From NCBI GenBank assembly GCA_016873775.1, contig VGWC01000002.1, forward strand, positions 4,832 through 68,831: 64,000 bases of DNA, written 5' to 3'. The translations under genes were made by a program, and so were the position numbers. The stretch comes from Ignavibacteria bacterium. Lineage in GTDB: Bacteria; Bacteroidota; Ignavibacteria; UBA10030; F1-140-MAGs086. The notes beneath the pieces are model-generated. The model was not told the DNA's origin. It did no database searches and saw nothing but the letters and a program-made list of their open reading frames with translations. Below are positions 1 to 64,000 of this stretch, piece by piece. How positions within the stretch are numbered: the stretch's first letter is position 1; every line of letters begins with the position of its first letter.

Positions 1-945
1 CAAGAAAAAGTTACGTTCAACAAACTTGGTTTCATCGTGATTGACGAGCAACATCGTTTCGGCGTAATGCAAAGAACAGCAATGCGAGAAAAAGCAAACG
101 GAATTGAACCCGATGTTTTGATAATGACAGCAACGCCAATTCCGCGAACGCTTTCGATGACACTCTACGGCGATATGGACGTTTCAACCATTACCGAACT
201 TCCGAGCAACAGAAAACCAATCATAACGAAAATTGTATCGAAAGAAAAGTCGAAGAAATTGAAAGAATTCCTTTTCAAAAAAATAAATGAAGGAAGACAA
301 TTATATATCGTATATCCGTTGATTGAAGAATCAGAAAAATTGGATTTGAAAGCCGCACTCGATGGATTTGAAATTTTACGAACACAAACATTTCCGCACT
401 TGAAAGAACGCATTGGAATAGTTCACGGAAAATTATCGAGCGAAGAAAAAGATGATACAATGAAAAAGTTTCTTGCGCACGAATTGGACATTCTCGTTTC
501 AACAACCGTGATTGAAGTTGGTATTGATGTCCCGAATGCAACTGGAATGGTCATTGTGAATGCAGAACGATTCGGACTTTCGCAACTTCATCAACTTCGC
601 GGAAGAGTTGGAAGAGGAAGCGAACAATCGTTTTGTTTTTTGCAAACAAATGATGAAAACAATATACGTTTGAAAACAATTGCGAAAACAACCAATGGAT
701 TTCACATTGCAGAAGAAGATTTGCAACAACGCGGGCCCGGAGATTATTTCGGAACACGGCAAAGCGGAATCCCGGAATTTCACCATGTGAACTTTGGGGA
801 AGATAAAGAACTTTTTTCCGCGGCACGAACAGAAGCATTTCACATTGCAGAAACCGATGCACAACTTCGACTTCCGCAACATCAAAAAATAAAAAATGAA
901 TTTGAAAAAAAATACAACGAGAGAATGAACATTGCAAGTAGTTAG
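1..945 (+). CDS. recG: ATP-dependent DNA helicase RecG, C-terminal part (5' end outside the window)
   Basis: The frame is open from nt 1. Helicase motifs: IDEQHRFGV, TATPIPRTL (motif III), and HQLRGRVGRG (motif VI arginine finger). Confidence 0.85.
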   Translation, partial: QEKVTFNKLGFIVIDEQHRFGVMQRTAMREKANGIEPDVLIMTATPIPRTLSMTLYGDMDVSTITELPSNRKPIITKIVSKEKSKKLKEFLFKKINEGRQLYIVYPLIEESEKLDLKAALDGFEILRTQTFPHLKERIGIVHGKLSSEEKDDTMKKFLAHELDILVSTTVIEVGIDVPNATGMVIVNAERFGLSQLHQLRGRVGRGSEQSFCFLQTNDENNIRLKTIAKTTNGFHIAEEDLQQRGPGDYFGTRQSGIPEFHHVNFGEDKELFSAARTEAFHIAETDAQLRLPQHQKIKNEFEKKYNERMNIASS

Positions 946-1074
946 AGCCGAAGAAAGATATTATGCTAAAGAATATTTTTCAAAACGATTTCCCGCGCAT
1001 GCTTCAATACTTACTTCAACACTTTTTTTCTCAATGTTTCTTTTCTCATTTTTATCCCGAAAAATTTTTCTGTT

Positions 1075-1848
1075 ATGCTACTCATTATTCCTGTTATAGA
1101 AATCAAAAACGGAAAATGCGCTCATATTGTGCAAGGAGGAATGGAACAACCGTTTCTTGATGACCCCGTTGAAATGGCGAGAATGTGGCGAAAAGAAAAT
1201 GCAAAGTGTCTCCATATCACCGATATTGATGGCGCTCGCATCGGAAAAATAGTGAACACGCACGTTATTTCCGAAATTGTTCGTTCCGTAGATATCCCCA
1301 TCGAACTTACCGGAGGAATTAGAAATTTTGAAGAAGTGAACAAAGCGTTTTCGCTTGGTGTTGCACGCGTTATTATCGGAACAATGACGATTGAAAAACC
1401 CGAAGATGCTATTCGCTCGTTGCAAACTTATGGACCAAGTACGGTAATTCTTGGTCTCGATTCACGGAACGGATTTGTAAAAACATACGGGGAAATTTCG
1501 GATACGGGATTACTTTCGGCTTCCGTCGCGCTGAATGCAAAACAGATGGGATTCACACGAGTTGTGTACAAAGATGTATTGCAATATGGAAAAATGATTG
1601 CTCCAAACTTCGGCGCTATTGAAACGCTGGCAAAACAATTACAAATGCAATCACAAGGAGTAAAAATGCGTATCACCATTGCCGGCGGAATCTCCAGTCT
1701 CAAAGATGTGCTTACGCTTCAAGGATACGAACCGCTTGGCATTGATTCCGTCATCATCGGACGTGCGTTGTACGAAAATTTGTTTTCTTGCCAACATTTA
1801 TGGAGAATGAGTGAAGCGGGAAATTTTCCTTACACGGCAAAAATCTAA
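1075..1848 (+). CDS. hisA: HisA-type (beta/alpha)8 ProFAR isomerase family protein, sitting outside any his operon
   Basis: N-terminal IIPVIEIKNGKC resembles the HisA IIPAIDLKDGKCVRL start. LHITDIDGA matches the HisA LHxVDLDGA motif. The C-terminal GGISSLKDV...VIIGRALYE matches the HisA phosphate-binding end. Confidence 0.6.
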   Translation: MLLIIPVIEIKNGKCAHIVQGGMEQPFLDDPVEMARMWRKENAKCLHITDIDGARIGKIVNTHVISEIVRSVDIPIELTGGIRNFEEVNKAFSLGVARVIIGTMTIEKPEDAIRSLQTYGPSTVILGLDSRNGFVKTYGEISDTGLLSASVALNAKQMGFTRVVYKDVLQYGKMIAPNFGAIETLAKQLQMQSQGVKMRITIAGGISSLKDVLTLQGYEPLGIDSVIIGRALYENLFSCQHLWRMSEAGNFPYTAKI

Positions 1849-1857
1849 TCAATGAAT

Positions 1858-1900
1858 AACGAACTAACTAACTAACTAACTAACCAACAAACCAACAAAC
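1858..1900. repeat. Simple sequence repeat: (CTAA)x4-5 followed by (CAACAAAC)x2
   Basis: The sequence reads gaactaactaactaactaaccaacaaaccaacaaac directly, and lies in the spacer immediately 5' of the pfkB-family gene. Confidence 0.8.
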
Positions 1901-1904
1901 GAAA

Positions 1905-2849
1905 TTGAAATTCACTGTTGTCGGACATATTTGCAAAGATTTTATTCATCCCAAGAAAAACGGAAAAGCAGAAAATATTGAACCGTTATGGGGAGGAATT
2001 TTCTTTGCCGTAGCAACGCTTGCCAACATCACTTCTTCCGATGATAAAATCTTTCCTGTTTTTCCTATTGGAGAAGACGATTATGACGCAATCATTGAGC
2101 GATTAAAACATTACCCCAATGTTGATACCGACGGTATTTACAAAATCAAAGGAGAAACGAATTCCGTCCACTTACTGTATTCAACAGCACAAACTCGCAG
2201 TGAATGCTCCAAAAATATTGCTCCTTCTATTCCATTGAAAAAAATTCAACCGTATCTGAAAACGGATGGACTCTTGCTCAATATGGTTTCGGGTTTTGAT
2301 ATTTCGTTGGAAACATTATACAATATCCGACTTGCTATCCGCGAACAAGACGTTATTTCACACATTGATTTACACAGCCTAACGCTCGGTATCAATGATG
2401 ATTTTACACGCTTTCGAACACCGCTTATCGAATGGCGGCAATGGGCATTCATGATGAATACCGTACAGATGAATCAGGAAGAAGCAAAAAGTTTAACCGT
2501 AGAACGATACAGCGAAGAAATGCTCGCGAAACAATTGCTCTCCGTAGAAGTTCAACAGTGTATCATTACCAAAGGCGCAAAAGGTGTTTCGTTGTTTGTA
2601 GCAGAAGAACACAAACATATTTCACAACATACAATTCCTCCGGCTGAAAAAATAAAAACCATAGACGCAACCGGTTGCGGCGATGTTTTTTCTGCCGCGT
2701 TTTTATATCAATTTGTCAAATCGAAAAACCCGGTTGCATCCGCCGAATTCGCAAACCTCATTGCCGCAATCAATACGCAATACATCGGTTCTAGCGAAAT
2801 TGATACCATTACAAATGCACAATTAGAAACAGAACATACACCCTTATGA
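1905..2849 (+). CDS. PfkB-family carbohydrate/nucleoside kinase with a TTG start
   Basis: C-terminal DATGCGDVFSAAFLY is the PfkB DTxGAGD anion-hole motif, and the ribokinase-like fold length fits. The start is TTG at 1905. Confidence 0.7.
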   Translation: MKFTVVGHICKDFIHPKKNGKAENIEPLWGGIFFAVATLANITSSDDKIFPVFPIGEDDYDAIIERLKHYPNVDTDGIYKIKGETNSVHLLYSTAQTRSECSKNIAPSIPLKKIQPYLKTDGLLLNMVSGFDISLETLYNIRLAIREQDVISHIDLHSLTLGINDDFTRFRTPLIEWRQWAFMMNTVQMNQEEAKSLTVERYSEEMLAKQLLSVEVQQCIITKGAKGVSLFVAEEHKHISQHTIPPAEKIKTIDATGCGDVFSAAFLYQFVKSKNPVASAEFANLIAAINTQYIGSSEIDTITNAQLETEHTPL

Positions 2850-3583
2850 ACATCGCACTGATTGGCTACGGAAAAATGGGAAAAGAAATTGAATCGTTGT
2901 CAAAAGAACGCGGAACAGTTATCAAAAAAATTTTTACTCGAGAAAATAATAGCGCGGGAAAATCCCTGAACAAACAATCCTTAAAAGATATTGACCTCTG
3001 TTTCGAATTTTCTGCTCCCGACGAAGCGTATTACAATATTGAAGCGTTGATTGCGGCTAAAAAAAATATTGTGTGCGGAACAACAGGATGGTTTGACAAA
3101 ATTTCTTCCGTAAAAAAACTCGTAGAAGAACATCAGATCGGTTTTGTGTATTCTTCGAACTTCTCTCTGGGAATGAATATTTTTATTAGCACAGTTGAGC
3201 GCGCCGCTTCGCTTCTCAACCGTTTCAACGAATACGATGTAAGCATTCACGAAACACATCATGTTCGCAAACCGGATTCGCCTAGCGGAACAGCGTTTGC
3301 GCTCGCATCACTTCTTCTCCAAAATTTTCCACGCAAAACAGAAATCATCACGGAAACGGCTCACCAACAATTGCAACCGCATCAACTGCACGTTTCTTCA
3401 ACTCGCATCGGAAACGTCGTTGGACAACATACCGTCTTGTTTGATTCCGAAGTGGATTCGCTCGAATTAATTCACACAGCAAAAAATCGGCGCGGATTTG
3501 CATTAGGTGCAATTATCGCTGCCGAATGGCTGTATTACACTCAACAGAAAGGATTTTTTACGATGAAGGACGTTCTCGGATGA
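2846..3583 (+). CDS. dapB: 4-hydroxy-tetrahydrodipicolinate reductase
   Basis: MNIALIGYGKMGK is the Rossmann motif. HETHHVRKPDSPSGTAFALA is the DapB catalytic motif. The gene overlaps upstream pfkB and downstream dapA in ATGA fashion. Confidence 0.9.
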   Translation: MNIALIGYGKMGKEIESLSKERGTVIKKIFTRENNSAGKSLNKQSLKDIDLCFEFSAPDEAYYNIEALIAAKKNIVCGTTGWFDKISSVKKLVEEHQIGFVYSSNFSLGMNIFISTVERAASLLNRFNEYDVSIHETHHVRKPDSPSGTAFALASLLLQNFPRKTEIITETAHQQLQPHQLHVSSTRIGNVVGQHTVLFDSEVDSLELIHTAKNRRGFALGAIIAAEWLYYTQQKGFFTMKDVLG

Positions 3584-4479
3584 AACAGCAAACAATCTTA
3601 TTCCGTGGCACTGGAACCGCACTCATTACTCCATTCACGAAAAAAAATACCATTGACGAACGCGCACTTCGCCGACTTATTGATTACCAAATCGAAGGTG
3701 GCGTGGAAGCGATTCTCCCTATCGGAACAACAGGCGAAAGTGCAACTCTTACCGAAGTGGAAATGCGTAAAGTTGTCGAAATTGTTGTTGCTCACAATAA
3801 CAAACGAAAAATTGTTATTGCTGGTACCGGAACAAATTCGACAATGAAAACGCTTGCACTCTCCAAAAAAGCGCGCGACATCGGCGTTGATGGTTTATTG
3901 ATAGTCGGTCCCTACTACAACAAACCGACGCAAGAAGGATTTTATCAGCATTATGCGAATATTGCCGAACATATTGAACTTCCCATCATTATCTATAACG
4001 TGCCATCGCGAACAGGTTCCAACATCACCGCCGAAACTACGTTGAAACTTGCTGAAACGTTTCCCAACATCGTTGGCATAAAAGAAGCGTCGGGAAATTT
4101 CGAACAAATTATGGAAATCCTTCGCAATCGTCCGAAACAATTTGCATTGTATTCCGGTGATGATGCCGTAACGCTTCCGATGATTGCACTCGGAGGCGAT
4201 GGCGTTGTTTCCGTTATTGCCAATCAAGCCCCGAAAATGTTTTCCGAAATGGTACGTTTGTGTTTGCAAGAAAAATTCCGCTATGCCTCCGCTCTGCATT
4301 ATCAACTGCTTCCCTTAATGAATTTCAATTTTATTGAATCCAATCCTATCCCCGTAAAAACTTCTCTTGCAATGATGGGTCTTATTGAAGAGAATTTCCG
4401 TTTGCCGCTCATTCAACTGAGCAGTAGAAATCGTCCGAAACTGGAAGAAATACTGAAAAATTTGAAGTTGATTTCTTAA
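3580..4479 (+). CDS. dapA: 4-hydroxy-tetrahydrodipicolinate synthase
   Basis: GTTGESATLT, IIYNVPSRTG and KEASG are DapA motifs. The start is taken at ATG 3580, overlapping the dapB stop, rather than at the longer ORF start 3526. Confidence 0.85.
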   Translation: MKQQTILFRGTGTALITPFTKKNTIDERALRRLIDYQIEGGVEAILPIGTTGESATLTEVEMRKVVEIVVAHNNKRKIVIAGTGTNSTMKTLALSKKARDIGVDGLLIVGPYYNKPTQEGFYQHYANIAEHIELPIIIYNVPSRTGSNITAETTLKLAETFPNIVGIKEASGNFEQIMEILRNRPKQFALYSGDDAVTLPMIALGGDGVVSVIANQAPKMFSEMVRLCLQEKFRYASALHYQLLPLMNFNFIESNPIPVKTSLAMMGLIEENFRLPLIQLSSRNRPKLEEILKNLKLIS

Positions 4480-4516
4480 AGAGGGCTTTGCAAAACCATA
4501 AAATGGAAACTGTCAT

Positions 4517-4556
4517 TGCGAGCGAAGCAATCTCTTCGAAATGACGCACTTTATAC
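4517..4556. repeat. Palindromic intergenic element, GTCATT...CGAA...AATGAC type
   Basis: gtcattgcgagcgaagcaatctcttcgaaatgac contains inverted GTCATT/AATGAC arms. Related hairpins occur at 10826-10890, 29838-29925, 38972-39030 and 59650-59677. Confidence 0.55.
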
Positions 4557-4605
4557 ATTTTGCGAAGACTTCTAATACTGAAGTAGAGCATTCACCCGAA
4601 AGCAA

Positions 4606-5136
4606 TCAATTGCTCGATTTCACAAATTTTAAAGATGCAGAATTGATACAGTATCGTAATCCTGTAGGTTTGGGTCCGTCGTCGAAAACATGTCCCAAAT
4701 GAGCATCGCAGCGATTGCAAAGAATTTCTATGCGACTCATTCCGTACATATTGTCTGTTTGCTCTTTGATGTTTTCTTTGGCAACGGGAGAAAAGAAACT
4801 TGGCCATCCGCTTCCGGATTCAAATTTTGTTTCGGAAGAAAACAGCGGGAGTTCGCAGCAAACGCAGGAGTACACTCCTTGTTCGTGATTATTCCAATAC
4901 GTTCCTGTAAATGCTCGTTCGGTTCCTTTTTTCCGTGTTATGCAAAATTGTTCGTTCGATAATTGCGCTTCCCATTCGTCATCTGTTTTTATGATTTTTT
5001 TGTGCATAGTTGTTGAATCATTTTGTCGAAAATTGCTTTTCGTTGATTGTGGAGGTACGTTGTTGGATTTGTTTTCCGTACAGGAATAAAAAACATTGCA
5101 AAGGAAAAGAGCAACTGTTATGAAAGAGGATGTCAT
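4606..5136 (-). CDS. msrB: Peptide-methionine (R)-S-oxide reductase MsrB, probably a lipoprotein
   Basis: GWPSF and RYCINS are SelR/MsrB motifs. There are two CxxC pairs (CVCC...CNRC) for a zinc site. The N-terminal signal has a Cys lipobox-like FYSC. Confidence 0.85.
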
Positions 5137-5140
5137 TGTG

Positions 5141-5944
5141 TTATTTCAGCAAGATAATCTTTGTTGATAGAGATGATGATGGCGTTTGGAAATAAACAAT
5201 ATACAAACCGCTTGCAATAAACGTTCTCGCAAACGGAACTTCATACGTTCCCGCATCCATCCATTGGTTTTCCAATAGCGTTGCAACGACTTTTCCCGAA
5301 ATATCGAAGATACGCAGTGAAATATGCGCTGGTTCTGTTTGCAGAAAACGAATGTTGGTTGAAGCGTTGAAAGGATTGGGATACGATGAAATCAAACGAA
5401 ACGAAGGTAACGAGTTTTCTTCTTCAGAAACTGCATTCGGTTCGTACGCCGTAAGAACAACATTTTCTCCGAAATTCCACTCGTCTTCCGTAGGAATACC
5501 GTTGAGATTGACACTGTTCGCAACCGCATACAATGTATCGGCGCCCGGAATGAATGGCGCGGTATAAGAAAAATTCCATCGTATCAAACCGGTTTCGGAA
5601 GGACGAAGCGGCGCGGTGCAGGTAAGTTCACTATCCAACACAACGAGAAACGTATCCAAAGAAGAAAGCGAACCGCGCAAAACTGCAACATTCATTCCCG
5701 CCGCGGAATCGGGACCGCCATAAACAGTGAGCGTATAATTTGCCGTTTCTCCGAGTGCAACCGAATCGGGTCCTGCAATCGTTATGTTGACATTGGGTGA
5801 GTGAAATTCATTATGGCAAACACAGCCAACACCGTTCTTTCGGGTAAGACCGACTTGCCTGCACGTTTTTTTTATGTCGTTGAATCCAAGAAAGAACATT
5901 CCAACAAGACATACAACGAGAAAAAAGGCATACTTCGAGAACAT
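5141..5944 (-). CDS. Secreted protein with a T9SS C-terminal sorting domain (Por_Secre_tail)
   Basis: The C-terminus [37 protein letters not shown]...GLYIVYFQT is a typical T9SS type-A CTD. The N-terminal signal peptide is [15 protein letters not shown]. The ORF extends to 5998, but the signal-peptide Met at 5944 is preferred. Confidence 0.7.
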
Positions 5945-6100
5945 TATGGTGTAAAGATTTATTTTGAGAAAATAAAAGAAGAAAAATGTTGTTCGCAAAA
6001 ATTTCCGAAGAAGTATTTCTCCTACGCGAAACTCATTTCTTTGTTTCGGTGTTTTTTTACCGTTCTATTTTTAGGTATTTTTTCCCCGCTTTAAAACTGT

Positions 6101-7687
6101 ATGAAACAACGTGAAACCCTGACAGAACCCAAGGGAACTATCCTTTGGGTTGACGACGAAATCGAACTCCTTCGCCCGCATATTCTCTTCTTAGAAGATA
6201 AAGCGTACGACGTAGAAACGGCATCCAACGGCGATGATGCACTGGAACTTGTTCGCCATCAACTTTTTGACATTATTCTGCTTGACGAAATGATGCCTGG
6301 AATGGGCGGCTTAAAAGTGCTGGCAGAAATCAAATCTCTTCGTCCCGGAATTCCTGTTGTTATGGTTACAAAAAACGAAGCGGAAAGTTTGATGGAAGAA
6401 GCCATTGGGGACAAGATTTCAGATTACTTAACGAAGCCGGTTAATCCTTCGCAAGTGCTGTTGACAATTAAAAAAATCCTCGAAGGAAAGAAAATAACTT
6501 CCGAGCATTTGCAAAGCGATTACGTCCGCGAGTTTAACCGTATTTCTGCATCGTTATCTACGGGATTGCTCGCGAATGAATGGCTCGAACTTTATACAAA
6601 ACTTACTCGATGGGCAATAGATTTTGACGAACATCCGGAACTGGGATTGCGACAAACGCTGAATGACCAGTTTCGTGAAGCAAATATGGAGTTTGGAAAA
6701 TGTATTGATAGAAATTACACAAAGTGGGTTTCATCAACTCCTGATAAACGTCCAACGTTTTCGACGGACATCGTGGATAAATATCTCATTCCGGAACTGC
6801 AAAAAGATAAATCTGTTTTTTTTTTCGTAATAGATTGTATGCGTCTTGACCAATGGTTTGTGTTTGAGGAAATTCTTCGTGAATATTTTACTGTAAAACG
6901 CGATGCGTATTTTTCTATCCTACCAACGGCAACTCCTTATTCCCGCAACGCTATTTTCAGCGGCTCGTTTCCCGACGAAATTGAAAAACGGTATCCGGAA
7001 ATTTGGGCAAAATGGGAAGATGATGAAAACAGTTTGAATAAATTTGAGAAAGAAATGCTCGACAAATTACTGGAGCGAAGAAAGATTGCAATGAAGCCCG
7101 AACAAAAATACATCAAAATTCTCGATGGGGGTTACGGCAGAGGTATTGAACAAAATATTCTTTCGTACACTGCAAACCGTTTGACTTCAGTTGTTGTTAA
7201 TTTTGTTGATATGCTCGCACACGGACGTTCCGATTCTCCGCTGTTGAAGGAAATTGCCCCTGATGAATCGGCTTATCGCTTGCTTACAAAAACCTGGTTT
7301 CTCTATTCTTCGTTATTCGGAATGTTGAAATCGCTTGCGGAACAAAAAAATGTTTCCATCATCATTACCACCGACCACGGAAGCATTCGTTGTTTGCGAA
7401 GCGCAAAAGTCATTGGCGATAAAGAAGCCGCATCAAATCTGCGATATAAATACGGACGCAATTTAAAATGCGACGAGAAGAATTGCATCTTTATCAAAAA
7501 TCCAACGGATTACCGATTACCAAAACGCGGTGCCGCAATCAATTATATTATCGCAAAAGAAGATTATTACTTTGTGTACCCGACAGATTTTCATCATTAC
7601 GTTACACAGTATCGCGATACGTTTCAACACGGCGGCGTTTCGCTCGAAGAAATGATTCTTCCGATTGCAACATTAGAACCGAAGTAA
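6101..7687 (+). CDS. porX: PorX-type response regulator: CheY-like receiver plus PglZ (alkaline-phosphatase superfamily) domain
   Basis: The REC domain has ILWVDDE, the phospho-acceptor in IILLDEMMPG, and VMVTKN...LTKP. The C-terminal PglZ features are FFFVIDCMRLDQW and ITTDHGS. The length of 528 aa is typical for PorX. Confidence 0.75.
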   Translation: MKQRETLTEPKGTILWVDDEIELLRPHILFLEDKAYDVETASNGDDALELVRHQLFDIILLDEMMPGMGGLKVLAEIKSLRPGIPVVMVTKNEAESLMEEAIGDKISDYLTKPVNPSQVLLTIKKILEGKKITSEHLQSDYVREFNRISASLSTGLLANEWLELYTKLTRWAIDFDEHPELGLRQTLNDQFREANMEFGKCIDRNYTKWVSSTPDKRPTFSTDIVDKYLIPELQKDKSVFFFVIDCMRLDQWFVFEEILREYFTVKRDAYFSILPTATPYSRNAIFSGSFPDEIEKRYPEIWAKWEDDENSLNKFEKEMLDKLLERRKIAMKPEQKYIKILDGGYGRGIEQNILSYTANRLTSVVVNFVDMLAHGRSDSPLLKEIAPDESAYRLLTKTWFLYSSLFGMLKSLAEQKNVSIIITTDHGSIRCLRSAKVIGDKEAASNLRYKYGRNLKCDEKNCIFIKNPTDYRLPKRGAAINYIIAKEDYYFVYPTDFHHYVTQYRDTFQHGGVSLEEMILPIATLEPK

Positions 7688-8160
7688 TGAACAGTTCCGG
7701 CGACCCTTTCTTACCATCCACATTCGTTTCTCGTTCGGAAACAGATACAATAGATTTAGGAAAAACATTCGCACGCCAATTGCGTTCAAACGATATTGTT
7801 GCCCTGTTCGGAAATTTAGGAAGCGGAAAAACGCGATTTGTGCAAGGAATTTGTAACGCGTTGAACGTTGAACACAATATTTCCAGTCCAACGTTTACTC
7901 TTATCAACGAATACAAAAGCGACAAAGGAAAAATATTTCATTTCGATTTTTACCGTATCCATTCCGTTGATGAAATATTGCAACTGGGATTTTATGAATA
8001 TCTGGAATCCGACGGAATCTGCATCATTGAATGGGCAGAACGCACAAAAGAATTTCTTCCTGCAGTTCGATATGATGTGTATTTTGAGTTCGGAGAAAAT
8101 GAAAACGAAAGAATGATTTGCATAGAAAAATTCCTGAACGATGAGTATCCTCGGAATTGA
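7687..8160 (+). CDS. tsaE: tRNA threonylcarbamoyladenosine biosynthesis protein TsaE
   Basis: GNLGSGKTRFVQGI is the P-loop and SPTFTLINEY is the TsaE signature. The start is the in-frame ATG overlapping the porX stop, not the longer ORF start 7468. Confidence 0.8.
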   Translation: MNSSGDPFLPSTFVSRSETDTIDLGKTFARQLRSNDIVALFGNLGSGKTRFVQGICNALNVEHNISSPTFTLINEYKSDKGKIFHFDFYRIHSVDEILQLGFYEYLESDGICIIEWAERTKEFLPAVRYDVYFEFGENENERMICIEKFLNDEYPRN

Positions 8161-8890
8161 AACAGCAACGGAAACTTGCGGAGTTGCACTTATGCGCGAG
8201 GGCATACTGCTCGACGAATTTTCACGAGAAGAAAAACATATTCACGCCGAACAACTTGTTCCAATGGTAGAGCAATTGCTCAAAAAAAATAATACAGAAC
8301 TCGCATCACTTGATGGTGTCGCAATTTCCATTGGACCGGGCTCATTTACCGGTTTACGTATCGGATTAAGCGTTGCAAAAGGATTAGCGGAATCCGTCAA
8401 TCTTCCGCTCGTTGCTGTTCCAACATTGACATCCGTTGCATTTGCTTTGAAAAATACGTTACACGCAAGCGAACAAACAATGGTATCTGTTTTGGAAATA
8501 CAGCGAAATGAATTTGCCGTTGCATCATTTTCTTCGAAAAGATTTTTTGAGCATCATTCCGAAGTAATTTCTGTTTTGCAACATACGGATTCAACAGCAG
8601 CGATAGAACAATACTTTATGCAACGTAGCGAACAGTTATTACTCTGCGGTCCTGCATCGGAAAAAATATTTCGAGTGTTGCAGAACTATCATTCGCTCCA
8701 GGAAAAAATTTTTCTTGCAGGAAACGCATTTCGAAAATGTAACGCACGTTTTGTTGCATTCCTCGGAGCGCAACTTTTGCAACAGAATGATATTGCAGAC
8801 ATTCCATCGTTACAACCATTGTACGGAAAAGATTTTGTTGCAAAACAATCGACAATTTTTGCAAGAATAACAAGGAACAACAGTAACTAA
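8141..8890 (+). CDS. tsaB: tRNA threonylcarbamoyladenosine biosynthesis protein TsaB (YeaZ)
   Basis: MSILGIETATETCGVAL and ISIGPGSFTGLRIGLSVAKGLA are TsaB motifs. The gene sits directly downstream of tsaE. Confidence 0.85.
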   Translation: MSILGIETATETCGVALMREGILLDEFSREEKHIHAEQLVPMVEQLLKKNNTELASLDGVAISIGPGSFTGLRIGLSVAKGLAESVNLPLVAVPTLTSVAFALKNTLHASEQTMVSVLEIQRNEFAVASFSSKRFFEHHSEVISVLQHTDSTAAIEQYFMQRSEQLLLCGPASEKIFRVLQNYHSLQEKIFLAGNAFRKCNARFVAFLGAQLLQQNDIADIPSLQPLYGKDFVAKQSTIFARITRNNSN

Positions 8891-8924
8891 CTATACATTA
8901 CTCTTATCAATTATTTATTGAACA

Positions 8925-9767
8925 ATGTCCTGGTTTCGACGAAATAAAGAAAACATCTTAACAGAATCTACTGAACGCAATGAAACACCCGAAGGCGTGT
9001 GGACAAAATGCGAACGATGCGATGAAATTATTCACCGCAAACAACTGGAACAAAATTATTTCACGTGTCAGAAATGTGAGTACCATTTTCGTATAACGAG
9101 TTCAGAATATATTTCATTTTTTCTTGACGAACATTCGTTCAAAGAAATGGACAGAAAAATTCGTTCTGCCGACCCGTTGAAGTTTGAAGATACAAAACCT
9201 TATCGTACGCGTTTGCAGGCAACAATGAAGGCGACCAATCTCTACGATGCAATCAAAACAGGAACTGGAACAATTGAAAAAATTCCTCTCGTTGTCGGTT
9301 GTATGGATTTTTCTTTCATCGGAGGAAGTATGGGTTCTGTTGTCGGTGAAAAAGTCGCGCGCGCCGTTGACCAATCAAAACGAAAAAAACTTCCACTCGT
9401 TCTTATTTCTTCAAGCGGCGGCGCACGAATGATGGAAGCCGCGCTTTCGTTAATGCAACTTGCAAAAACCTGCGGAAAACTTTCGCAACTCCACGAACTC
9501 CATATTCCTTTCATTTCCATTCTCACTGACCCAACAACCGGAGGAGTTACTGCAAGTTTTTCGATGATGGGCGATATCAATATCGGAGAACCCGGTGCGC
9601 TTATTGGATTTGCAGGTCCGCGCGTTATCAAACAAACCATCGGAAAAGATTTACCCGAAGGATTTCAACGAAGCGAGTTTTTACTTGAACACGGATTTCT
9701 TGACCTCGTCGTACATCGCAGAGATATGAAAAAAACCGTTGCGACATTGTTGAGAATGATAATGTAG
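8925..9767 (+). CDS. accD: Acetyl-CoA carboxylase carboxyltransferase beta subunit
   Basis: N-terminal zinc ribbon CERCDEIIHRK...CQKCEYHFRI, plus GGSMG and SGGARM carboxyltransferase motifs. Confidence 0.9.
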   Translation: MSWFRRNKENILTESTERNETPEGVWTKCERCDEIIHRKQLEQNYFTCQKCEYHFRITSSEYISFFLDEHSFKEMDRKIRSADPLKFEDTKPYRTRLQATMKATNLYDAIKTGTGTIEKIPLVVGCMDFSFIGGSMGSVVGEKVARAVDQSKRKKLPLVLISSSGGARMMEAALSLMQLAKTCGKLSQLHELHIPFISILTDPTTGGVTASFSMMGDINIGEPGALIGFAGPRVIKQTIGKDLPEGFQRSEFLLEHGFLDLVVHRRDMKKTVATLLRMIM

Positions 9768-9969
9768 TGAAATTTGAAATTGGGATTTGAGTTTTCAGAT
9801 TTTCATTTGTACCTTCTCCGCAAAATTTATTGTAGAAAAATCAACGAAGGAAATTTACTATGAGGCAATTACATTTAACTATAATTGCAATTTCAATAAT
9901 AGCAATAATTACAATTCAATTTGCTTGCAAAGAAAAACCAACCGAAACTACTCAACTCGAAACAACAAT

Positions 9970-10824
9970 ATGAAAATCATTTCTTCAATTTCCGAAATGC
10001 AATCGCTTTCTGGATCGTTACGATTGAAAGAAAAGAAAATTGCTGTTGTTCCGACGATGGGCTCATTACACGAAGGTCATCTTTCGCTTATTCGCATCGC
10101 AAAACAAAACGCTGATATCGTTATCGCAACAATTTTCGTCAATCCCGTGCAATTCTCACCAAACGAAGATTTCAATAAATATCCGCGAAACATTGAACGA
10201 GATATTGCATTGATTCAAAAGGAAAATGCTGACGTTGTGTTCACTCCTTCACTTGAGGAAATCTATCCAAAGAATTTTGAAACGTATGTAACAACAGAAA
10301 AATCAAGCACCGTTCTCGAAGGAAAGTTTCGTCCGACACATTTCAAAGGTGTTACGACAATAGTTGCAAAACTTTTCAATATTACGAAACCGCACGTCGC
10401 AATCTTCGGACAAAAAGATGCACAGCAAGTTTTCATTATTCAAAAAATGATACGCGATTTGAATTTCGATATTCACATCGTTGTTGCGCCGATTGTTCGG
10501 GAACACGATGGACTTGCAATGAGTTCGCGCAATGTGTATTTGAATGTACAAGAACGAAATGATGCGACTGTTGTTTTTCAATCTCTTCAGTATGCGGAAC
10601 AATTAATTACAAACGGTGAATTCAATACTTTTTCTATAAAAAACGCAATGAAGAAAATGATTTCTTCAAAACGAACAGTAACAGAAATTGATTACATTTC
10701 GATTGCAAACGCAGAAACGCTGGATGAACTCGACATGATTCTTCTAAATAGTAAAACACTCATTTCACTCGCCGTTCGACTTGAGAATACTCGGCTCATT
10801 GATAATATTGTTATTGGGAATTAG
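9970..10824 (+). CDS. panC: Pantoate--beta-alanine ligase
   Basis: VPTMGSLHEGHLSLI is the HIGH-type motif with the conserved PanC start. The upstream 60 codons of the long ORF (from 9787) are low-complexity N/Y-rich and were rejected. Confidence 0.85.
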   Translation: MKIISSISEMQSLSGSLRLKEKKIAVVPTMGSLHEGHLSLIRIAKQNADIVIATIFVNPVQFSPNEDFNKYPRNIERDIALIQKENADVVFTPSLEEIYPKNFETYVTTEKSSTVLEGKFRPTHFKGVTTIVAKLFNITKPHVAIFGQKDAQQVFIIQKMIRDLNFDIHIVVAPIVREHDGLAMSSRNVYLNVQERNDATVVFQSLQYAEQLITNGEFNTFSIKNAMKKMISSKRTVTEIDYISIANAETLDELDMILLNSKTLISLAVRLENTRLIDNIVIGN

Positions 10825-10825
10825 T

Positions 10826-10890
10826 CATTTGTCATTCGTAACTTTACTAATGACAAATTACCAATGACGAATGACATGTATATTCAGGAA
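10826..10890. repeat. Palindromic intergenic element containing the 17-mer AATGACAAATTACCAAT
   Basis: The sequence is gtcatttgtcattcgtaactttactaatgacaaattaccaatgacgaatgacatg. The 17-mer is identical at 39011-39027 and has one mismatch at 59660-59676. Confidence 0.6.
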
Positions 10891-10913
10891 CTAAATTACG
10901 ATTCTAAATAAAC

Positions 10914-11672
10914 TTGAAACTCGAAACTCAGAACTCAAAACTTTGTGTAGCAATTCTCGCTGCGGGAAAAGGCAAGCGAATGTTGAATCCCGATAAAGCG
11001 AAAGTGATGTTCGAACTTAACGGCAAACCAATGCTGGGTTACGTTGTTGAAACCGCGCAACAACTTTCTCCGCAAAAAATTATTCTTATTGTCGGTTGGC
11101 AAAAAGATTCAGTGATTGAATATGTTTCTTCCATTCGAAAAGAAATAATTTTTGTTGAACAGAAAGAGCAACTTGGAACGGGACATGCAATAATGCAAAT
11201 TGAAAAAGCGCTGAATAATTTTGATGGAAACGTTCTCGTGCTTTCCGGCGATGTTCCTTTGCTTTCTATTTCCACATTGCAAATACTGCTTCAAACGCAT
11301 ATAAGAACAAATGCGATTGCAACAATTCTCGCTGCACAAATTGAAAATCCATTTGGTTACGGAAGAATAATTCACAATGAAAACGGAAGCGTGCAAAAAA
11401 TTGTAGAAGAAAAAGACGCGAACAATGAAGAAAAAAAAGTGAACGAAATAAATTCCGGAATTTATCTTTTCAATAAAGAATACTTGTTTGATGCTTTGAA
11501 AGAAATTACTCCGAATAATTCACAGCAAGAATATTATCTCACCGATGTGTTTCATTATTTTTGGAAACACAATTTGAAAGTTGCTGCAGTGAGAGCAAAT
11601 AATCCGAAAGAAATTCTGGGCGTAAATAACGTTGACGATTTGAAACAACTCGAACTATTGATGCGGGGATAA
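10914..11672 (+). CDS. Sugar-phosphate nucleotidyltransferase (GlmU N-terminal-like)
   Basis: LAAGKGKRM matches the nucleotidyltransferase GxGxR(M/L) motif, and the fold continues with VVGW, LGTGHA and LSGDVPLL. The TTG start lies inside a heptamer repeat, so the true start is uncertain. Confidence 0.6.
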   Translation: MKLETQNSKLCVAILAAGKGKRMLNPDKAKVMFELNGKPMLGYVVETAQQLSPQKIILIVGWQKDSVIEYVSSIRKEIIFVEQKEQLGTGHAIMQIEKALNNFDGNVLVLSGDVPLLSISTLQILLQTHIRTNAIATILAAQIENPFGYGRIIHNENGSVQKIVEEKDANNEEKKVNEINSGIYLFNKEYLFDALKEITPNNSQQEYYLTDVFHYFWKHNLKVAAVRANNPKEILGVNNVDDLKQLELLMRG

Positions 11673-11677
11673 TTTTT

Positions 11678-12565
11678 ATGGACAAACAACACGCTCAAAA
11701 TACGTGGACGATTCTTTCACTAATGAATTGGGCAACGAAATATCTGCAAGAACGCAATTTTGAAAATCCACGTTTGAATGTTGAACTTCTTCTCTCCCAT
11801 TCTCTTCAACTTTCCCGCGTTCAACTTTATACGTGTTTTGAAAAACCGCTTTCGAAAGATGAACTCGCACAGTTTAAACAACTTTTTCAAAAACGATTAC
11901 AACACGAACCGCTTCAATACATTCTCGGCGAAACGGAATTTTTTGGATTGAAATTTTTCACTGATGCGCGCGCGTTCATTCCTCGTCCCGAAACGGAAAT
12001 TCTTATTGAAGAAGTAATAAACTTTTGCAAAGTATTTTCAGAAAACGAGCAGATAAATATTCTCGATATCGGAACGGGAAGCGGAAATATTTCAATCTCA
12101 CTTGCTAAACATATTTCTAATGCAAGAATTACTTCGATAGATATAAGTAAAGATGCTATTGATATTGCAACAGAAAATGCTAAGCGAAATGCAGTAGAAA
12201 ACAACATTGAATTTATCCTTGATGACATTTTTAATCTGCAATCGAAAATCGACAAACATACGTTTAACATTCTCGTTTCCAATCCACCGTACATTTCAAA
12301 AAACGAATTTGAAACATTACAACCGGAAATACAACTCTTCGAACCAAGAATTGCAACAACTGATGAAACTGATGGACTATCTTTCTACAAACGAATTGCA
12401 GAACTTGAAGGCGTATGTTTGAGCAAGCACGGATTGATTGCGGTTGAAATTGCATACAATCAATGTGCGCAAGTAAAAAATATTTTTACTCATACCGGAT
12501 ACAAAAACATTTCTACAAGAACAGATTACAACGGAATCGAACGAGTGGTGATTTGCAACAACTGA
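11678..12565 (+). CDS. prmC: Release-factor glutamine methyltransferase
   Basis: LVSNPPYIS is the NPPY motif and ILDIGTGSGNI is SAM motif I. The N-terminal domain resembles the HemK N-terminus. Confidence 0.85.
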   Translation: MDKQHAQNTWTILSLMNWATKYLQERNFENPRLNVELLLSHSLQLSRVQLYTCFEKPLSKDELAQFKQLFQKRLQHEPLQYILGETEFFGLKFFTDARAFIPRPETEILIEEVINFCKVFSENEQINILDIGTGSGNISISLAKHISNARITSIDISKDAIDIATENAKRNAVENNIEFILDDIFNLQSKIDKHTFNILVSNPPYISKNEFETLQPEIQLFEPRIATTDETDGLSFYKRIAELEGVCLSKHGLIAVEIAYNQCAQVKNIFTHTGYKNISTRTDYNGIERVVICNN

Positions 12566-12610
12566 TAACAATTATTACAAACTCTATTATCCACGAGCGT
12601 AATCTTTTCT

Positions 12611-13159
12611 TTGTATATTTTCTCCGAAAATTTTTCGATGGAATTACGCAGTTCACAAATCGCAGTTTATTTTTTTGCAATCGGATTAGTGCTTTGGCTT
12701 GGAGGAATCATCATTCGTGGAGTTATTAGCAACGAACTTCTTCAAGCGGGAACTCTTGAATTCAAGCCGAACATCAATCCAAGCGCAGAGCGAACAATAT
12801 ATTCCCTCATCGCAAACGCAACTACTGTCGTTCTGCTGGGATATATCGTAACGTGGATTTCCGGAATTATTTTCTTACTCACAACAACACTTTCACCCAA
12901 AGAACATGGGTGGCTAATGATGTCTGCAATTTTTCTGTACTTTTTTACTCCCGTAGAAATTTATACGTTCTACCTCGATATTCAAATGATGATGATGAAT
13001 TTTTATGGTTCCAATGATTTAACAGAATACCGAAAACTGCTGATTCACCGGCTTGGTGCGCTTTCAGGAGTGCCGTTTATTGCACTTCTCTGTTACTTTA
13101 CATTGCTTGGTTGCATCGTGTTTCAGCCGTTGCGAAAACACATTTCCGCTGAAGAATAA
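12611..13159 (+). CDS. Hypothetical integral membrane protein
   Basis: Four to five hydrophobic segments and no recognisable motif. The start is ambiguous between 12611 and 12638. Confidence 0.4.
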   Translation: MYIFSENFSMELRSSQIAVYFFAIGLVLWLGGIIIRGVISNELLQAGTLEFKPNINPSAERTIYSLIANATTVVLLGYIVTWISGIIFLLTTTLSPKEHGWLMMSAIFLYFFTPVEIYTFYLDIQMMMMNFYGSNDLTEYRKLLIHRLGALSGVPFIALLCYFTLLGCIVFQPLRKHISAEE

Positions 13160-13180
13160 TTTCCTTTTCATTGTACCTCT

Positions 13181-13453
13181 ATGACACCCGAAGAATTCCT
13201 TACTGAATTACAATCGCTCGCAAAACAATTGCAAATCACCGTTCGTTTTGAAAAAGGAGATTTTACCGGAGGATATTGCATTATCAAACAACAACGAACA
13301 ATTCTTGCAAATAAAAAACTTCCGTTACAAAAAAAACTCAACGTTCTCGCACAAGGATTATCGGAAATCGGACTCGAAGAAATTTACTTAAAACCGTTAC
13401 TTCGAGAATTTATTGACGACGAAGTTGCAAAAGCGAAAAAGAATTTCCAATGA
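13181..13453 (+). CDS. Hypothetical small protein (90 aa)
   Basis: Compact ORF tightly spaced in a co-directional operon. Its stop overlaps the start of the downstream HAD gene in ATGA fashion. Confidence 0.4.
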   Translation: MTPEEFLTELQSLAKQLQITVRFEKGDFTGGYCIIKQQRTILANKKLPLQKKLNVLAQGLSEIGLEEIYLKPLLREFIDDEVAKAKKNFQ

Positions 13454-14148
13454 TACGCGCAATCATTTTTGATTTGGATAATACGCTTGTAGATTTTATG
13501 GCAATGAAGCGCATTGCTGTTGATGCCGCAATTACCGCAATGATTGATGCAGGACTTACTCTCTCACGCGAAGAAATTCTTGAAAAAATCAATCTCATCT
13601 ACAATGAAAAAGGAATGGAATATCAACACGTTTTTGACACACTTCTATACGAACAATTTCAAAAAGTGGATTACAAAATTCTTTCCGCAGGAATTATTGC
13701 CTATCGAAAAGCGCGAGAAGCATCACTTGTTCCGTATCCTCACATAACATCAACGCTGTTCGAATTATTAAAACAACAACTCAAACTCGCGGTAGTTTCC
13801 GACGCGCCGAAACGTGAGGCGTGGCTGCGACTTTCATACTTAAATTTTGCACACGTTTTTGATTTCGTCATAACGTTCGAAGACACAGGCGAACGAAAAC
13901 CCAATCCTGGTCCTTTTTTGAAAGCGTTAGAACTTCTCAACGTAAACGCAAACGAAGCAATAATGGTTGGAGATTGGGCGGAACGCGATATGGTAGGCGC
14001 CGCAAACGTTGGAATGAAAACGGTCTTTGCGCGCTACGGTGACGCGTTCGGAACAGTTGAAGCCCAAGCGGATTATGAGATAACTGATATTCGGCAGTTG
14101 CTCGATATTATTGAAAAAGAAAATGCACTTTCTTTCGGCAATGATTGA
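13450..14148 (+). CDS. HAD-superfamily hydrolase (subfamily IA, phosphatase-like)
   Basis: IIFDLDNTL is HAD motif I. VVSDAPKRE/K and MVGDWAERDMVGAANVGM are motifs III and IV. Confidence 0.75.
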   Translation: MIRAIIFDLDNTLVDFMAMKRIAVDAAITAMIDAGLTLSREEILEKINLIYNEKGMEYQHVFDTLLYEQFQKVDYKILSAGIIAYRKAREASLVPYPHITSTLFELLKQQLKLAVVSDAPKREAWLRLSYLNFAHVFDFVITFEDTGERKPNPGPFLKALELLNVNANEAIMVGDWAERDMVGAANVGMKTVFARYGDAFGTVEAQADYEITDIRQLLDIIEKENALSFGND

Positions 14149-14509
14149 TGGTATTGGCGTTGACGTTCTTGATTTGAAACGTTTGGAGCGCATATTGAAA
14201 CAATGGGGAAATATTTTTCACGAAAAAATTCTGACGGAAAAAGAAATTGCGTATTGTCTATCGAAGCAAAATTCCGCACAGCACATTGCCGCACGATTTG
14301 CCGCGAAAGAAGCAATTGCAAAATCATTCTCTTTCGGATGGCGAGGCGTTTTTCGTTGGAAAGATATTGAAATCATCAACGATGAATCGGGAAAACCTCA
14401 CGTATTCCTTGCTAACAAATTGCAGAATCTCTTAGCAGATAGAAAAATTCATCTCTCTCTTTCACATTCCGAGACAACCGTCATTGCATTTGCAGTAATT
14501 GAGAAATGA
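14141..14509 (+). CDS. acpS: Holo-[acyl-carrier-protein] synthase
   Basis: MIDGIGVDVLDLKRLE and FAAKEAIAKSF...WKDIEI are AcpS motifs. The ATGATTGA overlap with the HAD gene stop supports the start at 14141. Confidence 0.8.
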   Translation: MIDGIGVDVLDLKRLERILKQWGNIFHEKILTEKEIAYCLSKQNSAQHIAARFAAKEAIAKSFSFGWRGVFRWKDIEIINDESGKPHVFLANKLQNLLADRKIHLSLSHSETTVIAFAVIEK

Positions 14510-14722
14510 AAAAGTTGAACGATGTGAATACATTCTTGGTGGTTATTCTGCATTTCAAATGAAACACATTTTATTGATTCTCAAAAAAAATAATTTCTAT
14601 ACTTTCACGTAATTTTTTGAATTCAGTATTTTATGAAAGATAATATTCTATATCGTATGGGCTTGTTCGCTTAACTATATCAGTGGTAGTTATTCCGAAT
14701 CACATTGTGTTCTATGAATAGT

Positions 14723-15184
14723 TCAATTTAAATTTCTTAAAAAGTCTTTCAGCAATATGAAACTCCTGAATATTTTCGTACAACATCCCAACACCCAACC
14801 GGGAATTTCTTGTAAAGACATTTCTGAAATGAGATAGACTGGTTTCCCAAAATATTTTGCAAGCGTAAGTTCACCTTTTGTTCCCGCACCTTTTGCTGCG
14901 CTTTCATCCCAATAGCAAATTACATAATCACTTCGCTTTACAATTTCCTCGCAATCAATTTCAACAAGTTCACGAACAATTTCCGTATAACGTTCGATGT
15001 TGTCAAATTTCAGTTTGCGGAAATCTACGTTGTTGTATTTTGTTGCAAACAGTTCTTTGCTTTTTTCTGTCGGATTGAAAACTTCGTGATGTAATTCTTG
15101 TTCGAGAAATCGTTGCAGTTCTTCTCGCCAATCGCCACCATCGTTAGTAGCGTATTCCATTCCGCCGGAGAGATACACATTCAT
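14723..15184 (-). CDS. YtoQ / nucleoside 2-deoxyribosyltransferase-like (SLOG/LOG superfamily) protein
   Basis: N-terminal VYLSGGMEY...DWREE matches the YtoQ-type YLAGEIH..WRE pattern. GAGTKGELTLAKYFGKPVYLI parallels the LOG PGGxGTxEEL...KPV.LL motif. The gene is isolated between two roughly 200-bp non-coding regions. Confidence 0.5.
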   Translation of the reverse strand: MNVYLSGGMEYATNDGGDWREELQRFLEQELHHEVFNPTEKSKELFATKYNNVDFRKLKFDNIERYTEIVRELVEIDCEEIVKRSDYVICYWDESAAKGAGTKGELTLAKYFGKPVYLISEMSLQEIPGWVLGCCTKIFRSFILLKDFLRNLN

Positions 15185-15382
15185 AGTTGTTTGTTATTCG
15201 TTAATAGTAATTTGTTATTTGATGTTTCTATTTTCTAACCGCAGAGTTCACAAAGTTTATCGCAAAGTCCACGAAGTAAAATTTTTATCTCTGCGAAACT
15301 TTGCGCCAAACTCTGCGTTACTTCGCGGTTAAATACACACATTGAATACTTTCAATTAACTATTAACTAATAACAGATAACT

Positions 15383-16933
15383 TTATTCATTCGTCACAGA
15401 AATAAATTCTCTCTCAATCGTATGAACAATTTCCTTCAATGTTTCAATATCGAAAGAAATATCTCTATCCTTATCAACGAATGGAATGCCAAGCCCGTTA
15501 CGAATCATTTCGAAAAAGTTTTTCGTTCCTTCACCAAGTTGCGCTTTCGGATTTTGTCGCAAACGAAAATCAATCGCTTGACACGAGCAGAGAATTTCAA
15601 TCGCAATAATGTATTCAACATTGGAAACAACTTCTGCCGCGTGGCGTGCAGCAATTGTTCCCATCGAGTTGTGGTCTTCCTGATTCGCAGAAGTCGGAAT
15701 TGAATCACCGCTTGCGGGATGAATGAGAACTTTGTTTTCGGAAACGAGGGAAGCAGCAGTATATTGCGCAATCATCAAACCGGATTGAACGCCGCCATCA
15801 ACACACAGAAACGCAGGTAAACCGTTATTATGATTTTTGTCGAGAAGTTTTGCAATGCGACGTTCGGAAATATTTCCAAGTTCGGCAATTGCAAGTTTTA
15901 AGAAATCTAATGCAAGTGCGAGCGGTTGTCCGTGAAAATTTCCTGCGCTGACAACTTCATTTTCATCAGCAAAAATATGCGGATTATCGGTAACGGAATT
16001 AAGTTCGATTTCGATGATTGCTTGCACATACGAAAGCGCATCGAACGTTGCTCCGTGAACTTGAGGAATACATCGCAGCGAATACGAGTCTTGAATTTTA
16101 TCGTTCGTGTCGTCATCAACGCAATCGAGCAATGAACTTCCGCTTGTAAATTCCCGAATCATATTCGCAACAAATTGCTGTCCAACATACGGACGAAGTT
16201 TTTGCACATTTGACTGAAACGGAGAACTCTTTCCTTTCAATGCTTCAAGCGATAACGATGCAGCGACGTTTGCTAACTTAAAAAGATTTTTTGCATCGCC
16301 AAGTGCAAGCGTTCCGACTGCGAGCATTGCTTGTGTTCCATTCAACAACGCAAGCCCTTCTTTCGCTTGAAGTATGAGCGGCGGAATTTTCATTTGCTCC
16401 AACGCTTCTTTTCCCGTTACAACTTCGCCATATTCACCGATTGCAGCCCAACCTTCGCCAATCATTACCGAAGCGATATGCGAAAGCGGAGCCAAATCTC
16501 CACTAGAACCAACAGAACCTTTCGACGGGACAACGGGATGAACTTGTTTATTCAACATTGCGAGCAGCATTTCGACAACTTCAACACGTACACCGGAATA
16601 TCCCGCCGCAAGCGCATTCGCTCGAAGCAATATCATCGCGCGTACAACTTCATCGGGAAATGGTTCGCCAACTCCCGCGCAATGACTCAACACAAGATTC
16701 CGCTGTAATTCCTCAACTTGATTTTGTTGCAAACGAACATTTTGAAATGCGCCGAACCCCGTCGTAACTCCATACACGCTTTTATTTTGCTTCACTGCAT
16801 CTTCAATCCATTTTCGAGAAGCAAGCATTTTCTTTTTTGCAGATGGAGAAAGCGTTACTTCCTGAAAATTTCTTGCAACGGAGAAAATATTTTCGATGGT
16901 GAGTGATGTGCCGGTGAGTTCGAGTGGAGACAT
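15383..16933 (-). CDS. hutH: Histidine ammonia-lyase
   Basis: GSVGSSGDLAPLSH is the MIO-forming triad region, here Ser-Ser-Gly. LSHCAGVG carries the Ser-His selectivity pair of HALs. TGFG is at the N-terminus. Length is 516 aa. Confidence 0.85.
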   Translation of the reverse strand: MSPLELTGTSLTIENIFSVARNFQEVTLSPSAKKKMLASRKWIEDAVKQNKSVYGVTTGFGAFQNVRLQQNQVEELQRNLVLSHCAGVGEPFPDEVVRAMILLRANALAAGYSGVRVEVVEMLLAMLNKQVHPVVPSKGSVGSSGDLAPLSHIASVMIGEGWAAIGEYGEVVTGKEALEQMKIPPLILQAKEGLALLNGTQAMLAVGTLALGDAKNLFKLANVAASLSLEALKGKSSPFQSNVQKLRPYVGQQFVANMIREFTSGSSLLDCVDDDTNDKIQDSYSLRCIPQVHGATFDALSYVQAIIEIELNSVTDNPHIFADENEVVSAGNFHGQPLALALDFLKLAIAELGNISERRIAKLLDKNHNNGLPAFLCVDGGVQSGLMIAQYTAASLVSENKVLIHPASGDSIPTSANQEDHNSMGTIAARHAAEVVSNVEYIIAIEILCSCQAIDFRLRQNPKAQLGEGTKNFFEMIRNGLGIPFVDKDRDISFDIETLKEIVHTIEREFISVTNE

Positions 16934-16992
16934 AGTTGTTGTTTGTTAACGGTTATTAGTTCATTGATGTAATACAAGAAATATTTTTTTTA

Positions 16993-17087
16993 GAAAATAG
17001 AATACAGATGTCACGGATTTTGCTAATGTTCACTGATTCCTTTATCTTCGAATAATCTGTTGTATCAGCGTCATCCGTGTTCTATTT
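16993..17087. repeat. Inverted-repeat (MITE-like) element, AAATAGAACAC..GATGA family
   Basis: The left arm is aaaatagaatacagatgtcacggatttt and the right arm is atcagcgtcatccgtgttctattt, which is its reverse complement. Sibling copies are at 48124-48217 and 59559-59655. Confidence 0.6.
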
Positions 17088-17181
17088 CTTACTTTAACAT
17101 AACTTCAGTCAGTTCAAATGAATTAACGGTACTACAATTAACTGATAACATATAACAATTAACATAATAACGATTTTGCTT

Positions 17182-18603
17182 TTATTTCAACAATGATTGA
17201 ATTGAAGAAAGAAGTTGAGGACGAGAAACAACAACTTGCGCTTGCTTTGTCGCTTTGATGTATTCTTCTTTGTTCGATGCATCAACATTTTTTCCAGCTC
17301 GTAAATCTTTTAACGTAACTTCGTTCTTTTCAAATTCGTTTGAGCCGATAATAACGGCAAGCGGAATTTGCATTTTGTTGGCGTATTGCAATTGCTTCCC
17401 CAATCCTTTTTCTTCTCCGAGATAAAGTTCCGTGTTAATACCGGCGCTGCGTAATTCACGGGTAAGTTGTTGGTAATCGAGCATTTTATCTTTTTCCATC
17501 ACTGTTACAAGCACATGCGCAGTGGAAGAAACAGTTTCAAGTCGCTCAAGTTTTTGTAACGCGGCAAGCAATCTATCAATTCCTGTTGATGCGCCAACTG
17601 CGGGAATATTTTTCCCGAGAAATCGCTGCACTAAATCGTCATAGCGTCCTCCTCCAAAAACAGAACCAAATTCCGGTGCATCGAGTAATATTGCTTCAAA
17701 CACAGGTCCGGTGTAATAATCTAATCCGCGAGCAAGAGAAAAATCAATCGTAATTTTTTCGTCGGAAAGTTTGAGCGCATCGAGAGAAGAACATATTTCT
17801 TTTAACTCGTTGATTCCTTCTTGTGCAGAAGATACATTGGTAAAGAGACGTTCAATGTTAACAAGCGATTCGTTTCTTGTCGCGTTTGGTAAATCAAGGA
17901 ACTGTTTTATTTTTGTAACGCTCTCATCATTTAGTCCAAGTCCACGAATGGTATCGCCCGACACATCAACTCTTCCTTCCGTTAATTCCAATGCAACTTC
18001 ATCGAAACTAATTTTATCGAGTTTATCAAGAATACGAAAAACATTTTTTCCTAATCCCTGAGGTACGTTCGCAAAATCTAAAAGTGCATTGAGTATTTTT
18101 CTATTGCTGAATCGCAGACGAAATCGCTCAATTCCCAAAGCAGAGAGAACATCGTACATCCCGCAAAGTATTTCAGTATCTGCCGCCATTGAAGAACTTC
18201 CAACTGTATCTAAATCAAATTGAATGAATTCTCGAAATCTTCCCGGGTCAGGTTTATCTGCTCTCCAAACTGGTGCAACATGATAGCGACGAAATGGTTT
18301 CGGTAATTCGGAATATTGAGATACTACGCGAGCGAGTGGGACAGTTAAATCGAATCGTAATGCAATGTCTTCTCCCTCTGGGATTTTTGAACGGAAAATA
18401 TTTTTAGATGTATCACCGTGCCCAACCAATGTTTCAACATATTCTAACGCCGGTGTATCAAGGGGAACAAATCCATATCGCTCAAAAACTGTTCGCACGG
18501 TTTCGATAATTTTTCTTCGTGCGATAACTGTTTCGGGAAGATAATCGCGCATTCCTTTAACAGTGCGAGGTTCGATTATTTTATTTTGGTTTTCGTTCGA
18601 CAT
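17182..18603 (-). CDS. hisS: Histidine--tRNA ligase
   Basis: VKGMRDYLPE is the class II aaRS motif, with GGRYD and the anticodon-binding C-terminus. The start is chosen at Met 18603 (MSNENQ...) because the further-upstream Mets lie in repeat DNA. Confidence 0.9.
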   Translation of the reverse strand: MSNENQNKIIEPRTVKGMRDYLPETVIARRKIIETVRTVFERYGFVPLDTPALEYVETLVGHGDTSKNIFRSKIPEGEDIALRFDLTVPLARVVSQYSELPKPFRRYHVAPVWRADKPDPGRFREFIQFDLDTVGSSSMAADTEILCGMYDVLSALGIERFRLRFSNRKILNALLDFANVPQGLGKNVFRILDKLDKISFDEVALELTEGRVDVSGDTIRGLGLNDESVTKIKQFLDLPNATRNESLVNIERLFTNVSSAQEGINELKEICSSLDALKLSDEKITIDFSLARGLDYYTGPVFEAILLDAPEFGSVFGGGRYDDLVQRFLGKNIPAVGASTGIDRLLAALQKLERLETVSSTAHVLVTVMEKDKMLDYQQLTRELRSAGINTELYLGEEKGLGKQLQYANKMQIPLAVIIGSNEFEKNEVTLKDLRAGKNVDASNKEEYIKATKQAQVVVSRPQLLSSIQSLLK

Positions 18604-18652
18604 AAAATAGAATTTTACATTTGACATTTTATATTTTAGATTGAAACAAAAT

Positions 18653-18674
18653 TGTAAAATGTTCAATATAAAAT
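18653..18674 (-). promoter_or_regulatory. 22-nt motif TGTAAAATGTTCAATATAAAAT in the hisS leader, with an exact second copy at 21963-21984
   Basis: Exact 22-mer duplicate seen directly. On the coding (minus) strand it reads ATTTTATATTGAACATTTTACA, followed 40-50 nt later by ATCTAAAAT.TAAAAT and then the ATG. Confidence 0.5.
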
Positions 18675-18730
18675 GTAAAAAAAAATGTCGGTTTCGAACT
18701 CACCTAGAGACGACAACTGACACTTGAAAG

Positions 18731-18804
18731 TACTGATGACTGGATTCGAACCGGTGACCCTCAGATCCACAATCTGATGCTCTAACCAACTGAGCTACAT
18801 CAGC
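18731..18804 (-). tRNA. tRNA-His (anticodon GTG), atypical: A73, no encoded G-1, G1-U72
   Basis: Manual cloverleaf. Acceptor GCTGATG/CATCAGT, D-arm GCTC-AGTTGGTTA-GAGC, anticodon stem TCAGA/TCTGA with loop TTGTGGA, T-arm ACCGG-TTCGAAT-CCAGT. No CCA is encoded. It lies 49 nt upstream of hisS on the same strand. Confidence 0.7.
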
Positions 18805-18841
18805 ATTTAAAAAAAATTTTCGGGAAAAATATAGCAAATCT

Positions 18842-20029
18842 CTACCGAACAAGAAACGCCAATAAAACCGTTGTTACGATTGCATATTGCAACGAAGTCG
18901 AAATCTTTCCATAATTATTTTTTCCCCAATGCCAACCGAATGCGAGAACATACATTGCCGCGATAAGTGCAAAAGACAACACAAAACATTCAACACAACC
19001 AAGTGTTTTACCGTATTGGTGAATCATACTCCAATGTATCATTACCGAACCATACACAACCCAAAGGTGAACGACGTACACTAATAACGATTCTTGTCCG
19101 AATATTTTCATTGCAGAAACAATTGATGAGAAATTTTTACGAATTACAATAATGTGACTTTGCAATGCTGATTCAATTTTTTGTTCGTACATCCACCACC
19201 CGCAGAAAAACAAAACAACAAAGCCAAGCCGCATAAAAAAGAACTCCGGGCTTGCTTTCCAAAAATTGTGGTTCGGATAAATATCAAAGGGAAGCATTTC
19301 AATGAGAAGTGAAAGTATAATTCCACTCACTGCGAGCAACGAAATATTTTTTATGAATTGCTGCTCACGATTATTCTCTTTCGCATTCATAAACATTGCG
19401 CCGATAATTGTTCCACTCATCAAAAATGCAGACCAAGGAAAAAGTGGAAATTGTGATTTTACATTCATCGTCAAATACGGACGAATCCACATAGGGGAAT
19501 TACTATAATCCAATTCACGAATTATCGGACTACTAAAAATAATGAGAAGTGCAATTATTCCGGCAACAAAAAAATAAATTTTCTTATTACGAATAATTGC
19601 AACAAGAAATGCAAGAAATATCAACGTCAATGAAATCGCTTGTAAAACATCTGCCTGATAAAACGAAGAAAGAATTTTTTCGTCGTGTAATTCCGTCATC
19701 ATTCTCAATGAAAACAATGGAAGGTGCAACGCATAACCGACACAAAAAATAAAAAGCAATCGCGCATTATATCTCCAAAATGTTGAACCGAGCGAAATGA
19801 ACCTGTCCCATTTTTTATGTATCGCAATAGCCAACGATAATCCGGCGCAAAATAAAAACGACGGCGCGACAAATCCATTGCAGAACGTCAGTACTTTGTA
19901 CGAAAACTCATCCCGCAAAACAGGAAGTAGCAACGCATTGACTACGTGTGTTTCAATCATAAAAAACACCGCGCAACCTCGAAATATATCTATGAAATGA
20001 AAGCGAGAAGCCGATGGAGAATGATTCAT
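18842..20029 (-). CDS. DUF1624-family (heparan-alpha-glucosaminide N-acetyltransferase-like) membrane protein
   Basis: N-terminal HFIDIFRGCAVFFMIETHV is typical of DUF1624/acyltransferase-3-like proteins. The protein has about 10 TM helices. Confidence 0.55.
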   Translation of the reverse strand: MNHSPSASRFHFIDIFRGCAVFFMIETHVVNALLLPVLRDEFSYKVLTFCNGFVAPSFLFCAGLSLAIAIHKKWDRFISLGSTFWRYNARLLFIFCVGYALHLPLFSLRMMTELHDEKILSSFYQADVLQAISLTLIFLAFLVAIIRNKKIYFFVAGIIALLIIFSSPIIRELDYSNSPMWIRPYLTMNVKSQFPLFPWSAFLMSGTIIGAMFMNAKENNREQQFIKNISLLAVSGIILSLLIEMLPFDIYPNHNFWKASPEFFFMRLGFVVLFFCGWWMYEQKIESALQSHIIVIRKNFSSIVSAMKIFGQESLLVYVVHLWVVYGSVMIHWSMIHQYGKTLGCVECFVLSFALIAAMYVLAFGWHWGKNNYGKISTSLQYAIVTTVLLAFLVR

Positions 20030-20206
20030 TGTTTTTTGTTAGATGAAAAGAATAGCAACTTAAATTCCAAATTCAAAACTCAAATATCAAATAAATTTCA
20101 AATTTCGAAACGGGAAATATTATCCGTTCATTAAATCAAATACCAGAATTTAAAATTTGAGTTTTGAATTTTATTTGACATTTGGAATTTGTCCTTTGAA
20201 ATTTTC

Positions 20207-21901
20207 TCACGCTTTTCCCCTCTTCCCTTGCTCTTCCACCGTAAAAATCCACGCGGCAAGTTTTCCTGGCTCAATTGAATTGAAATCGTTCCAATAACTT
20301 TTTCTACGGAAGTACCGAGAACTTGTTTCTTCTACAGAAATTTTTTCGGCTTCGGCAATTATTATGTTCATTCGCGATTTCCATTTTTCCATATTCGCTA
20401 CACGCAAATCAACCCAACCATCGCGCGACCACGTTGCAATTTTTTCGGAAGAAATTTTCAATTCATTCTCGCCAAGAAACGCAGGAATTTTTATTTCCTT
20501 TCCACGCAACAATGTTTTTCCATCGGGCATTAAAATAGGAATGCCGACAGAAATAATTTGCGAGCGTAGTGATTTGTTCTTTGCAATTTCATTCGATAAT
20601 TGTTTTGAAAGTATGTTCGCATTCGCTTTCATCACTGATCTCATTGACAAAAAACATTTCTTTAACAAATATGCTTCAAACAATAGTTTTGAAAGTCGCG
20701 GCGGACCAAGAATTTCAAACGCTATACTCTCAACGTTGTGTTTCTTTTCCAACTCTTCCAATTTTTGAATTGCACTGTTCCACATAAATCCCGCGCGATA
20801 CGTTGGGTCAAGCACAGCATTATCGAGCGCGTTCACAATATCGTGTCCTGTGTTTCCGCCTTTTATTTCCATCACAACAGCATCGGCTATTTCTTCCGGC
20901 GTAACATATTCCATTTGCCCCGCAGTGGAAATTGCTTCGAATTCATTTTTAGAAAACAATCCGTTCTCTCCCGTATCAATGAATACCGATTTCATCGGCT
21001 GATTCAATTCAATACCGATTTTTTCATCGCGAATTTTTATTATCTCTTTCAGTTGAAATCCATTCTTCGGCGGACAATCAACAAGTGAAATTACTTTACC
21101 GCGTTTTTTTATTTCTCCGTACGAAATTTTTTTCCACGCAATCGCCGCCGTCGGTTTTATCTCTTTGATAATCGGAGCATCAGGAGTTCTTCCCATCAAA
21201 AACAACAACATCGTATGCGCGCCGGCAACAGAAGATTTTGAAAGCAACACGCGCGACGGACGTTCTTCGCTATGCGTGTACGGGATGTTGAGCCCCATTC
21301 CTCCTGTTCCACTCGTTCCGATTTTCACATAAATTTTTGTTTGCAGAAGTTGCATCGAACGATATAATAATTGCACGTGGCGAATAAGTTGCGGCGTGTA
21401 TTGTGTGCAGAGCAATCGTTCGATTTTTTCTTTTACGTTTCCGTTTTGTTTATCCAACGCTTGCAACACATCGCGCGAACTTTGAAAAATATCTTGATAC
21501 GCAATTCCCGTTGCAGAGTTCACGCAATCAACAACAATCGACGGTTTGAATTTTTTCAGAAGTTGATACACCGATGATTGCTCCAGAACCGTTGAAGTCA
21601 TTTCATTGAGAATATCGTCAATCAACGTTCTGCGATATTTTTCGTTGGAAAGAATTTCTTCGCGCGGCAAATCTTTGAATGCATTGCGCACAAAAATATT
21701 TCCCCACCACGATTGAAACATTTCTTTTTTCAACTTCGGATATTCTTTGCGAAGTTGCGTAACTGCATCATCCGTTTCTTCTTTTTTCAGCGAAGTGATG
21801 ATAACTTTTTTCGGTTGCTCTTCAAGAATACGATGACAAACTGCGGAGCCAACCAATCCCCAGCCGCCAATTACTAATACTGTTTGACCTTTGATGTTCA
21901 T
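20207..21901 (-). CDS. Uncharacterised 564-aa protein with an N-terminal NAD(P)-binding Rossmann fold
   Basis: GQTVLVIGGWGLVGSAV is a GxxGxxG Rossmann motif. The remaining 480 aa carry no motif I recognise. Confidence 0.5.
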   Translation of the reverse strand: MNIKGQTVLVIGGWGLVGSAVCHRILEEQPKKVIITSLKKEETDDAVTQLRKEYPKLKKEMFQSWWGNIFVRNAFKDLPREEILSNEKYRRTLIDDILNEMTSTVLEQSSVYQLLKKFKPSIVVDCVNSATGIAYQDIFQSSRDVLQALDKQNGNVKEKIERLLCTQYTPQLIRHVQLLYRSMQLLQTKIYVKIGTSGTGGMGLNIPYTHSEERPSRVLLSKSSVAGAHTMLLFLMGRTPDAPIIKEIKPTAAIAWKKISYGEIKKRGKVISLVDCPPKNGFQLKEIIKIRDEKIGIELNQPMKSVFIDTGENGLFSKNEFEAISTAGQMEYVTPEEIADAVVMEIKGGNTGHDIVNALDNAVLDPTYRAGFMWNSAIQKLEELEKKHNVESIAFEILGPPRLSKLLFEAYLLKKCFLSMRSVMKANANILSKQLSNEIAKNKSLRSQIISVGIPILMPDGKTLLRGKEIKIPAFLGENELKISSEKIATWSRDGWVDLRVANMEKWKSRMNIIIAEAEKISVEETSSRYFRRKSYWNDFNSIEPGKLAAWIFTVEEQGKRGKA

Positions 21902-21962
21902 TTTATTTTACATTTTAGATTTCACATTGAACATTTATTGTTACATCTCTCATTTAAAAAAA

Positions 21963-22013
21963 TGTAAAATGTTCAATATAAAATTACAATAATCTCAATA
22001 ATTCCAAGTGAAA
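21963..22013. promoter_or_regulatory. Composite of two recurring motifs: 22-mer TGTAAAATGTTCAATATAAAAT plus 27-mer CAATAATCTCAATAATTCCAAGTGAAA
   Basis: Both motifs recur elsewhere: the 22-mer at 18653, and the 27-mer family at 27949 and 29956. The composite lies upstream of the minus-strand gene 20207-21901 and just 3' of era. Confidence 0.5.
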
Positions 22014-22014
22014 A

Positions 22015-22929
22015 CTACTTATATCCATACTCTCTCAAAAACGTATCGTTCTCGCGCCAATCTTCTCGCACTTTCACAAAGAGTTCAAGAAAAACTTTTC
22101 TTCCGAGAAATTGTTCGATGTCTTTTCGCGCTCGTGTTCCGATGTTTTTCAGCATCATACCTCTTGCGCCAATCACGATTCCTTTTTGCGACTGCCGCTC
22201 CACAACAATCTCAGCAGAAATTTTATCGGGCTTTCCAGGACGTTCAATAAATTCAACAACATTCACTGCGGTGGAATAGGGAATTTCTTGTTTGAGAAGT
22301 TGAAAAACTTTTTCGCGAATAATTTCCGAAACAAAAAATCGCTCGTTCTTATCGCTCAATTCATCTTCGGAATAATACGGCGGATGAAGCGGCAAATACA
22401 TTTCAATCGTTTTCAGTAAATCGGAAATACCAACCATATTCAACGCAGAAATCGGAATGTATTCTTTGAATGCAAACTGTTGGGAAATCATTGAAATGAT
22501 TTCTAAAATTTTTCCTTTCTCCACCGCATCAACTTTATTGATAATAAGAAAAGTTGGCTTCGTCGTTTTATGAATTGCTTGAAAAGAAATATCGTCGCCA
22601 ACTTTTTCTAATCGCTGCGGCGAGTGAATGTCGAAATCCGTTGCGTCAATCATCAGCAACACAACGTCCGCATCATCGAGCGAACTATGCGCGGACTGCA
22701 TCATTACGCTGTGCAATTTATATTTCGGCTCGATAATTCCCGGCGTATCGAGAAAAAGAATTTGACAATTCTCTCTGTTATAAATTCCTAAAATCTTGTC
22801 GCGCGTAGTTTGCGGTTTCGGTGTTACGATGGAAAGTTTATGCTGCAAAATACAATTCATCAACGTTGATTTTCCAACATTCGGTTTTCCAACAATTGCT
22901 ACAAAACCTGCGCGAAAGTTATTCGTCAT
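22015..22929 (-). CDS. era: GTPase Era
   Basis: GKPNVGKSTL is G1, DTPG is G3 and NKVD is G4. The C-terminal KH domain (VIGARGMMLKNIGTRARKDIE...LELFVKV) has the KH-type fold of Era. Confidence 0.9.
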   Translation of the reverse strand: MTNNFRAGFVAIVGKPNVGKSTLMNCILQHKLSIVTPKPQTTRDKILGIYNRENCQILFLDTPGIIEPKYKLHSVMMQSAHSSLDDADVVLLMIDATDFDIHSPQRLEKVGDDISFQAIHKTTKPTFLIINKVDAVEKGKILEIISMISQQFAFKEYIPISALNMVGISDLLKTIEMYLPLHPPYYSEDELSDKNERFFVSEIIREKVFQLLKQEIPYSTAVNVVEFIERPGKPDKISAEIVVERQSQKGIVIGARGMMLKNIGTRARKDIEQFLGRKVFLELFVKVREDWRENDTFLREYGYK

Positions 22930-23623
22930 TTGTAGTGTTCTTTATTCTTTTTTCTAATGCAACTTGCCTCAACAACGGCGAAATCCTATATCTGTCATCT
23001 CCCAACTCTCTATGCAACGCAGAAAGCACGGCGACTACATTTTCATAACCGATTTTTTCTCCCCATTCAATCGGACCAAACGGATAATTTGTTCCGAGTT
23101 TCATTGCCGTATCAATCGCTTCGGGAGTTGCGATTTCTTCCTGCAGCGCAAAGAACGATTCATTCACAAGCATACACACGATGCGCGGCAACACCATTCC
23201 CACTCTATCTTGCACTACGGAAAATTGTTTTCCGATTTGCAGAACAAATGTTTGCACAACGTCCCATGTTTTTTTTGTAACATTTGTCGGAGATGCAATT
23301 TCAATAAGTTCACCCGAAAGAAAAGTTGGTAAGGCAGAAATTCCAAGCAGTTGTGTTTCTTTGTCGAGCCACAACAACTGTTCGCTTGCAGTAACAGTAA
23401 TTGATGAAGAAAGAATAGCTGTGTTTTTATATAGCGAACGGAGAAATTTTAAATTCTCTTTCTTCTTTTCAACATCACAAAGCGACAACTCAATTGCAAG
23501 AAAAATATTTTGCGATGAATGGAAGTTTATAACAACGTCAAATCCTTTCATTTCGCAAAATGATTTCCATTCATTAAGTAATGGTTCTTCGCCGAGGAGG
23601 AGGAGGTTTTTTTTATCAATCAT
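22919..23623 (-). CDS. 3-hydroxyacyl-CoA dehydrogenase family homolog with degenerate active-site motifs (probable pseudoenzyme)
   Basis: It aligns along its full length with Hbd-type 3HCDH (C-terminal domain VGMVLPRIVCMLVNESFFALQEEIATPEAIDTAMKLGTNYPFGPIEWGEKIGY). However, the GxGxMG NAD motif is GEEPLL and the catalytic His of HFFNP is absent (GISALPTF). Confidence 0.6.
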   Translation of the reverse strand: MIDKKNLLLLGEEPLLNEWKSFCEMKGFDVVINFHSSQNIFLAIELSLCDVEKKKENLKFLRSLYKNTAILSSSITVTASEQLLWLDKETQLLGISALPTFLSGELIEIASPTNVTKKTWDVVQTFVLQIGKQFSVVQDRVGMVLPRIVCMLVNESFFALQEEIATPEAIDTAMKLGTNYPFGPIEWGEKIGYENVVAVLSALHRELGDDRYRISPLLRQVALEKRIKNTTNDE

Positions 23624-23692
23624 ATTTATTTATCACGCAAAGTCGCCAAGATGCAAAGAACTCTTTTCAATTTTGCGTCTTTGCGAGAGACA

Positions 23693-24814
23693 TCACTCCA
23701 CAACTTCATCAATCACTCCACCGCCAATAACATCATCGCCTTCGTAAAGCGCAACGGATTGTCCCGGCGTAATGGCGCGTTTCGGTTCGTCAAACAGCAC
23801 GTGCAGTTTTCCTTCCGTATCAATGTATGCTTTCGCAGAACTTCCGCTATCGCCGTACCGAATTTTCGCCGTAACGTTGATGGGAACGGAAATATTTTCG
23901 TACGCAATTAAATTCACATTGCTTGCAATAAGTCCGCGATGAAATAATTCCACATCGCGTCCGACATAAATCGTATTTTCCTTCGCATCAATTTCTGTAA
24001 TATAAATTTTTTCTCCGACAGCAACGCCAAGTCCTTCGCGCTGACCAATCGTGTAAAACGGAAATCCGCGATGCGTTCCTATTTCTTTTCCTTCAAACAT
24101 AATTTTTCCTCCGCGAACATCTTCTTCCAAATTTGTAATGCGCTCTTTCAAAAATCGCTCGTAATTGTTGTCGGGAATAAAACAGATTTCGTAACTCTCG
24201 CCTTTCTTTGCAACACGCAAGTTGTGTTTCTCACCGATTGCGCGCGCTTCGGGCTTCGTGAGTTCTGCAAGCGGAAACATTGTGCGCGCGAGGGAATGTT
24301 GCGTTAGTCCCCACAGCGCATACGATTGGTCTTTGCTCGCATCTTTTCCGCGCGAAACGATATAGCGTTGTTTTGTTTCATCGAATCGCACGTTTGCATA
24401 ATGTCCAGTTGCAATAAAATCCGCACCGAGTGATTCTGCTTTACGAATGAGTTCTGCCCATTTGATTTCACGATTGCAAATCACGCACGGATTCGGTGTT
24501 CGTCCACTGAGATATTCGCTGGAAAATTTATCAATCACCGTGCGCGCAAACACTTCGGAAAAATCTAACACGTAATGCGGAAAACCAAGTTGAGATGCAA
24601 CACCGCGCGCATCGTTAATTCCATCGAGCGAGCAGCAACTCGATTCGTTTCCGATATTGCCGCCAACGTCTTCGTAACGATATGTTTTTATCGTAATGCC
24701 GATGAGGTTGTAACCTTGTTCAGCCAGAATCGCCGCTGCAACAGACGAATCCACTCCGCCGCTCATTGCTACGACTACAGTTGTATCTTTTGGTGATTTG
24801 TGAATTGGTTTCAT
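23693..24814 (-). CDS. mnmA: tRNA-specific 2-thiouridylase
   Basis: VVVAMSGGVDSSVAA is the PP-loop motif. Catalytic cysteines are present, and the central and C-terminal barrel domains are conserved. Confidence 0.9.
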   Translation of the reverse strand: MKPIHKSPKDTTVVVAMSGGVDSSVAAAILAEQGYNLIGITIKTYRYEDVGGNIGNESSCCSLDGINDARGVASQLGFPHYVLDFSEVFARTVIDKFSSEYLSGRTPNPCVICNREIKWAELIRKAESLGADFIATGHYANVRFDETKQRYIVSRGKDASKDQSYALWGLTQHSLARTMFPLAELTKPEARAIGEKHNLRVAKKGESYEICFIPDNNYERFLKERITNLEEDVRGGKIMFEGKEIGTHRGFPFYTIGQREGLGVAVGEKIYITEIDAKENTIYVGRDVELFHRGLIASNVNLIAYENISVPINVTAKIRYGDSGSSAKAYIDTEGKLHVLFDEPKRAITPGQSVALYEGDDVIGGGVIDEVVE

Positions 24815-24932
24815 TAAAAATGCGAGGAAAAGATAGGGAAAAGTCGAATGATTTTAGATTTACATTTTAGATTTCTGATTGAAAAAGTTTCTTTGCTTTC
24901 GTATCTTATGCATATAAAATTTTATCTCACGT

Positions 24933-25424
24933 ATGAAACATTCAGATTTTTTTACACTGATTATTCGTCTCACTGTTGGAATTTTCTTTTTGTATGTCGG
25001 CGTTCAGAAAATAAACAGCGGATGGCTTACCTCGAATGAACGATTAAATAAATCGTTGTATGATTACAATGACAATGCAACAGGAATACAAAATACATAT
25101 CTTGATAAATTAGCAATTCCTTTCTCTTCCATTTGGGCGCCGCTTATTGCTCTCGGAGAAACCGCATTAGGAGTTTCGTTGCTTATCGGGCTTTTTACAC
25201 GCACTTCAACACTTATGGGATTATTGATGATTCTCAATTTTCATTTCGCAAACGGAAATTTATTTTCAGCAGATTTTTTTGAAAGTAGTGGAGCAATTGT
25301 TTTATGCGGAACACTCCTTTATTTATTTTTCAGTTACTGCGGATATTCGTATGGTCTTGATGCACTTATCTCTGTAAACGTTCATAAACGAAAAGGAAAA
25401 TCGAAGTCTGCAAAAATCAGTTAA
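24933..25424 (+). CDS. DoxX-family membrane protein
   Basis: RLTVGIFFLYVGVQKI plus four TM helices are typical of DoxX. Confidence 0.6.
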   Translation: MKHSDFFTLIIRLTVGIFFLYVGVQKINSGWLTSNERLNKSLYDYNDNATGIQNTYLDKLAIPFSSIWAPLIALGETALGVSLLIGLFTRTSTLMGLLMILNFHFANGNLFSADFFESSGAIVLCGTLLYLFFSYCGYSYGLDALISVNVHKRKGKSKSAKIS

Positions 25425-25431
25425 TAACAGA

Positions 25432-26841
25432 ATGAATAACGAACTCATCGAAATTAATCTTTCCAAAGTCGAACATTCACCACTCATCAACAAAGACATT
25501 GCGCCGACAACAATTTCGCAACGTACGTGGGGAACATACAATATCGCCGCTTTGTGGATTGGAATGAGCGTGTGCATTCCAACATATATGCTTGCAAGCG
25601 GATTGATTGCCGGTGGAATGAATTGGTGGCAAGCGATTCTCACGATTGCATTAGGAAATATTATCGTTCTCATTCCAATGATTTTAAACGCGCACGCCGG
25701 AACAAAATATGGAATTCCGTTTCCCGTTCTTACGCGCGCTTCATTCGGAACAATCGGCTCGAACATTCCTGCATTACTTCGCGCGCTCGTTGCGTGCGGT
25801 TGGTTCGGCATTCAAACGTGGATTGGCGGACAAGCAATTGATGCAATGCTCGTCGTTCTTATTCCAGCGTGGAGTACGCTTGGTTTCGGTCAGTGGATTT
25901 CGTTTGCAATTTTTTGGATGATGAACGTGTATTTCATTATCAAAGGAACGGAATCAATTCGTTGGCTCGAATCACTTGCCGCGCCGTTTCTTATTGTTGT
26001 TGGATTAGGATTGCTTGCGTGGGCGTACGTGCAAGGAGGTGGCTGGGGTCCAATTCTTTCGCAGCAAAGTAAATTTCAAACAGCAGAAGAGTTTTGGAAA
26101 TTTTTTGTTCCATCGCTGACGGGAATGGTGGGATTTTGGGCAACACTTTCGCTCAATATTCCGGATTTTTCTCGCTACGCAAAAAGTCAGCGAGCGCAAA
26201 TTCTTGGACAAGCATTCGGACTTCCGCCAACTATGGCATTGTATTCATTCATCGGCGTTGCAGTTACATCGGCAACGATTGTAATTTTTGGTGAAGCAAT
26301 TTGGGATCCCGTTGCATTGCTTGCTAAGTTTCACAATCCGATTATCATTTTGCTTTCGATGCTTTCACTTCTTGTTGCAACGCTGACGACAAACATTGCG
26401 GCAAACGTTGTTTCTCCCGCGAACGATTTCGCAAACTTAATGCCGAAGAAAATTACATTCAAAATCGGCGGATTGATTACTGCGTTTGTTGGAATCGCGA
26501 TGATGCCGTGGAAACTTCTTTCAGATTTTGGAACGTATATTTTCGTTTGGCTCATTGGTTACTCGAGTTTTCTTGGTCCCATTGCCGGCGTGATGATTGC
26601 GGATTATTTCATCATTCGCAAACTGAAATTGAACGTAGAAGATTTATATTTGCGCAATGGCGAATACGAATTCAGCAACGGTTTCAATTTTAAAGCGCTC
26701 CTTTCTCTTTTCGCCGGCGTGTTTGTCGGATTGATTGGCTTATTCGTTTCCGACCTTCGCTTTTTGTATGATTATGCGTGGTTTGTTGGGTTTGGTGTGG
26801 CAATGGTTTGTTACAAACTTATTATGAAAAAGAAGGATTAG
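25432..26841 (+). CDS. NCS1-family nucleobase:cation symporter
   Basis: Twelve TM helices. The N-terminal RTWGTYNIAALWIGMSVCIPTY and GWFGIQTWIGG motifs are typical of the cytosine/uracil/allantoin permease family. Confidence 0.7.
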   Translation: MNNELIEINLSKVEHSPLINKDIAPTTISQRTWGTYNIAALWIGMSVCIPTYMLASGLIAGGMNWWQAILTIALGNIIVLIPMILNAHAGTKYGIPFPVLTRASFGTIGSNIPALLRALVACGWFGIQTWIGGQAIDAMLVVLIPAWSTLGFGQWISFAIFWMMNVYFIIKGTESIRWLESLAAPFLIVVGLGLLAWAYVQGGGWGPILSQQSKFQTAEEFWKFFVPSLTGMVGFWATLSLNIPDFSRYAKSQRAQILGQAFGLPPTMALYSFIGVAVTSATIVIFGEAIWDPVALLAKFHNPIIILLSMLSLLVATLTTNIAANVVSPANDFANLMPKKITFKIGGLITAFVGIAMMPWKLLSDFGTYIFVWLIGYSSFLGPIAGVMIADYFIIRKLKLNVEDLYLRNGEYEFSNGFNFKALLSLFAGVFVGLIGLFVSDLRFLYDYAWFVGFGVAMVCYKLIMKKKD

Positions 26842-26842
26842 A

Positions 26843-27523
26843 ATGGTTTCTTACGTAGATAAAATATTTCAATTCTATAATGAAATTTGTGAAGGAAAAT
26901 ATTTTTGGATGAAAGAGAGGCTAGAAAAAGAAAATATTTTTATACTTGATGAGTTTCTAATTAACGAATCTTTTATGAGATTGTTTTATGATACTTACGT
27001 TGTACCACACTCCCCTAAAATCGTTATATGTGGAATTAACCCTGGAAGAAAAGGAGCCGGAAAAACTGGCGTTCCTTTTTTAGATCTTAAGTCTCTATCA
27101 AAATTATTAAACGGCTTAAATAAAATAGAAGAAGAGCGTAGCGCGCAATTTTTTTATTCCATTATTGAAAACTATGGTTGTAAAGTTTTTTATTCCAGTT
27201 TTTATGTTACAAATATTTCTTGTTTAGGTTTTATAAAAAAAGAAAAACGATATAGAAACATCAATTATTTCGACCTACCAATAGAAGTTCAGACTATTAT
27301 TTTAGAGAAATTTGTTGACGAAATGAATTTAGTTAAACCTTTACGTATTATCCCTTGCAGTATTGATGTTGAAATAACATTAAACGAGCTAAAACAAAAC
27401 GATAAAATAAATGCAATTATTGAAAATAGATTACCTCATCCTTATTACTGTTCAATTGACAGAAATAAGATCACTCAAAAGCAGAATTATATTAATACAT
27501 TAAATAGATTCATTACTTTATAA
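26843..27523 (+). CDS. Divergent uracil-DNA glycosylase superfamily protein (MUG/SMUG-like GINPG motif) in a low-GC islet
   Basis: IVICGINPGRKGAGKTGVPF parallels MUG motif A, VVFCGINPGLSSAGTGFPF. A candidate motif-B analogue is IIPCS. Its codon usage and GC are visibly lower than flanking genes. It starts 1 nt after the NCS1 stop. Confidence 0.45.
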   Translation: MVSYVDKIFQFYNEICEGKYFWMKERLEKENIFILDEFLINESFMRLFYDTYVVPHSPKIVICGINPGRKGAGKTGVPFLDLKSLSKLLNGLNKIEEERSAQFFYSIIENYGCKVFYSSFYVTNISCLGFIKKEKRYRNINYFDLPIEVQTIILEKFVDEMNLVKPLRIIPCSIDVEITLNELKQNDKINAIIENRLPHPYYCSIDRNKITQKQNYINTLNRFITL

Positions 27524-27567
27524 TTACGATCATTGAAAAGATGAGTTATTTCCTGATTTGAAAACTT

Positions 27568-27912
27568 ATGAACACACAACTTAACATCCTTCAACTTCTC
27601 CAACAACTTCCCGAAGAAAAGCAAGTGGAAGTTCTTCACTATGTTGAATTTCTCTTGCAAAAATATTCTCCGACAAAACACAATGTTGTCAAAGAAGAAA
27701 CGCAAGAATACGGAGTGCAAGAAACAACAACAATAAACCGCGAAGAACTCAAACAAGAAATTGACCAACTTCCTGAACAAATTTTAGAAGAAGTGTATCG
27801 TTTGCTTCATCCGATGCAGAAAGAGAAAAAGAGACGAGTGCCATTCAAAACATACAACTTAGGTGGACAACTTGACAAAGTGAACATAAGAAAATTTGCT
27901 TATGAAGAATGA
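27568..27912 (+). CDS. DUF2281-like putative antitoxin-like protein with no adjacent toxin gene
   Basis: N-terminal LPEEKQVEVLHYVEFLLQK matches the DUF2281 pattern. The basic, Gly-containing C-terminal tail RRVPFKTYNLGGQLDKVNIRKFAYEE matches the C-terminal tail of DUF2281/VapB-like antitoxins. Confidence 0.45.
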   Translation: MNTQLNILQLLQQLPEEKQVEVLHYVEFLLQKYSPTKHNVVKEETQEYGVQETTTINREELKQEIDQLPEQILEEVYRLLHPMQKEKKRRVPFKTYNLGGQLDKVNIRKFAYEE

Positions 27913-27948
27913 ACTTGTTCTCACTACATTGTAGCTGCATTGCAATTT

Positions 27949-27974
27949 CAATAATACCAATTATTCCAAGTGAA
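27949..27974 (+). promoter_or_regulatory. 27-nt motif CAATAATACCAATTATTCCAAGTGAA overlapping the recQ start
   Basis: Member of the CAATAATnnCAAT(A/T)AT..CAAGTGAA family, also at 21987-22013 and 29956-29984. The recQ GTG start codon lies within the motif. Confidence 0.5.
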
Positions 27975-29757
27975 CCTCCTCTCTCCGCTCAAACAATACT
28001 TCGGTTACACGACTTTTCACCCGTTGCAGGAAGAAATCATATCAGATATTCTTCAAAAAAAAGATGTGTTTGTTTTGATGCCAACGGGCGGAGGAAAATC
28101 GTTGTGTTATCAATTGCCTTCGATTATCAATGATGGAATGACAATTGTCGTTTCACCATTGATAGCATTGATGAAAGACCAAGTTGATAGTTTGCGAGAG
28201 AATGGAGTTCCTTCTGCGTTTATCAATAGTTCGTTGAATGAAAATGAAATTCATAATGTAAAAGCACAACTTCTTCGCAACGAAATCAAACTTCTCTACG
28301 TTGCGCCGGAAAGAATTATGATGCCGTCGTTTCTTCCTTTCTTGCAAACGTTGAACATCGGTTTGTTTGCGATTGACGAAGCGCATTGCATCTCTGAATG
28401 GGGACACGACTTTCGTCCCGAATACAGGCAACTCAAAACATTGCGAACAACATTTCCAACTATTCCGATTTCTGCATTTACCGCGACAGCAATTCCCGCA
28501 GTGCAGAACGATATTGTTCACCAACTCAATCTGCGCGATGCAAAAATTTACGTTGCAAGTTTCAATCGGAAAAATCTTTTCTACTCTGTTCAACCGAAAC
28601 AAGATTCGTACAAACAACTTCTCGTTTATCTGCGCGCTCACAAAAAAGATTCGGGAATTATTTATTGTTTCAGCCGCGAAAAAACGGAAACACTTGCGCA
28701 ACGTTTGAACGACGACGGTTTTCGCGCTTTACCGTACCACGCAGGACTTGATGCAAAAGTTCGAACCGAAAATCAAGAAAAGTTTATCAAAGATGACGTA
28801 GAAATTATTGTTGCAACTATTGCATTCGGAATGGGCATCAACAAATCGAACGTGCGCTTTGTTATTCATTACGACTTGCCGAAAAATTTAGAAAGTTATT
28901 ATCAGGAAACGGGACGCGCGGGACGTGATGGTTTGCCGGGCGATTGCATTTTGTTTTACGGTTACGGCGATAGAAGAAAAATTGAATACTTCATCGAAGA
29001 AATGCAAAACGAGCAAAACAAAAAAATTGCTTTTGAAAAACTTGAAAAAATAATCGAGTTTTGCGAAAACAATCATTGGTGCCGAAGAAAAATTCTTCTG
29101 AAATATTTCGGTGAAGAATATGTTCAAACAAATTGCGGCAACTGCGATACGTGCATTTCTCCGAAAGATAAGATTGACGGAACAATTCCTGCGCAAAAAA
29201 TTCTTTCGTGTATCAAACGAACGGGTGAACGATTCGGTGCAACGTATATTGTTGACGTCCTGCGCGGTTCTGAGAATGAAAAAATTCAGCACAACAAACA
29301 CGTGCAACTTTCTACGTATGGCATTGGAAAAGATTTCTCTGCAAAACAATGGAAAGCGTTTATTCGTGAACTTGTTCGGCTCGGTTTTATTTCTGTTGAT
29401 GAAGAATTTCGCAGTTTGAAATTGAACGAGCGAAGCAACGAGATTTTATTCAACAACGAAAAAGTTTTTCTCACCAAACCGGAAAAAGAAAAAGTGCGTT
29501 CAAAAGTAAGCGAACCAACCGACGATAATTTCGACTCAAAACTTTTCGATGAATTAAAACATTTACGAAAAATTCTCGCCGATGATGAGGGTGTTCCTCC
29601 GTATGTCGTTTTTCACGATACAGCATTGAAAGAAATGGCAATGTTCAAACCAACAACAGAGAGTGATTTGAAAATGATTACAGGTGTGGGAGAAAGAAAA
29701 TTGGCAAAGTATGGAGATGAGTTTTTATCTATTATACAAAGTTATTTGAAAAAATAA
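27970..29757 (+). CDS. recQ: ATP-dependent DNA helicase RecQ
   Basis: TGGGKSLCYQLP is Walker A and DEAHCISEWGHDFRPEY is DEAH. The Zn-binding Cys cluster is CRRK...CGNCDTC. The C-terminal winged helix (RQC domain) and an HRDC domain follow. Confidence 0.9.
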   Translation: MNLLSPLKQYFGYTTFHPLQEEIISDILQKKDVFVLMPTGGGKSLCYQLPSIINDGMTIVVSPLIALMKDQVDSLRENGVPSAFINSSLNENEIHNVKAQLLRNEIKLLYVAPERIMMPSFLPFLQTLNIGLFAIDEAHCISEWGHDFRPEYRQLKTLRTTFPTIPISAFTATAIPAVQNDIVHQLNLRDAKIYVASFNRKNLFYSVQPKQDSYKQLLVYLRAHKKDSGIIYCFSREKTETLAQRLNDDGFRALPYHAGLDAKVRTENQEKFIKDDVEIIVATIAFGMGINKSNVRFVIHYDLPKNLESYYQETGRAGRDGLPGDCILFYGYGDRRKIEYFIEEMQNEQNKKIAFEKLEKIIEFCENNHWCRRKILLKYFGEEYVQTNCGNCDTCISPKDKIDGTIPAQKILSCIKRTGERFGATYIVDVLRGSENEKIQHNKHVQLSTYGIGKDFSAKQWKAFIRELVRLGFISVDEEFRSLKLNERSNEILFNNEKVFLTKPEKEKVRSKVSEPTDDNFDSKLFDELKHLRKILADDEGVPPYVVFHDTALKEMAMFKPTTESDLKMITGVGERKLAKYGDEFLSIIQSYLKK

Positions 29758-29955
29758 ATCATGTTTCACTTGTTATTATTGAAATTATTGAAGTTCTCAT
29801 TACGAGAATGTTTTGCAAAAAGCACAAAGGGTGTCATTTTGAAGAACGAACCGACGAAAAATCTTCTTTCATCTTGCAATATTTCAGAGTAGATTCCTCA
29901 CTTCGTTCGGAATGACAATTTTTTTTTATTTTGTAAAACTTTCTAAAAATAAATT

Positions 29956-29984
29956 CCAATAATCTCAATAATATCAAGTGAAAG
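29956..29984 (+). promoter_or_regulatory. 27-nt motif CCAATAATCTCAATAATATCAAGTGAAAG upstream of the CoA-transferase gene
   Basis: It shares the 16-mer CAATAATCTCAATAAT exactly with the copy at 21987. Confidence 0.5.
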
Positions 29985-29998
29985 AAATAAAATCTAAA

Positions 29999-31186
29999 AT
30001 GCAATTACCTCTTCACGGAATAAAAGTTCTTGACTTCACACGAATTCTCTCAGGTCCATTTTGCACGATGAAACTCGGCGATATGGGAGCGGAAGTAATT
30101 AAAATCGAACAACCAAACAGCGGCGACGATACACGCAGTTGGGGACCGCCGTTTGTGAATGGTGAAAGCGCGTATTTTCTTTCCGTCAATCGCAACAAAA
30201 AAAGTTTAACGCTCAATTTGAAAACGAGTGAAGCAAAAGAAATTATTCGGAAACTACTTTTACAAAGCGATGTTGTTGTAGAAAATTTTCGCGCAGGAGT
30301 GATGGAGAAACTTGGATTCGGTTTCGATGATGTGCAAAAAATAAATCCGAAAATTATTTATGCTTCGATTTCCGGTTATGGACAAACGAGTTCGCGAAGT
30401 CATCAGCCGAGTTACGATTTGATTGTGCAAGGCGAATCGGGATTGATGGATGTTACCGGTTTTCCCGATGGCGCGCCAACGAAAGCGGGAATTTCTCTTG
30501 CCGATGTTACTGCGGGAACGTTGTGCTTCGAAGGAATTTTACTCGCACTGTTTCAACGAGAGAAAACAGGAAAAGGCGAGCGCGTTGATATTAGTTTGCT
30601 CGATGGCTTGCTATCATTGTTCACCTATCAATCGCAAATTGCGTTGTCATCAAATCGAAAAGTTACACGCAAGGGAAATCAGCATCCGACGATTACGCCG
30701 TACGAAACATATCAAACAAAAAACGGATTTCTGAATGTTGCCATCGGGAGTGAATCGCATTGGGAAAATTTCTGTGAAGCAATTCATCGAACGGATTTGA
30801 TGCGTGATGCTTGTTTTATTACGAATGCAAAGCGAGTTGAAAACCGCGCGTTACTGGAAAGTGAACTCAAACCTATTTTTCTTACGAAAACAAGTGAAGA
30901 GTGGATTTCTCTTTTACAAAAAGCAGATGTTCCTGTTGGAAAAATAAATTCGCTTAATGATGCTTTACAAATGGATGTGTTGAACGAGCGTGAAATGCTT
31001 GCTTTGGTTCAACATCCGAAAGTTGGTGAAATAAAAATTGTAGGAAATCCGATTAAACTTTCTTCCACTTCACAACAACAATTTTCTCCGCCGCCGTTAC
31101 TTGGCGAACATACAGAAGAGATTTTGCTTTCGATTGGGTACTCGAAAAATACGATTGGCGAACTGCAAAAAGGAAATGTGATTTAA
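29999..31186 (+). CDS. CoA-transferase family III (CaiB/BaiF) protein
   Basis: N-terminal GIKVLDFTRILSGPFCTMKLGDMGAEVIKIE and the catalytic-Asp region are typical of CaiB/BaiF. The start is preferred at ATG 29999 rather than at GTG 29978, which sits inside the repeat motif. Confidence 0.8.
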   Translation: MQLPLHGIKVLDFTRILSGPFCTMKLGDMGAEVIKIEQPNSGDDTRSWGPPFVNGESAYFLSVNRNKKSLTLNLKTSEAKEIIRKLLLQSDVVVENFRAGVMEKLGFGFDDVQKINPKIIYASISGYGQTSSRSHQPSYDLIVQGESGLMDVTGFPDGAPTKAGISLADVTAGTLCFEGILLALFQREKTGKGERVDISLLDGLLSLFTYQSQIALSSNRKVTRKGNQHPTITPYETYQTKNGFLNVAIGSESHWENFCEAIHRTDLMRDACFITNAKRVENRALLESELKPIFLTKTSEEWISLLQKADVPVGKINSLNDALQMDVLNEREMLALVQHPKVGEIKIVGNPIKLSSTSQQQFSPPPLLGEHTEEILLSIGYSKNTIGELQKGNVI

Positions 31187-31489
31187 TTTTTTTTGAAATA
31201 CATTTTACAATTAAGAACCTACTCATTGTGATACGATTACTTCACACGGACGTTATGCGATTTACACGATACGACACGCTCCGTATCCAAATGCGAATGA
31301 ACCGGCGCACATTCACGTTGTGCTTAAGGAATCGAATATCAAGAACGAATAATTTATTTATGCATTTGTTTTCTACGATGATATACTGCTGACAACCTCG
31401 ATACGAACTATCAAGAAACCAAAGTAAAAACAGTAATACAAAAAAATATGAAACACATAATCAAAACTCCTAAACAATAGATAGAACAA

Positions 31490-31903
31490 TTGCCCGACGA
31501 CCGGAAAAAAGTAATAAAAGAATTGCGTCGTGTCATTACTCAAAATCTTCCGAAAGGATTCATGGAAACGATGAGTTACGGAATGATTGGATACGTCGTT
31601 CCACATAAACTTTATCCCAACGGATACCATTGCGACCCAAAACAACCGCTTCCCTTTATGGGTATCGCTTCACAAAAAAATTATATTACCCTCTACCACA
31701 TGGGAATGTATGCAAACGAACAATTATTGCAATGGTTCACAAGGGAATTTCCGAAACATAGTTCGACAAAATTAGATATGGGAAAAGGTTGTATTCGTTT
31801 CAAGAAACCTGAACACATTCCCTATCAACTCATCGGCGAATTGGTAAAAAAAATGAGCGTTGATGAATGGATTGAAGTGTATGTAACAGGTGTGAAACGT
31901 TAA
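31490..31903 (+). CDS. DUF1801 (YdhG-like) domain protein
   Basis: METMSYGMIGYVV...GIASQKNYITLYHMG matches DUF1801. A TTG start is inferred. Confidence 0.5.
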   Translation: MPDDRKKVIKELRRVITQNLPKGFMETMSYGMIGYVVPHKLYPNGYHCDPKQPLPFMGIASQKNYITLYHMGMYANEQLLQWFTREFPKHSSTKLDMGKGCIRFKKPEHIPYQLIGELVKKMSVDEWIEVYVTGVKR

Positions 31904-31925
31904 TATTGTTTTGAATTCTATGTAA

Positions 31926-32375
31926 AAATTACACCTTGAAATCATCATCAATGCATCGCAGGAAAAAATCTGGGATACCATTACTAACGACAGAAAATAT
32001 CGCGAATGGAAAAGCGCATTCCACGAAGGTTCATACTTAAAGAAATTGGAATATGGGCGATTCAATAAAATTCATTGCAGTCAATAACGATGGAAAAACA
32101 GAAGGTATGATTTCTGAAATTGATGAAAGTAGGTATCCGGAATTTATTTCCATAAAACACATAGGATATATTTTGAACGGTGTTGAAGATACACAAGCGA
32201 CGGAGTAAAAAAATGGGTTCCTTCGTACGAAAACTACACGATAGAAAAAATGGAATCGCAAAAAAAAACATTTATACTCGAAATGGATGTGCTCGAAGAA
32301 TATTATGATATGTTCATGGACGTATGGCCAAAAGCTTTGAAGAAATTCAATGAAGTTAGTGAGAACAATGATTGA
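31926..32375 (+). pseudogene. SRPBCC (Aha1/START-like) family gene disrupted by two frameshifts or stops, with no start codon
   Basis: Three collinear pieces: EIIINASQEKIWDTITNDRKYREWKSAFHEGSY (frame 0, 31926-32084), MISEIDESRYPEFISIKHIGYILNG (frame 1, 32107-32205) and TFILEMDVLEEYYDMFMDVWPKALKKF (frame 0, 32214-32372). Together they span about 150 codons. Confidence 0.55.
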
Positions 32376-32447
32376 AAACAATAAGAAGTTTCATTGAACT
32401 CATAGCAAAATCTGTGAATGAAATTCTTATATTTGTCGCACTTTTTT

Positions 32448-32520
32448 GGGGCTGTAGCTCAGTTGGGAGAGCGTTCGGTTCGCATCCGAAAGGTCGAGAG
32501 TTCGAATCTCTTCAGCTCCA
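32448..32520 (+). tRNA. tRNA-Ala (anticodon CGC)
   Basis: Manual cloverleaf GGGGCTG-TA-GCTC-AGTTGGGA-GAGC-G-TTCGG-TTCGCAT-CCGAA-AGGTC-GAGAG-TTCGAAT-CTCTT-CAGCTCC-A. It carries the G3:U70 alanine identity pair. No CCA is encoded. Confidence 0.85.
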
Positions 32521-32672
32521 CTAATAAATGGATAATCATTGTGCGGGAATTGCTTGTCATTTTTTTGACAAGCATTTTTCTTTTAAAATACTTCAAATGA
32601 TTTCGACGCAACAAAAAAATCCGTTCAAAAAACAATACTTCACTGGTATACAAAGCATCGCAGAAAACTTAT

Positions 32673-32918
32673 TTGGAGAAATTCAAACAATCCTTACGAA
32701 ATTGTTGTTTCAGAAATTATGTAGCAACAAACGCAAACGAAACGTATGTTTCTACCGATGTATTGTTGAGAAACATATTCGATGAAAACGATATTCATCC
32801 TTCATTTGCTCGCGAAAAAGTATTCAAAAAAATTTTTTCAGAATTGGCAACTGATGGAATACTCGAATCAATCATTTGCGCTAAAAAATCTTATTTGCGA
32901 TTGCAAGAAACTTTATGA
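32673..32918 (+). CDS. Hypothetical small protein (81 aa)
   Basis: Its stop overlaps the downstream gene start (ATGA). There is no recognisable motif. Confidence 0.3.
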   Translation: MEKFKQSLRNCCFRNYVATNANETYVSTDVLLRNIFDENDIHPSFAREKVFKKIFSELATDGILESIICAKKSYLRLQETL

Positions 32919-33199
32919 CAAACTCAAAAGCACAAGCGCTGAAAGAATTTCAGCAAATTCCAGGCGTAGGAAAAAGTATTGCAAACGATTTATGGGAACT
33001 TGGGTTCCGTTCGGTTCAGGATTTGAAATACAACAACCCGGAAGAAATGTACGAACGATACTGTTCGTTAGTCGGAACTACCGTTGACCGATGTTTGCTT
33101 TATGTGTTTCGTTGCGCGGTATATTTTGCTTCAAATAAAAAGCACGAACCAGAATTATTGAAATGGTGGAATTGGAAATATGATCAAAAATTATTGTAG
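32915..33199 (+). CDS. Helix-hairpin-helix DNA-binding protein (Cdd1-like)
   Basis: IPGVGKSIANDLWELGFRSVQDL is an HhH motif. The size of 94 aa fits Cdd1-family proteins. Confidence 0.55.
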   Translation: MTNSKAQALKEFQQIPGVGKSIANDLWELGFRSVQDLKYNNPEEMYERYCSLVGTTVDRCLLYVFRCAVYFASNKKHEPELLKWWNWKYDQKLL

Positions 33200-33421
33200 C
33201 CACTTAATGTTTATGGAAGGTTTTTTTCGTAGATTTTTTCCGCATCTTAAAACAATATTTTACATTCAATTATTATTTTTGGGGAGAAAATTATAAGATA
33301 AGATTTCACAAAATAATTACTTTCTTACTTTAATCTCAATACAGATTACAATTTTGGTAAATATAATTCTGCAAGCGGGGTATTAACATTTATAATCTAA
33401 CAGTTTCATTGTATAAACTGA

Positions 33422-33451
33422 AGGCAGATTTTTTTGAATCTGCCTTTTTTG
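33422..33451 (+). terminator. Rho-independent terminator hairpin
   Basis: aggcagat-ttttttga-atctgcct is followed by tttttt. It lies inside a 370-bp non-coding region. Confidence 0.6.
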
Positions 33452-33568
33452 TTGTTTCAAAAAAATCCTCTTGGAGAAAAGTATAAAACACATCCATCAA
33501 TTTTCACCGTTTATCTTGTTTATTTACTGTTTTACTCGTATATATTTCCCAACTTTTTTTAATTCATT

Positions 33569-33841
33569 ATGAAGGTAGGTTGTAAAATACATGTCAGCGG
33601 TATCGTGCAAGGAGTTGGTTTTCGCTACTTTGTCTTTAAAAAAGCAGGGAATTTGTCATTAGTAGGATTTGTAAAAAATCTTACAAACAGCAACGTAGAA
33701 ATTTATGCAGAAGGAGAACGCTCACTCGTAGAAGAACTGATTACACGTGTAAAAATTGGTCCTCCCAACGCACACGTGAGCGGATTACATATAACATGGG
33801 AAGAATGGAAAGGGACATATTCTAATTTTAAGATTCACTAA
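33569..33841 (+). CDS. acyP: Acylphosphatase
   Basis: VSGIVQGVGFRYF is the acylphosphatase signature 1. Length is 90 aa. Confidence 0.8.
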   Translation: MKVGCKIHVSGIVQGVGFRYFVFKKAGNLSLVGFVKNLTNSNVEIYAEGERSLVEELITRVKIGPPNAHVSGLHITWEEWKGTYSNFKIH

Positions 33842-33864
33842 CACTATAACACTATTGAATAATA

Positions 33865-34359
33865 ATGCGTTTTGGTTTTGGTTTTGATATTCACCAACTC
33901 GTAGAAAATCGAAAACTGATTCTTGGCGGGATTGAAATTCCTTTCAACAAAGGATTACTTGGACATTCGGATGCCGACGCTCTTTCTCATGCTATTTGCG
34001 ATGCATTGTTAGGTGCAGCAACATTGGGAAATATCGGCACACAATTTCCCAATACAGATGTGCAATACAAAAACATCTCAAGTCTCCTGCTACTTGAACG
34101 AACTGCATTGCTTATTCGCGAGAATCATTTTGAAATTTCTAATATAGATTCAACCATTGTTTTACAGGAGCCAATCATACATACATTCATTTCTTATTTA
34201 CGAAAAAACATCGCTCATTCGCTTTCGCTTGAACTTCAACAAGTTTCTGTAAAAGCAACTACTTCCGAGCATCTTGGTTTTATCGGACGCAACGAAGGAA
34301 TTGCCGTGTTTGCAGTCGCATCACTTTATGACAGCACTTCACCAAAATCAGAACTATAA
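33865..34359 (+). CDS. ispF: 2-C-methyl-D-erythritol 2,4-cyclodiphosphate synthase
   Basis: FGFGFDIHQL and GHSDADALSHAICDALLGA are the IspF metal-site motifs. Confidence 0.9.
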   Translation: MRFGFGFDIHQLVENRKLILGGIEIPFNKGLLGHSDADALSHAICDALLGAATLGNIGTQFPNTDVQYKNISSLLLLERTALLIRENHFEISNIDSTIVLQEPIIHTFISYLRKNIAHSLSLELQQVSVKATTSEHLGFIGRNEGIAVFAVASLYDSTSPKSEL

Positions 34360-34363
34360 AATT

Positions 34364-35614
34364 ATGCGCATGCTCATCATATTCGCATTTTTCTTTTGCA
34401 AGTGTTCCATTGAAACACTTGCACAACAAACAACTCTCACAAGAGAAATTCTTGAACAACATTTGACCGAACATTCTTCGTTGAATGAACAAATCGGAAC
34501 AATATCGAATATGTTCAAAGAAAGTTTAGGAAGTGAACGAACCCGCGTCATCGTAATGGATTTTACAACGAACCGTAAAGAAATATCGCTCCTCGGAAAT
34601 TATATACGCAGAACAATCGGAAAAACAATCGGAACAAACGATAAATACGAAATAGTTGACCAAGTTCTTGTCCTCAAAGAAATTGCTGTAAAAAAATTAC
34701 CGTTAGGAGTATCACTTCCTACTACTCGCGTTTATTCATTTGCCGAAATGTTTTTATTTACTGATGCAGTTATTACAGGTTCGGTGGAATTCGATGGAAC
34801 AGTATGCAAAATATCTGCTCAATTGTACTCCGAAGATGCTCTCATAACTTCGTATAACGCAAAATGTACTTCCGACGATATACTCAAACAGTCAGTATTG
34901 CAATTGACAAATAATTATCCGGAAGAATTACTCATTGCGCAAAAAGAAAACCCTGCTCCATCGTTCTTCGTGTATTACACGGAAAAGTTAATTGAAAAAC
35001 TCGAAAATTTGGAACCCTTCTGGATTTACTTTATCGTTTCATTCATTGCATTTATTGAAAACGTGTTTCCACCATTTCCAAGCGACGCCATTGTCGTTTT
35101 CGGAGGATTTCTTGTTGGTGTTGGAAAAGTGAAATATTGGCTCCTTCTTCTTGGTTCAACCATCGGCAGCACTCTTGGATTTATGCTTGCATATTATATC
35201 GGAGTAAAATGTTCGACGACAAAAATTTCCTCATTGAAAATTCGTTACGTTCCTGTTGACGCATTGCTGAAAGTAGGCGCATGGTTCTCCAAATTCGGAT
35301 ACACATTAATTGTCGTGAACAGATTTTTAGCAGGAACAAGAGCAGTGATTTCATTTTTTGCTGGTCTATCAGGTTTACCGTTGTTAACAACAACCATCTT
35401 AAGTTTTCTCAGCGCGTTAGCGTGGAATGCGCTTTTGCTTTACGCTGGAACCAGTTTAGGGAAAAACTGGCAAGTCGCGCTTGAATACATCGGACAATAT
35501 AGTAACGCAATGTTCAATGTTCTTATTACTATCGCGGTTATCAGTATCGTTGTCTATCTTTGGAAAATCAACAAAAAAAATAACAAACAACAAAACGAAG
35601 AGAAAACTTCGTAG
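34364..35614 (+). CDS. Fusion protein: signal peptide, a ~230-aa periplasmic domain, and a C-terminal DedA/VTT membrane domain
   Basis: The C-terminal FIENVFPPFPSDAIVVFGGFLVG...NRFLAGTRAVISFFAGL is the DedA (SNARE-associated/TVP38) core. The N-terminal half has its own signal MRMLIIFAFFF and an alpha/beta pattern (RVIVMDFTTN...LLGNYIRRTI). The preferred start is 34364, after the ispF stop. Confidence 0.6.
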   Translation: MRMLIIFAFFFCKCSIETLAQQTTLTREILEQHLTEHSSLNEQIGTISNMFKESLGSERTRVIVMDFTTNRKEISLLGNYIRRTIGKTIGTNDKYEIVDQVLVLKEIAVKKLPLGVSLPTTRVYSFAEMFLFTDAVITGSVEFDGTVCKISAQLYSEDALITSYNAKCTSDDILKQSVLQLTNNYPEELLIAQKENPAPSFFVYYTEKLIEKLENLEPFWIYFIVSFIAFIENVFPPFPSDAIVVFGGFLVGVGKVKYWLLLLGSTIGSTLGFMLAYYIGVKCSTTKISSLKIRYVPVDALLKVGAWFSKFGYTLIVVNRFLAGTRAVISFFAGLSGLPLLTTTILSFLSALAWNALLLYAGTSLGKNWQVALEYIGQYSNAMFNVLITIAVISIVVYLWKINKKNNKQQNEEKTS

Positions 35615-35632
35615 GAACACTTCTTCCCCATT

Positions 35633-36208
35633 ATGTTCGATTTATTACTTTCTTTCGATCGGGAAATTTTTTATTTCTTCAATTCCACATTTACGTTCCT
35701 TCCATTCGATTCACTGATGCCTTTCTTAACGGATTACCACAAGAACACATATATTATTTGTGGTATTCTTCTTCTTCTCATTTATCTTTTTTGGAAAGGA
35801 GAAAAAAATATCCGTGTTGCAATTCTGCTCGTCATTCCCACACTTATTATTTCTGACCAACTCAGCAGTACCGTGTTGAAGCATTTCTTTGAACGCCAAC
35901 GACCGTGTATCGCATTGGAAAACGTTCGATTGCTTGTAACTTGCGGCAGCGGATTTTCATTTCCTTCATCGCACGCAGTTAATAATTTTGCGGTTGCAAC
36001 ATTATTCGGTGCGTTCTTCAAGCAACATCGTTGGAAATATTTTGCCTTTACCAGCATCATTGCATACTCTCGTGTCTATGTTGGCGTGCATTATCCTTCT
36101 GATATTTTTGCTGGAGCAATCATCGGTGTTTGCTGTGGTTTGGGAGTTTATAAAAGTTGGAAATTTTTCTCTATAAAATTTCAACACACTGAATCACTTC
36201 CGTTATGA
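35633..36208 (+). CDS. PAP2-family phosphatase (undecaprenyl-diphosphatase/PgpB-like)
   Basis: KxxxxxRP (ERQRP), PSSH and SRVYVGVHYPSD are the three PAP2 motifs. Confidence 0.8.
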   Translation: MFDLLLSFDREIFYFFNSTFTFLPFDSLMPFLTDYHKNTYIICGILLLLIYLFWKGEKNIRVAILLVIPTLIISDQLSSTVLKHFFERQRPCIALENVRLLVTCGSGFSFPSSHAVNNFAVATLFGAFFKQHRWKYFAFTSIIAYSRVYVGVHYPSDIFAGAIIGVCCGLGVYKSWKFFSIKFQHTESLPL

Positions 36209-37872
36209 ATCGTGGGAAAAACAACTTGAAAAATATAACATCAAATAATATTCAACGCGATTATTTGTTCTGTATTTTTTCCGGCATTGTTTTCGGAATT
36301 TCATTCCCACCAAATTCTGTAGGCATACAAGCATTGTTCGCGTTTGTTCCGCTTCTTCTCGTTTTACTGAACGCAAAAAATCATCTTCATGCATTTCGAT
36401 ATGCTTATGTGATGTTGTTTGTGTGTAGTTTAATTTCAATGTACTGGATTGGAGGATTCACCCACGGACGCGATAATTATTTACTGCTTGCAGGAGGTTT
36501 GCTGTTATTCGTTCATCCGATTTTTTACTTTCTCCCTATTGCCGCATTTACTTTCATTCGCAAAAATTTGAATCAGAACATCGCTTTGTTCTCGTTTCCA
36601 TTCCTTTGGATATCAAACGAATATTTTCGAGCGCATACCGATTTTGCTTTTCCTTGGCTCACGATTGGAAACACTCAAACGTATGATCTTTCGTTGATAC
36701 AAATCGCTTCTATTGTTGGCGTGTACGGAATTTCTTTTATCATTTTACTCATCAATTGCGTCATAGTTTTTGTTTTCAGAAATATTACAACACGACAATG
36801 GAAAACGATTTCCTGGCAAAGTGGAATGTGCATTCTTTTTATTATCTGTCTGTACGGAATTCCAAAATTCATTGGCAATAAAATTTTAGAAGAACACTCA
36901 AACAATGAAAAACAAACTCATACAATTCGAGTCGCGATTGTTCAACCGAATATTGATCCTTGGGAAAAATGGCAGAACACTATCGATTTTCAAATGGACG
37001 TGTTGCTGAAAATGAGCAATGAAGTTTCTGCGTTCAAACCTGATTTACTTGTTTATCCCGAAACAGCGATTCCATCGTATATTTTGTTGCCAAACAATGA
37101 GCAAAGTTTATCGCAATTGAAATCGTTTGTTCATAAAAACAGAATCGCATTGTTCACAGGAATTCCCGATGTGAAATATTTCGATGATTCAACGTTCGCA
37201 CCATCAAGCAGTAAAATATTTTCAGAATCACGAATGCGATACAATACGTACAATTCATCAATGTTGTTAAAACCAAACTCCAATGAAATTCAAACGTGCG
37301 CGAAATCCATTCTTGTACCATTTGCTGAACGAGTTCCCTATGCCGATTATTTTTCATTCTCCAAATTGTTTGAATGGGGAATCGGAATTTCAGGTTGGGG
37401 AAAAGGTACCGATTCGACAATTTTTAATTTCACAACAACCACCGGAAAAATAATTCATTTTGCTAATCTTATATGTTTTGAATCCGTGTTTCCGCAACTT
37501 GCAACGAAGTTTGCGAAGAACGGCGCAGATTTTTTTACGGTGATTACGAACGACAGTTGGTGGGGAAATACGTCCGGCGTGTATCAGCATTTACGTTTCG
37601 GAATTTTTCGCGCAATTGAAAATCGCAAATGGCTCGTGCGCTGTGCAAACTCAGGAATTTCCTGCTTCATTGACCCGTACGGAAGGATATACTACTCAAC
37701 TGATTTCAACACTCAGCAAGTGATAATGAAAGAAATTTCTCTTTCCAACGAAAAAACTTTTTACAATGAACACAGCGATTGGTTTACGTTGTGGAATGTG
37801 ATTATTGCTTCATTACTATTAGCAATAGCATTTACAAAGAAATATTTATTCAACGAAAAAATCATCCATTGA
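36205..37872 (+). CDS. lnt: Apolipoprotein N-acyltransferase
   Basis: An N-terminal multi-TM region precedes a CN-hydrolase domain (IRVAIVQPNI...E, K in FGIFRAIENRKW, C in NSGIS). The start overlaps the PAP2 stop in ATGA fashion. Confidence 0.85.
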   Translation: MNRGKNNLKNITSNNIQRDYLFCIFSGIVFGISFPPNSVGIQALFAFVPLLLVLLNAKNHLHAFRYAYVMLFVCSLISMYWIGGFTHGRDNYLLLAGGLLLFVHPIFYFLPIAAFTFIRKNLNQNIALFSFPFLWISNEYFRAHTDFAFPWLTIGNTQTYDLSLIQIASIVGVYGISFIILLINCVIVFVFRNITTRQWKTISWQSGMCILFIICLYGIPKFIGNKILEEHSNNEKQTHTIRVAIVQPNIDPWEKWQNTIDFQMDVLLKMSNEVSAFKPDLLVYPETAIPSYILLPNNEQSLSQLKSFVHKNRIALFTGIPDVKYFDDSTFAPSSSKIFSESRMRYNTYNSSMLLKPNSNEIQTCAKSILVPFAERVPYADYFSFSKLFEWGIGISGWGKGTDSTIFNFTTTTGKIIHFANLICFESVFPQLATKFAKNGADFFTVITNDSWWGNTSGVYQHLRFGIFRAIENRKWLVRCANSGISCFIDPYGRIYYSTDFNTQQVIMKEISLSNEKTFYNEHSDWFTLWNVIIASLLLAIAFTKKYLFNEKIIH

Positions 37873-37925
37873 AAATTCAATATTTCTTTCAATGTTGAAT
37901 GGAGAACTACTACTAAAAAAATATT

Positions 37926-38963
37926 ATGCATCAAACATTTATTGACTTACGAAGCGATACAGTTACAAAACCTTCTTTTGCGATGCGCGATGCAATGGCA
38001 AAAGCGGAAGTAGGCGACGACGTATTCGGTGATGACCCAACTGTTCTTCTTTTGCAAAAACACGTTGCAGATTTACTCGGAAAAGACGCGGCGTTGTTTT
38101 TTCCGTCGGGAACAATGAGCAATCAAGTGTGCATCAAGTGCCACACGGAACCAAGTGATGAAATTATTTGCGAAGAAGGTGCGCATATTTTTAATTATGA
38201 AACTGGCGGACCTGCGTTTCTTTCCGGCGTTCTTGTCAAAACATTGAAAGGAATTCGCGGCGTATTTACTGCCGAACAAATCAAACAAGTCATTCGTCCG
38301 CGAGCGTATTATATGCCAGTAACAAAATTGATTGTTATTGAGAATACACACAACCGCGCGGGCGGAACAATTTTTCCACTCGAAGAAATAAAAAAGATTC
38401 GAGAACTTGCGGTGAGTGAAGGAATACGTTTGCATCTCGACGGAGCGCGTTTATGGAATGCGTTTGTCTCGACAGGAATTCATCCGAAAGAGTACGCATC
38501 GTATTTCGATTCTGTTTCAGTGTGTTTATCGAAAGGGCTTGGTGCGCCGGTTGGTTCGGTTTGCGCAAGCGATAGAATGCTGGTTGAACGCGCAAGAAAG
38601 TTCAGAAAAATTTTTGGCGGTGGAATGAGACAAGCAGGAATTCTCGCAGCAGCAGGAATTTATGCATTGCAAAATAATATTACGCGATTGAAAAAAGACC
38701 ACGAGAAAGCACAACTCTTCGCACAAACAGTTGCAAAAATTCCCGGTATGTATATTGACTTGGAATCTGTTCAAACAAATATCGTTATCATCGAAGTTGA
38801 TAAAACAGGAAAATCCCCGAATGAGGTGTTAGCAATGTTGAAGGAAAACAATGTGCTTCTCACGCCGGGAAATTGGAACAGTATTCGCGCCGTATTTCAT
38901 CTTGATGTATCAATGGAAGAAACACAACAAGCATCGCGAGTTTTTTATGAACTCTTCAAGTAG
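37926..38963 (+). CDS. ltaE: Low-specificity L-threonine aldolase
   Basis: [12 protein letters not shown] is the N-terminus. The PLP-lysine is in the [11 protein letters not shown] region. It has a Beta_elim_lyase fold. Confidence 0.8.
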
Positions 38964-38971
38964 AAGTATTT

Positions 38972-39030
38972 CGTCATTAGTCATTCTTGAATCTCGCTAA
39001 ACTCATTATCAATGACAAATTACCAATTCC
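38972..39030. repeat. Palindromic intergenic element with the 17-mer AATGACAAATTACCAAT
   Basis: The sequence is tcgtcattagtcattcttgaatctcgctaaactcattatcaatgacaaattaccaatt. The 17-mer is identical to the copy at 10849-10865. Confidence 0.6.
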
Positions 39031-39033
39031 TCT

Positions 39034-39207
39034 ATGGATAAAAAAGATTTCAACTTCAAAACTCAAATGCGCATTCGCAATTACGAAATAGATTTGCAAG
39101 GAATTGTTCACAATGCAAATTATTTACTGTATTTCGAAATAGTGAGAATGGAACACTTAAAGCAACTCGACGTAAGCGTAGATGTTCATTCCATACGAAA
39201 CGGATGA
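39034..39207 (+). pseudogene. Truncated 4HBT/YbgC-type acyl-CoA thioesterase (N-terminal 57 codons only)
   Basis: MDKKDFNFKTQMRIRNYEIDLQGIVHNANYLLYFEIVRMEHL is the canonical hotdog thioesterase N-terminus. A stop at 39205-39207 cuts it short, where full proteins are about 135 aa. Confidence 0.55.
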
Positions 39208-39252
39208 ATTCCGATGAAAGTAATAGAGTTTGAAAAGTAAATATGTTCACAC

Positions 39253-39939
39253 GTGCCTGATACGAATTTTTCTTACTACACAAAACATCTTTCTGCTGAA
39301 AATTTACAACGCGTTTATGAAATTGCTCCACCCCGCGTTCAACAATATTTTGATGCAGAAATACATTACCTTCTTTCAAAAATAACTGCAAACGATGTAG
39401 TTTTGGAATTGGGTTGCGGCTATGGTCGTATCATTCCGACGTTGGCGAACAAAGCAAAATTTGTCGTTGGCATTGATACATCGTTGCAGAGTTTACTCCT
39501 TGGTCAGCAGTTTCTTCGCAATGTTTCAAATAGCCTTCTATTTCAAATGAATGCAACAAAACTTGATTTTCTTTCTCACACATTTGATGTTGTCGTTTGT
39601 ATTCAAAACGGAATTTCTGCATTTCACGTCAATCAACACGAATTAATCAAAGAAAGTATTCGCGTAACAAAACCCGGTGGAAAAATTTTCTTTTCAAGTT
39701 ATTCCGAAAAATTTTGGGACCATCGGCTTCATTGGTTTCGGTTGCAAGAGAGGGAAGGACTTATTGGTGAAATTGATGAAGAACATACAATGAATGGCAT
39801 GATTGTTTGCAAAGATGGGTTTACGGCAACGACAGTGAATGAAAAAAATTTCCTTGGTTTGGTTTCTGAGTTCAATGTAAGCGTAAACATTTCAGAAGTA
39901 GATGAATCAGTAATCTTTTGTGAAATGGACGTTCGTTGA
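39253..39939 (+). CDS. Class I SAM-dependent methyltransferase
   Basis: VLELGCGYGRI is motif I and VVGIDTS is motif II. GTG start at 39253. Confidence 0.7.
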   Translation: MPDTNFSYYTKHLSAENLQRVYEIAPPRVQQYFDAEIHYLLSKITANDVVLELGCGYGRIIPTLANKAKFVVGIDTSLQSLLLGQQFLRNVSNSLLFQMNATKLDFLSHTFDVVVCIQNGISAFHVNQHELIKESIRVTKPGGKIFFSSYSEKFWDHRLHWFRLQEREGLIGEIDEEHTMNGMIVCKDGFTATTVNEKNFLGLVSEFNVSVNISEVDESVIFCEMDVR

Positions 39940-40050
39940 ATGCACACTTGAAAATTCAGAAAATAATAATTGTTGTTGCAACATTTTAAAAACACTTCAA
40001 GTCTAACACAAATATCTTTCAAAATATTTATTCACAAATTCAAAAATACA

Positions 40051-42573
40051 ATGAGGCAATTATTCTATCTCTATCTAATCTTCCTATCACTTTCATTTAC
40101 CTCTAATTCCCAGGAACGTTTCGGCGACATTTCCGGAAAAATTTTCGACGTTAAAACATTAGAGCCGATTCCTTCAGCAAATATTTTCCTTGTTGAAAAA
40201 CCTGAGCTCGGAACTTCTTCCAATCTCGACGGTGTATTTCTATTGAAAACCATTCCTGTTGGAACATACAGTTTGAAAATTTCTGCCTTAGGTTATAGTT
40301 CGCAAATTGTTACCAATACTGTTGTTGTAACAGGTCGCGCAACTCCGATTACCATTAAACTTGAAGAGAAATCCATAGAAATGCAAACAGTTACAGCAGA
40401 AGCGACATATTTCAGCAGAGCGCAACAGATGAGTCCCGTAAGTTCAAGCGTGTTTGTTCGCGCGGAAGTGTTGCGTTCTCCCGGTGGAATTCAAGATGTG
40501 CAGCGAGTTGCGCAATCGCTTCCCGGTGTTGCGAGTTCAACGGATAACATTAACGAACTCATTGTACGAGGAGGCGCACCGTTCGAAAATCTTACGATTC
40601 TTGACCAAATGGAAATTCCTTCCATCAATCATTACTCGAATCAATTTAATTCCGCTGGTCCCATCAATATGGTGAACGCCGATATGATTGAAGATGTGCA
40701 ATTTTCTTCGGGAGGATTTCCTGCGCAATACGGCGATAAAACTTCCTCCGTTATGAATTTAACGGTGCGCGAAGGTGATAAAAAGAAATCGTTCGCTTCC
40801 AATACGGCAATGAATATGGCAGGGCTCGGAATGCTGATCGAAGGAGGTTTTGCAAACGAAAAAGGTTCATACATTTTTTCTATTCGCAATAGTTTGCTCG
40901 AAGTTATTGATAAGGCAGTTGGTATTTCAAAAATTTCGCTTACCGCCATTCCGAAATATTGGGATATGCAATCAAAATTGACGTACGATTTTTCGCAATC
41001 GCAAAAACTGATATTCAATGTTTTGTATGGAGATAGCCGCATCAATTTTGTTGGAGACCCGAAGTTGCAAGATACGTTACGCCGTAACGTTCTCGATTCA
41101 TCATCGGTTGAAACGCTTTATCCTGTTACAAAACAATACGCCGTAGGATTGAGTCTTCGTAGTTTGTTCGGAAAAGAAGGATACTCGATGTTCACACTTT
41201 ATTCATCGGGAACAAGCACTGATATAACCGTGCAGGAAGATTTTGCAGTTCGTCAACGCGATGCAAACGGCGATGTCAATTCGTACACCATTCTCAACAC
41301 TCAAAAAGTTTTTGCCAATAATATGTTCGAATCATTTCTCGGTGCAAAGTACGAATTGTTTTACCAACCACATCCACTTCATTCACTTTCACTCGGAGGA
41401 CAAATTCAAACAGCGCAAAAGTGGAGAGACGATTTATTTTTCGGAGGAGATACGTCGCGTTACGATTTTGACAACGATGGAATTTTTGAAACAGGTCCGA
41501 TTGCTGTAAATGCGGCAACGTTTTTGCAGCATTTCAAATTCGGCGATGCGAGTAAATACTATCTGTTTGCAAGTGATAAATATTTACTGACTTCTTCATT
41601 CGCATTTACTTTAGGTTTTCGGTACGACCATTTTACGTACGCGGGCAAAGGTGCATTTTCTCCTCGAGCAAGTTTATCGTATCAATTTATTCCATCAATT
41701 AGTACTGCAACATTTGCAGTCGGTGAATATGCGCAGGTTCATCCGCTCCCCTTTTACGGCGACAGATTTCATATCGGATTCAATCGCAATCTCGATTATA
41801 TGAAAGCGACGCATTATGTTCTCGGTTACGAACATATTCTCGGTGAAGGTTTCAAATTCAGCGTAGAAACGTATTACAAAAATTATCGCAACATTGCGGT
41901 GAGTGAAGAATTTATTTATCAAGCAGCAGAAACGGTTCGCACCGATAAAATTCACACGATTGGCAAACGACACTCCTATGGAACAGAATTATTTCTCGAA
42001 CAAAAGCAAGTCGCAGACTATTTCGGAACATTGAGCGTGTCGTTTTCAAAAACTGAGATGAAAGATTCGCGAATTCCACCAATGAAACGTTGGTACACAT
42101 CAGAATTTGATTATCCTGTTATCCTCACTGCGCTTGGAGGAAAGGTGGTGAAAGGTGTTCGTGATTGGTGCGATAACGCTCCGTTCTACATAAAATATCC
42201 TTCGTACATTTTTCCATTTTCGAACGAAATGGAAATCAGTTTTAAATTTCGATATCAATCGGGAAGACCATACACGCCGCTCGAATACGTATTGTGGAAA
42301 CAAAACAGAGAAGGCGGAGTACATTGGTCACCAGGCGCGTGGGTTTCCAGTAAGAAAGAAAATTCCGTTCGTTATCCCGATTACAGTCGCTTGGATTTTC
42401 AGTGGTTAAGCAGATACAATCATTCCGGGTACAACATCAACGTGTACATCGCGATGATGAATATCTTCAACACAAAAAATGTTTTCTATGAAAATCACCG
42501 CAGCGATGGAACAATAGAAACAGTTTACCAGTTTGCGTTTTTCCCCGTTGCAGGAGTGGAAGTTGAGTTTTGA
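40051..42573 (+). CDS. TonB-dependent outer-membrane receptor with an N-terminal carboxypeptidase-regulatory-like domain
   Basis: Signal peptide, a CarbopepD_reg-like beta-sandwich (GKIFDVKTLEPIPSANIFLVE...GTYSLKISALGYSS), a plug domain, and a long beta-barrel ending in an aromatic C-terminal residue (VEVEF). Confidence 0.75.
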   Translation: MRQLFYLYLIFLSLSFTSNSQERFGDISGKIFDVKTLEPIPSANIFLVEKPELGTSSNLDGVFLLKTIPVGTYSLKISALGYSSQIVTNTVVVTGRATPITIKLEEKSIEMQTVTAEATYFSRAQQMSPVSSSVFVRAEVLRSPGGIQDVQRVAQSLPGVASSTDNINELIVRGGAPFENLTILDQMEIPSINHYSNQFNSAGPINMVNADMIEDVQFSSGGFPAQYGDKTSSVMNLTVREGDKKKSFASNTAMNMAGLGMLIEGGFANEKGSYIFSIRNSLLEVIDKAVGISKISLTAIPKYWDMQSKLTYDFSQSQKLIFNVLYGDSRINFVGDPKLQDTLRRNVLDSSSVETLYPVTKQYAVGLSLRSLFGKEGYSMFTLYSSGTSTDITVQEDFAVRQRDANGDVNSYTILNTQKVFANNMFESFLGAKYELFYQPHPLHSLSLGGQIQTAQKWRDDLFFGGDTSRYDFDNDGIFETGPIAVNAATFLQHFKFGDASKYYLFASDKYLLTSSFAFTLGFRYDHFTYAGKGAFSPRASLSYQFIPSISTATFAVGEYAQVHPLPFYGDRFHIGFNRNLDYMKATHYVLGYEHILGEGFKFSVETYYKNYRNIAVSEEFIYQAAETVRTDKIHTIGKRHSYGTELFLEQKQVADYFGTLSVSFSKTEMKDSRIPPMKRWYTSEFDYPVILTALGGKVVKGVRDWCDNAPFYIKYPSYIFPFSNEMEISFKFRYQSGRPYTPLEYVLWKQNREGGVHWSPGAWVSSKKENSVRYPDYSRLDFQWLSRYNHSGYNINVYIAMMNIFNTKNVFYENHRSDGTIETVYQFAFFPVAGVEVEF

Positions 42574-42639
42574 GAAGAGTCATTTAAAACATAGAGCAGA
42601 AATCTTGTTTCTGCTCTATTCGTAAACAAAATTTGCATA

Positions 42640-44295
42640 TTACATTCTTTCCGGCGCAGTAATTCCTAAAATTGAAAGTCCATTTCCTAAAACAATTTTT
42701 GTTCCCGAACACAATGCCAATCGCGCCGATGTTAATTCTCTATCATCCGTTACAACGCGATGGTCGTGATAAAAGCGATGAAATGAACTTGCGACGTTAT
42801 GTAAATATTCGCAGAGTAAATGCGGCTCAAAATTTGTTGCGACATTTTCTACAACTTCGGGAAATGTTCGTAATAATTTCATCAAATCAATTTCTGCACT
42901 TTCTTCCAGCAAAGACAGATTTGCTATTTGCTCTTGGCTTTTTTCTCTACGCTCTATACTCTCTGCTCCTTGCTCACTTGCAAATCGAATGATGCTTGCA
43001 ATTCTCGCATGAGCATATTGTAGATAATACACAGGGTTTTCGTCCGATTGTTGTTTCGCAAGTTTCAAATCGAAATTGAGATGACTTCCGATACTGCGCA
43101 TCAAAAAGAAATAGCGAACGACATCCGCGCTAACTTCATCTATCAACTCATCGAGTGTAATAAAATTTGCTTTCCGTGTGGACATTTTCACGACTTCACC
43201 ATCTTGTAATATCGTAACAAACTGGTGAATCAGTACTTTGATCTTTTCAGGATTTTCTCCGAGGGCGCGTAAACTTGCAAGCACATCGGGATACGTTGCA
43301 ATATGGTCGCTTCCTAAAATATCAATCATCACATCAAATCCGCGATGAATTTTATTTCGATGATACGCAATATCCGGCAAACGATACGTCGGCTCACCTG
43401 TGCTTTTCACAATCACTTTATCTTTTTCGCTGCCGAGAATTTCTTTCTTCAACCACAATGCACCTTCGCTTTCGTATGCAATGCCGATGCGTTTGAATTC
43501 ATCTATCAACTCCTTTACTTTTCCTGTTTCGTATAAAGAATTTTCATTGAAGAAAACATCAAACACTATTCCCAGTCGCTTGCACGTTTTTTTTATGTCT
43601 TCAAAAATTTCTGCTTCCGCTTGTTGTTTGAATTTTCCTTCTGCGTTTTCGTTGCGAAGTGTATTGCCGAATTCCTTCTGCAAGTTTTTTGCGATGTCAA
43701 TAATGTATTCGCCTTGATAATAATCTTCGGGAAAAGAAATTTGCTCGCCGAGTAATTGCAAATACCTCAAACGAACTGAATCGCCAAGCAGGCGCATTTG
43801 TCTTCCCGCATTGTTGAAATAATATTCGCGCGTAATATTATATCCGCTCCATTCAAGAACTCGCGCAACCGTATCACCGAACACTGCGTTTCTTCCGTGT
43901 CCGACCGTTAATGGTCCCGTTGGATTTGCGGAAACAAACTCAACTTGCGCTGTTTTATTATTTCCATTCTCATTTTTTCCGAAAGAGATATTTGTTGCAA
44001 GAATACTTCTCAATTCATTTTGAAAATAATTTTTTGTAAAATGAAAATTGATAAATCCAGGACCGGCGATTTCCACTTTTTCAATAATAGTTGAATCAAA
44101 TCGAAGCGAAGCGATGAGTTCCGTTGCAATTTGGCGAGGATTCTTTTTGAGCGATTTGGAAAGTTGCATTGCAATGTTGGTTGAAATATCGCCGTGTTCC
44201 ACAACTTTCGGTTTCTCAAAAAAAATTGTTTGGTTTTCTATCCCAAACAATTTCTGAATTACTGAACCTATGTTTTGATGAAGATAATCTTTCAT
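42640..44295 (-). CDS. argS: Arginine--tRNA ligase
   Basis: SANPTGPLTVGHGRN is the HIGH region. The KMSK-like motif is MSTRK. The anticodon-binding DALR domain is at the C-terminus. Confidence 0.9.
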   Translation of the reverse strand: MKDYLHQNIGSVIQKLFGIENQTIFFEKPKVVEHGDISTNIAMQLSKSLKKNPRQIATELIASLRFDSTIIEKVEIAGPGFINFHFTKNYFQNELRSILATNISFGKNENGNNKTAQVEFVSANPTGPLTVGHGRNAVFGDTVARVLEWSGYNITREYYFNNAGRQMRLLGDSVRLRYLQLLGEQISFPEDYYQGEYIIDIAKNLQKEFGNTLRNENAEGKFKQQAEAEIFEDIKKTCKRLGIVFDVFFNENSLYETGKVKELIDEFKRIGIAYESEGALWLKKEILGSEKDKVIVKSTGEPTYRLPDIAYHRNKIHRGFDVMIDILGSDHIATYPDVLASLRALGENPEKIKVLIHQFVTILQDGEVVKMSTRKANFITLDELIDEVSADVVRYFFLMRSIGSHLNFDLKLAKQQSDENPVYYLQYAHARIASIIRFASEQGAESIERREKSQEQIANLSLLEESAEIDLMKLLRTFPEVVENVATNFEPHLLCEYLHNVASSFHRFYHDHRVVTDDRELTSARLALCSGTKIVLGNGLSILGITAPERM

Positions 44296-44693
44296 TTCTC
44301 TACGGATTTCTTTTTCGCTTTTGTTGCCGGCAATTTTGGTTTTGCAATTTTTTCTTCGATGTATTCTATTTTTGCATCACCCCATAATTTTTCCAAATTG
44401 TAATATGTGCGTGTGGATTTTTGAAATATGTGTACGACAACATCAACAAAATCAATAATCACCCAATCGGCAACGTCCATTCCTTCGTTATGCCAAGGAT
44501 ACAACCCATCTTTCTTCGCCGTTTCCATTATAGCATTTGCAATAGCACGCACTTGAATATCCGAATCGCCGGAACAGAGAATGAAAAAATCCGTTACATC
44601 AGAAACTTTGCGAATATCAAGCAACGCAACATCCGATGCCTTTTTGAGAAAACACATTTGCGCAATTTTTTTTGCGAGAACTTTTGTAGCCAA
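44292..44693 (-). CDS. rsfS: Ribosomal silencing factor RsfS (Iojap)
   Basis: DVTDFFILCSGDSDIQVRAIA and DWVIIDFVDVVVHIF are the Iojap signature. The gene overlaps the argS start. Confidence 0.85.
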   Translation of the reverse strand: MATKVLAKKIAQMCFLKKASDVALLDIRKVSDVTDFFILCSGDSDIQVRAIANAIMETAKKDGLYPWHNEGMDVADWVIIDFVDVVVHIFQKSTRTYYNLEKLWGDAKIEYIEEKIAKPKLPATKAKKKSVEK

Positions 44694-44702
44694 GATAAAT
44701 TC

Positions 44703-45239
44703 CTATCTCTTTTCTTCTAAATTGTTTGTAAAAAATCGTTGATAATCTTTTCCGAGAACGAGTGAGATATTCACGATATACTCGCGAGAAATTTGTTGTA
44801 CAATTTTATTTGAATCAATGCCAACAATGTTCGCAAACGTTGCTGCGTTGCGTTTATTTCCCACTCTGTCTATAATAAAACTTTCGTTTGTTTCTGTTGA
44901 AAAATTTCCGACATCAATCACATCCACGCCAATATTGCGTAACTGTTTCGTGAGTTTCATACCGATTCCCGAAACACCACTCGCATTAAGTATATCCACT
45001 TGCACCGCATTAGGCAATGATAGAATTTTTTGTTCGGCAAGTTCCTTCGAAGTAAAAAACAGAGAAAGAATTCCATACAGTAACACAAACAATAGCAAGA
45101 AAAAAATTACAATCAACGAATTGAGCGCGATGTATTGCCATTGAAATTTTCTTTTCAGAACAAGAGTATCGTTTGTCGTCGAAGACGAATCTGATGGCTC
45201 GAATAACGTTCGTTGTTCTTGCGGCGAGAAATCAGCCAT
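44703..45239 (-). CDS. LytR_C (cell-envelope-related attenuator C-terminal) domain membrane protein
   Basis: A single TM helix is followed by VQVDILNASGVSGIGMKLTKQLRNIGVDVIDVGN, the LytR_C pattern. Confidence 0.6.
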   Translation of the reverse strand: MADFSPQEQRTLFEPSDSSSTTNDTLVLKRKFQWQYIALNSLIVIFFLLLFVLLYGILSLFFTSKELAEQKILSLPNAVQVDILNASGVSGIGMKLTKQLRNIGVDVIDVGNFSTETNESFIIDRVGNKRNAATFANIVGIDSNKIVQQISREYIVNISLVLGKDYQRFFTNNLEEKR

Positions 45240-45339
45240 CAGAAATTACACCTACGAAAATAAAAAAGATTTTCTCTGTCGAAATTTCGATTGAGAAAAT
45301 CTATTTCAAAAAAAATATGTCTCAAATGCAGAGGAAAAA

Positions 45340-45825
45340 TTATTCGTCTCCAAAAGGATGAGAATAGTATGAACCGGAAAGCAAAAACGGATTGTAGTAA
45401 TATGAGCCAAGTGGAAGTTGGCGATACTGAATTTGAAACAGTACATTATCCCACGGACGAAAATCAAGTTGCGCGCGATTCAAATAAATTCCGGAAACTG
45501 ATTGCTGTCCACGAAAACCTGTTGCATACGGAGAATACATCATACTAACATCGGCGCGCGCAGAAATTAAATCTGAAAAAATATATTGCATTGAGTTCGT
45601 GTATTGACTGATGGAAAGATTTTGCGCTCCGCTTGTTGCATAGTTAATCGAAAAATTATGATGCATTGAAAATTTATTCGGGTCAATCCAACCGAAAAGC
45701 GAATTCGATTGTATCGTTGAGAATCCAGTGTTTTGCGATGGAGTTTGCTGATTTCGAAATTGCGCAAAGGAATTTGTAAGTCCGAAAACAAGAACTACTG
45801 TGATTGCGAATGTAAATTTTTTCAT
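45340..45825 (-). CDS. Hypothetical secreted protein (161 aa)
   Basis: Signal peptide MKKFTFAITVVLVFGLTNSFAQ and a Tyr/Ser-rich, beta-rich composition. Confidence 0.45.
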   Translation of the reverse strand: MKKFTFAITVVLVFGLTNSFAQFRNQQTPSQNTGFSTIQSNSLFGWIDPNKFSMHHNFSINYATSGAQNLSISQYTNSMQYIFSDLISARADVSMMYSPYATGFRGQQSVSGIYLNRAQLDFRPWDNVLFQIQYRQLPLGSYYYNPFLLSGSYYSHPFGDE

Positions 45826-45873
45826 AGTGTTGGTGAATAATTTATGCCAATAATAAAATAGAGAATATCGAAT

Positions 45874-46071
45874 TTATAATCCAAACTTCCTTTTTACTTC
45901 TTCAAGTGTAGTTGTTGAAGCAAATCCCTCTTGCTGTTTTGCTAATCGTAAATCGCGAAGGTCTTCAATATCTTCTAAAGTTTCTTGCAATTTCTTAAAT
46001 TCTTGGTAAGGGAGAACAACAAATTCATTTTTCCCTTCTTTGCTAATTATTTGGGGATGGAGTTCAATCAT
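45874..46071 (-). CDS. Putative antitoxin (Phd/YefM-like C-terminal region), partner of the frameshifted RelE/ParE gene
   Basis: EFVVLPYQEFKKLQETLEDIEDLRDLRLAKQQ parallels the YefM/Phd strand-helix core. It lies 9 nt downstream of the toxin-like ORF on the same strand. Confidence 0.45.
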   Translation of the reverse strand: MIELHPQIISKEGKNEFVVLPYQEFKKLQETLEDIEDLRDLRLAKQQEGFASTTTLEEVKRKFGL

Positions 46072-46080
46072 ATTTTTGAT

Positions 46081-46339
46081 TTATTTATATGCTTCGTTTC
46101 TGTGCTTGATACGATAAATTACCAAACTCGTGCCTTCGATTTCAAATAATACTCTATAGTTTCCTACACGCAAACGATATTCCGGCGTAAAATTCGTCAA
46201 GTGTTTTACATCGCCGAAAAGATTTTCTTTCATCGCTTCTATTTTTTCTACTATGTGTTTCGCGTTCTTCGTTTGTGCGTTTTTCTAAATCTCGCAAAGA
46301 TTTTGGCTTGAAAACAATGTCATAACGCATTTCATTCAA
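46081..46339 (-). pseudogene. RelE/ParE-family toxin gene with a +1 frameshift at an A5 run
   Basis: The first frame gives MNEMRYDIVFKPKSLRDLEK. The +1 frame gives KNAKHIVEKIEAMKENLFGDVKHLTNFTPEYRLRVGNYRVLFEIEGTSLVIYRIKHRNEAYK, the RelE/ParE core. The 259-nt span equals 3n+1. The shift occurs at gaaaaac (plus-strand T5 at 46280-46284). Confidence 0.7.
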
Positions 46340-46399
46340 TCAACGGAAGTAATTTTTCGTGAAAATTATACTAAAATTTATTGAGTTTGCAAAGTTGCT

Positions 46400-46945
46400 C
46401 TACTTCATTTTATGCTGTTTGTGTTTTTTTGTCTCGGCTTTTGGAATATATCCACGTGCTTCGTCGTATTTCGCAACTTGCTCCGCAGTTAAAATTTTTT
46501 TCGTTGCAACATGCGCGATGAGATGAATTGAACGAAGTTCGCCGTGTAGTATTCCTATTTCTTCCGTATTTGATTTCAATGTTTGTTCGTCAATTGAATT
46601 ACTTGCAAACAAACTATCCAATTCTTTTTCCTTCATAATAATTTTATTTCCAGCGCGAACTGCATTTTCACTCATCGTTTTGAAAATCGTTTGGATTGTG
46701 TTTTTCTGTTCATCGGTAATTTTCAAAACGTCGGCAATGTCGAAAACGTGTTTTGGTCCGGGGTAATGATTGAGTTCCGCCGCTTTCGCTAATCCCATTC
46801 CGTTTCCTTCTTTCAGATTTTGAATGTCTTCATCGGAAAGCGATTTAATAGAACGTTTTTCTTCGCCTACATATTTTGAATGTTTATGCTGCGTAAAAAG
46901 AAATGAGTTGAAGAGGACGAAACTTAAAAGAAAAAATGTCTTCAT
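46400..46945 (-). CDS. Periplasmic Spy/CpxP/ZraP-like (LTxxQ-motif) protein
   Basis: Signal peptide, two LTxEQ motifs (LKITDEQK and LTAEQV), and a helical, charged composition. Confidence 0.5.
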   Translation of the reverse strand: MKTFFLLSFVLFNSFLFTQHKHSKYVGEEKRSIKSLSDEDIQNLKEGNGMGLAKAAELNHYPGPKHVFDIADVLKITDEQKNTIQTIFKTMSENAVRAGNKIIMKEKELDSLFASNSIDEQTLKSNTEEIGILHGELRSIHLIAHVATKKILTAEQVAKYDEARGYIPKAETKKHKQHKMK

Positions 46946-47012
46946 AGAAAATAGTTTTTTGAAATTGAATTACAGTTTTCTAACGAAGAAATGAATGGAA
47001 AAGTTTCAAAAA

Positions 47013-48101
47013 TTATTTTCCCGATTCTGCTTTCAATTCTGCTGTTCGCTTTCGTTCGGCAATCGTCAAAAACCAAACTGCGACGAGAATGAAACCGAGT
47101 GATACCCAATCTTGCAACTTCGGGAATTTAGCGCCGAATATAATCGCTGAAAGGAGTGTGGCGGTTGTCCCTGCAACAAGTGATGTAAGTCGATTTACTA
47201 ATCCCGCAAACGTTGCCGTTCTGCCTTTGAACATAAACAGGAACACAGAAAAGAATGCGACGAGACCGAATGCTGTTCCACTCATCACCCCAAAACTCCA
47301 TAACGAATTTGCAACATCAAACGAATTTTTAAATAATATGACTTGGGGAACATCCCATCCAAATGATTGCGAACCAAAATAAACTAAAAATGAAATTGAA
47401 AGAATAAAAATGAATGCAAATATTTGTTCGATTCCAAAAAATCCGTGATTGTCAAGTGGAACTCCTTTCGCTCGTGTATTTTTGAAATAGTTCATTATAT
47501 AAATGCGAATCAAATACGCAATTATGTAACTCGATAAAATACCGACAGCGGCTGTATTATTGAGAAAATCGAAATCACCCGCTTGCACAAAAACTAAATT
47601 TACTCCCGCCGCAAGCAATGCAAACACCACTGCAAAATTTTCTTCTTTGTACACTTTCTTTTTTAAAATTCCTTGCGCAATTTGCACGGCATCAACGCTT
47701 CTACTGATAACGATTACGCTTGCTCGCATAATCACCATCGCAACCATTACTGACATTCCTTCAAACGTGTACATCAATGTTGTTGTCGGAATAACAATCG
47801 CCGTCATCAAACCGGAAGGAAGAATGTATTTTATTTCTTCAGGAAGAGAAAGTCCCGCAACAGAAATCATATTATTCGATTTCAATCTATACCAACGCAT
47901 CGCAATTACAATGCCAAGCGCAGTAATCATTCCGCCAATCGTGTTATACACCATATATTCGATTTGGTTGAAATGGAGTGAACTTGCGATGTGTTGGTCG
48001 GTAAAAAGTTTTGCGCTGATTCCCGTAATGACGTAAAAAATAAAATAGCCAACACAGAGTTGAATCAATCGCGCAGTACTTCCTTCTTCAGTTTTCCACA
48101 T
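47013..48101 (-). CDS. Hypothetical polytopic membrane protein (about 10 TM)
   Basis: Hydrophobic segments throughout and no recognisable motif. Confidence 0.45.
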   Translation of the reverse strand: MWKTEEGSTARLIQLCVGYFIFYVITGISAKLFTDQHIASSLHFNQIEYMVYNTIGGMITALGIVIAMRWYRLKSNNMISVAGLSLPEEIKYILPSGLMTAIVIPTTTLMYTFEGMSVMVAMVIMRASVIVISRSVDAVQIAQGILKKKVYKEENFAVVFALLAAGVNLVFVQAGDFDFLNNTAAVGILSSYIIAYLIRIYIMNYFKNTRAKGVPLDNHGFFGIEQIFAFIFILSISFLVYFGSQSFGWDVPQVILFKNSFDVANSLWSFGVMSGTAFGLVAFFSVFLFMFKGRTATFAGLVNRLTSLVAGTTATLLSAIIFGAKFPKLQDWVSLGFILVAVWFLTIAERKRTAELKAESGK

Positions 48102-48123
48102 AATTTTTATGTTGTTATTAAAG

Positions 48124-48217
48124 AAAATAGAACACTGATGAAACGGATTTGACCGATGTACACTGATTTTTTTTATCAGTGAAAATCTGTTTCATCAGTG
48201 TCATCTGTGTTCTATTT
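48124..48217. repeat. Inverted-repeat (MITE-like) element with a nested hairpin
   Basis: The left arm is aaaatagaacactgatgaaacggattt. The right arm is aaatctgtttcatcagtgtcatctgtgttctattt, with an internal 9-nt duplication. The central sub-hairpin is cactgat-T8-atcagtg. Confidence 0.65.
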
Positions 48218-48241
48218 ATTTTTGACATTTGAATTTTGAAA

Positions 48242-48952
48242 TTACTTTTTCATCGTCCAAAGTTTTGTAGTCGCTCGTTCTAATTCTTGTGCAATCAAAT
48301 TTTTGTCAAGCGTTTTTTCCGGTTCGTTTTCAAACACAGCGTACGGAACGTTGAATCCTTTCACTTCGATGTAATCCGGATTTTTTGCCGCTATTTTTTC
48401 CCAATCATTTATCTTGTAATAAAAATCCATTTTCTCATCGGGAAGCGAATGATACAAAATGGAATCTTCCATTCCGGGTTTTGCGCGGCGACGATTTTTT
48501 CTCACCGATTCTTCATACGAAACTTTGATGTAGAGCAATGTCGCGCGTTTCAAAATATCTTCGTGTAAATAATTCAACGCTTCGTTGATTCCGTTTTCTC
48601 CCCCGCGCGCAAACTCAATGAGTGTCGTCATTTTCTCGTGATAGTTTGGATTACGCGCAAGTTTTTTTCTGTATTCCAAATTGATGCGCTCGATGTATAA
48701 ATTCCAAATAAACCCATCTTTAAACCAATATTTTTCATCGCTCCAAACACGTGGCTTTTTATGTCGAGAAAGAATATCGTCTATCTCGAATGTTTCCCAA
48801 ACATACACGAAATCATCAAGTTCTTCAAAATCGGAAATGTGAAATTGCTGCAAACGTTCATCTGTATTTGTGTGTTTGAGAAAATCAATGACTTCGGATT
48901 TTCCAGCGGCTGGCCTTCCGGTAATAATGAGAATAGGAAAGTTGTTTTGCAC
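48242..48952 (-). CDS. P-loop kinase, PPK2-like (polyphosphate kinase 2 family-like); assignment uncertain
   Basis: ILIITGRPAAGKS is Walker A. The region LLYIKVSYEESVRKNRRRAKP resembles the PPK2 region FLHISKEEQ..R. Confidence 0.35.
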   Translation of the reverse strand: MQNNFPILIITGRPAAGKSEVIDFLKHTNTDERLQQFHISDFEELDDFVYVWETFEIDDILSRHKKPRVWSDEKYWFKDGFIWNLYIERINLEYRKKLARNPNYHEKMTTLIEFARGGENGINEALNYLHEDILKRATLLYIKVSYEESVRKNRRRAKPGMEDSILYHSLPDEKMDFYYKINDWEKIAAKNPDYIEVKGFNVPYAVFENEPEKTLDKNLIAQELERATTKLWTMKK

Positions 48953-48980
48953 AGTTATACGTAAATATTTTTAAAAGTCT

Positions 48981-50474
48981 TTATTTTACTTTTTCAATCC
49001 GTTGTTCAACTCCGGTTGAAATAGTTTTCATTTCACGGGCATATTTTACAATTTCTGAAAATACCATTGAGTTGGAATAGATTGGCTGTGAAATTTCTAT
49101 CCCGATATATCGTTTTGCTTCTCCGACAAAATAATCGCTCGCAGCGCAAATGTACATTTTAGTTTCATCCAATGGTTTTCCATTGATTGTACATTCAACA
49201 AATTCTATTCCATCGTTTTCTTTTTTCCATTTACATAAAATTCCTGACGTTTGAATCTGCGGTTTATCTTTAATATAATACCGAAGTACATCAGCAAGTT
49301 GCGCACCGCTTAACTGAAACGTCGTGAGAATATTTTGAAATGGAAGAACTTCAAACAATGTTTTTTTAGTTAATGGACCTTTCAATACATCTTTACGAAT
49401 ACCGTGATTGTTCATAAATCCAACATCCGCAAACGCCGCAATACGTTGCGCATCCGAAATAAAATTTCCGATTCCGCTTTCTCCATCACGACGACGCCAA
49501 TCAACCGTCAGTTCAGCAATCACTTCACTATAATCGTTTTCAATTTGCTGCTGCATTGAATCAATAAAGTTTGTGAGTGCATTTTGAGGACGGTCATCGC
49601 GCTTCCACATCGTAATCAGTTTTCCGTCGTATGAAGTTACTTTATCATTTTCAACAACAATTTCAAGTTCACCAAGATTTTCACAATTCGCTCCCGCTTG
49701 AACAATGATAACATCGTTTATGACTCTGGGTTTTGTCAATCGCGTATGCGAATGACCGCCGACAATCACATCCAAACCTTCAACATTTTCTGCCAAAAGC
49801 GAATCATCGTCAACACCTTCGTGGGTAAGAGCAATAAGCACATCGGTCTTCGCATCAATCTCGTCAATATATTTCTGCGCAGTTTCTACAGGCGAAAGAA
49901 CTTTTATACCTACAAGATTTTTCTGATTCACAAGATTATAGAGATACTGTGACATAATGCCGATAATTCCAATTCGTAATCCGTTTTTTTCAATGATGGT
50001 ATAAGGATGATGATTGAGAACAAACTTTCCATGCTCATTCACAACGTTTGCGGAAAGAACGGGAAACTGAACAATGCGTGTAATCCCTAATAAATTTTCC
50101 TGCGATGCGTCAAAATCGTGATTGCCAAAACTCCACGCATCATAGCCGATTTTATTCATCATTGCAAACAAAGCGCCTCCATATACATTTTCATATTTGT
50201 ATTCCGTAATTGGATTTCCCGTCATTACATCTCCGGCATCAAGCAATAACAACGGTTTTTCATTTCGAATACTATCAACAAGAAAATACAATTCTGAAAA
50301 ACCACCCACCATCGGCTTCGGGTCTTTTCTACTCCACGTCGCCTCATGCTGAACAAAACTTGCATGCATATCGTTCGTGTGTAAAATTGTAATGGTTTTC
50401 TGTTGCGAAAATAACTGTAAAGAAATTGGAAGTGGTAGAATTGCTACAAAAAAGAAACGCAAGAAATGATACAT
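48981..50474 (-). CDS. Bifunctional metallophosphatase/5'-nucleotidase (UshA-like), secreted
   Basis: Signal peptide. ILHTNDMHA, GNHDFD and GGHSH are metallophosphoesterase motifs. The C-terminal 5'-nucleotidase substrate-binding domain is present. Confidence 0.8.
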   Translation of the reverse strand: MYHFLRFFFVAILPLPISLQLFSQQKTITILHTNDMHASFVQHEATWSRKDPKPMVGGFSELYFLVDSIRNEKPLLLLDAGDVMTGNPITEYKYENVYGGALFAMMNKIGYDAWSFGNHDFDASQENLLGITRIVQFPVLSANVVNEHGKFVLNHHPYTIIEKNGLRIGIIGIMSQYLYNLVNQKNLVGIKVLSPVETAQKYIDEIDAKTDVLIALTHEGVDDDSLLAENVEGLDVIVGGHSHTRLTKPRVINDVIIVQAGANCENLGELEIVVENDKVTSYDGKLITMWKRDDRPQNALTNFIDSMQQQIENDYSEVIAELTVDWRRRDGESGIGNFISDAQRIAAFADVGFMNNHGIRKDVLKGPLTKKTLFEVLPFQNILTTFQLSGAQLADVLRYYIKDKPQIQTSGILCKWKKENDGIEFVECTINGKPLDETKMYICAASDYFVGEAKRYIGIEISQPIYSNSMVFSEIVKYAREMKTISTGVEQRIEKVK

Positions 50475-50484
50475 AAGAAAAACT

Positions 50485-51171
50485 TTAAAATGAATTGATT
50501 GGAAATTCTGGAAGAAACACTTGATACATTCCCCATAATAAAAAACCTATCGTCAACGGAATGGCAAGATTATCATCGAGAAAATCGAACGAAAACAATT
50601 CGGCAATCGCTCCGCCAATTGCTGCAATAAATGCGTATGCGTATTCAACAAATGAATATCGTACTTTGGGAGTAAGAAGAATCACTGCGAACGCTGAAAT
50701 GACAAATGCAATACTTCCTTCCCAACTTTTTTTCCCACCGGCAATTGAATTAAATTTATGTCTTCCAAATTTTCTTCCGAACAACGCCGAAGCCGTATCG
50801 GAAATAATGAGAATAAAAAAACTTGTGATTGCAATGAGTTTCGGAAAAAGAGCAACACACAATACCGCGGAAATAAGTACGTACGTTGCTCCTGTTAAAT
50901 TTTTTTTCTTATCTGTCGTTTCGTGTTCACGAAGAATGGATTGAAAAATTATATTGTAAAATTGAGAGAATGATGTATGATATAATCGCGCAATATCAAT
51001 AGCCAATGAGATAACAGCAAGAATAATTAGCAAGAAAAGCGTAGTTTCTTTCGAAAACCAAAACCAATAACTTATCGGTATTGTCAGCGAAATTAAATGA
51101 ATGAACTTCCGAACAAGTTCTTTCTTAAAATCTATTTCGCCGGAAATTGAACGAACGTTTTGATGGCTCAT
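50485..51171 (-). CDS. CTP_transf_1-family (CdsA/dolichol-kinase-like) membrane protein lacking the CdsA C-terminal signature
   Basis: GRKFGRHKF...GGKKSWEGSIAF parallels the CdsA core, but there is no PGHGGxLDRxDS motif. Compare the genuine cdsA at 59665-60468. Confidence 0.45.
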   Translation of the reverse strand: MSHQNVRSISGEIDFKKELVRKFIHLISLTIPISYWFWFSKETTLFLLIILAVISLAIDIARLYHTSFSQFYNIIFQSILREHETTDKKKNLTGATYVLISAVLCVALFPKLIAITSFFILIISDTASALFGRKFGRHKFNSIAGGKKSWEGSIAFVISAFAVILLTPKVRYSFVEYAYAFIAAIGGAIAELFSFDFLDDNLAIPLTIGFLLWGMYQVFLPEFPINSF

Positions 51172-53195
51172 TACTCAACTGATGAAACGGCATTCTCGAT
51201 TTCTTTTTCACCGCGCGGCGTAACAGAATCTCCATTTTTCGGAATCGGGGCAAGCGATTCCCCACGAATTATCATATCAATTTCTTCACCGTCAAGAATT
51301 TCCCGTTCAAGCAATGTATTGGCTAACGAATGAAGTTTTTCAACATTATCCCTTAAAATGCGTTCTGCTTTTACCATACATTGTTCAACAATCTGTTTTA
51401 CTTCTTCATCAATTTTCTGCTGCGTCAATTCGCTGAAGTTTTTTGTTTTCGTTACTTCTCTTCCCAAAAACAATTCTTCTTCTTTCGCTCCGTAGGCAAT
51501 TGGACCCAACGTCGAACTCATTCCCCATTCACAAATCATTTTCCTTGCAAGTTCAGTCGCACGTTCAATATCGTTTCCTGCTCCAGTTGTTAACTGATTG
51601 AAAATAAGAAATTCGGCGGCTCTTCCACCTAATGCGTACGTAATCATCGCTTCCAAATATTCTTTGGAATACGTGTGTTTTTCATCTATCGGAAGATATG
51701 TTGTAACGCCAAGAGCGCGACCGCGGGGAATTATCGTTACTTTATGAACAGGGTCTGCATCAGGAAGATGCTTTGCAACCAATACGTGACCGCTTTCATG
51801 ATACGACGTAACTTTCTTTTCTTTTTCGGAAATAATCAAACTTTTCCGCTCCGTTCCCATCATCACTTTATCTTTTGCTTCTTCAAAACAATGCATATCA
51901 ACCAAATCTTGATTTTTCCTTGCAGCAAGAAGCGCGGCTTCGTTCACTAAATTTGCGAGGTCTGCACCCGAAAGCCCAGGAGTTCCTTTTGCCAAAGTTT
52001 CCAACGTAACATTATCTGCAAGAGGAATACTTCGCGTATGAACTCTCAAAATTCCTTCGCGCCCTTTCACATCCGGACGGTCAACAACAACTTGTCTATC
52101 GAAGCGTCCAGGACGTAGCAAAGCCGGGTCAAGAACATCGGGACGATTCGTTGCTGCAACAACGATGATTCCGCTATTCTGTTCAAATCCATCCATCTCG
52201 ACAAGTAGTTGATTGAGCGTTTGTTCACGCTCATCGTGTCCTCCTCCAAGTCCTGCGCCGCGATGACGACCAACAGCGTCAATTTCATCAATAAAGATTA
52301 TACATGGTGCATTTTTCTTTCCCGTTTCAAATAAATCACGAACGCGGCTTGCGCCAACACCGACAAACATTTCGACAAAATCCGCTCCAGAAATTGAATA
52401 AAACGGAACTGATGCTTCGCCCGCAACGGCGCGCGCAAGTAATGTTTTTCCAGTTCCCGGTGAACCAAGAAGTAAAACACCCTTGGGAATTTTTCCGCCA
52501 AGTCGTTGAAATTTATCCGGCTCTCGCAGAAATTCTATGACTTCGCGTAATTCCTGTTTTGCTTCGTCTGCGCCGGCAACATCTTCAAACGTAACTTTGG
52601 CTGAATTCTCATTTAATATTCTCGCATTTATTTTTCCAAACGAAAATATTCCGCGTGGTCCGTTGATTCCACCTCCCTGCATTCTCCGCATAACAAATAA
52701 CCATACTACAAAAATCAATACCCACGGAAGCATGGAAACCAATGCATTCCACCACGAATAATCTTCTCGTATTATTTTATACTGAAATCCTGCTGCTTTC
52801 CATTTTTCGATGATTACATTATCTACAAAAGGAAGGACAAGATATACTCGTTTGTCTTGCGGGTCTTTTAAAACGGCGTGAAACTCGAAGTTATTAAAAT
52901 CTGATTTCTTCAATACTGCGGAAAGGATATTCTTTTCGTTCAAATACTGTTCGTACTCGGTATAGGGAATCTCCGTTTCCGCTTTGTCGCCGGGACGAAG
53001 CAATACCATTGTGAGGTACACAACGGCAATAATAATTGTCCAACTGAATATAACGCGTAATCCCTTTGACCAAGTAAAATCGTTATCGCCAATTTTTTGA
53101 GGAGGACGATTTTTTGGGCGAATAGGTTTTTGTCTGCGAGGAGGCGGTGATTTTCGTTCTGTTGATTTATTGCTTTTGATGTTCTTTTCTTCCAT
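51171..53195 (-). CDS. ftsH: ATP-dependent zinc metalloprotease FtsH
   Basis: [18 protein letters not shown] is Walker A, with DEID, the SRH, and the Zn site HESGHVL. The start is at Met 53195 (MEEKNIK) so that it does not overlap hpt. Confidence 0.9.
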
Positions 53196-53205
53196 AAAAA
53201 ATTTT

Positions 53206-53772
53206 TTACTTTCTCCTTTCACTCTGCGACGAGAGATGATAGATTGCACGTAAGTTTCTGTATTGTTGTGTATAATCAAGTCCATATCCGATAACAAACT
53301 CATCGGAAATTTCAAAACCGACATAATCAATTTTCCGTTGTGCGTTGTTCTGGTTGTATTTTCTTTTTTTCAATAATAGCGAAGCAATGCGAACAGAAGA
53401 AGGATTTCGCGGTTCAATAAGTTTTTGTATAAAATTGATAGAGAGTCCTGTATCAACGATATCTTCAACAATAATGATATCCCGTCCGCCAAGATGCACA
53501 TCGAGGTCTTTTAGCATTTTTACACTTCCCGAACTGAATTTTTCTTCGCCATAACTGGAAAGTTTCAGAAAATCTATTTCGAGTTTGATGCTCACGCAAC
53601 GAATTAAATCGGATAAAAAAATTGCCGCGCCGTTTAAAACGCCGACAAATATTGGAATTGTTCCAATATAATCTTCGGAAATTTTTTTCCCTAATTCACG
53701 AACTCGCTGTTGAATTTGTTCTTCACTCAAGAGCAACATGAATGTTTCTCCGTTAATTTGAATTTCGTTCAT
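53206..53772 (-). CDS. hpt: Hypoxanthine phosphoribosyltransferase
   Basis: IIIVEDIVDTGLSI is the PRPP-binding motif, with the N-terminal Hpt fold. Confidence 0.9.
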   Translation of the reverse strand: MNEIQINGETFMLLLSEEQIQQRVRELGKKISEDYIGTIPIFVGVLNGAAIFLSDLIRCVSIKLEIDFLKLSSYGEEKFSSGSVKMLKDLDVHLGGRDIIIVEDIVDTGLSINFIQKLIEPRNPSSVRIASLLLKKRKYNQNNAQRKIDYVGFEISDEFVIGYGLDYTQQYRNLRAIYHLSSQSERRK

Positions 53773-55145
53773 TGATTATGCTTTAATTCAAAAAATTCTA
53801 ATTTGGCAACACGTGTTGTTACATCGGTAATCTTAAACCGTTCATCTAATCGTTTTCCACATATCCATACGATATTGCCGTCGGATACTAAAATCGGAAT
53901 AGCGTGTTTTTTGTGTATCGGAATTTTTTCGTCTGTAAAATAATCGCTTACTTTCTTTTTTCCTTTCAAACCTAATGGATAAAAATATTCTCCCTCGTTC
54001 CAAGTCCGAAGAAATAATTTGTTATTCAAAGTATCAGCATCTACGTATTCAACGCAGGCATTCTTTTGAAATGCGATTGAACGAATATCCGTTTCGCTCG
54101 ACAAGAAAACAAAATTCAAAAAACGATATTCCTTTCCTATTTCTACAGAAATATTTAACTCGTCATTTGTTTCTTCGCGGCTGAAGATTAATTTTCCTCT
54201 GTCATTCAATACCCGTACGTCGCTCGTCAAAACAAAACTGCTTCCCGTTTCTGCATCCAAAAATTTTACGAGATTTTCAACAAGCAAATATTTTACTTCC
54301 GTTCGACTAAAATTGCGGACAAAATTATAGAAAAAATATTGTTGGAGAAACTTCGCTTCCCGTTTCAGTAACGATATTTCAACAAATACTTCGCCGTGTT
54401 GTTGCAATTGAACTGCAGAATTTGATAACACTTCGTACTGCATTTGCAGATATTCTTCTAAATCATTAAATAATTTGCTTTCTCGAAATAATGTATGTTG
54501 AACGTTAGAATTAATTTCTTTTTCAATCAAAGGAACAAGTTGGTTGCGTACGATATTTCTCGTGTAATCGTTTGTAACGTTCGATGAATCCGTACAAAAC
54601 GCTACCGAATGTTTAACTGCATAATCGGTAATCGTTTTTCTGTTTACATACAGTATCGGGCGAATGATATTTTTTCGTATCAATGGAATTCCGCATAATC
54701 CGAGAACACCGCTTCCACGTAAAAAATTAAATAGTATTGTCTCTGCATTATCATCCAGCGTATGTCCTGTTGCAATTTTCTTGAACGACGTAGAGGTTGT
54801 GATTTCCTGAAAAAAATTATACCGTATTTTTCTCGCACGTTCTTGAATCGAATGCCGCTCGTTTTCTTTCAAAAAAACTTTCTTGCAAAAGAATGGAACA
54901 TTATTTTCCTCTGTCAATGAGCGAACAAAATTTTCTTCTTCATCTGATTCATTTCCTCGCAAACCATAATTACAATGGGCTACGGCAAGTTGCAAATCGT
55001 ACTCCTTGCGTAAAGCGAGAAAAAGATGGAAGAGAACTGTTGAATCAATTCCGCCGCTCATTGCGATTACGATGGTATCATTCTTTTCAACGAGAGCGTG
55101 TTCGAGAATTACCTCACGAACAATATCGAGAAGTGTACGATTCAT
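53769..55145 (-). CDS. tilS: tRNA(Ile)-lysidine synthetase
   Basis: IVIAMSGGIDSTVLFHLF is the PP-loop SGGxDS. The tilS-hpt-ftsH order is conserved. Confidence 0.9.
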   Translation of the reverse strand: MNRTLLDIVREVILEHALVEKNDTIVIAMSGGIDSTVLFHLFLALRKEYDLQLAVAHCNYGLRGNESDEEENFVRSLTEENNVPFFCKKVFLKENERHSIQERARKIRYNFFQEITTSTSFKKIATGHTLDDNAETILFNFLRGSGVLGLCGIPLIRKNIIRPILYVNRKTITDYAVKHSVAFCTDSSNVTNDYTRNIVRNQLVPLIEKEINSNVQHTLFRESKLFNDLEEYLQMQYEVLSNSAVQLQQHGEVFVEISLLKREAKFLQQYFFYNFVRNFSRTEVKYLLVENLVKFLDAETGSSFVLTSDVRVLNDRGKLIFSREETNDELNISVEIGKEYRFLNFVFLSSETDIRSIAFQKNACVEYVDADTLNNKLFLRTWNEGEYFYPLGLKGKKKVSDYFTDEKIPIHKKHAIPILVSDGNIVWICGKRLDERFKITDVTTRVAKLEFFELKHNQ

Positions 55146-55189
55146 TGAGGAACGTGTAAGTTGAATTTACGGTGAAACTTCCCCATCAG

Positions 55190-55263
55190 TAGCGGAGGAG
55201 GGAGTTGAACCCCCGACACACGGATTATGATTCCGTTGCTCTAACCAACTGAGCTACTCCGCC
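55190..55263 (-). tRNA. tRNA with CAT anticodon (elongator Met or lysidine-modified Ile2), directly upstream of tilS
   Basis: Manual cloverleaf GGCGGAG-TA-GCTC-AGTTGGTTA-GAGC-A-ACGGA-ATCATAA-TCCGT-GTGTC-GGGGG-TTCAACT-CCCTC-CTCCGCT-A. The anticodon stem lacks the initiator 3xGC feature. Confidence 0.75.
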
Positions 55264-55494
55264 ATTATTGAATAAAAATGCGGCAAAATATATCATTAAA
55301 AGAAGTGATAACAAAAGCGATGTTTGAAATTCGTAAAGACGAATTATTTCTGAACATTTCTTTTGTACGACACAAAGAATTTTTTTTGAAAAACACGTAA
55401 TGCATTCCTTAGCGCTACTTCAAAACACTTGAATATTTTTTTTCTACAAAAAAATTACTTTATTTTCACAAGAAAAAATGTTATACAATTATCA

Positions 55495-56907
55495 ATGAAC
55501 ACATCCTTTCAAAATTTTGAAGATGAAGAGCCGCCGCAGAAGAAGAAATCGCGTTTAGAACAAGAGTTCGAAAAACTGAAAGACCGGTTATCGCAGGAAG
55601 GAATAAATCTTTCAAGTGTTGAAGCATTGGAAGAAATTGCAAATTTTTATTTACAGCATCATCACTACACCGAAGCGCTACATTTTGCTGATGCAATTCT
55701 TGCAACAATGTCGTATAATGCAGAGGCGTGGTTGCGAAAAGGAATCATCCTGCATAGTCTTCGAAGATACAAGGAAGCATTTTCCTGTTATCAGCAAGCA
55801 TTAGAAATTGACCCGGCTGATCCGTACATATATGTGAATAAAGGCATTACGTTAGAAGTTATCAATCATCTCGATGAAGCGTTGGAACATTATAACATTG
55901 CCCTCTCGCTCGATGAAGAAAACAGTGAAGCGCTCATCAATAAAGCAATTATTCTTGAACGACTCGAACGATATTCCGAAGCGGAAGTGATTCTGCGCGA
56001 ATTTATTGAATCTCAACCGGAACACCGTGCCGCCTGGTACGAACTCGGTTATTGTTACGATTTAATGGATCGGTTTAACGATGCACTCCATTGTTACGAG
56101 CAACATCTCGACATTTCTCCATATGATTATGAAGCGTGGTATAACCGCGGCATACTCTTACAACGAATGGGGTTACATTCCAGAGCCATTGAGAGTTACG
56201 ATTTTTCACTTGCTATTTATGAACAGTTTTTTCCGGCGTACTATCACAAAGGAAATGCACTTGCAGCTATCGGAAGATTGCTTGATGCAATTGAATGTTA
56301 TCATCAAGCCATTTCATTAGAAAAAAATGATTTCGTTATCTGGCACAATTTAGCCAACGCATACGAAGAACTTGGACAAATGAAAGAAGCCATTCAGTCA
56401 TTTTCAAAAGCAATTCAGTTGAATCCTGAACATTGCGATTCGTATTTCGGAAGAGGAAGTTGTTACGAAACAATGGAAGAATACAGAAAAGCGCTAAGCG
56501 ATTACGACAAAGCGCTATCGTTAAAACCAAACGACGCAGAAATTTGGTACGCAAAAGCAGATGTGGAATTTCAGTTAGGTAAATGGCGCGAAGCAATTTC
56601 CAGTTTTTCTACAATGCTGCGAAACGACCCAACAAATTGTGAAGGATGGTATGATTATGGCGAAGTGCTATGCAGTTCCGGATTTTATCAAGAAGCGCTT
56701 AAAGCGTTCAATCAATGCATTTCTCTTGCTCCTGCTTGGGCAGAATCGTATTATGCAAAAGGGAAAGTCTTAACATTTTTAGGGAAAACATCAGAAGCAA
56801 TTGAGTCTCTCAAAACGTCATTCCAATTAGACCCAACAAAAAAAGAATTTTTTCTTCAGGATTTTTCACATCTAAAAGTACTTCTTCAACAGTTCTCTTC
56901 GAGTTAA
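55495..56907 (+). CDS. TPR-repeat protein
   Basis: About 12 tandem 34-aa repeats (W/Y-x-x-G...A-x-x-x-Y pattern). The start is chosen at MNTSFQ (55495) because 55429-55494 looks like promoter DNA. Confidence 0.7.
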   Translation: MNTSFQNFEDEEPPQKKKSRLEQEFEKLKDRLSQEGINLSSVEALEEIANFYLQHHHYTEALHFADAILATMSYNAEAWLRKGIILHSLRRYKEAFSCYQQALEIDPADPYIYVNKGITLEVINHLDEALEHYNIALSLDEENSEALINKAIILERLERYSEAEVILREFIESQPEHRAAWYELGYCYDLMDRFNDALHCYEQHLDISPYDYEAWYNRGILLQRMGLHSRAIESYDFSLAIYEQFFPAYYHKGNALAAIGRLLDAIECYHQAISLEKNDFVIWHNLANAYEELGQMKEAIQSFSKAIQLNPEHCDSYFGRGSCYETMEEYRKALSDYDKALSLKPNDAEIWYAKADVEFQLGKWREAISSFSTMLRNDPTNCEGWYDYGEVLCSSGFYQEALKAFNQCISLAPAWAESYYAKGKVLTFLGKTSEAIESLKTSFQLDPTKKEFFLQDFSHLKVLLQQFSSS

Positions 56908-58200
56908 TTACCTCTTCCCTTTGCCCCACACTTCCCAAAGTGGAGTTACTAAACGATAATCACCGAAACCCGTTTCATCAACAAATGTAAAGCGGCGATT
57001 TTGGTCATAGTACGACCAAATCTCGTACGGCTTGATTTCTATGTCAAATGGATGACGTTCAATGTTATCGGGATTTCCAAAAATTATATAGACCATTCCT
57101 CTATCGGAACGCCAACCAGAACCTTGAACAGCATATTGTTTGTTTGCATACGTAACACGAGAAAAATATTCTTCCAACAATTCATTTCGCTCTGTTTGCG
57201 GCGTCGGGTCTCGACGTTTCCAAAACTGTTCGAATCGTTGTCGCCGTTCGTCATCCGAAATTGCCTTCTCTTGCAACGAATCCATCTCCTCGCTCGTCGA
57301 AATATACACCATTTGAGAAATCGCCTCGTCTATAATGGAAATGTTCGCTGGTATTCCCTTCCATCGCGTGCGAATAGCCATTGTACGTTTTGGCAACTCG
57401 TACGTTGAATCGGTTTGAATTTTCGATATTAATTCCAATGAATCTTCACCAACAGGTAATTCTAATTTCTTGAAATTAAAAACGATGGTATTTCTACCTT
57501 TCGCTAACGTTGTACTCATCGTATCACAAAATAATTCCTCCATTTGACGAGTAAAAATCCGAACCATAAATTTAGCATTTTGAGATTCGTTTTTTGCATA
57601 CACCTCATAATATAATTTCTGTTCATTTGTTTCTCGCTCCAAAATTTGACTAATGTTTGGCAATGGTTCATTTGTTTCGTCTCGCCCACGCATCAGCATT
57701 ATATCACTGATCTCAAACGCGGATTCGCCAAACTCCTGCACATGAACCGATTTTTGCATTCGGAATAATTTTCTTGTCTCAACATCTCGCACTTGCACTG
57801 ATATTATATATTCTTCGGGACGAAATAAAAACGAATGTGTGTGCATTGCAAACGATGTTGTAGAAGTCGTTTGTTCATACGATTGTAAGTACAGTTCTTC
57901 TCCCCATTGTTTTTCATAGAGTAACGAATTACGAACATCGAAAAATGAAATCTGTACTTCGTATGACGCAAAAAATCCTTGTTCAGATTTAATAAATTTC
58001 AATCCCGAGTACTCGACTTGCACATACACTTTTAATTTCGTTAGCGCAGAAGTATCACTTGCAAAACTAAGTGTCGTAAATGTAAATTTTGGTAGTCCAA
58101 GTTCTTCTCCTTGAAGCATCTGTTGTGCTATCAACGGCAAATCTATTATCGAAAACAACAGAATAATTACAATAAATATTTTTTTCATACCAATGTTCAT
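56908..58200 (-). CDS. GWxTD-domain protein, secreted
   Basis: Signal peptide. C-terminal QGSGWRSDRGMVYIIFGNPDNIERHPFDIEIKPYEIWSYY matches the GWxTD signature. Confidence 0.55.
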   Translation of the reverse strand: MNIGMKKIFIVIILLFSIIDLPLIAQQMLQGEELGLPKFTFTTLSFASDTSALTKLKVYVQVEYSGLKFIKSEQGFFASYEVQISFFDVRNSLLYEKQWGEELYLQSYEQTTSTTSFAMHTHSFLFRPEEYIISVQVRDVETRKLFRMQKSVHVQEFGESAFEISDIMLMRGRDETNEPLPNISQILERETNEQKLYYEVYAKNESQNAKFMVRIFTRQMEELFCDTMSTTLAKGRNTIVFNFKKLELPVGEDSLELISKIQTDSTYELPKRTMAIRTRWKGIPANISIIDEAISQMVYISTSEEMDSLQEKAISDDERRQRFEQFWKRRDPTPQTERNELLEEYFSRVTYANKQYAVQGSGWRSDRGMVYIIFGNPDNIERHPFDIEIKPYEIWSYYDQNRRFTFVDETGFGDYRLVTPLWEVWGKGKR

Positions 58201-58203
58201 TTT

Positions 58204-59541
58204 CTAAATTTTATTTTTCAAAATCTCCTGCGACACCTTTCCAAACACATCATAATGTTCCGCTTTCGTAATTGTAACATTATAAAAATTTCCAATTTGT
58301 AATTCTCGTTCGGAAGAAACATACACTTCTCCATCAACTTCTGGCGCATCACATTCACTTCTTCCAACATACGTACTTCCTGCGCCGCGTTCAATCAATA
58401 CTTTCACATTCTTTCCAATCTTTTCAGAATTTTTTTTCAACGAAATTTTTTGCTGCAGTTCCATCAATCGAGAATAACGTTCGTCTTTTTCTTTTTCTGA
58501 AATCACATCGCCAAACGGAAATGCTGTCGTATCATCTTCTTGCGAATATTTGAAAACGCCAACTCTATCAAATTCCATTTCTTCTACAAAATTGAGTAAA
58601 GTGCGAAAATCATTTTCAGTTTCATTCGGATAGCCAACAATGAATGTCGTTCGCATAGTAATGTTTGGAACAACCGAACGAATATGCGAAATCAATTCCC
58701 GCAAGGTACGATTAGTAATTCCGCGCCGCATTGATTTCAAAACTTCATCTGCCGCGTGTTGAATCGGCATATCGAGATACTTGCATATTTTTTTATTCGT
58801 CGCAATTTCTTCCAAAATATCGCGCGGAAATTTTGTCGGGTACGCATACAATAATCGAATCCACTCAATTCCGTTCACTCGCGAAAGATTTTGAAGTAGT
58901 GATTTCAATTCACGCGAATTTGACATATCCAAACCGTAGTAGGTTGTATCTTGCGCAATAATATTCAATTCTTTCACTCCTTGCGAAACGAGATGTTCCG
59001 CTTCATGCAGCAATTCATCCATCGGTTTGGAGATATGTTTTCCGCGCATAATCGGAATAGCGCAAAACGAACAAGGGTTATCACAACCTTCAGAAATTTT
59101 TAAGAATGCAGAAAACGTCGGTGTAAGCAAAACTCTCTCACCGAGTAATTCATATTTCAAATCTCCGCCAAGCGCGTGAACAATTTTTCCGATTTCTGAA
59201 ATCGTTCCGAAAAATCCATCTACTCCTGGAATTTCTTTTTGCAAATCACTTTTATATCGCTCGGATAAACACCCCATCACGAAAACTTTTTCCAACGCGC
59301 CCTTCGATTTTTTTTCTACTGCTTCGAGAATCGTGTTCACCGATTCTACTTTCGCGGGACCAATAAATCCACAAGTGTTAATAACAACAACAGAAGCATC
59401 GTTGTAACCTTTTGCGATTTGCATTTCATTCGAGCCGATTTGCCGAAGCAATTGTTCGCTATCAACTAAATTCTTCGCACAACCAAGCGAGTGAACGAAA
59501 ATGGAATTGCTTTTTCCGTTATGTTTTGTTTTGATTTTCAA
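58204..59541 (-). CDS. rimO: Ribosomal protein S12 methylthiotransferase RimO
   Basis: N-terminal MTTase domain (SLGCAKNLVDSE), a radical-SAM CxxxCxxC (CDNPCSFC) and a C-terminal TRAM. Length is 445 aa. Confidence 0.8.
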   Translation of the reverse strand: MKIKTKHNGKSNSIFVHSLGCAKNLVDSEQLLRQIGSNEMQIAKGYNDASVVVINTCGFIGPAKVESVNTILEAVEKKSKGALEKVFVMGCLSERYKSDLQKEIPGVDGFFGTISEIGKIVHALGGDLKYELLGERVLLTPTFSAFLKISEGCDNPCSFCAIPIMRGKHISKPMDELLHEAEHLVSQGVKELNIIAQDTTYYGLDMSNSRELKSLLQNLSRVNGIEWIRLLYAYPTKFPRDILEEIATNKKICKYLDMPIQHAADEVLKSMRRGITNRTLRELISHIRSVVPNITMRTTFIVGYPNETENDFRTLLNFVEEMEFDRVGVFKYSQEDDTTAFPFGDVISEKEKDERYSRLMELQQKISLKKNSEKIGKNVKVLIERGAGSTYVGRSECDAPEVDGEVYVSSERELQIGNFYNVTITKAEHYDVFGKVSQEILKNKI

Positions 59542-59558
59542 TTTCTTACTTCACTTGA

Positions 59559-59655
59559 ATAGAACACTGATGACGCTGATTAAACAGATGTTCACAGATT
59601 ATTATCCGTGATAATCAGTCACATCAGTGTAATCCGTGTTCTATTTTAAATTTCA
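59559..59655. repeat. Inverted-repeat (MITE-like) element
   Basis: The left arm is aatagaacactgatgacgctgat. The right arm is atcagtcacatcagtgtaatccgtgttctatttt. The central sub-hairpin is gattatta-tccgtg-ataatc. Confidence 0.6.
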
Positions 59656-59664
59656 AACGAATGA

Positions 59665-60468
59665 CTAATTACCAATTACAAACTTAAAATACATATACAC
59701 CATAGGAGCGACAAAAAGCAAACTATCAAATCTATCCAACACCCCTCCGTGTCCGGGAATTATTGTTGATGAATCCTTTATGTTTGCATCACGTTTCAAC
59801 AGCGATTCAAATAAATCTCCGAGTTGTCCAAAAACTCCTACAAATACCGAAAGCATTATCAATTCATTCAAAGAATAATTGTGGAGAATAGTATTGTAAA
59901 GTGCAAACACTGACATTATTGCTCCAAGAAATCCAGCTATCGCTCCTTCCCACGTTTTCTTCGGTGAAACTCGTAGAAACAATTTATGCTTTCCAAATGC
60001 TCTGCCTCCAAAATATGCAGCAGAATCGCAAATCCAGATTGAAATAAAAATAGCAATGACAAGTTCTGCATTTTGCATTTCACGCAATGCAAGCAATGTT
60101 CCAAAACTTCCTGCGATGTAAATAATTCCGAAAAATGTTGTTGCAAGATTTTGAATCGGGTTTTCTTTGTTGCGAAATAATTCTACAATGAAAATGAAAA
60201 ACGAAAACGAAAAAATGAAAAATGGAAGTTTCGTGAATAAGAATAATTCCTTAAAGAACATTACCAATAAAATTATTCCGAGAATAACTCCTAAAACTTT
60301 TTGCGGATGAGTTCCTTTCGCTTCTGCAAGTTTGTAATATTCTAACATTCCAAGAACAGTAAGCACGACAACGAACAAAAAGAAAACCCAATCTCCTTGA
60401 TACGTGATGAAGAAAATTGCAGGAATTGCAACAAGCGCAACGAGTGTACGAGAAGTTAAATTACTCAA
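59665..60468 (-). CDS. cdsA: Phosphatidate cytidylyltransferase
   Basis: SPKKTWEGAIAGF and IPGHGGVLDRFDS are the CdsA signature. Confidence 0.85.
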   Translation of the reverse strand: MSNLTSRTLVALVAIPAIFFITYQGDWVFFLFVVVLTVLGMLEYYKLAEAKGTHPQKVLGVILGIILLVMFFKELFLFTKLPFFIFSFSFFIFIVELFRNKENPIQNLATTFFGIIYIAGSFGTLLALREMQNAELVIAIFISIWICDSAAYFGGRAFGKHKLFLRVSPKKTWEGAIAGFLGAIMSVFALYNTILHNYSLNELIMLSVFVGVFGQLGDLFESLLKRDANIKDSSTIIPGHGGVLDRFDSLLFVAPMVYMYFKFVIGN

Positions 60469-61391
60469 GCGATTTGTTCCTTTGGTTCAATCGTTCTCAA
60501 AAAATAATATGTTGAAACGGCAAATATCATAGCAGAAATAATGCTCGTCGTTAACAATTCGAGCATCGAAAGTTCTTCCGGTTTTCCCGAAACAAGAAAA
60601 TCATCGCCAAGATTTAAATACACTGCATAACAAGCAAGCGCGTTGTTGAAAAAATGCGCAATAATAGCAACCCAAATACTTCCCGTGTGCGCAACAAGAA
60701 AGGAAAAATAAATTCCCAAAATGCAAAGCGGAATAATAAGAAATGGATTCAGATGATAAACTCCAAATAATATTCCCGTAACTATAAAACCGCGTTTCAC
60801 TCCAAGTCCGCGTTCAAAATTTTGCTGCACAAGTCCGCGGAATAATATTTCCTCACACAATGCCGGAACAATGGCAACAACAAGAATGACGAAAAATAAT
60901 TCGGGAATTGAATTTGCAGTTACAAGCGATTTATACATTTCGTCCATCATGTTCTTGAACGTATCAATAAGAGATTGCAATTCGCTCGGCAAGGGAATTT
61001 TTTCTTGCAACGTTACTACTACTTGCAGCGATTGTCCTAACGAAAACACGCCAACAATTGCAAGTACAATTTGCGATAGTTTTGGTTTCCTGAATCGCAA
61101 AAACTTTTTCAAATCGGTCGTTTGATATTGCGTAAATAAAAGTGTCGGTAAAAGCAAAAATAAAAATTGTGAAAGCATTGTAGCAATGCGTACGATATTA
61201 GTGTTTTCAGAAAAATCATTGCCGAAAACCAGCATCGCAGATAATCCTCCAATGATTTGATATGTGAAAAACACAACAACAAGCACAATAAATGCAAATG
61301 CCGTGTATGACATTCTGAACTTCGGTGAAATTATTGAAGTCGGAATTTCTACAATTGGTTCGAGAGAAATTGTTTCAGTTGTTTCAATCAT
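60465..61391 (-). CDS. CPBP-family (CAAX/Abi) intramembrane metalloprotease
   Basis: EEILFRG, FGVYHL and HFFNN are the three CPBP motifs. Confidence 0.8.
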   Translation of the reverse strand: MIETTETISLEPIVEIPTSIISPKFRMSYTAFAFIVLVVVFFTYQIIGGLSAMLVFGNDFSENTNIVRIATMLSQFLFLLLPTLLFTQYQTTDLKKFLRFRKPKLSQIVLAIVGVFSLGQSLQVVVTLQEKIPLPSELQSLIDTFKNMMDEMYKSLVTANSIPELFFVILVVAIVPALCEEILFRGLVQQNFERGLGVKRGFIVTGILFGVYHLNPFLIIPLCILGIYFSFLVAHTGSIWVAIIAHFFNNALACYAVYLNLGDDFLVSGKPEELSMLELLTTSIISAMIFAVSTYYFLRTIEPKEQIA

Positions 61392-61522
61392 TTAATCTTG
61401 GAAAGTACAATCTATAATTCTCTGCGCAAATCTGTGAAATCTGCGGGAGAATGTTTCCCGCAGATTACGCAGATGAACGCAGAAGAATTCTTGAAATGCT
61501 AATAACAAATAACGAATAACAA

Positions 61523-62515
61523 TTAACTATTCACTTTCAACTTAATCATCGCCGCAAGCAACGGAATCATAATCTCATGATGACCTACAAAATAAAATCC
61601 TCTTCCAGTTCCCTGCGTTGGACGAAGCATTACATTTTGCGTCGGACGATAATGCAAATTCATATCGAAGACAGCAGTTGTAAATCCTTGCGCTTTGTAT
61701 CCAAGATTTCGAGCGACCGTTAATGCTTTCAAAAATACTTCGGGAAGAATAACAGCAGAACCGATATTCAAAACTACTCCGCCGTTTTTCAAATCTTTCA
61801 CTACGTTCGCAAAAATTTTAAAATCGCGAAAACTCATCTCCCCAGTTGCCGCTCCGTCCATCGTCGGTTGCTGATGAATAATATCCGTTCCAATCGCGGC
61901 GTGAATTGTAATAGGAATATTTTTTTTCAAACACGCAACGAGAACACTTTGCGAAATGAATTTCGCTTTACGTTTTACAAGTTCATTTGCCAATGCTTCT
62001 CCGTAACCACACTCACTTTCTTTAAAATGTTTCTTCAATGTTTTATTGATAAACTCTCCCGTTTCTTTTGACATTCCAAACGTTCCATCGAGAAGATTCA
62101 CTGCAACGTCTTCGGAAGTATTTCCAAACAACGCAGTTTCGCTATCGTGAATTGCCGCCGCGCTATTCATTGCAATTCCGGTAATGATGTTTCGCTCAAT
62201 CAAATCAATAATAATCGGCGACAAACCAACTTTGATAACGTGCGCACCGAGCATCAAAATCACCGGCATTTTCTTCTTTCGTGATGAAATAATATCGTCA
62301 ATCAAAGTTCGCAAATCGTTTGCAACCAAAATATGCGGAAGTGATTCGGTAAATTGTGAAAACGAATTTTCTATTTCATTGTACACCTTTGCAAAATCAC
62401 TTGGCTGCACTTTGCTTTTCCGATTTGCAATTGAAATCGTTTTGATTTTTGAAAGTGAAATTTGTTTGTATTTGGATTTTTGTTTTTTCATTTTCTCTAT
62501 AGTTACAAGTTGCAA
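61523..62515 (-). CDS. Deoxyhypusine synthase-like family protein
   Basis: GAHVIKVGLSPIIIDLIERNIITGIAMNSAAAIHD parallels the DHS NAD/spermidine-binding core. Confidence 0.45.
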   Translation of the reverse strand: MQLVTIEKMKKQKSKYKQISLSKIKTISIANRKSKVQPSDFAKVYNEIENSFSQFTESLPHILVANDLRTLIDDIISSRKKKMPVILMLGAHVIKVGLSPIIIDLIERNIITGIAMNSAAAIHDSETALFGNTSEDVAVNLLDGTFGMSKETGEFINKTLKKHFKESECGYGEALANELVKRKAKFISQSVLVACLKKNIPITIHAAIGTDIIHQQPTMDGAATGEMSFRDFKIFANVVKDLKNGGVVLNIGSAVILPEVFLKALTVARNLGYKAQGFTTAVFDMNLHYRPTQNVMLRPTQGTGRGFYFVGHHEIMIPLLAAMIKLKVNS

Positions 62516-62562
62516 GTTACGGGTTACGAGTATAAAACTTGAAACTTGTAACTCAAAACTCG
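62503..62562. repeat. Palindromic array of 7-bp tandem repeats
   Basis: GTTACAA GTTGCAA GTTACGG GTTACGA GTATAAAACTTG AAACTTG TAACTCA AAACTCG TAAC lies between two minus-strand genes. Similar heptamer arrays are at 10913-10941 and 63352-63382. Confidence 0.6.
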
Positions 62563-62568
62563 TAACTT

Positions 62569-63399
62569 TTATTTCTTTGCTTTCATTGGATTTTTTATTC
62601 CGCCATATTGCTGCAATTCTGCAACAATCGCACCGACAATTATTTTCGAAGACATTTTCACAGGAATTTTATTTTCGTCGTCTGAGAGCCAAATTGTCAT
62701 ATTGCCTGTATTCTTAAATAATCCACCTTTCCGAATAAATGGCTGAATTTTCAAAGCGCGAAATTCTCCAGCACCGACATCTACTTCTTCTGTTCCAAAA
62801 TACTTTATGTCGAGCGCGTACGTTGAGTCTTTGTAAAAATTTTGCAAGTGAATTTCATCATTCGGTCTCAATGCAGTAAAATCAACCGTGCGGCAATAAT
62901 AAAAAGCGGAAACAATATCATGAACATAATCTGGAATTTTTATATACTCGATATCATTGCTCACTATTGTTTGGGCGAAATGATTTCGTTGGTCAAATTC
63001 TGCAACAAAATCACGGCGATAATTTCCCTCGCGAATATGCTGTTCAAACTTCCACGGAAAAATTCCCTGCACATCCACAAATGTAAAATACGAATCGCGC
63101 ACTGTATAAATCCAATCGAATCCTTTTGCAGAGCGAACTTTCACGGCAATTTTGTAACACTGTCGTTCATTCAATAATTCAATCGAAGGAATTTCCATTG
63201 TTGCAACGCCAGCAGTAATAAATCCGTAATCAATATCGAAGACAAGTTTTTCGCCAAGTGTGAATGCGTTATTTTTTTGAGTACGAAAAACGAATATGGA
63301 ATCAGATTGAGAAAAAGAATCAATTGGAATAAACAGAAAATAAATGTACAAGAATACAAATCGTAATTCATAATTCGTAATTCGTAATTTATCTACCAT
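62569..63399 (-). CDS. DUF3108-domain protein, secreted
   Basis: Signal peptide and GEKLVFDIDYGFITAGVATMEI, the DUF3108 N-terminal pattern. The first 13 codons are encoded by a heptamer tandem repeat. Confidence 0.5.
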   Translation of the reverse strand: MVDKLRITNYELRFVFLYIYFLFIPIDSFSQSDSIFVFRTQKNNAFTLGEKLVFDIDYGFITAGVATMEIPSIELLNERQCYKIAVKVRSAKGFDWIYTVRDSYFTFVDVQGIFPWKFEQHIREGNYRRDFVAEFDQRNHFAQTIVSNDIEYIKIPDYVHDIVSAFYYCRTVDFTALRPNDEIHLQNFYKDSTYALDIKYFGTEEVDVGAGEFRALKIQPFIRKGGLFKNTGNMTIWLSDDENKIPVKMSSKIIVGAIVAELQQYGGIKNPMKAKK

Positions 63400-64000
63400 T
63401 TGAATTTTGCAGTTTCGATTTTATCTTCTCAAACACTTCTTCCACCGAAATCGAGTTCATACACTCACATTCATTTACAGAAATACAATTGTTACAATCA
63501 ATCGGTTTGTTGTTTGGAGAAAATTCTATTTTATTTTCTGTGTACGGTCCCCAACGTGTTGAACTCAAATGTGGAATTTGTGGAAAGAAACCAACAACGA
63601 ATGAACCAACAGCAACAGCAAGATGAAGCGGTCCTGTTGAATTTGAAATGAACAATTTACCAAGAGAAAGCAACGCAATAAATTCTTTAAGAGAAAGCGT
63701 TTCATCCAACAGAATTGCTTTCTCGCCAATTATTTTGGAAACATTTATCAACAACTCTCTTTCATTTTTTCCACCGCTTACAAGAAGTTTTGTATTTGGA
63801 ATTTCTCCAATTTGCTTTCCGAGTAATCCAAAATTTTTCCAATGCCAATTTCTCGATGAACCTCCACTTCCCGGATGAAGAATGACAAGCGAATCTGTTT
63901 CAAAAATATGTTTTTGCTGCAAAAGTTTTTGAACTTTGTCTTTTGCTACTTCATCAACAACTAATTGGGGAAATATTTTTTCTTTTGAAACAACGCCAAG
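63389..64000 (-). CDS. Glycosyltransferase family 9 (LPS heptosyltransferase), partial (continues beyond the window end)
   Basis: LVILHPGSGGSSRNWHWKNF...GPLHLAVAVG is the GT9 C-terminal domain. The frame is open to nt 64000. Confidence 0.7.
   Translation of the reverse strand, partial: LGVVSKEKIFPQLVVDEVAKDKVQKLLQQKHIFETDSLVILHPGSGGSSRNWHWKNFGLLGKQIGEIPNTKLLVSGGKNERELLINVSKIIGEKAILLDETLSLKEFIALLSLGKLFISNSTGPLHLAVAVGSFVVGFFPQIPHLSSTRWGPYTENKIEFSPNNKPIDCNNCISVNECECMNSISVEEVFEKIKSKLQNSNGR

What the first reader, a model, noticed from the sequence alone, without database searches (positions are those of the whole stretch)
18731..18804. Atypical tRNA-His: A73 discriminator, no encoded G-1, G1-U72 pair
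Bacterial tRNA-His normally has a genomically encoded G-1 paired to C73. Here the -1 nucleotide is T, the discriminator is A, and pair 1-72 is G-U. This resembles the minority non-canonical systems in which HisRS identity rules differ. The gene sits 49 nt upstream of hisS, which would let the two co-evolve. My cloverleaf also has one C-A mismatch in the T stem, so the fold needs confirmation.
Basis: partly seen in the sequence, partly recalled or inferred. Interest (0 to 1): 0.5.

Follow-up and report, generated by a model that had tools for sequence, protein, structure and literature searches.

The report
Histidine tRNA lacking G-1, with synthetase
This is a real histidine tRNA gene that lacks the usual extra 5' G and sits just upstream of a histidyl-tRNA synthetase built for such tRNAs; the system was known only from alpha-proteobacteria, but here it is in an Ignavibacteria-like bacterium and, often as a linked tRNA-enzyme pair, in genomes assigned to many other phyla.

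Summary
A high-scoring tRNA-His(GUG) lies on the minus strand at 18804->18731. It has T at -1, G1·U72, C2-G71, A73, a 9-nt D loop with U20a, G37, one C51·A63 mismatch and no encoded CCA. hisS follows on the same strand, 127 nt away rather than 49.

These are the published features of the 'delta-G-1' tRNAHis of Caulobacter. The adjacent HisRS shares three derived characters with the Sinorhizobium and Cereibacter enzymes:
- The motif-2-loop Gln is lost (KPDPGR instead of RPQKGR).
- The insertion domain carries an extra 12 residues.
- The anticodon-binding domain carries an extra insert of about 18 residues.

The HisRS groups with those enzymes in a tree.

Related HisRS genes occur in genomes assigned to Bacteroidota, Ignavibacteria, Acidobacteriota, Planctomycetota, Actinomycetota, Hydrogenedentota and other phyla. 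In 23 of 52 such loci a tRNA-His lies directly upstream, against 0 of 30 canonical loci. Across 27 such tRNAs G1·U72 is kept in 26 and G never occurs at -1.

The most likely reading is a G-1-independent histidylation pair, a new member of a known kind. What appears unreported is its spread across phyla and the physical tRNA-synthetase linkage. Not tested: the mature 5' end, charging, and the rest of the genome.

The parts
18731..18804 (-). tRNA-His(GUG) gene, 74 nt from G1 to A73. G1·U72, C2-G71, A73, 9-nt D loop (AGUUGGUUA, U20a), G37, C51·A63 mismatch, no encoded CCA.
   Evidence: Rfam 67.7 bits; ARAGORN; sequence. It is 74/74 identical in relative L081 although the flanks differ. The cloverleaf is supported by covariation in 18 related tRNAs.
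18805..18805 (-). Position -1 is U, not G. It would be removed by ordinary RNase P cleavage.
   Evidence: It is C in L081, L084 and L085, which carry the same or a near-identical tRNA. It is T also before the window's tRNA-Ala and tRNA-Met.
18677..18725 (-). Conserved hairpin followed by a run of nine U, directly 3' of the tRNA. Probably an intrinsic terminator or processing hairpin.
   Evidence: Fold energies are -13.6 kcal/mol (z -2.5) in the window, -19.9 in L081 and -21.9 in L084. The sequence is conserved in 4 relatives. The simple terminator scan did not call it, because the stem has mismatches and internal loops.
18651..18679 (-). Sigma-70-like promoter match TTTACA-17-TACAAT ahead of hisS. 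A weak, unverified candidate.
   Evidence: 10 of 12 matches, but 3 sites were found in the region against 2.1 expected by chance.
17182..18603 (-). hisS, histidyl-tRNA synthetase of 473 aa, of the delta-G-1 type.
   Evidence: TIGR00442 scores 387.7 bits against a cutoff of 286.75. It is 77-81% identical to HisRS of Ignavibacteriales-like genomes. The start is set by alignment with homologues. It lies in a clade with alpha-proteobacterial enzymes.
18238..18255 (-). Motif-2 loop K117-P-D-P-G-R122. Asp119 stands where canonical HisRS has the Gln that reads G-1:C73, and where Caulobacter-type enzymes have Gly.
   Evidence: literature.
17932..17976 (-). Segment G210-L224 (GRVDVSGDTIRGLGL). It contains the 12-residue insertion-domain insert that is shared with S. 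meliloti and C. sphaeroides HisRS and absent from canonical HisRS. It is predicted to form a beta-hairpin.
   Evidence: Alignment; model with strands 210-212 and 218-220 and pLDDT of about 85-93.
17239..17292 (-). Insert of about 18 residues (K438-A455) between the last two strands of the anticodon-binding domain. It is shared with alpha-proteobacterial delta-G-1 HisRS and absent from canonical HisRS.
   Evidence: Alignment; model with helix 445-453 between strands 428-433 and 456-460. Yuan et al. name such an insert as the likely anticodon reader.

Best explanation
The tRNA and the adjacent hisS form a G-1-independent ('delta-G-1 type') histidylation pair, as in Caulobacter and Sinorhizobium.

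Inferred steps:
- RNase P cuts at the normal +1 site, as for any tRNA with U-1/A73. This gives a 7-bp acceptor stem with no extra 5' nucleotide.
- CCA is added after transcription.
- HisRS selects the tRNA through the G1·U72 pair with A73 and through the GUG anticodon, not through G-1:C73.

Shown: the sequence features of both partners, their conservation and co-occurrence across many genomes, and homology with the alpha-proteobacterial enzymes.

Inferred by analogy with Caulobacter biochemistry: the mature 5' end and the recognition rules.
For: tRNA:
- All published delta-G-1 features are present: no G-1, A73, G1·U72, C-G as the next pair, 9-nt D loop with U20a, G37.
- It scores as well as the window's other tRNAs.
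- It is identical in L081, whose HisRS is 78% identical and whose flanks differ.

Enzyme:
- The motif-2 loop is KPDPGR, invariant in 20 homologues. S. meliloti and C. sphaeroides have KPGPGR and canonical enzymes have RPQ[KR]GR.
- Two inserts are shared only with the alpha-proteobacterial type.
- In a neighbour-joining tree the Gln-less HisRS form one clade (78/100) that contains Rhizomicrobium, S. meliloti and C. sphaeroides.

Co-variation across 27 tRNA-His genes beside this enzyme type:
- G1·U72 occurs in 26 and C2-G71 in 27.
- A73 occurs in 24 and G73 in 3.
- Position -1 is T in 19, C in 6, A in 2 and G in 0.
- Other acceptor pairs covary freely.

Biochemistry from the literature: Caulobacter HisRS charges G-1-less tRNA. 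U72C costs 91-fold, anticodon changes cost 91-1000-fold, and adding G-1 costs 5-fold.

No Thg1 was found in the window.
Against: - There is no experimental data for this organism.
- The motif-2 position is Asp, not the Gly118 considered important in Caulobacter.
- Identity to the alpha-proteobacterial enzymes (40-44%) is no higher than to canonical HisRS (37-43%). Membership therefore rests on indels, the loop and a neighbour-joining tree of moderate support.
- Only 64 kb of the genome was seen.
- The T stem has a C·A mismatch, and the single-sequence fold is unremarkable (z -1.2).
Confidence: 0.85

Rival explanations
1. Eukaryote-like route: the tRNA is made without G-1, and a Thg1-like protein encoded elsewhere adds G-1 opposite A73 before charging.
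For: A73 without an encoded G-1 is the eukaryotic arrangement. Thg1-like proteins exist in some bacteria (literature, abstracts). Most of the genome was not seen.
Against: None of the window ORFs scanned matches Thg1. The HisRS lacks the G-1:C73-reading Gln and carries the delta-G-1 inserts. The conserved G1·U72 matches the Caulobacter rule, not the eukaryotic G1-C72. G-1 lowers charging by Caulobacter HisRS.
Confidence: 0.05
2. U-1 pairs with A73 to give an 8-bp acceptor stem, RNase P cuts one position early, and U-1 is kept as a substitute identity nucleotide.
For: A -1:73 pair is possible in 22 of the 27 cassette tRNAs: U:A in 18, including the window, U·G in 3 and C:G in 1 (L013).
Against: L081 has the identical tRNA but C at -1. 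L084 and L085 also have C, and L042 and L044 have A. The window's tRNA-Ala and tRNA-Met also have U-1/A73, so U-1 is this genome's default leader base. From memory, U-1 is the general RNase P preference.
Confidence: 0.03
3. The gene is a spare or decaying copy. A canonical G-1:C73 tRNA-His with a canonical HisRS elsewhere does the work.
For: There is a C51·A63 mismatch, and the rest of the genome is unseen.
Against: The Rfam score equals that of the neighbouring tRNAs. The sequence is identical in a diverged relative. A·C or C·A at 51:63 recurs in 7 of 27 cassette tRNAs in several lineages, so it is tolerated. The only HisRS seen is the matching type, in a syntenic housekeeping context. Caulobacter-type HisRS charges a canonical tRNAHis 250-fold worse, so a canonical tRNA would need a second enzyme.
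Confidence: 0.07

Closest known systems
Delta-G-1 tRNAHis/HisRS pair of alpha-proteobacteria (Caulobacter crescentus, Sinorhizobium meliloti; Rhizobiales-Rhodobacterales-Caulobacterales clade and most SAR11)
   Same: The tRNA has no encoded G-1, A73, G1·U72, C-G as the next pair, a 9-nt D loop with U20a and G37. The HisRS has lost the motif-2-loop Gln and has inserts in the insertion domain and the anticodon-binding domain. Both enzymes fall in one clade.
   Different: The host is an Ignavibacteria-like member of the Bacteroidota-Chlorobiota group, not an alpha-proteobacterium. The motif-2 residue is Asp where Caulobacter has Gly. The tRNA gene lies directly upstream of hisS, whereas no tRNA lies within 1.5-2 kb of hisS in S. 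meliloti, C. sphaeroides or Rhizomicrobium. The enzymes are only 40-44% identical.
Canonical bacterial tRNAHis (E. coli, T. thermophilus): encoded G-1 paired with C73, kept by RNase P cleavage one position early
   Same: GUG anticodon, the same class IIa synthetase fold, and the same overall tRNA.
   Different: Here there is no G-1, A73 replaces C73, and G1·U72 replaces G1-C72. The HisRS loop is KPDPGR where the canonical one is RPQKGR. E. coli and T. thermophilus HisRS match the window enzyme at only about 100 bits, against 230-243 bits for the Bacteroidota/eukaryote-like type.
Eukaryotic cytoplasmic tRNAHis: A73, with G-1 added by Thg1
   Same: A73, no encoded G-1, and a HisRS of the 'eukaryote-like' sequence type (human HisRS scores 233 bits).
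   Different: Eukaryotes have G1-C72 and need Thg1. Here G1·U72 is conserved, no Thg1 is seen, and the HisRS has inserts that are absent from the human enzyme.
G-1-independent HisRS of protists (Acanthamoeba, Trypanosoma brucei)
   Same: Charging does not depend on G-1 and relies strongly on the anticodon.
   Different: The protist enzymes are indifferent to G-1, do not need G1·U72, and differ from the Caulobacter type in motif 2. They are an independent origin.
tRNA genes co-transcribed with a translation-factor gene (E. coli thrU-tyrU-glyT-thrT-tufB operon; from memory)
   Same: tRNA gene(s) lie directly 5' of a translation protein gene on one strand. Spacers of 4-41 nt in many related loci imply a single transcript.
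   Different: Here the protein is the tRNA's own synthetase. In the window itself a hairpin with a U-run and a promoter-like site separate the two genes.

Membership tests
Delta-G-1 type tRNAHis/HisRS system (Caulobacter type) | The tRNA-His gene does not encode G at -1. | tested here: met
   -1 is T. G occurs at -1 in 0 of 27 related cassette tRNAs.
Delta-G-1 type tRNAHis/HisRS system (Caulobacter type) | Discriminator A73 instead of C73. | tested here: met
   In relatives CCA follows directly after A73.
Delta-G-1 type tRNAHis/HisRS system (Caulobacter type) | G1·U72 first pair; U72 is the major acceptor-stem determinant. | tested here: met
   It is kept in 17 of 18 distinct aligned tRNAs while the neighbouring pairs covary.
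Delta-G-1 type tRNAHis/HisRS system (Caulobacter type) | Nine-nucleotide D loop with extra U20a. | tested here: met
   The D loop is AGUUGGUUA. It has 9 nt in 21 of 27 cassette tRNAs.
Delta-G-1 type tRNAHis/HisRS system (Caulobacter type) | The HisRS motif-2 loop lacks the Gln that reads G-1:C73 (Gly in Caulobacter). | tested here: met
   The loop is KPDPGR: the Gln is absent but the residue is Asp, not Gly.
Delta-G-1 type tRNAHis/HisRS system (Caulobacter type) | HisRS inserts in the insertion domain and in the anticodon-binding domain. | tested here: met
   Both inserts align with those of S. meliloti and C. sphaeroides and are absent from 4 canonical HisRS.
Delta-G-1 type tRNAHis/HisRS system (Caulobacter type) | The HisRS groups phylogenetically with alpha-proteobacterial delta-G-1 enzymes. 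| tested here: met
   The neighbour-joining clade has 78/100 support on columns that exclude the inserts. No maximum-likelihood tree was made.
Delta-G-1 type tRNAHis/HisRS system (Caulobacter type) | The mature tRNAHis carries no -1 nucleotide. | not testable with these tools
   This needs 5'-end mapping or tRNA-seq.
Delta-G-1 type tRNAHis/HisRS system (Caulobacter type) | HisRS charges G-1-less tRNA and depends on U72 and the anticodon. | not testable with these tools
   This needs in vitro aminoacylation.
Delta-G-1 type tRNAHis/HisRS system (Caulobacter type) | The genome has no canonical tRNAHis/HisRS pair and no Thg1. | tested here: inconclusive
   The 64-kb window has one tRNA-His, one hisS and no Thg1 among the ORFs scanned. 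The rest of the genome was not available.
Canonical bacterial tRNAHis | Encoded G-1 paired with C73 (8-bp acceptor stem). | tested here: not met
   The pair here is U-1/A73.
Thg1-dependent (eukaryote-like) tRNAHis | A Thg1 or Thg1-like guanylyltransferase gene is present. | tested here: inconclusive
   None in the window. The whole genome was not seen.

The most novel reading that the evidence does not exclude
The G-1-independent HisRS/tRNAHis pair is not an alpha-proteobacterial invention. It is a widespread bacterial lineage that often travels as a two-gene tRNA-synthetase cassette, that is, a self-contained pair orthogonal to the canonical one.

On this reading the cassette has moved between phyla, and alpha-proteobacteria acquired their pair from such a donor and later separated the two genes.

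The broad distribution and the linkage are shown here, subject to the taxonomic labels of the metagenome-assembled genomes. The direction and mechanism of transfer are inferred.
Probability: 0.45. Interest if true: 0.65.

Novelty: new member of a known kind. Interest (0 to 1): 0.45.

Why it matters
G-1 on tRNAHis is treated as one of the most universal tRNA identity marks. Every paper I could read, up to 2023, names a single alpha-proteobacterial lineage as the only bacterial exception ('likely arose only once'; 'the only exceptions identified to date').

This window and the 50-odd related loci indicate that the alternative rule is used in Ignavibacteria-like bacteria and in genomes assigned to at least eight other phyla. 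The tRNA and its synthetase are often physically linked.
- This gives a concrete vehicle for co-transfer of a tRNA identity rule.
- It offers bacterial donors for the alpha-proteobacterial HisRS, whose origin has been disputed between a eukaryotic transfer and convergence.
- It warns annotation pipelines and tRNA-based phylogenetic classifiers not to treat 'A73, no G-1' as alpha-proteobacterial.
- It widens the pool of natural HisRS/tRNAHis pairs that are orthogonal to the E. coli pair and could be used for genetic-code engineering.

Tried and rejected
- Alternative boundaries giving G-1/C73: none exist. ARAGORN and Rfam agree on the 5' end.
- Pseudogene: rejected on score, identity with L081 and family covariation.
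- Conserved U-1:A73 pair: rejected because close relatives have C-1 and the window's other tRNAs also have U-1.
- Thg1 in the window: none found.
- Mobile-element context: rejected. The neighbourhood is housekeeping and syntenic in L081.
- Phage carriage: no relative in IMG/VR, and only HisRS below 32% identity in GenBank phages.
- BLAST of the tRNA against plasmid records gave only generic tRNA similarity and no alpha-proteobacterial tRNA-His.
- The Wang 2007 and Ardell & Andersson 2006 papers could not be read. What I say about them comes from citing papers or from memory.
- A search with the Rhizomicrobium HisRS returned no cultured Caulobacter sequence. S. meliloti and C. sphaeroides hisS were taken from PLSDB records instead.
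- The simple terminator scan missed the post-tRNA hairpin. Folding and conservation support it.
- RNAalifold mispredicted the D arm, so the standard cloverleaf was tested explicitly.
- The AlphaFold model is only moderate (pLDDT 76). It was used only for the secondary structure of the inserts.
- The metagenome-contig scan was not used.

Full report
**1. The observation**

The window holds three tRNA genes. One is tRNA-His(GUG) on the minus strand. Rfam places it at 18804->18731 with 67.7 bits and E=1.4e-12, the same level as the window's tRNA-Ala (68.1) and tRNA-Met (67.2).

The minus strand reads AAAU|GCUGAUG-UA-GCUC-AGUUGGUUA-GAGC-A-UCAGA-UUGUGGA-UCUGA-GGGUC-ACCGG-UUCGAAU-CCAGU-CAUCAGU-A|CUUUCA. 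This gives:
- U at -1
- G1·U72 and C2-G71
- A73
- a 9-nt D loop with U20a
- G37
- one C51·A63 mismatch
- no encoded CCA

ARAGORN's extra base is only the C after A73. It adds the same base for the other two tRNAs.

hisS lies downstream on the same strand. Alignment with homologues puts its start at ATG 18603, so the spacer is 127 nt, not 49.

**2. Is the tRNA functional?**

The tRNA is 74/74 identical in L081. That relative's HisRS is only 78% identical and its flanks differ.

I aligned 18 distinct 74-nt tRNA-His sequences found next to related hisS genes and tested the standard cloverleaf on them:
- 98.4% of cells form standard pairs.
- 13 of 21 pairs show compensatory changes.
- No shuffle (0 of 500) and no slid register reaches these values.

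The 51:63 position is A·C or C·A in 7 of 27 such tRNAs from several lineages. The mismatch is therefore tolerated and is not a sign of decay.

**3. The enzyme**

The ORF is a bona fide hisS: TIGR00442 scores 387.7 bits against a cutoff of 286.75. Among solved structures it is closest to 6nhi, human cytoplasmic HisRS and chain 3net (228-243 bits). It is far from the E. coli, T. thermophilus and S. aureus enzymes (about 92-103 bits).

Its motif-2 loop is WRADKPDPGRFREF. 'DKPDPGRFREF' is invariant in 20 homologues of 60-81% identity.

I took HisRS of S. meliloti and Cereibacter sphaeroides from PLSDB records. Both read NEKPGPGRFRQF. Canonical enzymes in the same data set read RPQ[KR]GR.

The window enzyme shares three derived characters with the alpha-proteobacterial enzymes that four canonical HisRS lack:
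- The motif-2 Gln is lost.
- The insertion domain has a 12-residue insert (GRxDxSGDxxxGxGL).
- The anticodon-binding domain has an insert of about 18-24 residues between its last two strands.

An AlphaFold model (pLDDT 76) predicts the first insert as a confident beta-hairpin and the second as a helix-containing excursion.

**4. What the literature says about this type**

Yuan et al. 2011 (PMC3064791) describe the alpha-proteobacterial 'delta-G-1' tRNAHis as having A73, G1-U72, a conserved C-G acceptor pair (printed as 'C3-G71'; the window has C2-G71) and a 9-nt D loop with U20a. They show the following for Caulobacter HisRS:
- It charges this tRNA fully.
- U72C costs 91-fold and anticodon changes cost 91-1000-fold.
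- Adding G-1 costs 5-fold.
- It charges E. coli tRNAHis 250-fold worse.
- An insert in the anticodon-binding domain is named as the likely anticodon reader.

Tian et al. 2015 add that the Gly-Gly dipeptide that makes room for G-1 in T. thermophilus is replaced by Asp-Asp in Caulobacter. The aligned position is E-G in the window and mostly E-E in its clade. This is a loop with indels, so I treat the comparison as suggestive only.

**5. Relatives elsewhere**

A scan of one genome per GTDB species with the HisRS alignment returned 80 loci. Gln-less loops of the form KP[D/G/A/E]xGR occur in genomes labelled:
- Bacteroidota and Ignavibacteria
- Kryptoniota and Zixibacteria
- Acidobacteriota (Blastocatellia, Bryobacterales)
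- Planctomycetota and Hydrogenedentota
- Actinomycetota (Acidimicrobiales)
- Methylomirabilota-like and Bipolaricaulota
- the alpha-proteobacterium Rhizomicrobium

. Several of these loci lie on contigs of 0.2-4.5 Mb.

In a neighbour-joining tree built on columns that exclude the inserts, these enzymes form one clade with 78/100 support. An 'EKPGPGR' subclade has 100/100 support. It joins S. meliloti, C. sphaeroides and Rhizomicrobium with sequences from Planctomycetota, Actinomycetota, Blastocatellia and Bipolaricaulota. The window enzyme sits in the 'DKPDPGR' subclade.

Planctomycetota and Acidobacteriota each appear in more than one subclade. This suggests horizontal transfer, with the caveats of genome-bin taxonomy and a distance tree.

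**6. The linkage**

A tRNA-His lies within 350 nt upstream on the same strand in 23 of 52 loci of this HisRS type. It does so in 0 of 30 loci with a canonical loop (Fisher p=4.5e-6). The loci were chosen by protein similarity alone.

Across the 27 tRNA-His genes found in such loci:

| Feature | Count |
|---|---|
| G1·U72 | 26 (U1-A72 in one) |
| C2-G71 | 27 |
| A73 / G73 | 24 / 3 |
| -1 = T / C / A / G | 19 / 6 / 2 / 0 |
| 9-nt D loop | 21 |

Spacers are often only 4-41 nt, which implies co-transcription. In the window's own clade the spacer is longer. It holds a conserved hairpin with a U-run and a promoter-like site of no statistical weight.

No tRNA lies within 1.5-2 kb of hisS in S. meliloti, C. 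sphaeroides or Rhizomicrobium.

**7. Rival readings**

- Thg1 adds G-1 after transcription. No Thg1 domain was found in the 50 window ORFs scanned with Pfam, nor in those annotated by NCBIfam or by synteny. The enzyme signature and G1·U72 also argue against this reading. The whole genome is unseen, so I give it 0.05.
- U-1 is retained through a U-1:A73 pair. Close relatives with the same tRNA have C-1, and the window's tRNA-Ala and tRNA-Met also have U-1/A73. I give it 0.03.
- The gene is a spare copy beside a canonical pair. Conservation, the matching enzyme and the housekeeping, syntenic context argue against it, but it cannot be excluded without the genome. I give it 0.07.

**8. Novelty and verdict**

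The kind of system is known and biochemically characterised in alpha-proteobacteria. This locus is a new member, in an Ignavibacteria-like bacterium:
- The best named HisRS homologue comes from an Ignavibacteriales genome.
- A type IX secretion sorting domain in the window is a weaker hint; from memory, that domain marks the Bacteroidota group.

It differs in a minor way: Asp stands for Gly in the loop.

Papers I could search up to 2026 ascribe the trait only to alpha-proteobacteria and their phages. The phyletic breadth and the tRNA-hisS cassette therefore appear unreported. I cannot exclude a report in journals outside the library.

Interest is moderate (0.45). The local finding is explained by a known mechanism, but it revises a textbook-level statement about where that mechanism occurs and suggests how it spreads.

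Noticed in passing
L001-L049 (for example L019 654-731, L036 5916-6001, L044 5875-5977): tRNA-His lies directly 5' of hisS, with spacers of only 4-41 nt, in many loci from different phyla. This implies one transcript, in which tRNA 3' processing would create the hisS mRNA 5' end. A few loci have the tRNA divergent (L004), 2.5 kb upstream (L006) or 2 kb downstream (L030, L034).
   Followed up: partly
window 18752/18742 (tRNA positions 51 and 63); also L081, L084, L085, L001, L016, L020: A C·A or A·C mismatch at T-stem pair 51:63 recurs in 7 of 27 cassette tRNA-His genes in several lineages, and in both orientations. It may be a tolerated A+·C wobble or a lineage-specific feature. No explanation yet.
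   Followed up: partly
window 15383-16933 (-), and L081 7529-9082, L084 7407-8945: hisS is followed on the same strand by hutH (histidine ammonia-lyase). In L084 the two ORFs overlap by 4 nt. The result is a tRNA-His / hisS / histidine-degradation cluster.
   Followed up: no
L081 5682-5740: A truncated copy of the tRNA-His 5' half (GCTGATGTAGCTCAGTTGGTTAGAG) lies about 55 nt upstream of the intact tRNA. It is followed by an unrelated hairpin (TCCCGATTGCAATCGGGA). It is absent from the window.
   Followed up: no
L025 5609-5765 and hisS from 5995: A genome labelled Gammaproteobacteria has two tandem tRNA-His genes with G1-C72 and C73 but no G at -1 (C and A). They lie upstream of a HisRS of the same clade whose loop is DEPSPGR. 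This could be a third acceptor-end variant.
   Followed up: no
L013 5919-5992; L030 and L034 9395-9469; L047 1380-1453: Variants within the cassette family: G73 instead of A73 (L013, L030, L034), and U1-A72 instead of G1·U72 (L047, HisRS loop DKPEEGR).
   Followed up: no
L046 (Thermoplasmata archaeon genome bin) 2360-3907 and 6070-6142: An archaeal contig carries a HisRS that nests inside the bacterial EKPGPGR subclade. Its loop is altered (…EASLEPGRFQEF). A tRNA-His with C-1, G1-C72 and A73 lies 2 kb downstream.
   Followed up: no
window 32448-32520 (+) and 55190-55263 (-): tRNA-Ala(CGC) and tRNA-Met(CAU) both have T at -1, A73 and no encoded CCA, like tRNA-His. This genome therefore relies on a CCA-adding enzyme.
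   Followed up: yes
window 18686-18703 (-): The 3' arm of the post-tRNA hairpin (GAGTTCGAAACCGACA) resembles the tRNA's own T-arm and acceptor 3' segment (GGTTCGAATCCAGTCA). This may be chance or a remnant of a partial tRNA duplication.
   Followed up: no
window 20207-21901 (-), 45340-48952 (-), 50485-51171 (-): Several ORFs have no Pfam match at E<=1e-5. They include a conserved 564-aa protein that is syntenic in L081, where its homologue is listed with PF27054.
   Followed up: no

Follow-up and report, generated by a model that had tools for sequence, protein, structure and literature searches.

A putative non-catalytic dehydrogenase subunit, related to the dead half of PaaH, is encoded between mnmA and era in one clade of Ignavibacteria

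In an Ignavibacteria contig (VGWC01000002.1), the genes for the tRNA modification enzyme MnmA and the GTPase Era are separated by a third gene, read on the same strand, whose product resembles a 3-hydroxyacyl-CoA dehydrogenase (HAD). We call this gene hadL. The source MAG annotates it only as a hypothetical protein. An earlier note on this DNA described hadL as a 234-residue relative of 3-hydroxybutyryl-CoA dehydrogenase (Hbd) without its NAD fingerprint or catalytic histidine, and proposed that it is a pseudoenzyme recruited to a non-catalytic role. Two questions arise. What could a dehydrogenase devoid of catalytic residues do? And how did it come to lie between mnmA and era? In what follows, the window is the whole stretch of DNA that was analysed, 64,000 nucleotides (64 kb) long.

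The reading frame is present as claimed (Table 1). The start assigned to era, which creates an 11-nt overlap with the end of hadL, is credible because the match to the NCBIfam model begins at residue 5 of Era. Beyond era, the genes for the 564-residue protein and the acyltransferase form a syntenic pair that spans 18842..21901 on the minus strand. The remaining genes of the window are housekeeping genes (accD, panC, prmC, hisS and recQ), and a tRNA-His is the sole Rfam match between 18 and 26 kb.

Table 1. Positions of genes and of HadL features in the window
Feature	Position	Strand	Remarks
hadL	22919..23623	-	ATG start; 234 aa; longest possible frame
era (GTPase Era, 304 aa)	22015..22929	-	Immediately downstream of hadL; ATG at 22929; NF000908, E=1e-109; MMR_HSR1 and KH_2 domains
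hadL stop/era start overlap, 11 nt	22919..22929	-	ATGACGAATAA
mnmA (tRNA 2-thiouridine(34) synthase, 373 aa)	23693..24814	-	Upstream of hadL, 69-nt gap; NF001138, E=2e-122
564-aa protein, Rossmann N-terminus, PF27054	20207-21901	-	Part of clade-specific syntenic block
Acyltransferase-3 family membrane protein (Acyl_transf_3)	18842-20029	-	Part of clade-specific syntenic block
HadL reduced Rossmann-like N-domain, aa 1-141	23201..23623	-	Beta-sheet kept; NAD/CoA binding elements lost
HadL C-terminal helical (dimerisation) domain	22928..23200	-	PF00725, aa 142-232; motif DIDTAMKLGTNYPxGPxEW...RYR, highly conserved
GEEPLL replacing the GxGxxG dinucleotide-binding loop	23576..23593	-	Seen in translation and alignment
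GISALPT replacing G[ML]HFFNP	23324..23344	-	His138 to Ser96; Asn141 to Pro99
LPR replacing VNR	23183..23191	-	Catalytic Asn188 to Pro146

Scans for sigma-70 promoters and intrinsic terminators between 18.7 and 25.1 kb turned up no more sites than shuffled sequence would lead one to expect, and none between mnmA, hadL and era; the consensus models used may not suit this phylum. We infer that the three genes are probably co-transcribed, a plausible arrangement that the scans neither confirm nor contradict. In keeping with the overlap seen by the earlier note, hadL is packed tightly against era, and no terminator-like site lies between the two genes. The overlap itself is ordinary operon packing. 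It is real in the window but not conserved: in relatives the same junction is a gap of +8, +22 or +59 nt. It does not serve the clade as a conserved means of coupling the two genes.

Has HadL lost the means of catalysis? Using the residue numbering of Clostridium Hbd, we aligned HadL with canonical Hbd and HAD sequences, fused PaaH-type proteins and degenerate homologues. PF00725 (E=8e-19) is the only Pfam family matched above threshold, in agreement with the claim that the C-terminal dimerisation domain is conserved. The NAD-binding family PF02737 reaches 12.5 bits, short of its cutoff of 22, and then only over profile positions 78-179. The canonical GAGTMG has become GEEPLL, as the earlier note saw, and the consensus of the stand-alone family at this loop is G-[DE]-x-P-L-[VL]. 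The acidic residue at the end of beta2 that contacts the NAD ribose, Asp31, is Phe34 in HadL. Compared with canonical HADs, HadL is also missing roughly 45 residues between beta2 and beta3, a deletion that the earlier note did not mention; in those enzymes this stretch is a helical insert that clamps the CoA and NAD moieties.

The active site has fared no better. The catalytic histidine is indeed missing, and two losses that had gone unremarked accompany it, those of Asn188 and of Ser117, which is Ile75 in HadL. The column for His138 is histidine in all 31 canonical sequences, whereas the 46 stand-alone degenerate ones have G, N, A or S there and never histidine. Asn188 is likewise present in 31 of 31 canonical sequences, its place being taken by proline in 33 of the 46; Ser117 is serine in 30 of 31, the remaining cell being a gap. 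The replacements are mostly hydrophobic residues or proline and are consistent over the 46 stand-alone members. No family member examined has another GxGxxG within its first 60-80 residues, and together with the consistent replacements this excludes the alternative register that the earlier note had allowed for. Some residues do persist: HadL keeps Glu150 (as Glu108) and Lys95 (as Lys54), and these, with Asn154-Glu155, are invariant in the stand-alone family. HadL retains every family-invariant residue, most of them in the C-terminal domain. HadL is a maintained, non-catalytic protein of HAD fold. That part of the pseudoenzyme proposal stands; recruitment to a role with Era is unsupported.

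To what family does it belong? A database search with hadL returned 926 homologues at E<1e-5, mostly of 230-290 residues, from metagenomes of Ignavibacteria and other Bacteroidota. Most are labelled '3-hydroxybutyryl-CoA dehydrogenase' or 'family protein'. The best match of known structure is not an Hbd: it is Escherichia coli PaaH (3MOG), residues 347-468, at 82 bits (HMMER), compared with 38 bits for the catalytic N-half (residues 121-266). The best NCBIfam model is likewise PaaH-like (PRK08268/NF006124, 507 residues), matched at positions 351-500. PaaH is described as two HAD genes fused into one, the product mimicking a homodimer of HAD (PMC4498308). The second of its Rossmann domains, at residues 305-383, is a reduced one with neither the catalytic residues nor a cleft for NAD (PMC4498308; PMC9493321).

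A neighbour-joining tree of 83 sequences points the same way. In 100 of 100 bootstraps it separates the stand-alone degenerate proteins and the PaaH C-halves (from fusions of about 520 residues) from canonical HADs and PaaH N-halves. The window's clade is monophyletic (97/100) and the era-linked proteins are nested inside the group of Ignavibacteria and Bacteroidota proteins whose genes adjoin a HAD gene (83/100). Two features of these HAD-adjacent relatives, a G-x-W-W-K tail at the C-terminus and an extension at the N-terminus, have been lost from the era clade, which counts against the pairing proposed below. Apart from two marginal matches to DUF5936, the members of the alignment (A1) matched no Pfam family beyond 3HCDH and 3HCDH_N; a Pfam model for a reduced Rossmann domain was not detected in them. 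These comparisons make hadL an orthologue of the C-terminal, dead half of the PaaH-type dehydrogenases, and its family is large, old and widespread. The idea of an Hbd that degenerated within this lineage has to be given up, the family being old, stand-alone and grouped with PaaH C-halves.

How do the genes of this family lie in other genomes? We scanned the context of 80 family loci, one genome per species, with 6-kb flanks. The closest relatives outside the window's clade (L001-L014) are 45-50% identical to hadL. In these loci the degenerate gene begins a few nucleotides from the stop of a gene for a HAD of about 285 residues that has both GxGxxG and G[ML]HFFNP; in five (L005, L006, L009, L010 and L011) the two genes overlap by 4 nt. 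These adjacent canonical genes cluster with PaaH N-halves in 60 of 60 bootstraps, and therefore such a pair is PaaH split into two genes. A crotonase gene was nearby in 14 of the scanned loci and a thiolase gene in 13. Two annotated contigs (L088 and L089) bring together ECH, PaaA/PaaC, a canonical HAD, a degenerate HAD and a thiolase, with an M1 peptidase gene between the two HAD genes. In L007 and L018 the members of the pair stand 1.6 kb apart, and in L015 the distance is 5 kb. Across lineages, separation of the pair is a gradual continuum. Split pairs occur in Ignavibacteria and other Bacteroidota, in Paenibacillus and in Anaerolineae (Chloroflexota). About 27 loci are orphans, a canonical HAD being absent from their 6-kb surroundings, and for these a function independent of a partner is possible.

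HadL has two points of reference. Like the C-half of E. coli PaaH in 3MOG, it combines a reduced Rossmann domain with a second dimerisation domain and has neither catalytic residues nor an NAD cleft. It differs in having a gene of its own where PaaH is a fusion of about 500 residues, in retaining a larger share of the Rossmann sheet, first strand included (234 residues compared with about 190), and in adjoining no catalytic half or paa gene in the window. With the split pairs (a HAD of about 285 residues followed by a degenerate HAD of 230-300, as in L001-L014, L088 and L089) it shares family and invariant residues, and the window's clade nests within them. What sets it apart, besides the missing tail and extension, is position: those genes abut or overlap that of a catalytic HAD in crotonase, PaaA-C and thiolase clusters, whereas hadL lies between mnmA and era.

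We think it reasonably probable, by analogy with these systems, that HadL is the non-catalytic mate of a catalytic HAD subunit of the PaaH-N type encoded elsewhere; both partner and heterodimer are deduced from its relatives. The proposal runs as follows. In fused PaaH a single polypeptide mimics the HAD homodimer, and catalysis is left to the N-terminal half. Separate neighbouring genes encode the two halves in many Ignavibacteria and other Bacteroidota, in Paenibacillus and in Chloroflexota, and hadL descends from the dead one. HadL would pair with its catalytic subunit through the conserved C-terminal helical domain and so complete a dimer-like architecture, while itself neither binding NAD nor converting substrate. 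Pairing through the helical domains is suggested by the architecture of 3MOG (PMC4498308) and by gene adjacency. In the window's clade, the gene has left its paa/beta-oxidation cluster for a place between mnmA and era. Most likely, the non-catalytic role is older than the move beside era.

Against this, in the window itself hadL is neither fused nor adjacent to a catalytic HAD gene of a paa/beta-oxidation cluster, as its relatives in L001-L014, L088 and L089 are. A search of the window for a catalytic partner, by tblastn from canonical HADs, crotonases and thiolases, gave no match, and a hidden Markov model built from 30 canonical HADs matched hadL alone among all six-frame segments. Literature searches found no experimental report of heterodimerisation by any split pair.

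How far does the linkage to mnmA and era extend? The order mnmA-hadL-era-564-residue gene (PF27054) is found in the window, with P0002 (71% identical; L081-83 and L091) and with P0004 (61%; L084-86). With P0005 (55%), a short contig (L087) shows mnmA-hadL-era. The era-linked clade thus comprises the window, P0002/3, P0004 and P0005; the mnmA side is also seen in L092, whose contig carries mnmA (67%) and hadL (45%) and then ends. The L092 protein is sister to the era clade in 84 of 100 bootstraps, and the mnmA-hadL adjacency is kept in L081-L087, L091 and L092. The larger block, mnmA-hadL-era-564-residue gene-(...)-Acyl_transf_3, has the same order in L081 and L165. The acyltransferase gene directly follows that of the 564-residue protein in the window and in L081, and an extra gene for a 318-residue protein intervenes in L084. 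The 564-residue protein is 75-78% identical across the clade. The clade is deep, with an MnmA only about 58% identical to that of other Ignavibacteria.

Outside this clade the linkage vanishes. At all 80 other family loci, the 6-kb surroundings are free of both era and mnmA. In about 45 further Ignavibacteria-like mnmA loci (54-62% identity), the 5 kb downstream contains no hadL and no era. The gene order mnmA-hadL-era is thus a rearrangement that belongs to a single Ignavibacteria clade, deep but narrow. We also considered the insertion of hadL into an ancestral mnmA-era pair; this is unsupported, since era does not follow mnmA in the other Ignavibacteria-like loci. The comparison with relatives that the earlier note asked for shows the dead version conserved (46 stand-alone members) and the linkage confined to the one clade. 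Within that clade at least four lineages keep mnmA-hadL-era, with identity falling to 55%, and a functional tie could explain this persistence.

Other accounts of hadL must be weighed against this one. That it is a recent pseudogene or a spurious frame between mnmA and era would suit its bare annotation in the source MAG, but is barely credible. Against the orthologues of two related genomes hadL has a dN/dS of 0.16-0.19, equal to that of era there and with dS saturated, and such values point to purifying selection. Two genomes whose Era proteins share 65% identity have HadL proteins that share 69%, and the frame, whose absence from relatives the earlier note named as a refuting outcome, is intact in at least five diverged lineages. 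The AlphaFold2 (AF2) model is very confident (pLDDT 94.2, pTM 0.89) and shows a full, though trimmed, Rossmann-like sheet with a helical domain. Because of its 926 homologues, its pLDDT and its dN/dS, hadL is not a chance frame, and the pseudogene reading is effectively refuted by dN/dS and conservation. Could the protein still be an enzyme, through an alternative register, cofactor or set of residues? The retained HAD fold, with its full beta-sheet, and the conserved Glu108 (equivalent to Glu150) and Lys54 are what such an enzyme might keep. We nevertheless regard this as highly improbable, since GxGxxG, the ribose-binding acidic residue, Ser117, His138, Asn141 and Asn188 are all replaced across the 46 stand-alone members, no member offers an alternative GxGxxG, and PF02737 stays below threshold.

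Two further accounts accept that HadL is inactive. As an orphan it might form a homodimer through its C-terminal domain and serve as a partner-independent sensor or buffer that binds acyl-CoA or CoA. This domain is more conserved than in the catalytic N-type partners: the motif DIDTAMKLGxNYPxGPxEW is kept where N-type subunits have diverged to IDRIxK..GGFxMGPFEL. The invariance of Glu108, Lys54 and Asn154-Glu155 and the many orphans with no adjacent HAD would also be expected. Yet the helical insert that serves canonical enzymes as a clamp is deleted, and the same motif occurs in fused PaaH C-halves, where its role is intramolecular pairing; we consider a sensor unlikely. It is distinctly unlikely, in our judgement, that an orphan dead HAD was co-opted as an accessory or scaffold in tRNA modification or 30S biogenesis, alongside MnmA and Era. 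The persistence of the operon across the clade is what speaks for co-option, together with a separate adjacency of hadL and tsaB at five Chitinophagaceae loci and the presence of miaA near a hadL homologue at two Ignavibacteria loci. But miaA is convergent rather than operonic, and the contexts of orphans are otherwise mixed (M1 peptidase, purE, rhomboid, DUF2400 and secreted proteins). The absence of era and mnmA from the other loci, and of hadL and era from other mnmA loci, weighs against it as well. HadL is acidic (pI 5.2) and has no recognisable RNA-binding feature, all its conserved residues are common to paa-linked and fused homologues, and the pattern of tRNA genes was noticed post hoc. 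More doubtful still is the general form of this idea, in which orphan dead HADs of Ignavibacteria and other Bacteroidota were repeatedly co-opted as scaffolds for tRNA modification or 30S maturation, mnmA-hadL-era and hadL-tsaB being two instances. The reading of HadL as the mate of a catalytic subunit is the best supported because HadL keeps the invariant residues, mostly in the helical dimer-interface domain, and because of its split-PaaH ancestry.

That the second half of PaaH is dead is known already. When the literature was searched for HAD pseudoenzymes, or for PaaH proteins of the stand-alone, reduced-Rossmann kind, nothing relevant came up beyond two PaaH reviews; in the literature that could be searched, neither a free-standing, widely distributed family of PaaH dead halves nor its complete relocation into a translation-related operon was described. 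This dead half is a large free-standing gene family and not only a curiosity of one fusion. Databases label its members as active 3-hydroxybutyryl-CoA dehydrogenases, and therefore metabolic reconstructions from MAGs of Ignavibacteria and other Bacteroidota are wrong where they take these genes for Hbd; for most purposes the finding corrects annotations and offers no new mechanism, and that correction is its main practical value. Genes of this family run from fused through adjacent and separated to fully relocated, and the series offers a natural test of whether a pseudoenzyme stays tied to its partner or takes a new job, and the position between mnmA and era marks the extreme end of that series. 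Were the co-option reading true, it would provide a bacterial parallel to the metabolic dehydrogenases that moonlight in mitochondrial RNase P and in mitoribosome assembly.

Other relatives of known structure lie further away. The homodimeric Hbd enzymes (such as 4KUE, 6AA8 and 9FBD) have the GxGxxG, Asp31, the helical insert of about 45 residues and the Ser117, His138 and Asn188 that HadL lacks, and fall on the opposite side of the deepest split in the tree. In domain E of the monomeric multifunctional enzymes (FadB/FadJ and MFE-1), only the helical domain is duplicated; it is fused in cis, with no reduced Rossmann domain, and its similarity to HadL is weak (E 1e-5 to 1e-7).

Five Chitinophagaceae genomes (L032, L035, L051, L062 and L072) carry an orphan member of the hadL family, that is, a degenerate 3-hydroxyacyl-CoA dehydrogenase (HAD) gene with no canonical HAD gene within 6 kb. 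In each, the next gene, in the same orientation, encodes a TsaB-like protein of 224-239 aa (PF00814), and its start either adjoins the degenerate-HAD stop or overlaps it. On the upstream side all five have a divergent RidA gene; on the downstream side, four of them have genes for an ArsR-type regulator and an MBL-rhodanese protein. A second orphan subgroup, from Ignavibacteria (223-227 aa; L016, L017, L019, L020 and L025-L027), is divergently paired with a DUF2400/TIGR02757 gene in every locus; miaA lies nearby, in convergent orientation, in L017 and L019. Our impression is that tRNA-modification genes (TsaB-like, mnmA in the window, convergent miaA) occur near orphan members more often than we would expect.

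Another recurrent neighbour of degenerate HADs is an M1-family peptidase gene (L028, L030, L072, L088 and L089). It separates the catalytic from the dead HAD gene in L088 and L089; in L028 and L030 it overlaps the degenerate HAD gene immediately downstream.

Features discussed in the text
Feature	Sequence	Position	Strand	Remark
Orphan degenerate-HAD and TsaB-like pair	L035	5716-7079		example
M1-family peptidase locus	L088	6151-8001
M1-family peptidase locus	L089	1883-3538
M1-family peptidase locus	L030	6522-8516
Histidine/aromatic ammonia-lyase	window	15383-16933	-
Histidyl-tRNA synthetase (hisS)	window	17182-18666	-
tRNA-His	window	18730-18804	-
564-aa protein gene	window	20207-21901	-	downstream of era
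mnmA	window	23693-24814	-	compared with L081:4873-5994

How evenly has the mnmA-hadL-era operon diverged? Between the window and the genome of P0002, a hadL relative of the same clade, mnmA is 91% identical (dS 0.67), but for the neighbouring hadL and era identity drops to 69% and 65% (dS 1.2-1.4). Recombination or very different constraint are possible causes of such unevenness within one operon. The 564-aa protein, whose gene keeps a constant position across the clade, is 75-78% identical there, versus 62-65% for Era; it has a Rossmann/SDR-like stretch at its N-terminus and a precomputed annotation of PF27054 (Beta_methylindole_red_C). Histidine-themed genes form a single-strand run at 15383-18804 (-) of the window, and when protein-coding genes are compared, the mnmA-hadL-era block of L081 is likewise followed by hisS and the lyase.

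In Solirubrobacterales/Conexibacter (L036, L041, L042 and L049), the degenerate-HAD half lies at the C-terminus of open frames of 800-1050 aa, which exceed the usual PaaH architecture of about 520 aa and may be larger fusions. At the position of the catalytic His138 of Clostridium Hbd, a histidine is retained in four of the six aligned PaaH C-halves (for example, GFHALPP); these four are probably the Solirubrobacterales-type ones.

What the first reader, a model, noticed from the sequence alone, without database searches (positions are those of the whole stretch)
25432..27912. Low-GC islet: NCS1 nucleobase transporter translationally coupled to a divergent UDG-superfamily protein, then an orphan DUF2281-like gene, all just upstream of recQ
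The 26843-27523 ORF starts 1 nt after the NCS1 permease stop. It has visibly lower GC and different codon usage (tta/ata/aga-rich) than its neighbours. It carries the MUG/SMUG-type motif-A string ICGINPGRKGAGKTGVPF, but only a weak candidate motif B (IIPCS). The next ORF (27568-27912) has a DUF2281-type N-terminus and the C-terminal tail (LGGQLDKVNIRKFAYEE) matches the C-terminal tail of DUF2281/VapB-like antitoxins. No PIN or other toxin gene follows it. RecQ follows instead. The arrangement transporter, UDG-fold protein, antitoxin-like gene, recombination helicase is not a described unit. It could be a horizontally acquired DNA-base surveillance or modified-base handling module, or a TA remnant.
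Basis: partly seen in the sequence, partly recalled or inferred. Interest (0 to 1): 0.6.

Follow-up and report, generated by a model that had tools for sequence, protein, structure and literature searches.

The report
Acquired SMUG2-like glycosylase beside orphan antitoxin
Four unrelated genes sit side by side in an Ignavibacteria chromosome (a nucleobase permease, a horizontally acquired DNA-repair glycosylase of the known SMUG2 family, a toxin-less antitoxin leftover and ordinary recQ), and they do not form a conserved functional unit.

Summary
The ORFs, the 1-nt NCS1/UDG junction, the motif string and the missing toxin are all real. The "low-GC islet" is a single gene. Only the 226-aa ORF (26843-27523) is an outlier: GC 0.269, the lowest of 58 genes, with strong TTA/AGA/CTA bias. 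NCS1 is GC-rich and the 114-aa gene is normal.

The 226-aa protein is a standard member of the SMUG2/DUF4918 branch of the UDG superfamily. A family profile matches the sequence of PDB entry 5H0J at E 9e-28. An AF2 model (pLDDT 95.7) has P. heparinus SMUG2 as best PDB fold, then SMUG1. Both catalytic motifs are intact: GINPG with N66, and LPHPYYCS with H199.

The 114-aa protein fuses a DUF2281 hairpin to a full-length copy of an unannotated 59-aa VapB-like family. Elsewhere that family is followed, with an 8-nt overlap, by a PIN toxin. No PIN or remnant of it is found in this window, so the gene is an orphan antitoxin.

The linkage is not conserved. None of 49 homologue loci from species-representative genomes has an NCS1 or this antitoxin, and one has a distant RecQ-like gene. 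None of 80 RecQ loci has a UDG, NCS1 or antitoxin.

Verdict: an ordinary, lineage-specific juxtaposition with a likely single-gene horizontal transfer. Low interest.

The parts
25432..26841 (+). NCS1-family nucleobase:cation symporter, 469 aa, substrate not assignable. Neighbour only, not functionally linked.
   Evidence: Pfam PF02133 E 1.9e-123. TIGR00800 scores 392 bits against a cut-off of 353. The allantoin and cytosine permease equivalogs fall below their cut-offs. GC 0.436.
26833..26845 (+). Junction: Shine-Dalgarno-like AAGGA (26833-26837), NCS1 stop TAG (26839-26841), one spacer base, then the ATG of the glycosylase gene (26843).
   Evidence: Read directly from the sequence. The start codon is supported by N-terminal alignment with homologues.
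26843..27523 (+). SMUG2-like (DUF4918) UDG-superfamily DNA glycosylase, 226 aa. A single-gene low-GC outlier, probably horizontally acquired.
   Evidence: Pfam UDG scores 27.7 bits against a gathering cut-off of 24.3. NCBI names the identical protein a DUF4918 family protein. A family profile matches the sequence of PDB entry 5H0J at E 9e-28. The AF2 model has pLDDT 95.7 and its top PDB fold is P. heparinus SMUG2 at TM 0.74. GC 0.269, GC3 0.207, codon bias.
27026..27085 (+). Motif 1 region, residues 62-81 (ICGINPGRKGAGKTGVPFLD), containing the presumed catalytic Asn66.
   Evidence: C63, G64, N66, P67, G68, G71, G73, K74, G76, P78, F79 and D81 are invariant in 31 homologues. The region aligns to GINPGRFGSGLTGIPFTD of SMUG2 and GMNPGPWGMAQTGVPF of SMUG1.
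27431..27454 (+). Motif 2, residues 197-204 (LPHPYYCS), containing the presumed catalytic His199.
   Evidence: L197, H199 and P200 are invariant. The motif aligns to LEHPRF of the 5H0J sequence.
27568..27912 (+). Orphan VapB-like antitoxin gene, 114 aa, a fusion of two modules.
   Evidence: Pfam DUF2281 E 1.9e-11. NCBIfam TA_VapB scores 38 bits, below its cut-off of 60. An HMM of the 59-aa family scores 93.8 bits. The AF2 model shows two helix-loop-helix hairpins, a disordered linker and a disordered tail.
27586..27693 (+). DUF2281-type N-terminal hairpin, residues 7-42.
   Evidence: Pfam PF10047, profile positions 2-37 of 64. Helices 3-12 and 16-33 in the model.
27730..27909 (+). Full-length copy (residues 55-114) of a 59-aa PIN-associated antitoxin family, including the tail NLGGQLDKVNIRKFAYEE.
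   Evidence: 65 relatives other than the protein itself have E<=1e-3, almost all 58-65 aa long and aligned end to end. P69, L98, G100 and R108 are nearly invariant, and D103 and A111 are invariant. Partner genes are PIN.
27970..29757 (+). Housekeeping recQ helicase, 595 aa, GTG start. Neighbour only.
   Evidence: TIGR01389 scores 796 bits against a cut-off of 640. DEAD, Helicase_C, RecQ_Zn_bind, RQC and HRDC domains are present. NCBIfam DpdF scores 184 bits, below its cut-off of 550.

Best explanation
This is a lineage-specific, accidental juxtaposition of four functionally unrelated chromosomal genes in an uncultured Ignavibacteria bacterium.

(1) The 226-aa gene encodes a base-excision-repair glycosylase of the SMUG2/DUF4918 subfamily, part of the family-3, SMUG-type branch of the UDG superfamily. 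By homology it should flip a deaminated base (uracil, possibly hypoxanthine or xanthine) out of DNA into its pocket. Asn66 of the GINPG motif would position the attacking water, and His199 of the HPYY motif would stabilise the leaving base. The resulting abasic site would go to AP endonuclease, polymerase and ligase. The fold, the motifs and the family membership are shown here. The chemistry and the substrates are inferred.

(2) This gene alone was probably acquired horizontally from a donor with lower GC. It landed, or was retained, directly behind the NCS1 permease, and it may be translated by coupling or from its own Shine-Dalgarno-like site.

(3) The 114-aa gene is what remains of a vapBC-type toxin-antitoxin locus. 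It is an antitoxin built from a DUF2281 hairpin fused to a complete 59-aa VapB-like module whose usual PIN toxin partner has been lost. It is either decaying, or it persists as an autoregulator or as a neutraliser of PIN toxins encoded elsewhere. That last point is speculative.

(4) NCS1 and recQ are ordinary resident genes.
For: Family assignment:
- Pfam UDG is above its gathering score.
- The identical protein is named DUF4918 at NCBI, and 110 homologues carry PF03167.
- phmmer matches the sequence of PDB entry 5H0J at E 5e-15, and the family profile matches at E 9e-28 over positions 29-218.
- Foldseek lists 5H0K/5H0J, 'Pedobacter heparinus SMUG2', first (TM 0.74). SMUG1 follows (about 0.70), then UdgX and family 4 (about 0.45-0.5).
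- Motif residues are invariant.
- RefSeq names a 27%-identical Listeria homologue 'SMUG2 DNA glycosylase family protein'.
- Reviews describe SMUG2 as a characterised UDG with a wider substrate range that may include U derivatives, hypoxanthine and xanthine (PMC8307549), and place it among the family 3 subfamilies (PMC10776899).

Horizontal transfer:
- The gene has the lowest GC and GC3 of 58 ORFs.
- The GC boundaries are sharp and fall at the gene's ends.
- Synonymous codon choice is biased.
- In 45 homologue loci the gene-minus-flank GC averages -0.013 and is never below -0.106. Here it is -0.112, so the dip is not a property of the family.
- The taxonomic distribution is patchy: Syntrophales, Clostridium, Bacillaceae, Bacteroidales, SAR324, Nitrosomonadales, Ignavibacteriota.

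No module:
-.

Orphan antitoxin:
-.

Housekeeping surroundings:
- Era, MnmA, DoxX, a family III CoA-transferase and DUF1801 flank the region.
- There is no adjacent tRNA and no long flanking repeat pair.
Against: - No close relative of this organism was recovered. The best RecQ match is 55% identical, and the window's own genome was not recovered in the species-representative genome scan. No 'empty site' therefore shows an insertion directly.
- All genes from DoxX to recQ are on one strand with spacers of 1-57 nt and no terminator-like site between them. Co-transcription, and hence some regulatory coupling in this one organism, cannot be excluded.
- The arrangement is identical in three other metagenome contigs, but these come from the same strain (99.5-100% identity) and say nothing about conservation.
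- Enzyme activity was not tested.
Confidence: 0.8

Rival explanations
1. The four genes form a functional, horizontally acquired 'base surveillance / modified-base handling' module. The permease would import or export a nucleobase, the UDG-fold enzyme would excise it from DNA, and RecQ would process the intermediates, all under antitoxin-like regulation.
For: The genes are co-oriented and tightly spaced with no predicted terminators. The permease and the glycosylase are 1 nt apart. RecQ gives strong hits to PADLOC 'DpdF' models.
Against: None of 49 homologue loci from species-representative genomes has an NCS1 or the antitoxin, and only one has a distant RecQ-like gene about 4 kb away. No neighbour family recurs across lineages. 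None of 80 RecQ loci has a UDG, NCS1 or antitoxin. Only one of the four genes is compositionally foreign. RecQ passes the curated recQ equivalog and fails the curated DpdF cut-off (184 bits against 550). No other Dpd-type genes lie nearby. PADLOC finds nothing for the UDG or the 114-aa protein.
Confidence: 0.04
2. The UDG-fold protein and the 114-aa protein are a novel toxin-antitoxin pair, with a DNA-glycosylase toxin upstream and the antitoxin downstream.
For: The order, a larger enzyme followed 44 nt later by a small antitoxin-like gene, matches 'toxin-first' systems. The antitoxin has no other partner in the window.
Against: An HMM of the antitoxin family finds nothing near any of 51 homologue loci: the 49 from representative genomes plus the contigs of the two closest homologues. 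The antitoxin's relatives pair with PIN toxins through an 8-nt overlap downstream, not with an upstream gene. The two genes differ sharply in GC and codon usage, so they did not arrive together. The glycosylase keeps the full repair-enzyme motif set of a family with a characterised repair member.
Confidence: 0.03
3. The GC dip is noise, or an effect of amino-acid composition, and the glycosylase is an old resident gene rather than a transfer.
For: The protein is rich in FYMINK residues (0.447 against 0.322). GC1 and GC2 are low too, not just GC3. The codon-adaptation index is only the third-lowest in the window (z -2.05).
Against: Only 0.05% of equal-length windows are as low. Synonymous choices (TTA, CTA, AGA) differ strongly. 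Homologues in 45 other genomes track their hosts' GC, with a mean difference of -0.013. The compositional boundaries coincide with the gene's ends.
Confidence: 0.12

Closest known systems
SMUG2 DNA glycosylase of Pedobacter heparinus (PDB 5H0J/5H0K; Pang et al. 2017, Biochem J 474:923, cited in PMC10776899 and PMC8307549), equivalent to the DUF4918 family
   Same: Homologous over nearly the full length (profile E 9e-28, positions 29-218 against chain residues 25-231). It is the best structural match (TM 0.74). Motif 1 has the same G-I-N-P-G-R core and motif 2 the same H-P. The sizes are similar (226 aa against 244 aa).
   Different: Only about 22% identity over the structural alignment. The window protein belongs to a distinct clade with an invariant Cys before GINPG, GAGKTG instead of GSGLTG, and HPYYCS instead of HPRF. 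No member of this clade is known to me to have been assayed. The SMUG2 paper itself could not be read here.
SMUG1, family 3 UDG (Xenopus 1OE4, human 9GM2, Geobacter 5H93)
   Same: It has the same fold (TM about 0.65-0.72) and the same motif-1 logic, G-[IM]-N-P-G...TG-[IV]-P-F.
   Different: Sequence similarity is confined to motif 1 (profile E 6e-7 at best). The N-terminal helical extension and the motif 2 context differ.
VapB/DUF2281 antitoxins of VapBC (PIN) type II toxin-antitoxin systems
   Same: The N-terminal hairpin matches DUF2281. The C-terminal module belongs to a 59-aa family whose members precede PIN genes with an 8-nt overlap. That family weakly matches NCBIfam TA_VapB and DUF2281.
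   Different: No toxin gene is present. The protein is a two-module fusion (114 aa) rather than a protein of about 60 aa. The 59-aa family has no Pfam or NCBIfam model that passes its threshold.

Membership tests
UDG superfamily (Pfam PF03167) | Profile match above the curated gathering score | tested here: met
   27.7 bits against a cut-off of 24.3, residues 55-127. All but 2 of the 110 homologues carry PF03167 in the precomputed annotation.
UDG superfamily (Pfam PF03167) | The alpha/beta UDG fold | tested here: met
   The AF2 model has pLDDT 95.7 and pTM 0.92. The first 50 PDB matches are all UDG-superfamily enzymes: SMUG2, SMUG1, family 4, UdgX and TDG.
SMUG2 / DUF4918 subfamily (family-3-like UDG) | Full-length homology to the characterised SMUG2 protein | tested here: met
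   The family profile matches the sequence of PDB entry 5H0J at E 9e-28, profile positions 29-218 of 223. It is the top Foldseek hit, TM 0.74.
SMUG2 / DUF4918 subfamily (family-3-like UDG) | Motif 1, G-I/M-N-P-G, with the catalytic Asn | tested here: met
   G64-I-N66-P-G68 is invariant in 31 homologues and aligns to GINPG of 5H0J. The role of the Asn is taken from the SMUG1 literature and from the existence of the N58D mutant entry 5H99. It was not assayed.
SMUG2 / DUF4918 subfamily (family-3-like UDG) | Motif 2, with a conserved His-Pro | tested here: met
   H199-P200 is invariant and aligns to the HP of LEHPRF in 5H0J.
SMUG2 / DUF4918 subfamily (family-3-like UDG) | Glycosylase activity on uracil, hypoxanthine or xanthine in DNA | not testable with these tools
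   This needs an enzyme assay. The substrate range of SMUG2 is taken from the review PMC8307549.
Type II VapBC toxin-antitoxin system | An antitoxin with a VapB/DUF2281-type N-terminal domain and a toxin-binding tail | tested here: met
   DUF2281 E 1.9e-11. The C-terminal module scores 93.8 bits against an HMM of the PIN-associated 59-aa family, and the tail residues are conserved.
Type II VapBC toxin-antitoxin system | An adjacent PIN-domain (VapC) toxin gene | tested here: not met
   Only 57 nt separate the gene from recQ. The overlapping 74-aa ORF matches no family. tblastn and phmmer with the cognate PIN proteins find nothing in the 64-kb window. The locus is therefore an orphan antitoxin, not a toxin-antitoxin system.
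Type II VapBC toxin-antitoxin system | NCBIfam TA_VapB equivalog cut-off | tested here: not met
   38.1 bits against a cut-off of 60.
Dpd DNA-modification / defence cluster (DpdF helicase) | A curated DpdF match plus neighbouring dpd genes | tested here: not met
   NCBIfam DpdF scores 184 bits against a cut-off of 550, while the recQ equivalog passes. The neighbours are Era, MnmA, DoxX, a CoA-transferase and DUF1801. The PADLOC DpdF hit (816 bits) looks generic to RecQ-type helicases, since the protein passes the curated recQ equivalog and fails the curated DpdF cut-off.

The most novel reading that the evidence does not exclude
The clade to which the 226-aa protein belongs is marked by CGINPGRxGAGKTG ... 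E-SAQF ... LPHPYYCS. It is about 22% identical to P. heparinus SMUG2 and is spread patchily across Firmicutes, Syntrophales, Bacteroidota, SAR324, Nitrosomonadales and Ignavibacteriota. It could be a biochemically uncharacterised sister subfamily of SMUG2 with its own substrate range, for example oxidised or modified pyrimidines, that moves between phyla by gene transfer. Separately, the fused two-hairpin orphan antitoxin could have been domesticated as a single-chain regulator or as an 'anti-addiction' factor against incoming PIN toxins.
Probability: 0.15. Interest if true: 0.35.

Novelty: new member of a known kind. Interest (0 to 1): 0.15.

Why it matters
It matters little beyond annotation. 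The result corrects the motif assignment of this glycosylase and places it in the SMUG2/DUF4918 subfamily. It gives a clean single-gene example of compositional evidence for horizontal transfer of a repair glycosylase. It also shows that gene adjacency, even a 1-nt spacing, does not imply a functional module. A modest by-product is the definition of an unannotated 59-aa, PIN-associated VapB-like antitoxin family whose toxin partners are often decayed or lost.

Tried and rejected
- Conserved linkage. tblastn with NCS1, RecQ, DoxX and the 114-aa protein against 49 homologue loci, and all-against-all neighbour clustering, gave nothing conserved. The reverse test from 80 RecQ loci was also negative.
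- 'Empty-site' comparison with close relatives.
- PIN remnant. The 74-aa ORF that overlaps the antitoxin stop has no family hit, and cognate PIN queries give E>0.1 across the window.
- Internal duplication in the 114-aa protein. BLASTP finds no similarity between the two halves, so a fusion is favoured over a recent duplication.
- Defence-system or phage origin. PADLOC finds nothing for the UDG or the antitoxin, and PHROGs gives only E of about 0.002-0.008. In the plasmid and phage collections the only matches are 27%-identical Listeria ones.
- Signs of a mobile element. The nearest tRNA genes are 8-9 kb upstream (18730) and 4.5 kb downstream (32448), and no long direct or inverted repeat pair flanks the low-GC gene.
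- Riboswitch or other RNA. Rfam finds only three tRNAs in the window.
- Regex search for DUF2281-like ORFs next to homologues. It found nothing, and was superseded by the HMM test.
- Literature and libraries. The SMUG2 and Listeria SMUG1-like primary papers are not held, and the afdb50 fold library was unavailable.
Full report
**Observation**

The genes lie on the + strand in this order:
- DoxX (24933-25424)
- an NCS1 permease (25432-26841)
- a 226-aa ORF (26843-27523)
- a 114-aa ORF (27568-27912)
- recQ (27970-29757, GTG start)

The NCS1 stop TAG (26839-26841) is separated by one base from the ATG at 26843. An AAGGA string ends 5 nt upstream of that ATG. N-terminal alignment with homologues supports this start codon.

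NCS1 and RecQ are unambiguous. NCS1 matches PF02133 at E 1.9e-123 and passes TIGR00800. RecQ passes the TIGR01389 equivalog with 796 bits against a cut-off of 640, and carries the DEAD, Helicase_C, Zn-binding, RQC and HRDC domains.

**Composition**

The 226-aa gene has GC 0.269, against 0.381 for the window.
- Only 0.05% of equal-length sliding windows are as low (z -3.6).
- Among 58 non-overlapping ORFs it has the lowest GC (z -3.8) and the lowest GC3 (0.207, z -3.4). Its codon-adaptation index is the third-lowest (z -2.05).
TTA is 60% of Leu codons against 18% elsewhere (p 4e-5). AGA is 60% of Arg against 16% (p 0.002). CTA is 25% against 3%. ATA is 29% against 15% (p 0.056).
- A 120-nt profile shows the drop beginning at the NCS1 stop and ending at about 27560, the start of the 114-aa gene.

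The 'islet' is therefore one gene. NCS1 is GC-rich (0.436). The 114-aa gene is ordinary (GC 0.362, adaptation z +1.0).

As a control, I compared the homologous gene with its flanks in 45 other genomes. The mean difference is -0.013 and the minimum is -0.106, whereas here it is -0.112. The dip is therefore not an intrinsic property of the family, and horizontal acquisition from a lower-GC donor is the best reading. The patchy distribution of homologues agrees with this: Syntrophales, Clostridium, many Bacillaceae, Bacteroidales, SAR324, Nitrosomonadales and one Ignavibacteriota MAG.

**The 226-aa protein**

The sequence evidence is consistent.
- It passes the Pfam UDG gathering score (27.7 bits against 24.3).
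- The identical sequence exists at NCBI as 'MAG: DUF4918 family protein [Ignavibacteria bacterium]'. There are 110 homologues at 35-57% identity, and all but two carry PF03167 in the precomputed annotation.
- Against PDB sequences the best match is 5H0J/5H0K (E 5e-15).
- A profile of 31 homologues matches 5H0J at E 9e-28 over nearly the full length.

The structural evidence agrees.
- An AlphaFold2 model built from the alignment is very confident (pLDDT 95.7, pTM 0.92).
- Foldseek against the PDB returns 'Pedobacter heparinus SMUG2' (5H0K/5H0J) first, at TM 0.74. SMUG1 structures follow (TM about 0.65-0.72), then family 4, UdgX and TDG (TM 0.35-0.5).

SMUG2 is a published, characterised subfamily (Pang et al. 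2017). It is cited as one of the family 3 subfamilies in PMC10776899 and as having a wider substrate range, possibly including U derivatives, hypoxanthine and xanthine, in PMC8307549. RefSeq annotates a 27%-identical Listeria homologue as 'SMUG2 DNA glycosylase family protein'.

The invariant residues of the clade are C63, G64, N66, P67, G68, G71, G73, K74, G76, P78, F79, D81, E98, S100, A101, Y121, G129, L197, H199 and P200.
- Motif B is not 'IIPCS'. Those residues (169-173) form a beta-strand (model strand 168-171).
- The real motif 2 is LPHPYYCS (197-204), which aligns with LEHPRF of SMUG2.

The protein is thus an intact, typical member of a known family, not a degenerate or especially divergent one.

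By analogy with SMUG1 and SMUG2, Asn66 and His199 are the catalytic pair of a monofunctional glycosylase that starts base-excision repair of deaminated bases. This step is inferred and was not tested.

**The 114-aa protein**

- Residues 7-42 match DUF2281 (E 1.9e-11). NCBIfam TA_VapB scores 38 bits, below its cut-off of 60.
- The word-indexed search found only the protein itself.
- An exhaustive phmmer search of 1.84 billion representatives found 65 relatives. Nearly all are 58-65 aa long and align end to end with residues 55-114.
- The family consensus is MxTKExxKKEIDxLPDxxLxxVYxxIxxLKxxKxxKxxxxTFxLxGQFDxVNIRxxAYE.
- The family has no Pfam or NCBIfam model. DUF2281 and TA_VapB are hit only weakly, in 10 and 11 of 26 members.

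Genomic context shows what the family is.
- In L056 and L060 (and the truncated L061) the next gene overlaps it by 8 nt and is a 136-138-aa PIN-domain protein starting MNNVLFDTNLLIY (Pfam PIN, 41-43 bits).
- In L053-L055 and L057/L058 the PIN gene is disrupted or truncated but keeps the same N-terminus.
- In L059 it is absent.

In the window, only 57 nt separate the gene from recQ. The overlapping 74-aa ORF has no family hit. Neither tblastn nor phmmer with the cognate PIN proteins finds anything in the 64 kb.

The 114-aa protein is therefore an orphan VapB-like antitoxin. It is made of a DUF2281 hairpin, lacking that family's own tail, fused to a complete 59-aa module. The two halves are not similar by BLASTP. 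The AF2 model shows two helix-loop-helix hairpins (3-33 and 58-83), with a disordered linker and tail (pLDDT 76, pTM 0.30).

**Is there a unit?**

No.
- Among 49 loci from species-representative genomes that encode a homologue of the glycosylase (flanks up to 8 kb), none has an NCS1 gene and none has the antitoxin, by tblastn or by family HMM. One has a 25%-identical RecQ-family gene about 4 kb away.
- Neighbour clustering finds no family shared across lineages.
- The two closest homologues (57% and 50% identity) sit in unrelated contexts.
- Seen from the other side, 80 metagenomic RecQ loci (44-55% identity, flanks up to 6 kb) contain no UDG, NCS1 or antitoxin homologue.
- PADLOC and PHROGs give nothing meaningful for the two small genes.
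- The PADLOC 'DpdF' hit of RecQ looks generic, because the curated DpdF equivalog is not reached (184 bits against 550).
- The surrounding genes are housekeeping: Era, a 3HCDH-domain protein, MnmA, DoxX, a family III CoA-transferase and DUF1801.

The same four-gene order in three other metagenome contigs reflects the same strain (99.5-100% identity) and not conservation.

**Limits**

No close relative of the organism was available, so the insertion cannot be shown by an empty site. The co-orientation, the short spacers and the absence of terminator-like sites between the genes leave co-transcription in this one organism open.

**Verdict**

The UDG and toxin-antitoxin-remnant readings are supported. 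The 'module' reading is not. The glycosylase is a new member of a known kind (SMUG2/DUF4918), probably a single-gene horizontal acquisition, and the antitoxin is an orphan remnant. Interest is low.

Noticed in passing
window 4362-4389(-), 9892-9919(+), 21985-22012(+), 27947-27974(+), 29765-29792(-), 29955-29982(+): A 28-nt motif, TTCAATAATNNCAATNATNNCAAGTGAA (CAATAAT units at 9-nt spacing), occurs 6 times at 3 or fewer mismatches, against 0.01 expected. Five copies are intergenic or near gene starts. The sixth, the weakest match (4362-4389, 3 mismatches), lies inside the 3' end of ORF 3526-4479. An inverted pair brackets recQ, and the copy at 27947 contains the recQ GTG start. The flanks are not conserved. 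Among all fetched loci the motif is found only in contigs of the same strain. It could be an operator, a promoter or a REP-like element.
   Followed up: partly
window 29978-31186: The family III CoA-transferase ORF is called from GTG 29978, which lies inside a copy of the 28-nt motif. The internal ATG at 29999 (MQLPLHGIKVLDFTR...) looks like the more usual N-terminus for this family, so the true start is probably 29999. This was inferred from the translation and not tested.
   Followed up: no
loci L053-L061 (e.g. L056 2501-3089, L060 2501-3083, L053 2501-3377, L057 2501-2858): The 59-aa antitoxin family has no Pfam or NCBIfam model, although 115 clusters were recovered. It pairs with a specific PIN clade (N-terminus MNNVLFDTNLLIY). 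In several genomes the PIN gene is truncated (67 aa) or fused into a 234-aa ORF, so loss of the toxin with retention of the antitoxin seems common.
   Followed up: partly
L029, L032, L038, L039 (e.g. L038 8638-10140): In Nitrosomonadales, Sulfurirhabdus and one Actinomycetota MAG, the SMUG2-like gene is followed at a median distance of about 76 nt, on the same strand, by a conserved protein of about 500 aa that I did not annotate. This is the only recurrent same-strand neighbour seen, and it is restricted to these lineages.
   Followed up: no
L025 and L031 (Sporosarcina aquimarina NZ_JAMBOM010000001.1, about 537.6 kb and 551.1 kb): One genome carries two paralogues of the SMUG2-like gene about 13 kb apart.
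   Followed up: no
window 27970-29757: PADLOC's DpdF models score this RecQ at up to 816 bits over the full length, although it passes NCBI's curated recQ equivalog and fails the curated DpdF cut-off (184 bits against 550). A PADLOC DpdF hit on its own is therefore not evidence of a Dpd system.
   Followed up: yes
window 32037-33800: Two small ORFs flank tRNA-Ala (32448-32521): 32037-32381(-) and 32782-33087(+). Both lack a Pfam hit, and they have the two lowest codon-adaptation values in the window (z -2.9 and -2.2). GC falls to 0.31-0.32 at 32800-33800. This could be another small foreign or non-coding patch next to a tRNA.
   Followed up: no

Follow-up and report, generated by a model that had tools for sequence, protein, structure and literature searches.

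A RelE/ParE-family toxin gene broken by a one-base frameshift beside an intact Phd/YefM-like antitoxin gene in an Ignavibacteria bacterium: a probable case of recent toxin-antitoxin decay

In the 64-kb stretch of Ignavibacteria DNA that was analyzed (the window), a toxin gene of the RelE/ParE superfamily is split between two reading frames, and an intact gene for a short Phd/YefM-like antitoxin follows it on the same strand. We consider it probable, at about 85%, that the two genes are a horizontally acquired type II toxin-antitoxin (TA) module, with the toxin gene first, that occupies a host gene's 5' leader and was recently decayed by a genuine insertion of one base. A frameshifted toxin gene beside an intact antitoxin gene is an ordinary, well-known route of TA decay, and the antitoxin is already annotated in GenBank. 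The interest of the locus is that it gives a clean, datable view of the first step of this decay in a poorly studied phylum, with the toxin struck first, the antitoxin intact, and no secondary lesions. It is also an example of a TA cassette inserted in the 5' leader of a gene in a housekeeping neighborhood. The features of the locus are listed in Table 1.

Table 1. Features of the toxin-antitoxin locus and its surroundings (positions in the window)
Feature	Position	Strand	Remarks
Upstream neighbor, 181-aa LTXXQ-like protein	46400..46945	minus	
Promoter-like element TTGCAA, 16 nt, TATAAT	46365..46393	minus	10 of 12 matches to a sigma-70-like consensus
Left copy of possible 6-nt direct repeat AAATTA	46350..46355	minus	Insertion edge
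Inserted TA cassette, ~505-515 nt	45844..46347	minus	Edges uncertain by a few nucleotides; absent at the same site in all relatives examined
RelE/ParE-family toxin pseudogene	46081..46330	minus	250 nt; intact family members 249 nt (82 codons plus stop)
Frame A ORF	46154..46339	minus	61 aa from TTG 46339, 58 aa from ATG 46330
Interval holding the extra base	46255..46286	minus	Flat HMM score across the span; TAG 46287-46285 upstream
A5 run proposed initially as the site of the shift	46280..46284	minus	Probably ancestral; GAA AAA = Glu16-Lys17
CGCG, site favored by comparison with the nearest homologue	46261..46264	minus	Window CGC-G-AAA versus L005 CGC-AAA
Frame B, C-terminal part of the toxin	46081..46284	minus	Core TNFTPEYRLRVGNYRVLFEIEG...YRIKHRNEAY; stop TAA 46083-46081
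Short Phd/YefM-like antitoxin gene, intact, 65 aa	45874..46071	minus	NCBI MBM4165410.1
Right copy of possible direct repeat AAATTA	45838..45843	minus	Insertion edge
Conserved 161-aa gene, signal-peptide-like N terminus	45340..45825	minus	Cassette lies in its 5' leader

RESULTS AND DISCUSSION

The toxin gene is split between two reading frames

The initial annotation, made from the sequence before any database search, described a 5' frame, a second frame in the +1 register starting at GAAAAAC, and a run of five A residues where the two come together. All three observations were reproduced on the minus strand. Frame A, translated from the TTG at 46339, reads MNEMRYDIVFKPKSLRDLEK... and then continues in the wrong register until a TAG stop at 46156-46154. 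Only the first ~17 to 23 residues of its product are toxin sequence, the remainder being out-of-frame read-through, and the product had no match in Pfam. Frame B, which reads KNAQTKNAKHIVEKIEAMKENLFGDVKHLTNFTPEYRLRVGNYRVLFEIEGTSLVIYRIKHRNEAYK, is closed upstream by a TAG at 46287-46285 and is open from 46284. The frame B fragment alone matched the ParE_toxin profile with 33.6 bits over profile positions 24 to 89.

Removal of a single base anywhere in the interval 46255-46286 restores a protein of 82 aa. When one base was removed and the product was searched against Pfam, much as the initial annotation had proposed, the repaired toxin matched ParE_toxin (PF05016) with 39.1 bits over positions 1 to 89 of 89. 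This score is above the cutoff of 23 bits and the match spans the whole domain, which places the repaired 82-aa sequence in the RelE/ParE superfamily. Such a match could hardly arise by chance. The gene is thus split and its repaired product is a full-length ParE_toxin protein, in agreement with the claim that a RelE/ParE toxin gene was disabled by a one-base disruption of the frame. The length first given for the repaired ORF, 85 codons, is correct when counted from the TTG but is three codons too long for the gene. In the alignment, members of the family begin with M-x-Y-x-I-x-F-K-P, and the toxin start is therefore the ATG at 46330 (MRYDIVFKP...), giving an ancestral protein of 82 rather than 85 aa.

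Among 5.8 billion protein clusters searched, 1,567 homologues of the repaired toxin were detected, including an 82-aa protein that matched it over 100% of its length (E = 6.9e-33). Length in this family is strikingly constant: 100 of the 120 best homologues are exactly 82 aa long, and the 114 members of 80 to 86 aa among those 120 could be aligned without internal indels, the length variants differing at their termini only. None of the 33 columns that are invariant in the alignment is altered in the window toxin. The repaired toxin scored 140.4 to 143.9 bits with an HMM of the 114 homologues, and the homologues themselves scored 135.8 to 154.4 bits.

The closest solved structure is RelE3 of Methanocaldococcus jannaschii (PDB 3bpq; E = 3e-6), with which the RVGNYR and HR..AY motifs align; weaker matches were to Pyrococcus horikoshii aRelE (1wmi) and Mycobacterium tuberculosis Rv2866 (3g5o). 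Close homologues are labeled "mRNA interferase RelE/StbE" in their sources. These names, together with the match to the RelE3 structure and its aligned motifs, led us to read the toxin as RelE-like. R52, R54, R59, H76, R77, and Y81 are conserved and aligned with RelE3; the score against the NCBIfam RelE_StbE profile (TIGR02385) was only 15.2 bits versus a cutoff of 27.9. By analogy with RelE and YoeB, the Arg residues of RVGxYR and the C-terminal H/R-R...Y would have catalytic roles. The repaired toxin resembles RelE-type toxins (PF05016) in its full-length profile match, its YRLRVGNYR...HR..AY core, and its size (about 82 to 90 aa for such toxins). It differs from them in that its gene is frameshifted and consequently cannot encode the fold, and in falling below the RelE_StbE cutoff. 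It differs from relBE in that the toxin gene is upstream of the antitoxin gene. Judged from its sequence, the repaired toxin would work like RelE-type toxins. The gene as it stands, 250 nt long where intact homologues have 249 nt, has an interrupted domain ORF and does not encode a functional member of the superfamily.

The antitoxin is intact, and its short form is normal for the family

The initial annotation also reported an intact 65-aa ORF 9 nt after the toxin stop codon with similarity to Phd/YefM antitoxins. The ORF is present, from an ATG at 46071 to 45874, and the similarity held up in profile searches, although narrowly in the first of them: PhdYeFM_antitox (PF02604) gave 29.8 bits, exactly at its cutoff of 29.8, and TIGR01552 (phd_fam) gave 33.1 bits, above its cutoff of 20.8. 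Both profiles thus assign the protein to Phd/YefM. The match covers positions 26 to 68 of the 74 profile positions, which is the second half of the Phd/YefM domain. The GenBank entry MBM4165410.1 is the exact protein and is annotated [quoted passage not shown]

Homologues of the antitoxin are mostly 65 to 67 aa long. Nearly all of them start with MIELHP, which indicates that the short N terminus of the window antitoxin is native. The window protein keeps all 5 invariant and all 16 near-invariant residues of its family. An AlphaFold model (mean pLDDT, 76) consists of one beta-hairpin and two helices, one long and one short. This predicted fold corresponds to the beta2-beta3-alpha3 part of Phd plus a C-terminal tail, without beta1-alpha1-alpha2, and the antitoxin does not have the complete N-terminal dimerization/DNA-binding domain (beta1-alpha1-alpha2-beta2-beta3-alpha3). 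A Foldseek search of the monomer model against the PDB gave no meaningful match, and a sequence search of the PDB gave only a weak one (2odk; E = 0.19). The segment ISKEGKNEFVVLPYQEFKKLQETLEDIEDL is what the protein shares with Phd/YefM antitoxins of PF02604 and TIGR01552, as it represents the beta2-beta3-alpha3 part of their domain. In contrast to those antitoxins, the whole 65- to 67-aa family is without ~25 N-terminal residues of the DNA-binding domain, and the antitoxin gene of the window is downstream of the toxin gene.

The pairing of the two genes is not peculiar to the window. In the contexts of the two best-scoring toxin homologues (P0001 and P0002), an 82-aa toxin is followed 13 to 19 nt on by a 66-aa PhdYeFM-like ORF. 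The genes are thus adjacent and co-oriented, with a gap of 9 nt here, and the pairing is kept in unrelated contexts, as in a type II module. Because the toxin-first order and the short antitoxin are normal for the family, neither is a sign of damage. Reverse-order type II modules such as higBA, mqsRA, and hicAB also have the toxin gene first (PMC7167474), but the antitoxin in the window is Phd-like, unlike the helix-turn-helix (HTH) type of HigA, MqsA, or HicB.

The module is inserted between a host promoter-like element and a conserved gene

A scan with the neighboring ArgRS gene recovered 80 syntenic loci in Ignavibacteria and their relatives, and neither the toxin nor the antitoxin was present in any of them. 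Wherever these loci had enough flanking sequence, the gene order was 161-aa gene, LytR_C, RsfS, ArgRS. The 161-aa protein (81% identical) led to closer relatives, four of which (L098, L094, L023, and L014) have an empty site, with 8 nt between the promoter-like block and the start codon of the 161-aa gene. In L098, for example, AACTTTGCGAACTCAGAAAAAATTAGTATCATTTTCACGAAAAATTA-CTACAACT-ATG comes after the LTXXQ gene, its ATG being the start codon of the 161-aa gene, and the other three are alike.

The block AACTTTGCRAACTCA...TAGTATMATTTTC.CGAAAAATTA around the promoter-like element is kept in five genomes. In the window this conserved block is followed by CT, 17 nt, and the ATG of the toxin gene, and the 161-aa gene resumes ~48 nt past the antitoxin stop codon. 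The promoter-like element that stands directly upstream of the 161-aa gene in the relatives therefore stands upstream of the toxin gene in the window. These comparisons show that the cassette is a lineage-specific insertion, placed in the 5' leader of the conserved 161-aa gene. The pair of AAATTA hexamers at its edges may be a target duplication or may have arisen by chance, since the repeat is short and AT-rich. The nearest homologue of the TA pair is beside uvrC, at another locus, in a metagenome-assembled genome (MAG) that also yielded an ArgRS locus without the pair; this location fits horizontal acquisition of the module.

The position of the insertion also bears on how the genes might be expressed. 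Only ~17 nt separate the insertion edge from the toxin ATG, which would leave no room for a promoter belonging to the cassette. As the cassette begins a few nucleotides downstream of the promoter-like element of the host, the pair and the host gene are probably transcribed together from the host promoter.

The extra base lies within a 32-nt interval

The initial annotation placed the frameshift at the A5 run. That position is not established, because the shift can be placed anywhere in 46255-46286 and the nearest homologue points instead to CGCG. Frame B begins at GAAAAAC because of the TAG just upstream of it, and its start does not, for that reason, locate the mutation. Locating the indel with the family HMM of 114 homologues was not decisive, as the score is nearly flat over 32 nt: deletion of one base at any position across 46255-46286 gave 140.4 to 143.9 bits, with a steady drop beyond 46254. 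A 2-nt deletion from an 83-aa ancestor was ruled out because length variants in the family differ at their termini only.

The nearest intact homologue (L005/P0001) reads GAC TTG GAA AAA CTT at the corresponding place and thus has an identical GAAAAAC in the same register (Glu-Lys-Leu). MAFFT put the single gap ~20 nt downstream of the A run, aligning CGC-G-AAA-CAC of the window with CGC-AAA-CGC of L005. When every repair was compared without gaps, removal of G46261 gave 181 identities to L005 in 249 nt, versus 174 of 249 for removal of a base in the A run, and the BLOSUM score to L005/P0001 was 336 versus 323, with the peak at 46261-46262. A second homologue was uninformative on the site in the same comparison. 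Position 18 is L, I, V, F, or M in 114 of 114 homologues, and any repair of the window gene leaves an atypical Ala or Arg there.

We weighed the higher prior for indels in homopolymers against this alignment evidence. The CGCG neighborhood then has roughly an even chance of holding the extra base. Growth of the run from A4 to A5 by slippage during replication, which would leave the rest of our interpretation unchanged, is possible but distinctly less probable, and the other positions of the interval share what remains. Homopolymers have raised indel rates, and the family HMM leans slightly toward the A run, since repair by deletion of an A or a C there scored 143.4 to 143.8 bits, ~2 bits higher than the CGCG repair (141.3 bits). 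The Ala that such a repair leaves at position 18 is also nearer than Arg to the invariably hydrophobic residue expected. However, the nearest intact homologue has GAAAAAC in frame as well, the A-run repair is less like that homologue at both the nucleotide and protein levels, and it loses Lys17, the commonest residue at that position of the family (41 of 114). With about one run of five or more A per 170 nt of coding DNA here, the presence of such a run in a 32-nt interval is unremarkable.

Early decay of the module and the fate of the antitoxin

Under our preferred reading, a minimal type II cassette would have been acquired horizontally by this Ignavibacteria lineage and would have landed in the 5' leader of the 161-aa gene, a few nucleotides past its promoter-like element. 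A one-base insertion within toxin codons 16 to 25 would then have shifted the frame, so that translation would end at 46154 after 58 to 61 residues and the catalytic C-terminal half of the toxin would not be made. The antitoxin gene would have been left untouched and its product would probably still be made. The locus would thus represent an early stage of TA decay in which the antitoxin either is a neutral leftover or persists because it can neutralize related toxins. The frameshift is probably recent because the toxin has no other defects: its invariant columns are all preserved and its repaired HMM score is within the family range. We infer from the broken frame that toxicity has been lost. 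An internal ATG at 46233 in frame B opens a 50-aa ORF that keeps the conserved core, and its product may have residual activity.

The scenario has well-documented counterparts. Chromosomal TA modules decay through inactive toxin mutants, and orphan antitoxins are found beside toxin pseudogenes (PMC7167474, PMC7354431). Examples are the decay of ccdO157 in Escherichia coli, the Caulobacter parE pseudogene next to parD, and the frameshifted yacB of Shigella; as in the window, a point or frameshift mutation has inactivated the toxin of a horizontally acquired chromosomal module and left its antitoxin intact (PMC7354431, PMC7167474). The present case differs in family and host, being in an Ignavibacteria MAG, in that the event appears to be very recent, and in that the cassette lies within a host gene's 5' leader. 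The suggestion in the initial annotation that the toxin was pseudogenized and the antitoxin kept agrees with the one-base break in the toxin frame and the intact Phd/YefM-like gene next to it. In practical terms, the toxin could be annotated as a pseudogene with an 82-aa ancestral reading and the antitoxin as an orphan in the making.

Whether the antitoxin has merely outlasted the toxin so far or is actively retained is a separate question. Orphan antitoxins have been proposed to serve as anti-addiction modules (PMC7354431, PMC7167474), and this antitoxin might likewise cross-neutralize related RelE toxins encoded in the genome or on incoming elements, or act as a regulator. Its preservation of every conserved family residue is what would be expected under retention. 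However, the toxin is equally undegraded apart from its single indel, so that the recency of the event fully explains the intact antitoxin. Furthermore, no paralogous toxin was found in the 64-kb window, and the short antitoxin is without the N-terminal half of the Phd/YefM domain. We therefore regard active retention as unlikely.

A sequencing or assembly error is very unlikely

Homopolymer miscounts are frequent on some sequencing platforms, and the initial annotation acknowledged that its interpretation would fail if the break were a sequencing error in a gene that is in truth intact. At least six public contigs encode the identical antitoxin, and four of them (L001 to L004) were retrieved. 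These contigs are from samples SRR7985589, JGI 3300020221, JGI 3300020220, and SRR16108672, which were assembled separately. All four are identical to the window over 527 nt, frameshift included, and carry GATTTAGAAAAACGCACAAACG; across 4,441 nt, one contig departs from the window at 2 positions elsewhere. The contigs with the locus represent one near-clonal population, at least 99.95% identical.

The collection of 5.8 billion protein clusters, which includes those assemblies, holds no intact 82-aa product more than 76% identical to the repaired toxin. As the best full-length match is at this level, no intact allele has been assembled in that collection. Nor is there a general homopolymer error in the window, which has 60 long unbroken ORFs; in its 27 intact long ORFs there are 216 in-frame runs of five or more A and 26 of seven or more. 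The identical assemblies, the lack of an intact allele, and the unbroken ORFs together make a sequencing artifact very unlikely. The locus was also sought in the metagenome_contigs collection, which is without this organism, and neither a gapped pattern that allows any tract length nor a plain 34-mer gave a match there; as a control, the gapped pattern matched the window and L001 to L004.

The frame break does not behave as a switch

The other suggestion made initially was that the A run serves as a slippage switch. Full-length toxin would then come from a fraction of transcripts or cells, through slippage in transcription, +1 ribosomal frameshifting, or phase variation at the A5 run. The run does coincide with the frame change, and a small 7-bp hairpin (-3.3 kcal/mol) stops 2 nt short of it. 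Hairpin-assisted slippage at short runs has been described for an insertion sequence (IS) element of Roseiflexus (PMC5009743). However, bacterial RNA polymerase slips efficiently at runs of ~9 A or T, and slippage at T5C5 was undetectable without a strong adjacent stem-loop (PMC5009743). The hairpin at the toxin gene is AU-rich and no better than shuffled sequences in its context (z = -0.53), and hairpin-assisted slippage was rejected because the stem is weak and not significant. Ribosomal +1 frameshifting at AAA-CGC was rejected as well: the CGC that follows AAA is the most used Arg codon here (13.2 per 1,000), so that no hungry-codon pause would be expected.

Phase variation should be visible as polymorphism of the tract, and none was found among the four other assemblies, in which tract length is uniform and every copy carries the same allele. 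The break is also not conserved, as a single unbroken protein of 82 aa is found in 100 of the 120 best matches, and the shift is possibly not at the A run at all. With a run of only five A, no length variation, an insignificant hairpin, a common codon, and uninterrupted homologues, the locus does not have the marks of programmed slippage. No evidence was found in support of a switch, and we consider one scarcely credible.

Possible mobility of the cassette

It is conceivable, but improbable, that the pair exemplifies a class of minimal TA cassettes (~0.5 to 0.65 kb) that have no promoter, move by themselves, insert just upstream of a host start codon, and capture the host promoter. If so, the class would imply an undescribed mobilization mechanism and also an antitoxin without autoregulation, which could for that reason do without the DNA-binding half of Phd/YefM. 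The movement of promoter-less minimal cassettes and DNA binding by short Phd-like antitoxins may be worth more work. A search for terminal inverted repeats or attC-like cassette ends detected only short repeats at chance level, and Rfam gave no matches to the locus or to a structured element in L009. Downstream of the L005 antitoxin, a structured 3' element was not significant (z = -1.26), and such an element is therefore not general in the family. In the P0002 relatives, a strongly structured element of ~150 nt forms the end of a 649-nt segment that is 100% identical in two genomic contexts and begins 1 nt before the toxin ATG.

Intergenic region around the TA insertion

The toxin-antitoxin (TA) cassette, a toxin-first insertion, lies beside a gene whose 161-aa product has no Pfam domain and an N-terminus resembling a signal peptide. 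This gene is directly upstream of LytR_C, RsfS, and ArgRS, and among those of the 80 Ignavibacteria/Bacteroidota-labelled loci that reach far enough upstream it is conserved in this position in nearly all. The gene is strongly syntenic and uncharacterised. On the other side, the cassette is adjoined by a gene for a 181-aa LTXXQ-like protein, which is present in the window and in the empty-site loci L023 and L098 but missing at the equivalent position in L014 and L094 to L097. Because this neighbouring gene is itself variably present, the intergenic region around the cassette is a local hotspot where genes are gained and lost.

In the conserved promoter-like element upstream of the toxin, the -10-like hexamer is TATAAT in the window versus TATCAT in the three closest relatives without the cassette (L098, L094, and L023); the lineage with the TA insertion differs by one base, which brings the hexamer closer to the sigma-70 consensus.

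The 8-mer TGATTGAA occurs at both gene starts of the cassette. The first copy is just 5' of the toxin ATG, inside TTGATTGAATGA, and the second is at the antitoxin start, inside ATGATTGAA, which encodes Met-Ile-Glu. This repeat may be a chance match, or it may be what is left of an antitoxin-like start that lay 5' of the toxin gene.

Locations of features at the TA locus and in homologous loci
Feature	Location	Remarks
161-aa protein gene	window 45340-45825	
8-mer TGATTGAA, first copy	window 46335-46342	minus strand
8-mer TGATTGAA, second copy	window 46063-46070	minus strand
-10-like hexamer	window 46365-46370	minus strand
181-aa LTXXQ-like gene	window 46400-46945	adjoins cassette
TA pair as in L005	L013:1-372	ENA ERZ1292620, coverage about 4
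649-nt TA segment	L009:3710-4358, L010:1667-2315, L012:322-970	identical copies

Homologous TA pairs

Contig L013 carries the same TA pair as L005, the contig with the nearest intact toxin homologue; starting at L005:4034, the two are 99.9% identical. The initial 143 nt of L013 are unrelated to L005, and therefore its toxin lacks the first 11 codons and is called as a 68-aa protein (P0009). Either the toxin was disrupted here in a second, separate event, or the contig is a chimera of low coverage.

The TA pair of P0002, the other of the two best toxin homologues, is on a 649-nt segment that is 100% identical across two distinct genomic contexts, each represented by two assemblies. The left edge of the segment is 1 nt upstream of the toxin ATG, and the right edge is just past an element of ~150 nt that is predicted to fold into three hairpins with an 11-bp closing stem (GCTGATATAAG/CTTATATCAGC). 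The minimum free energy of this element as DNA was -33.7 kcal/mol (z = -4.36), and none of 200 shuffled sequences folded equally well. The element had no match in Rfam; it could be the end of a cassette or a site of recombination.
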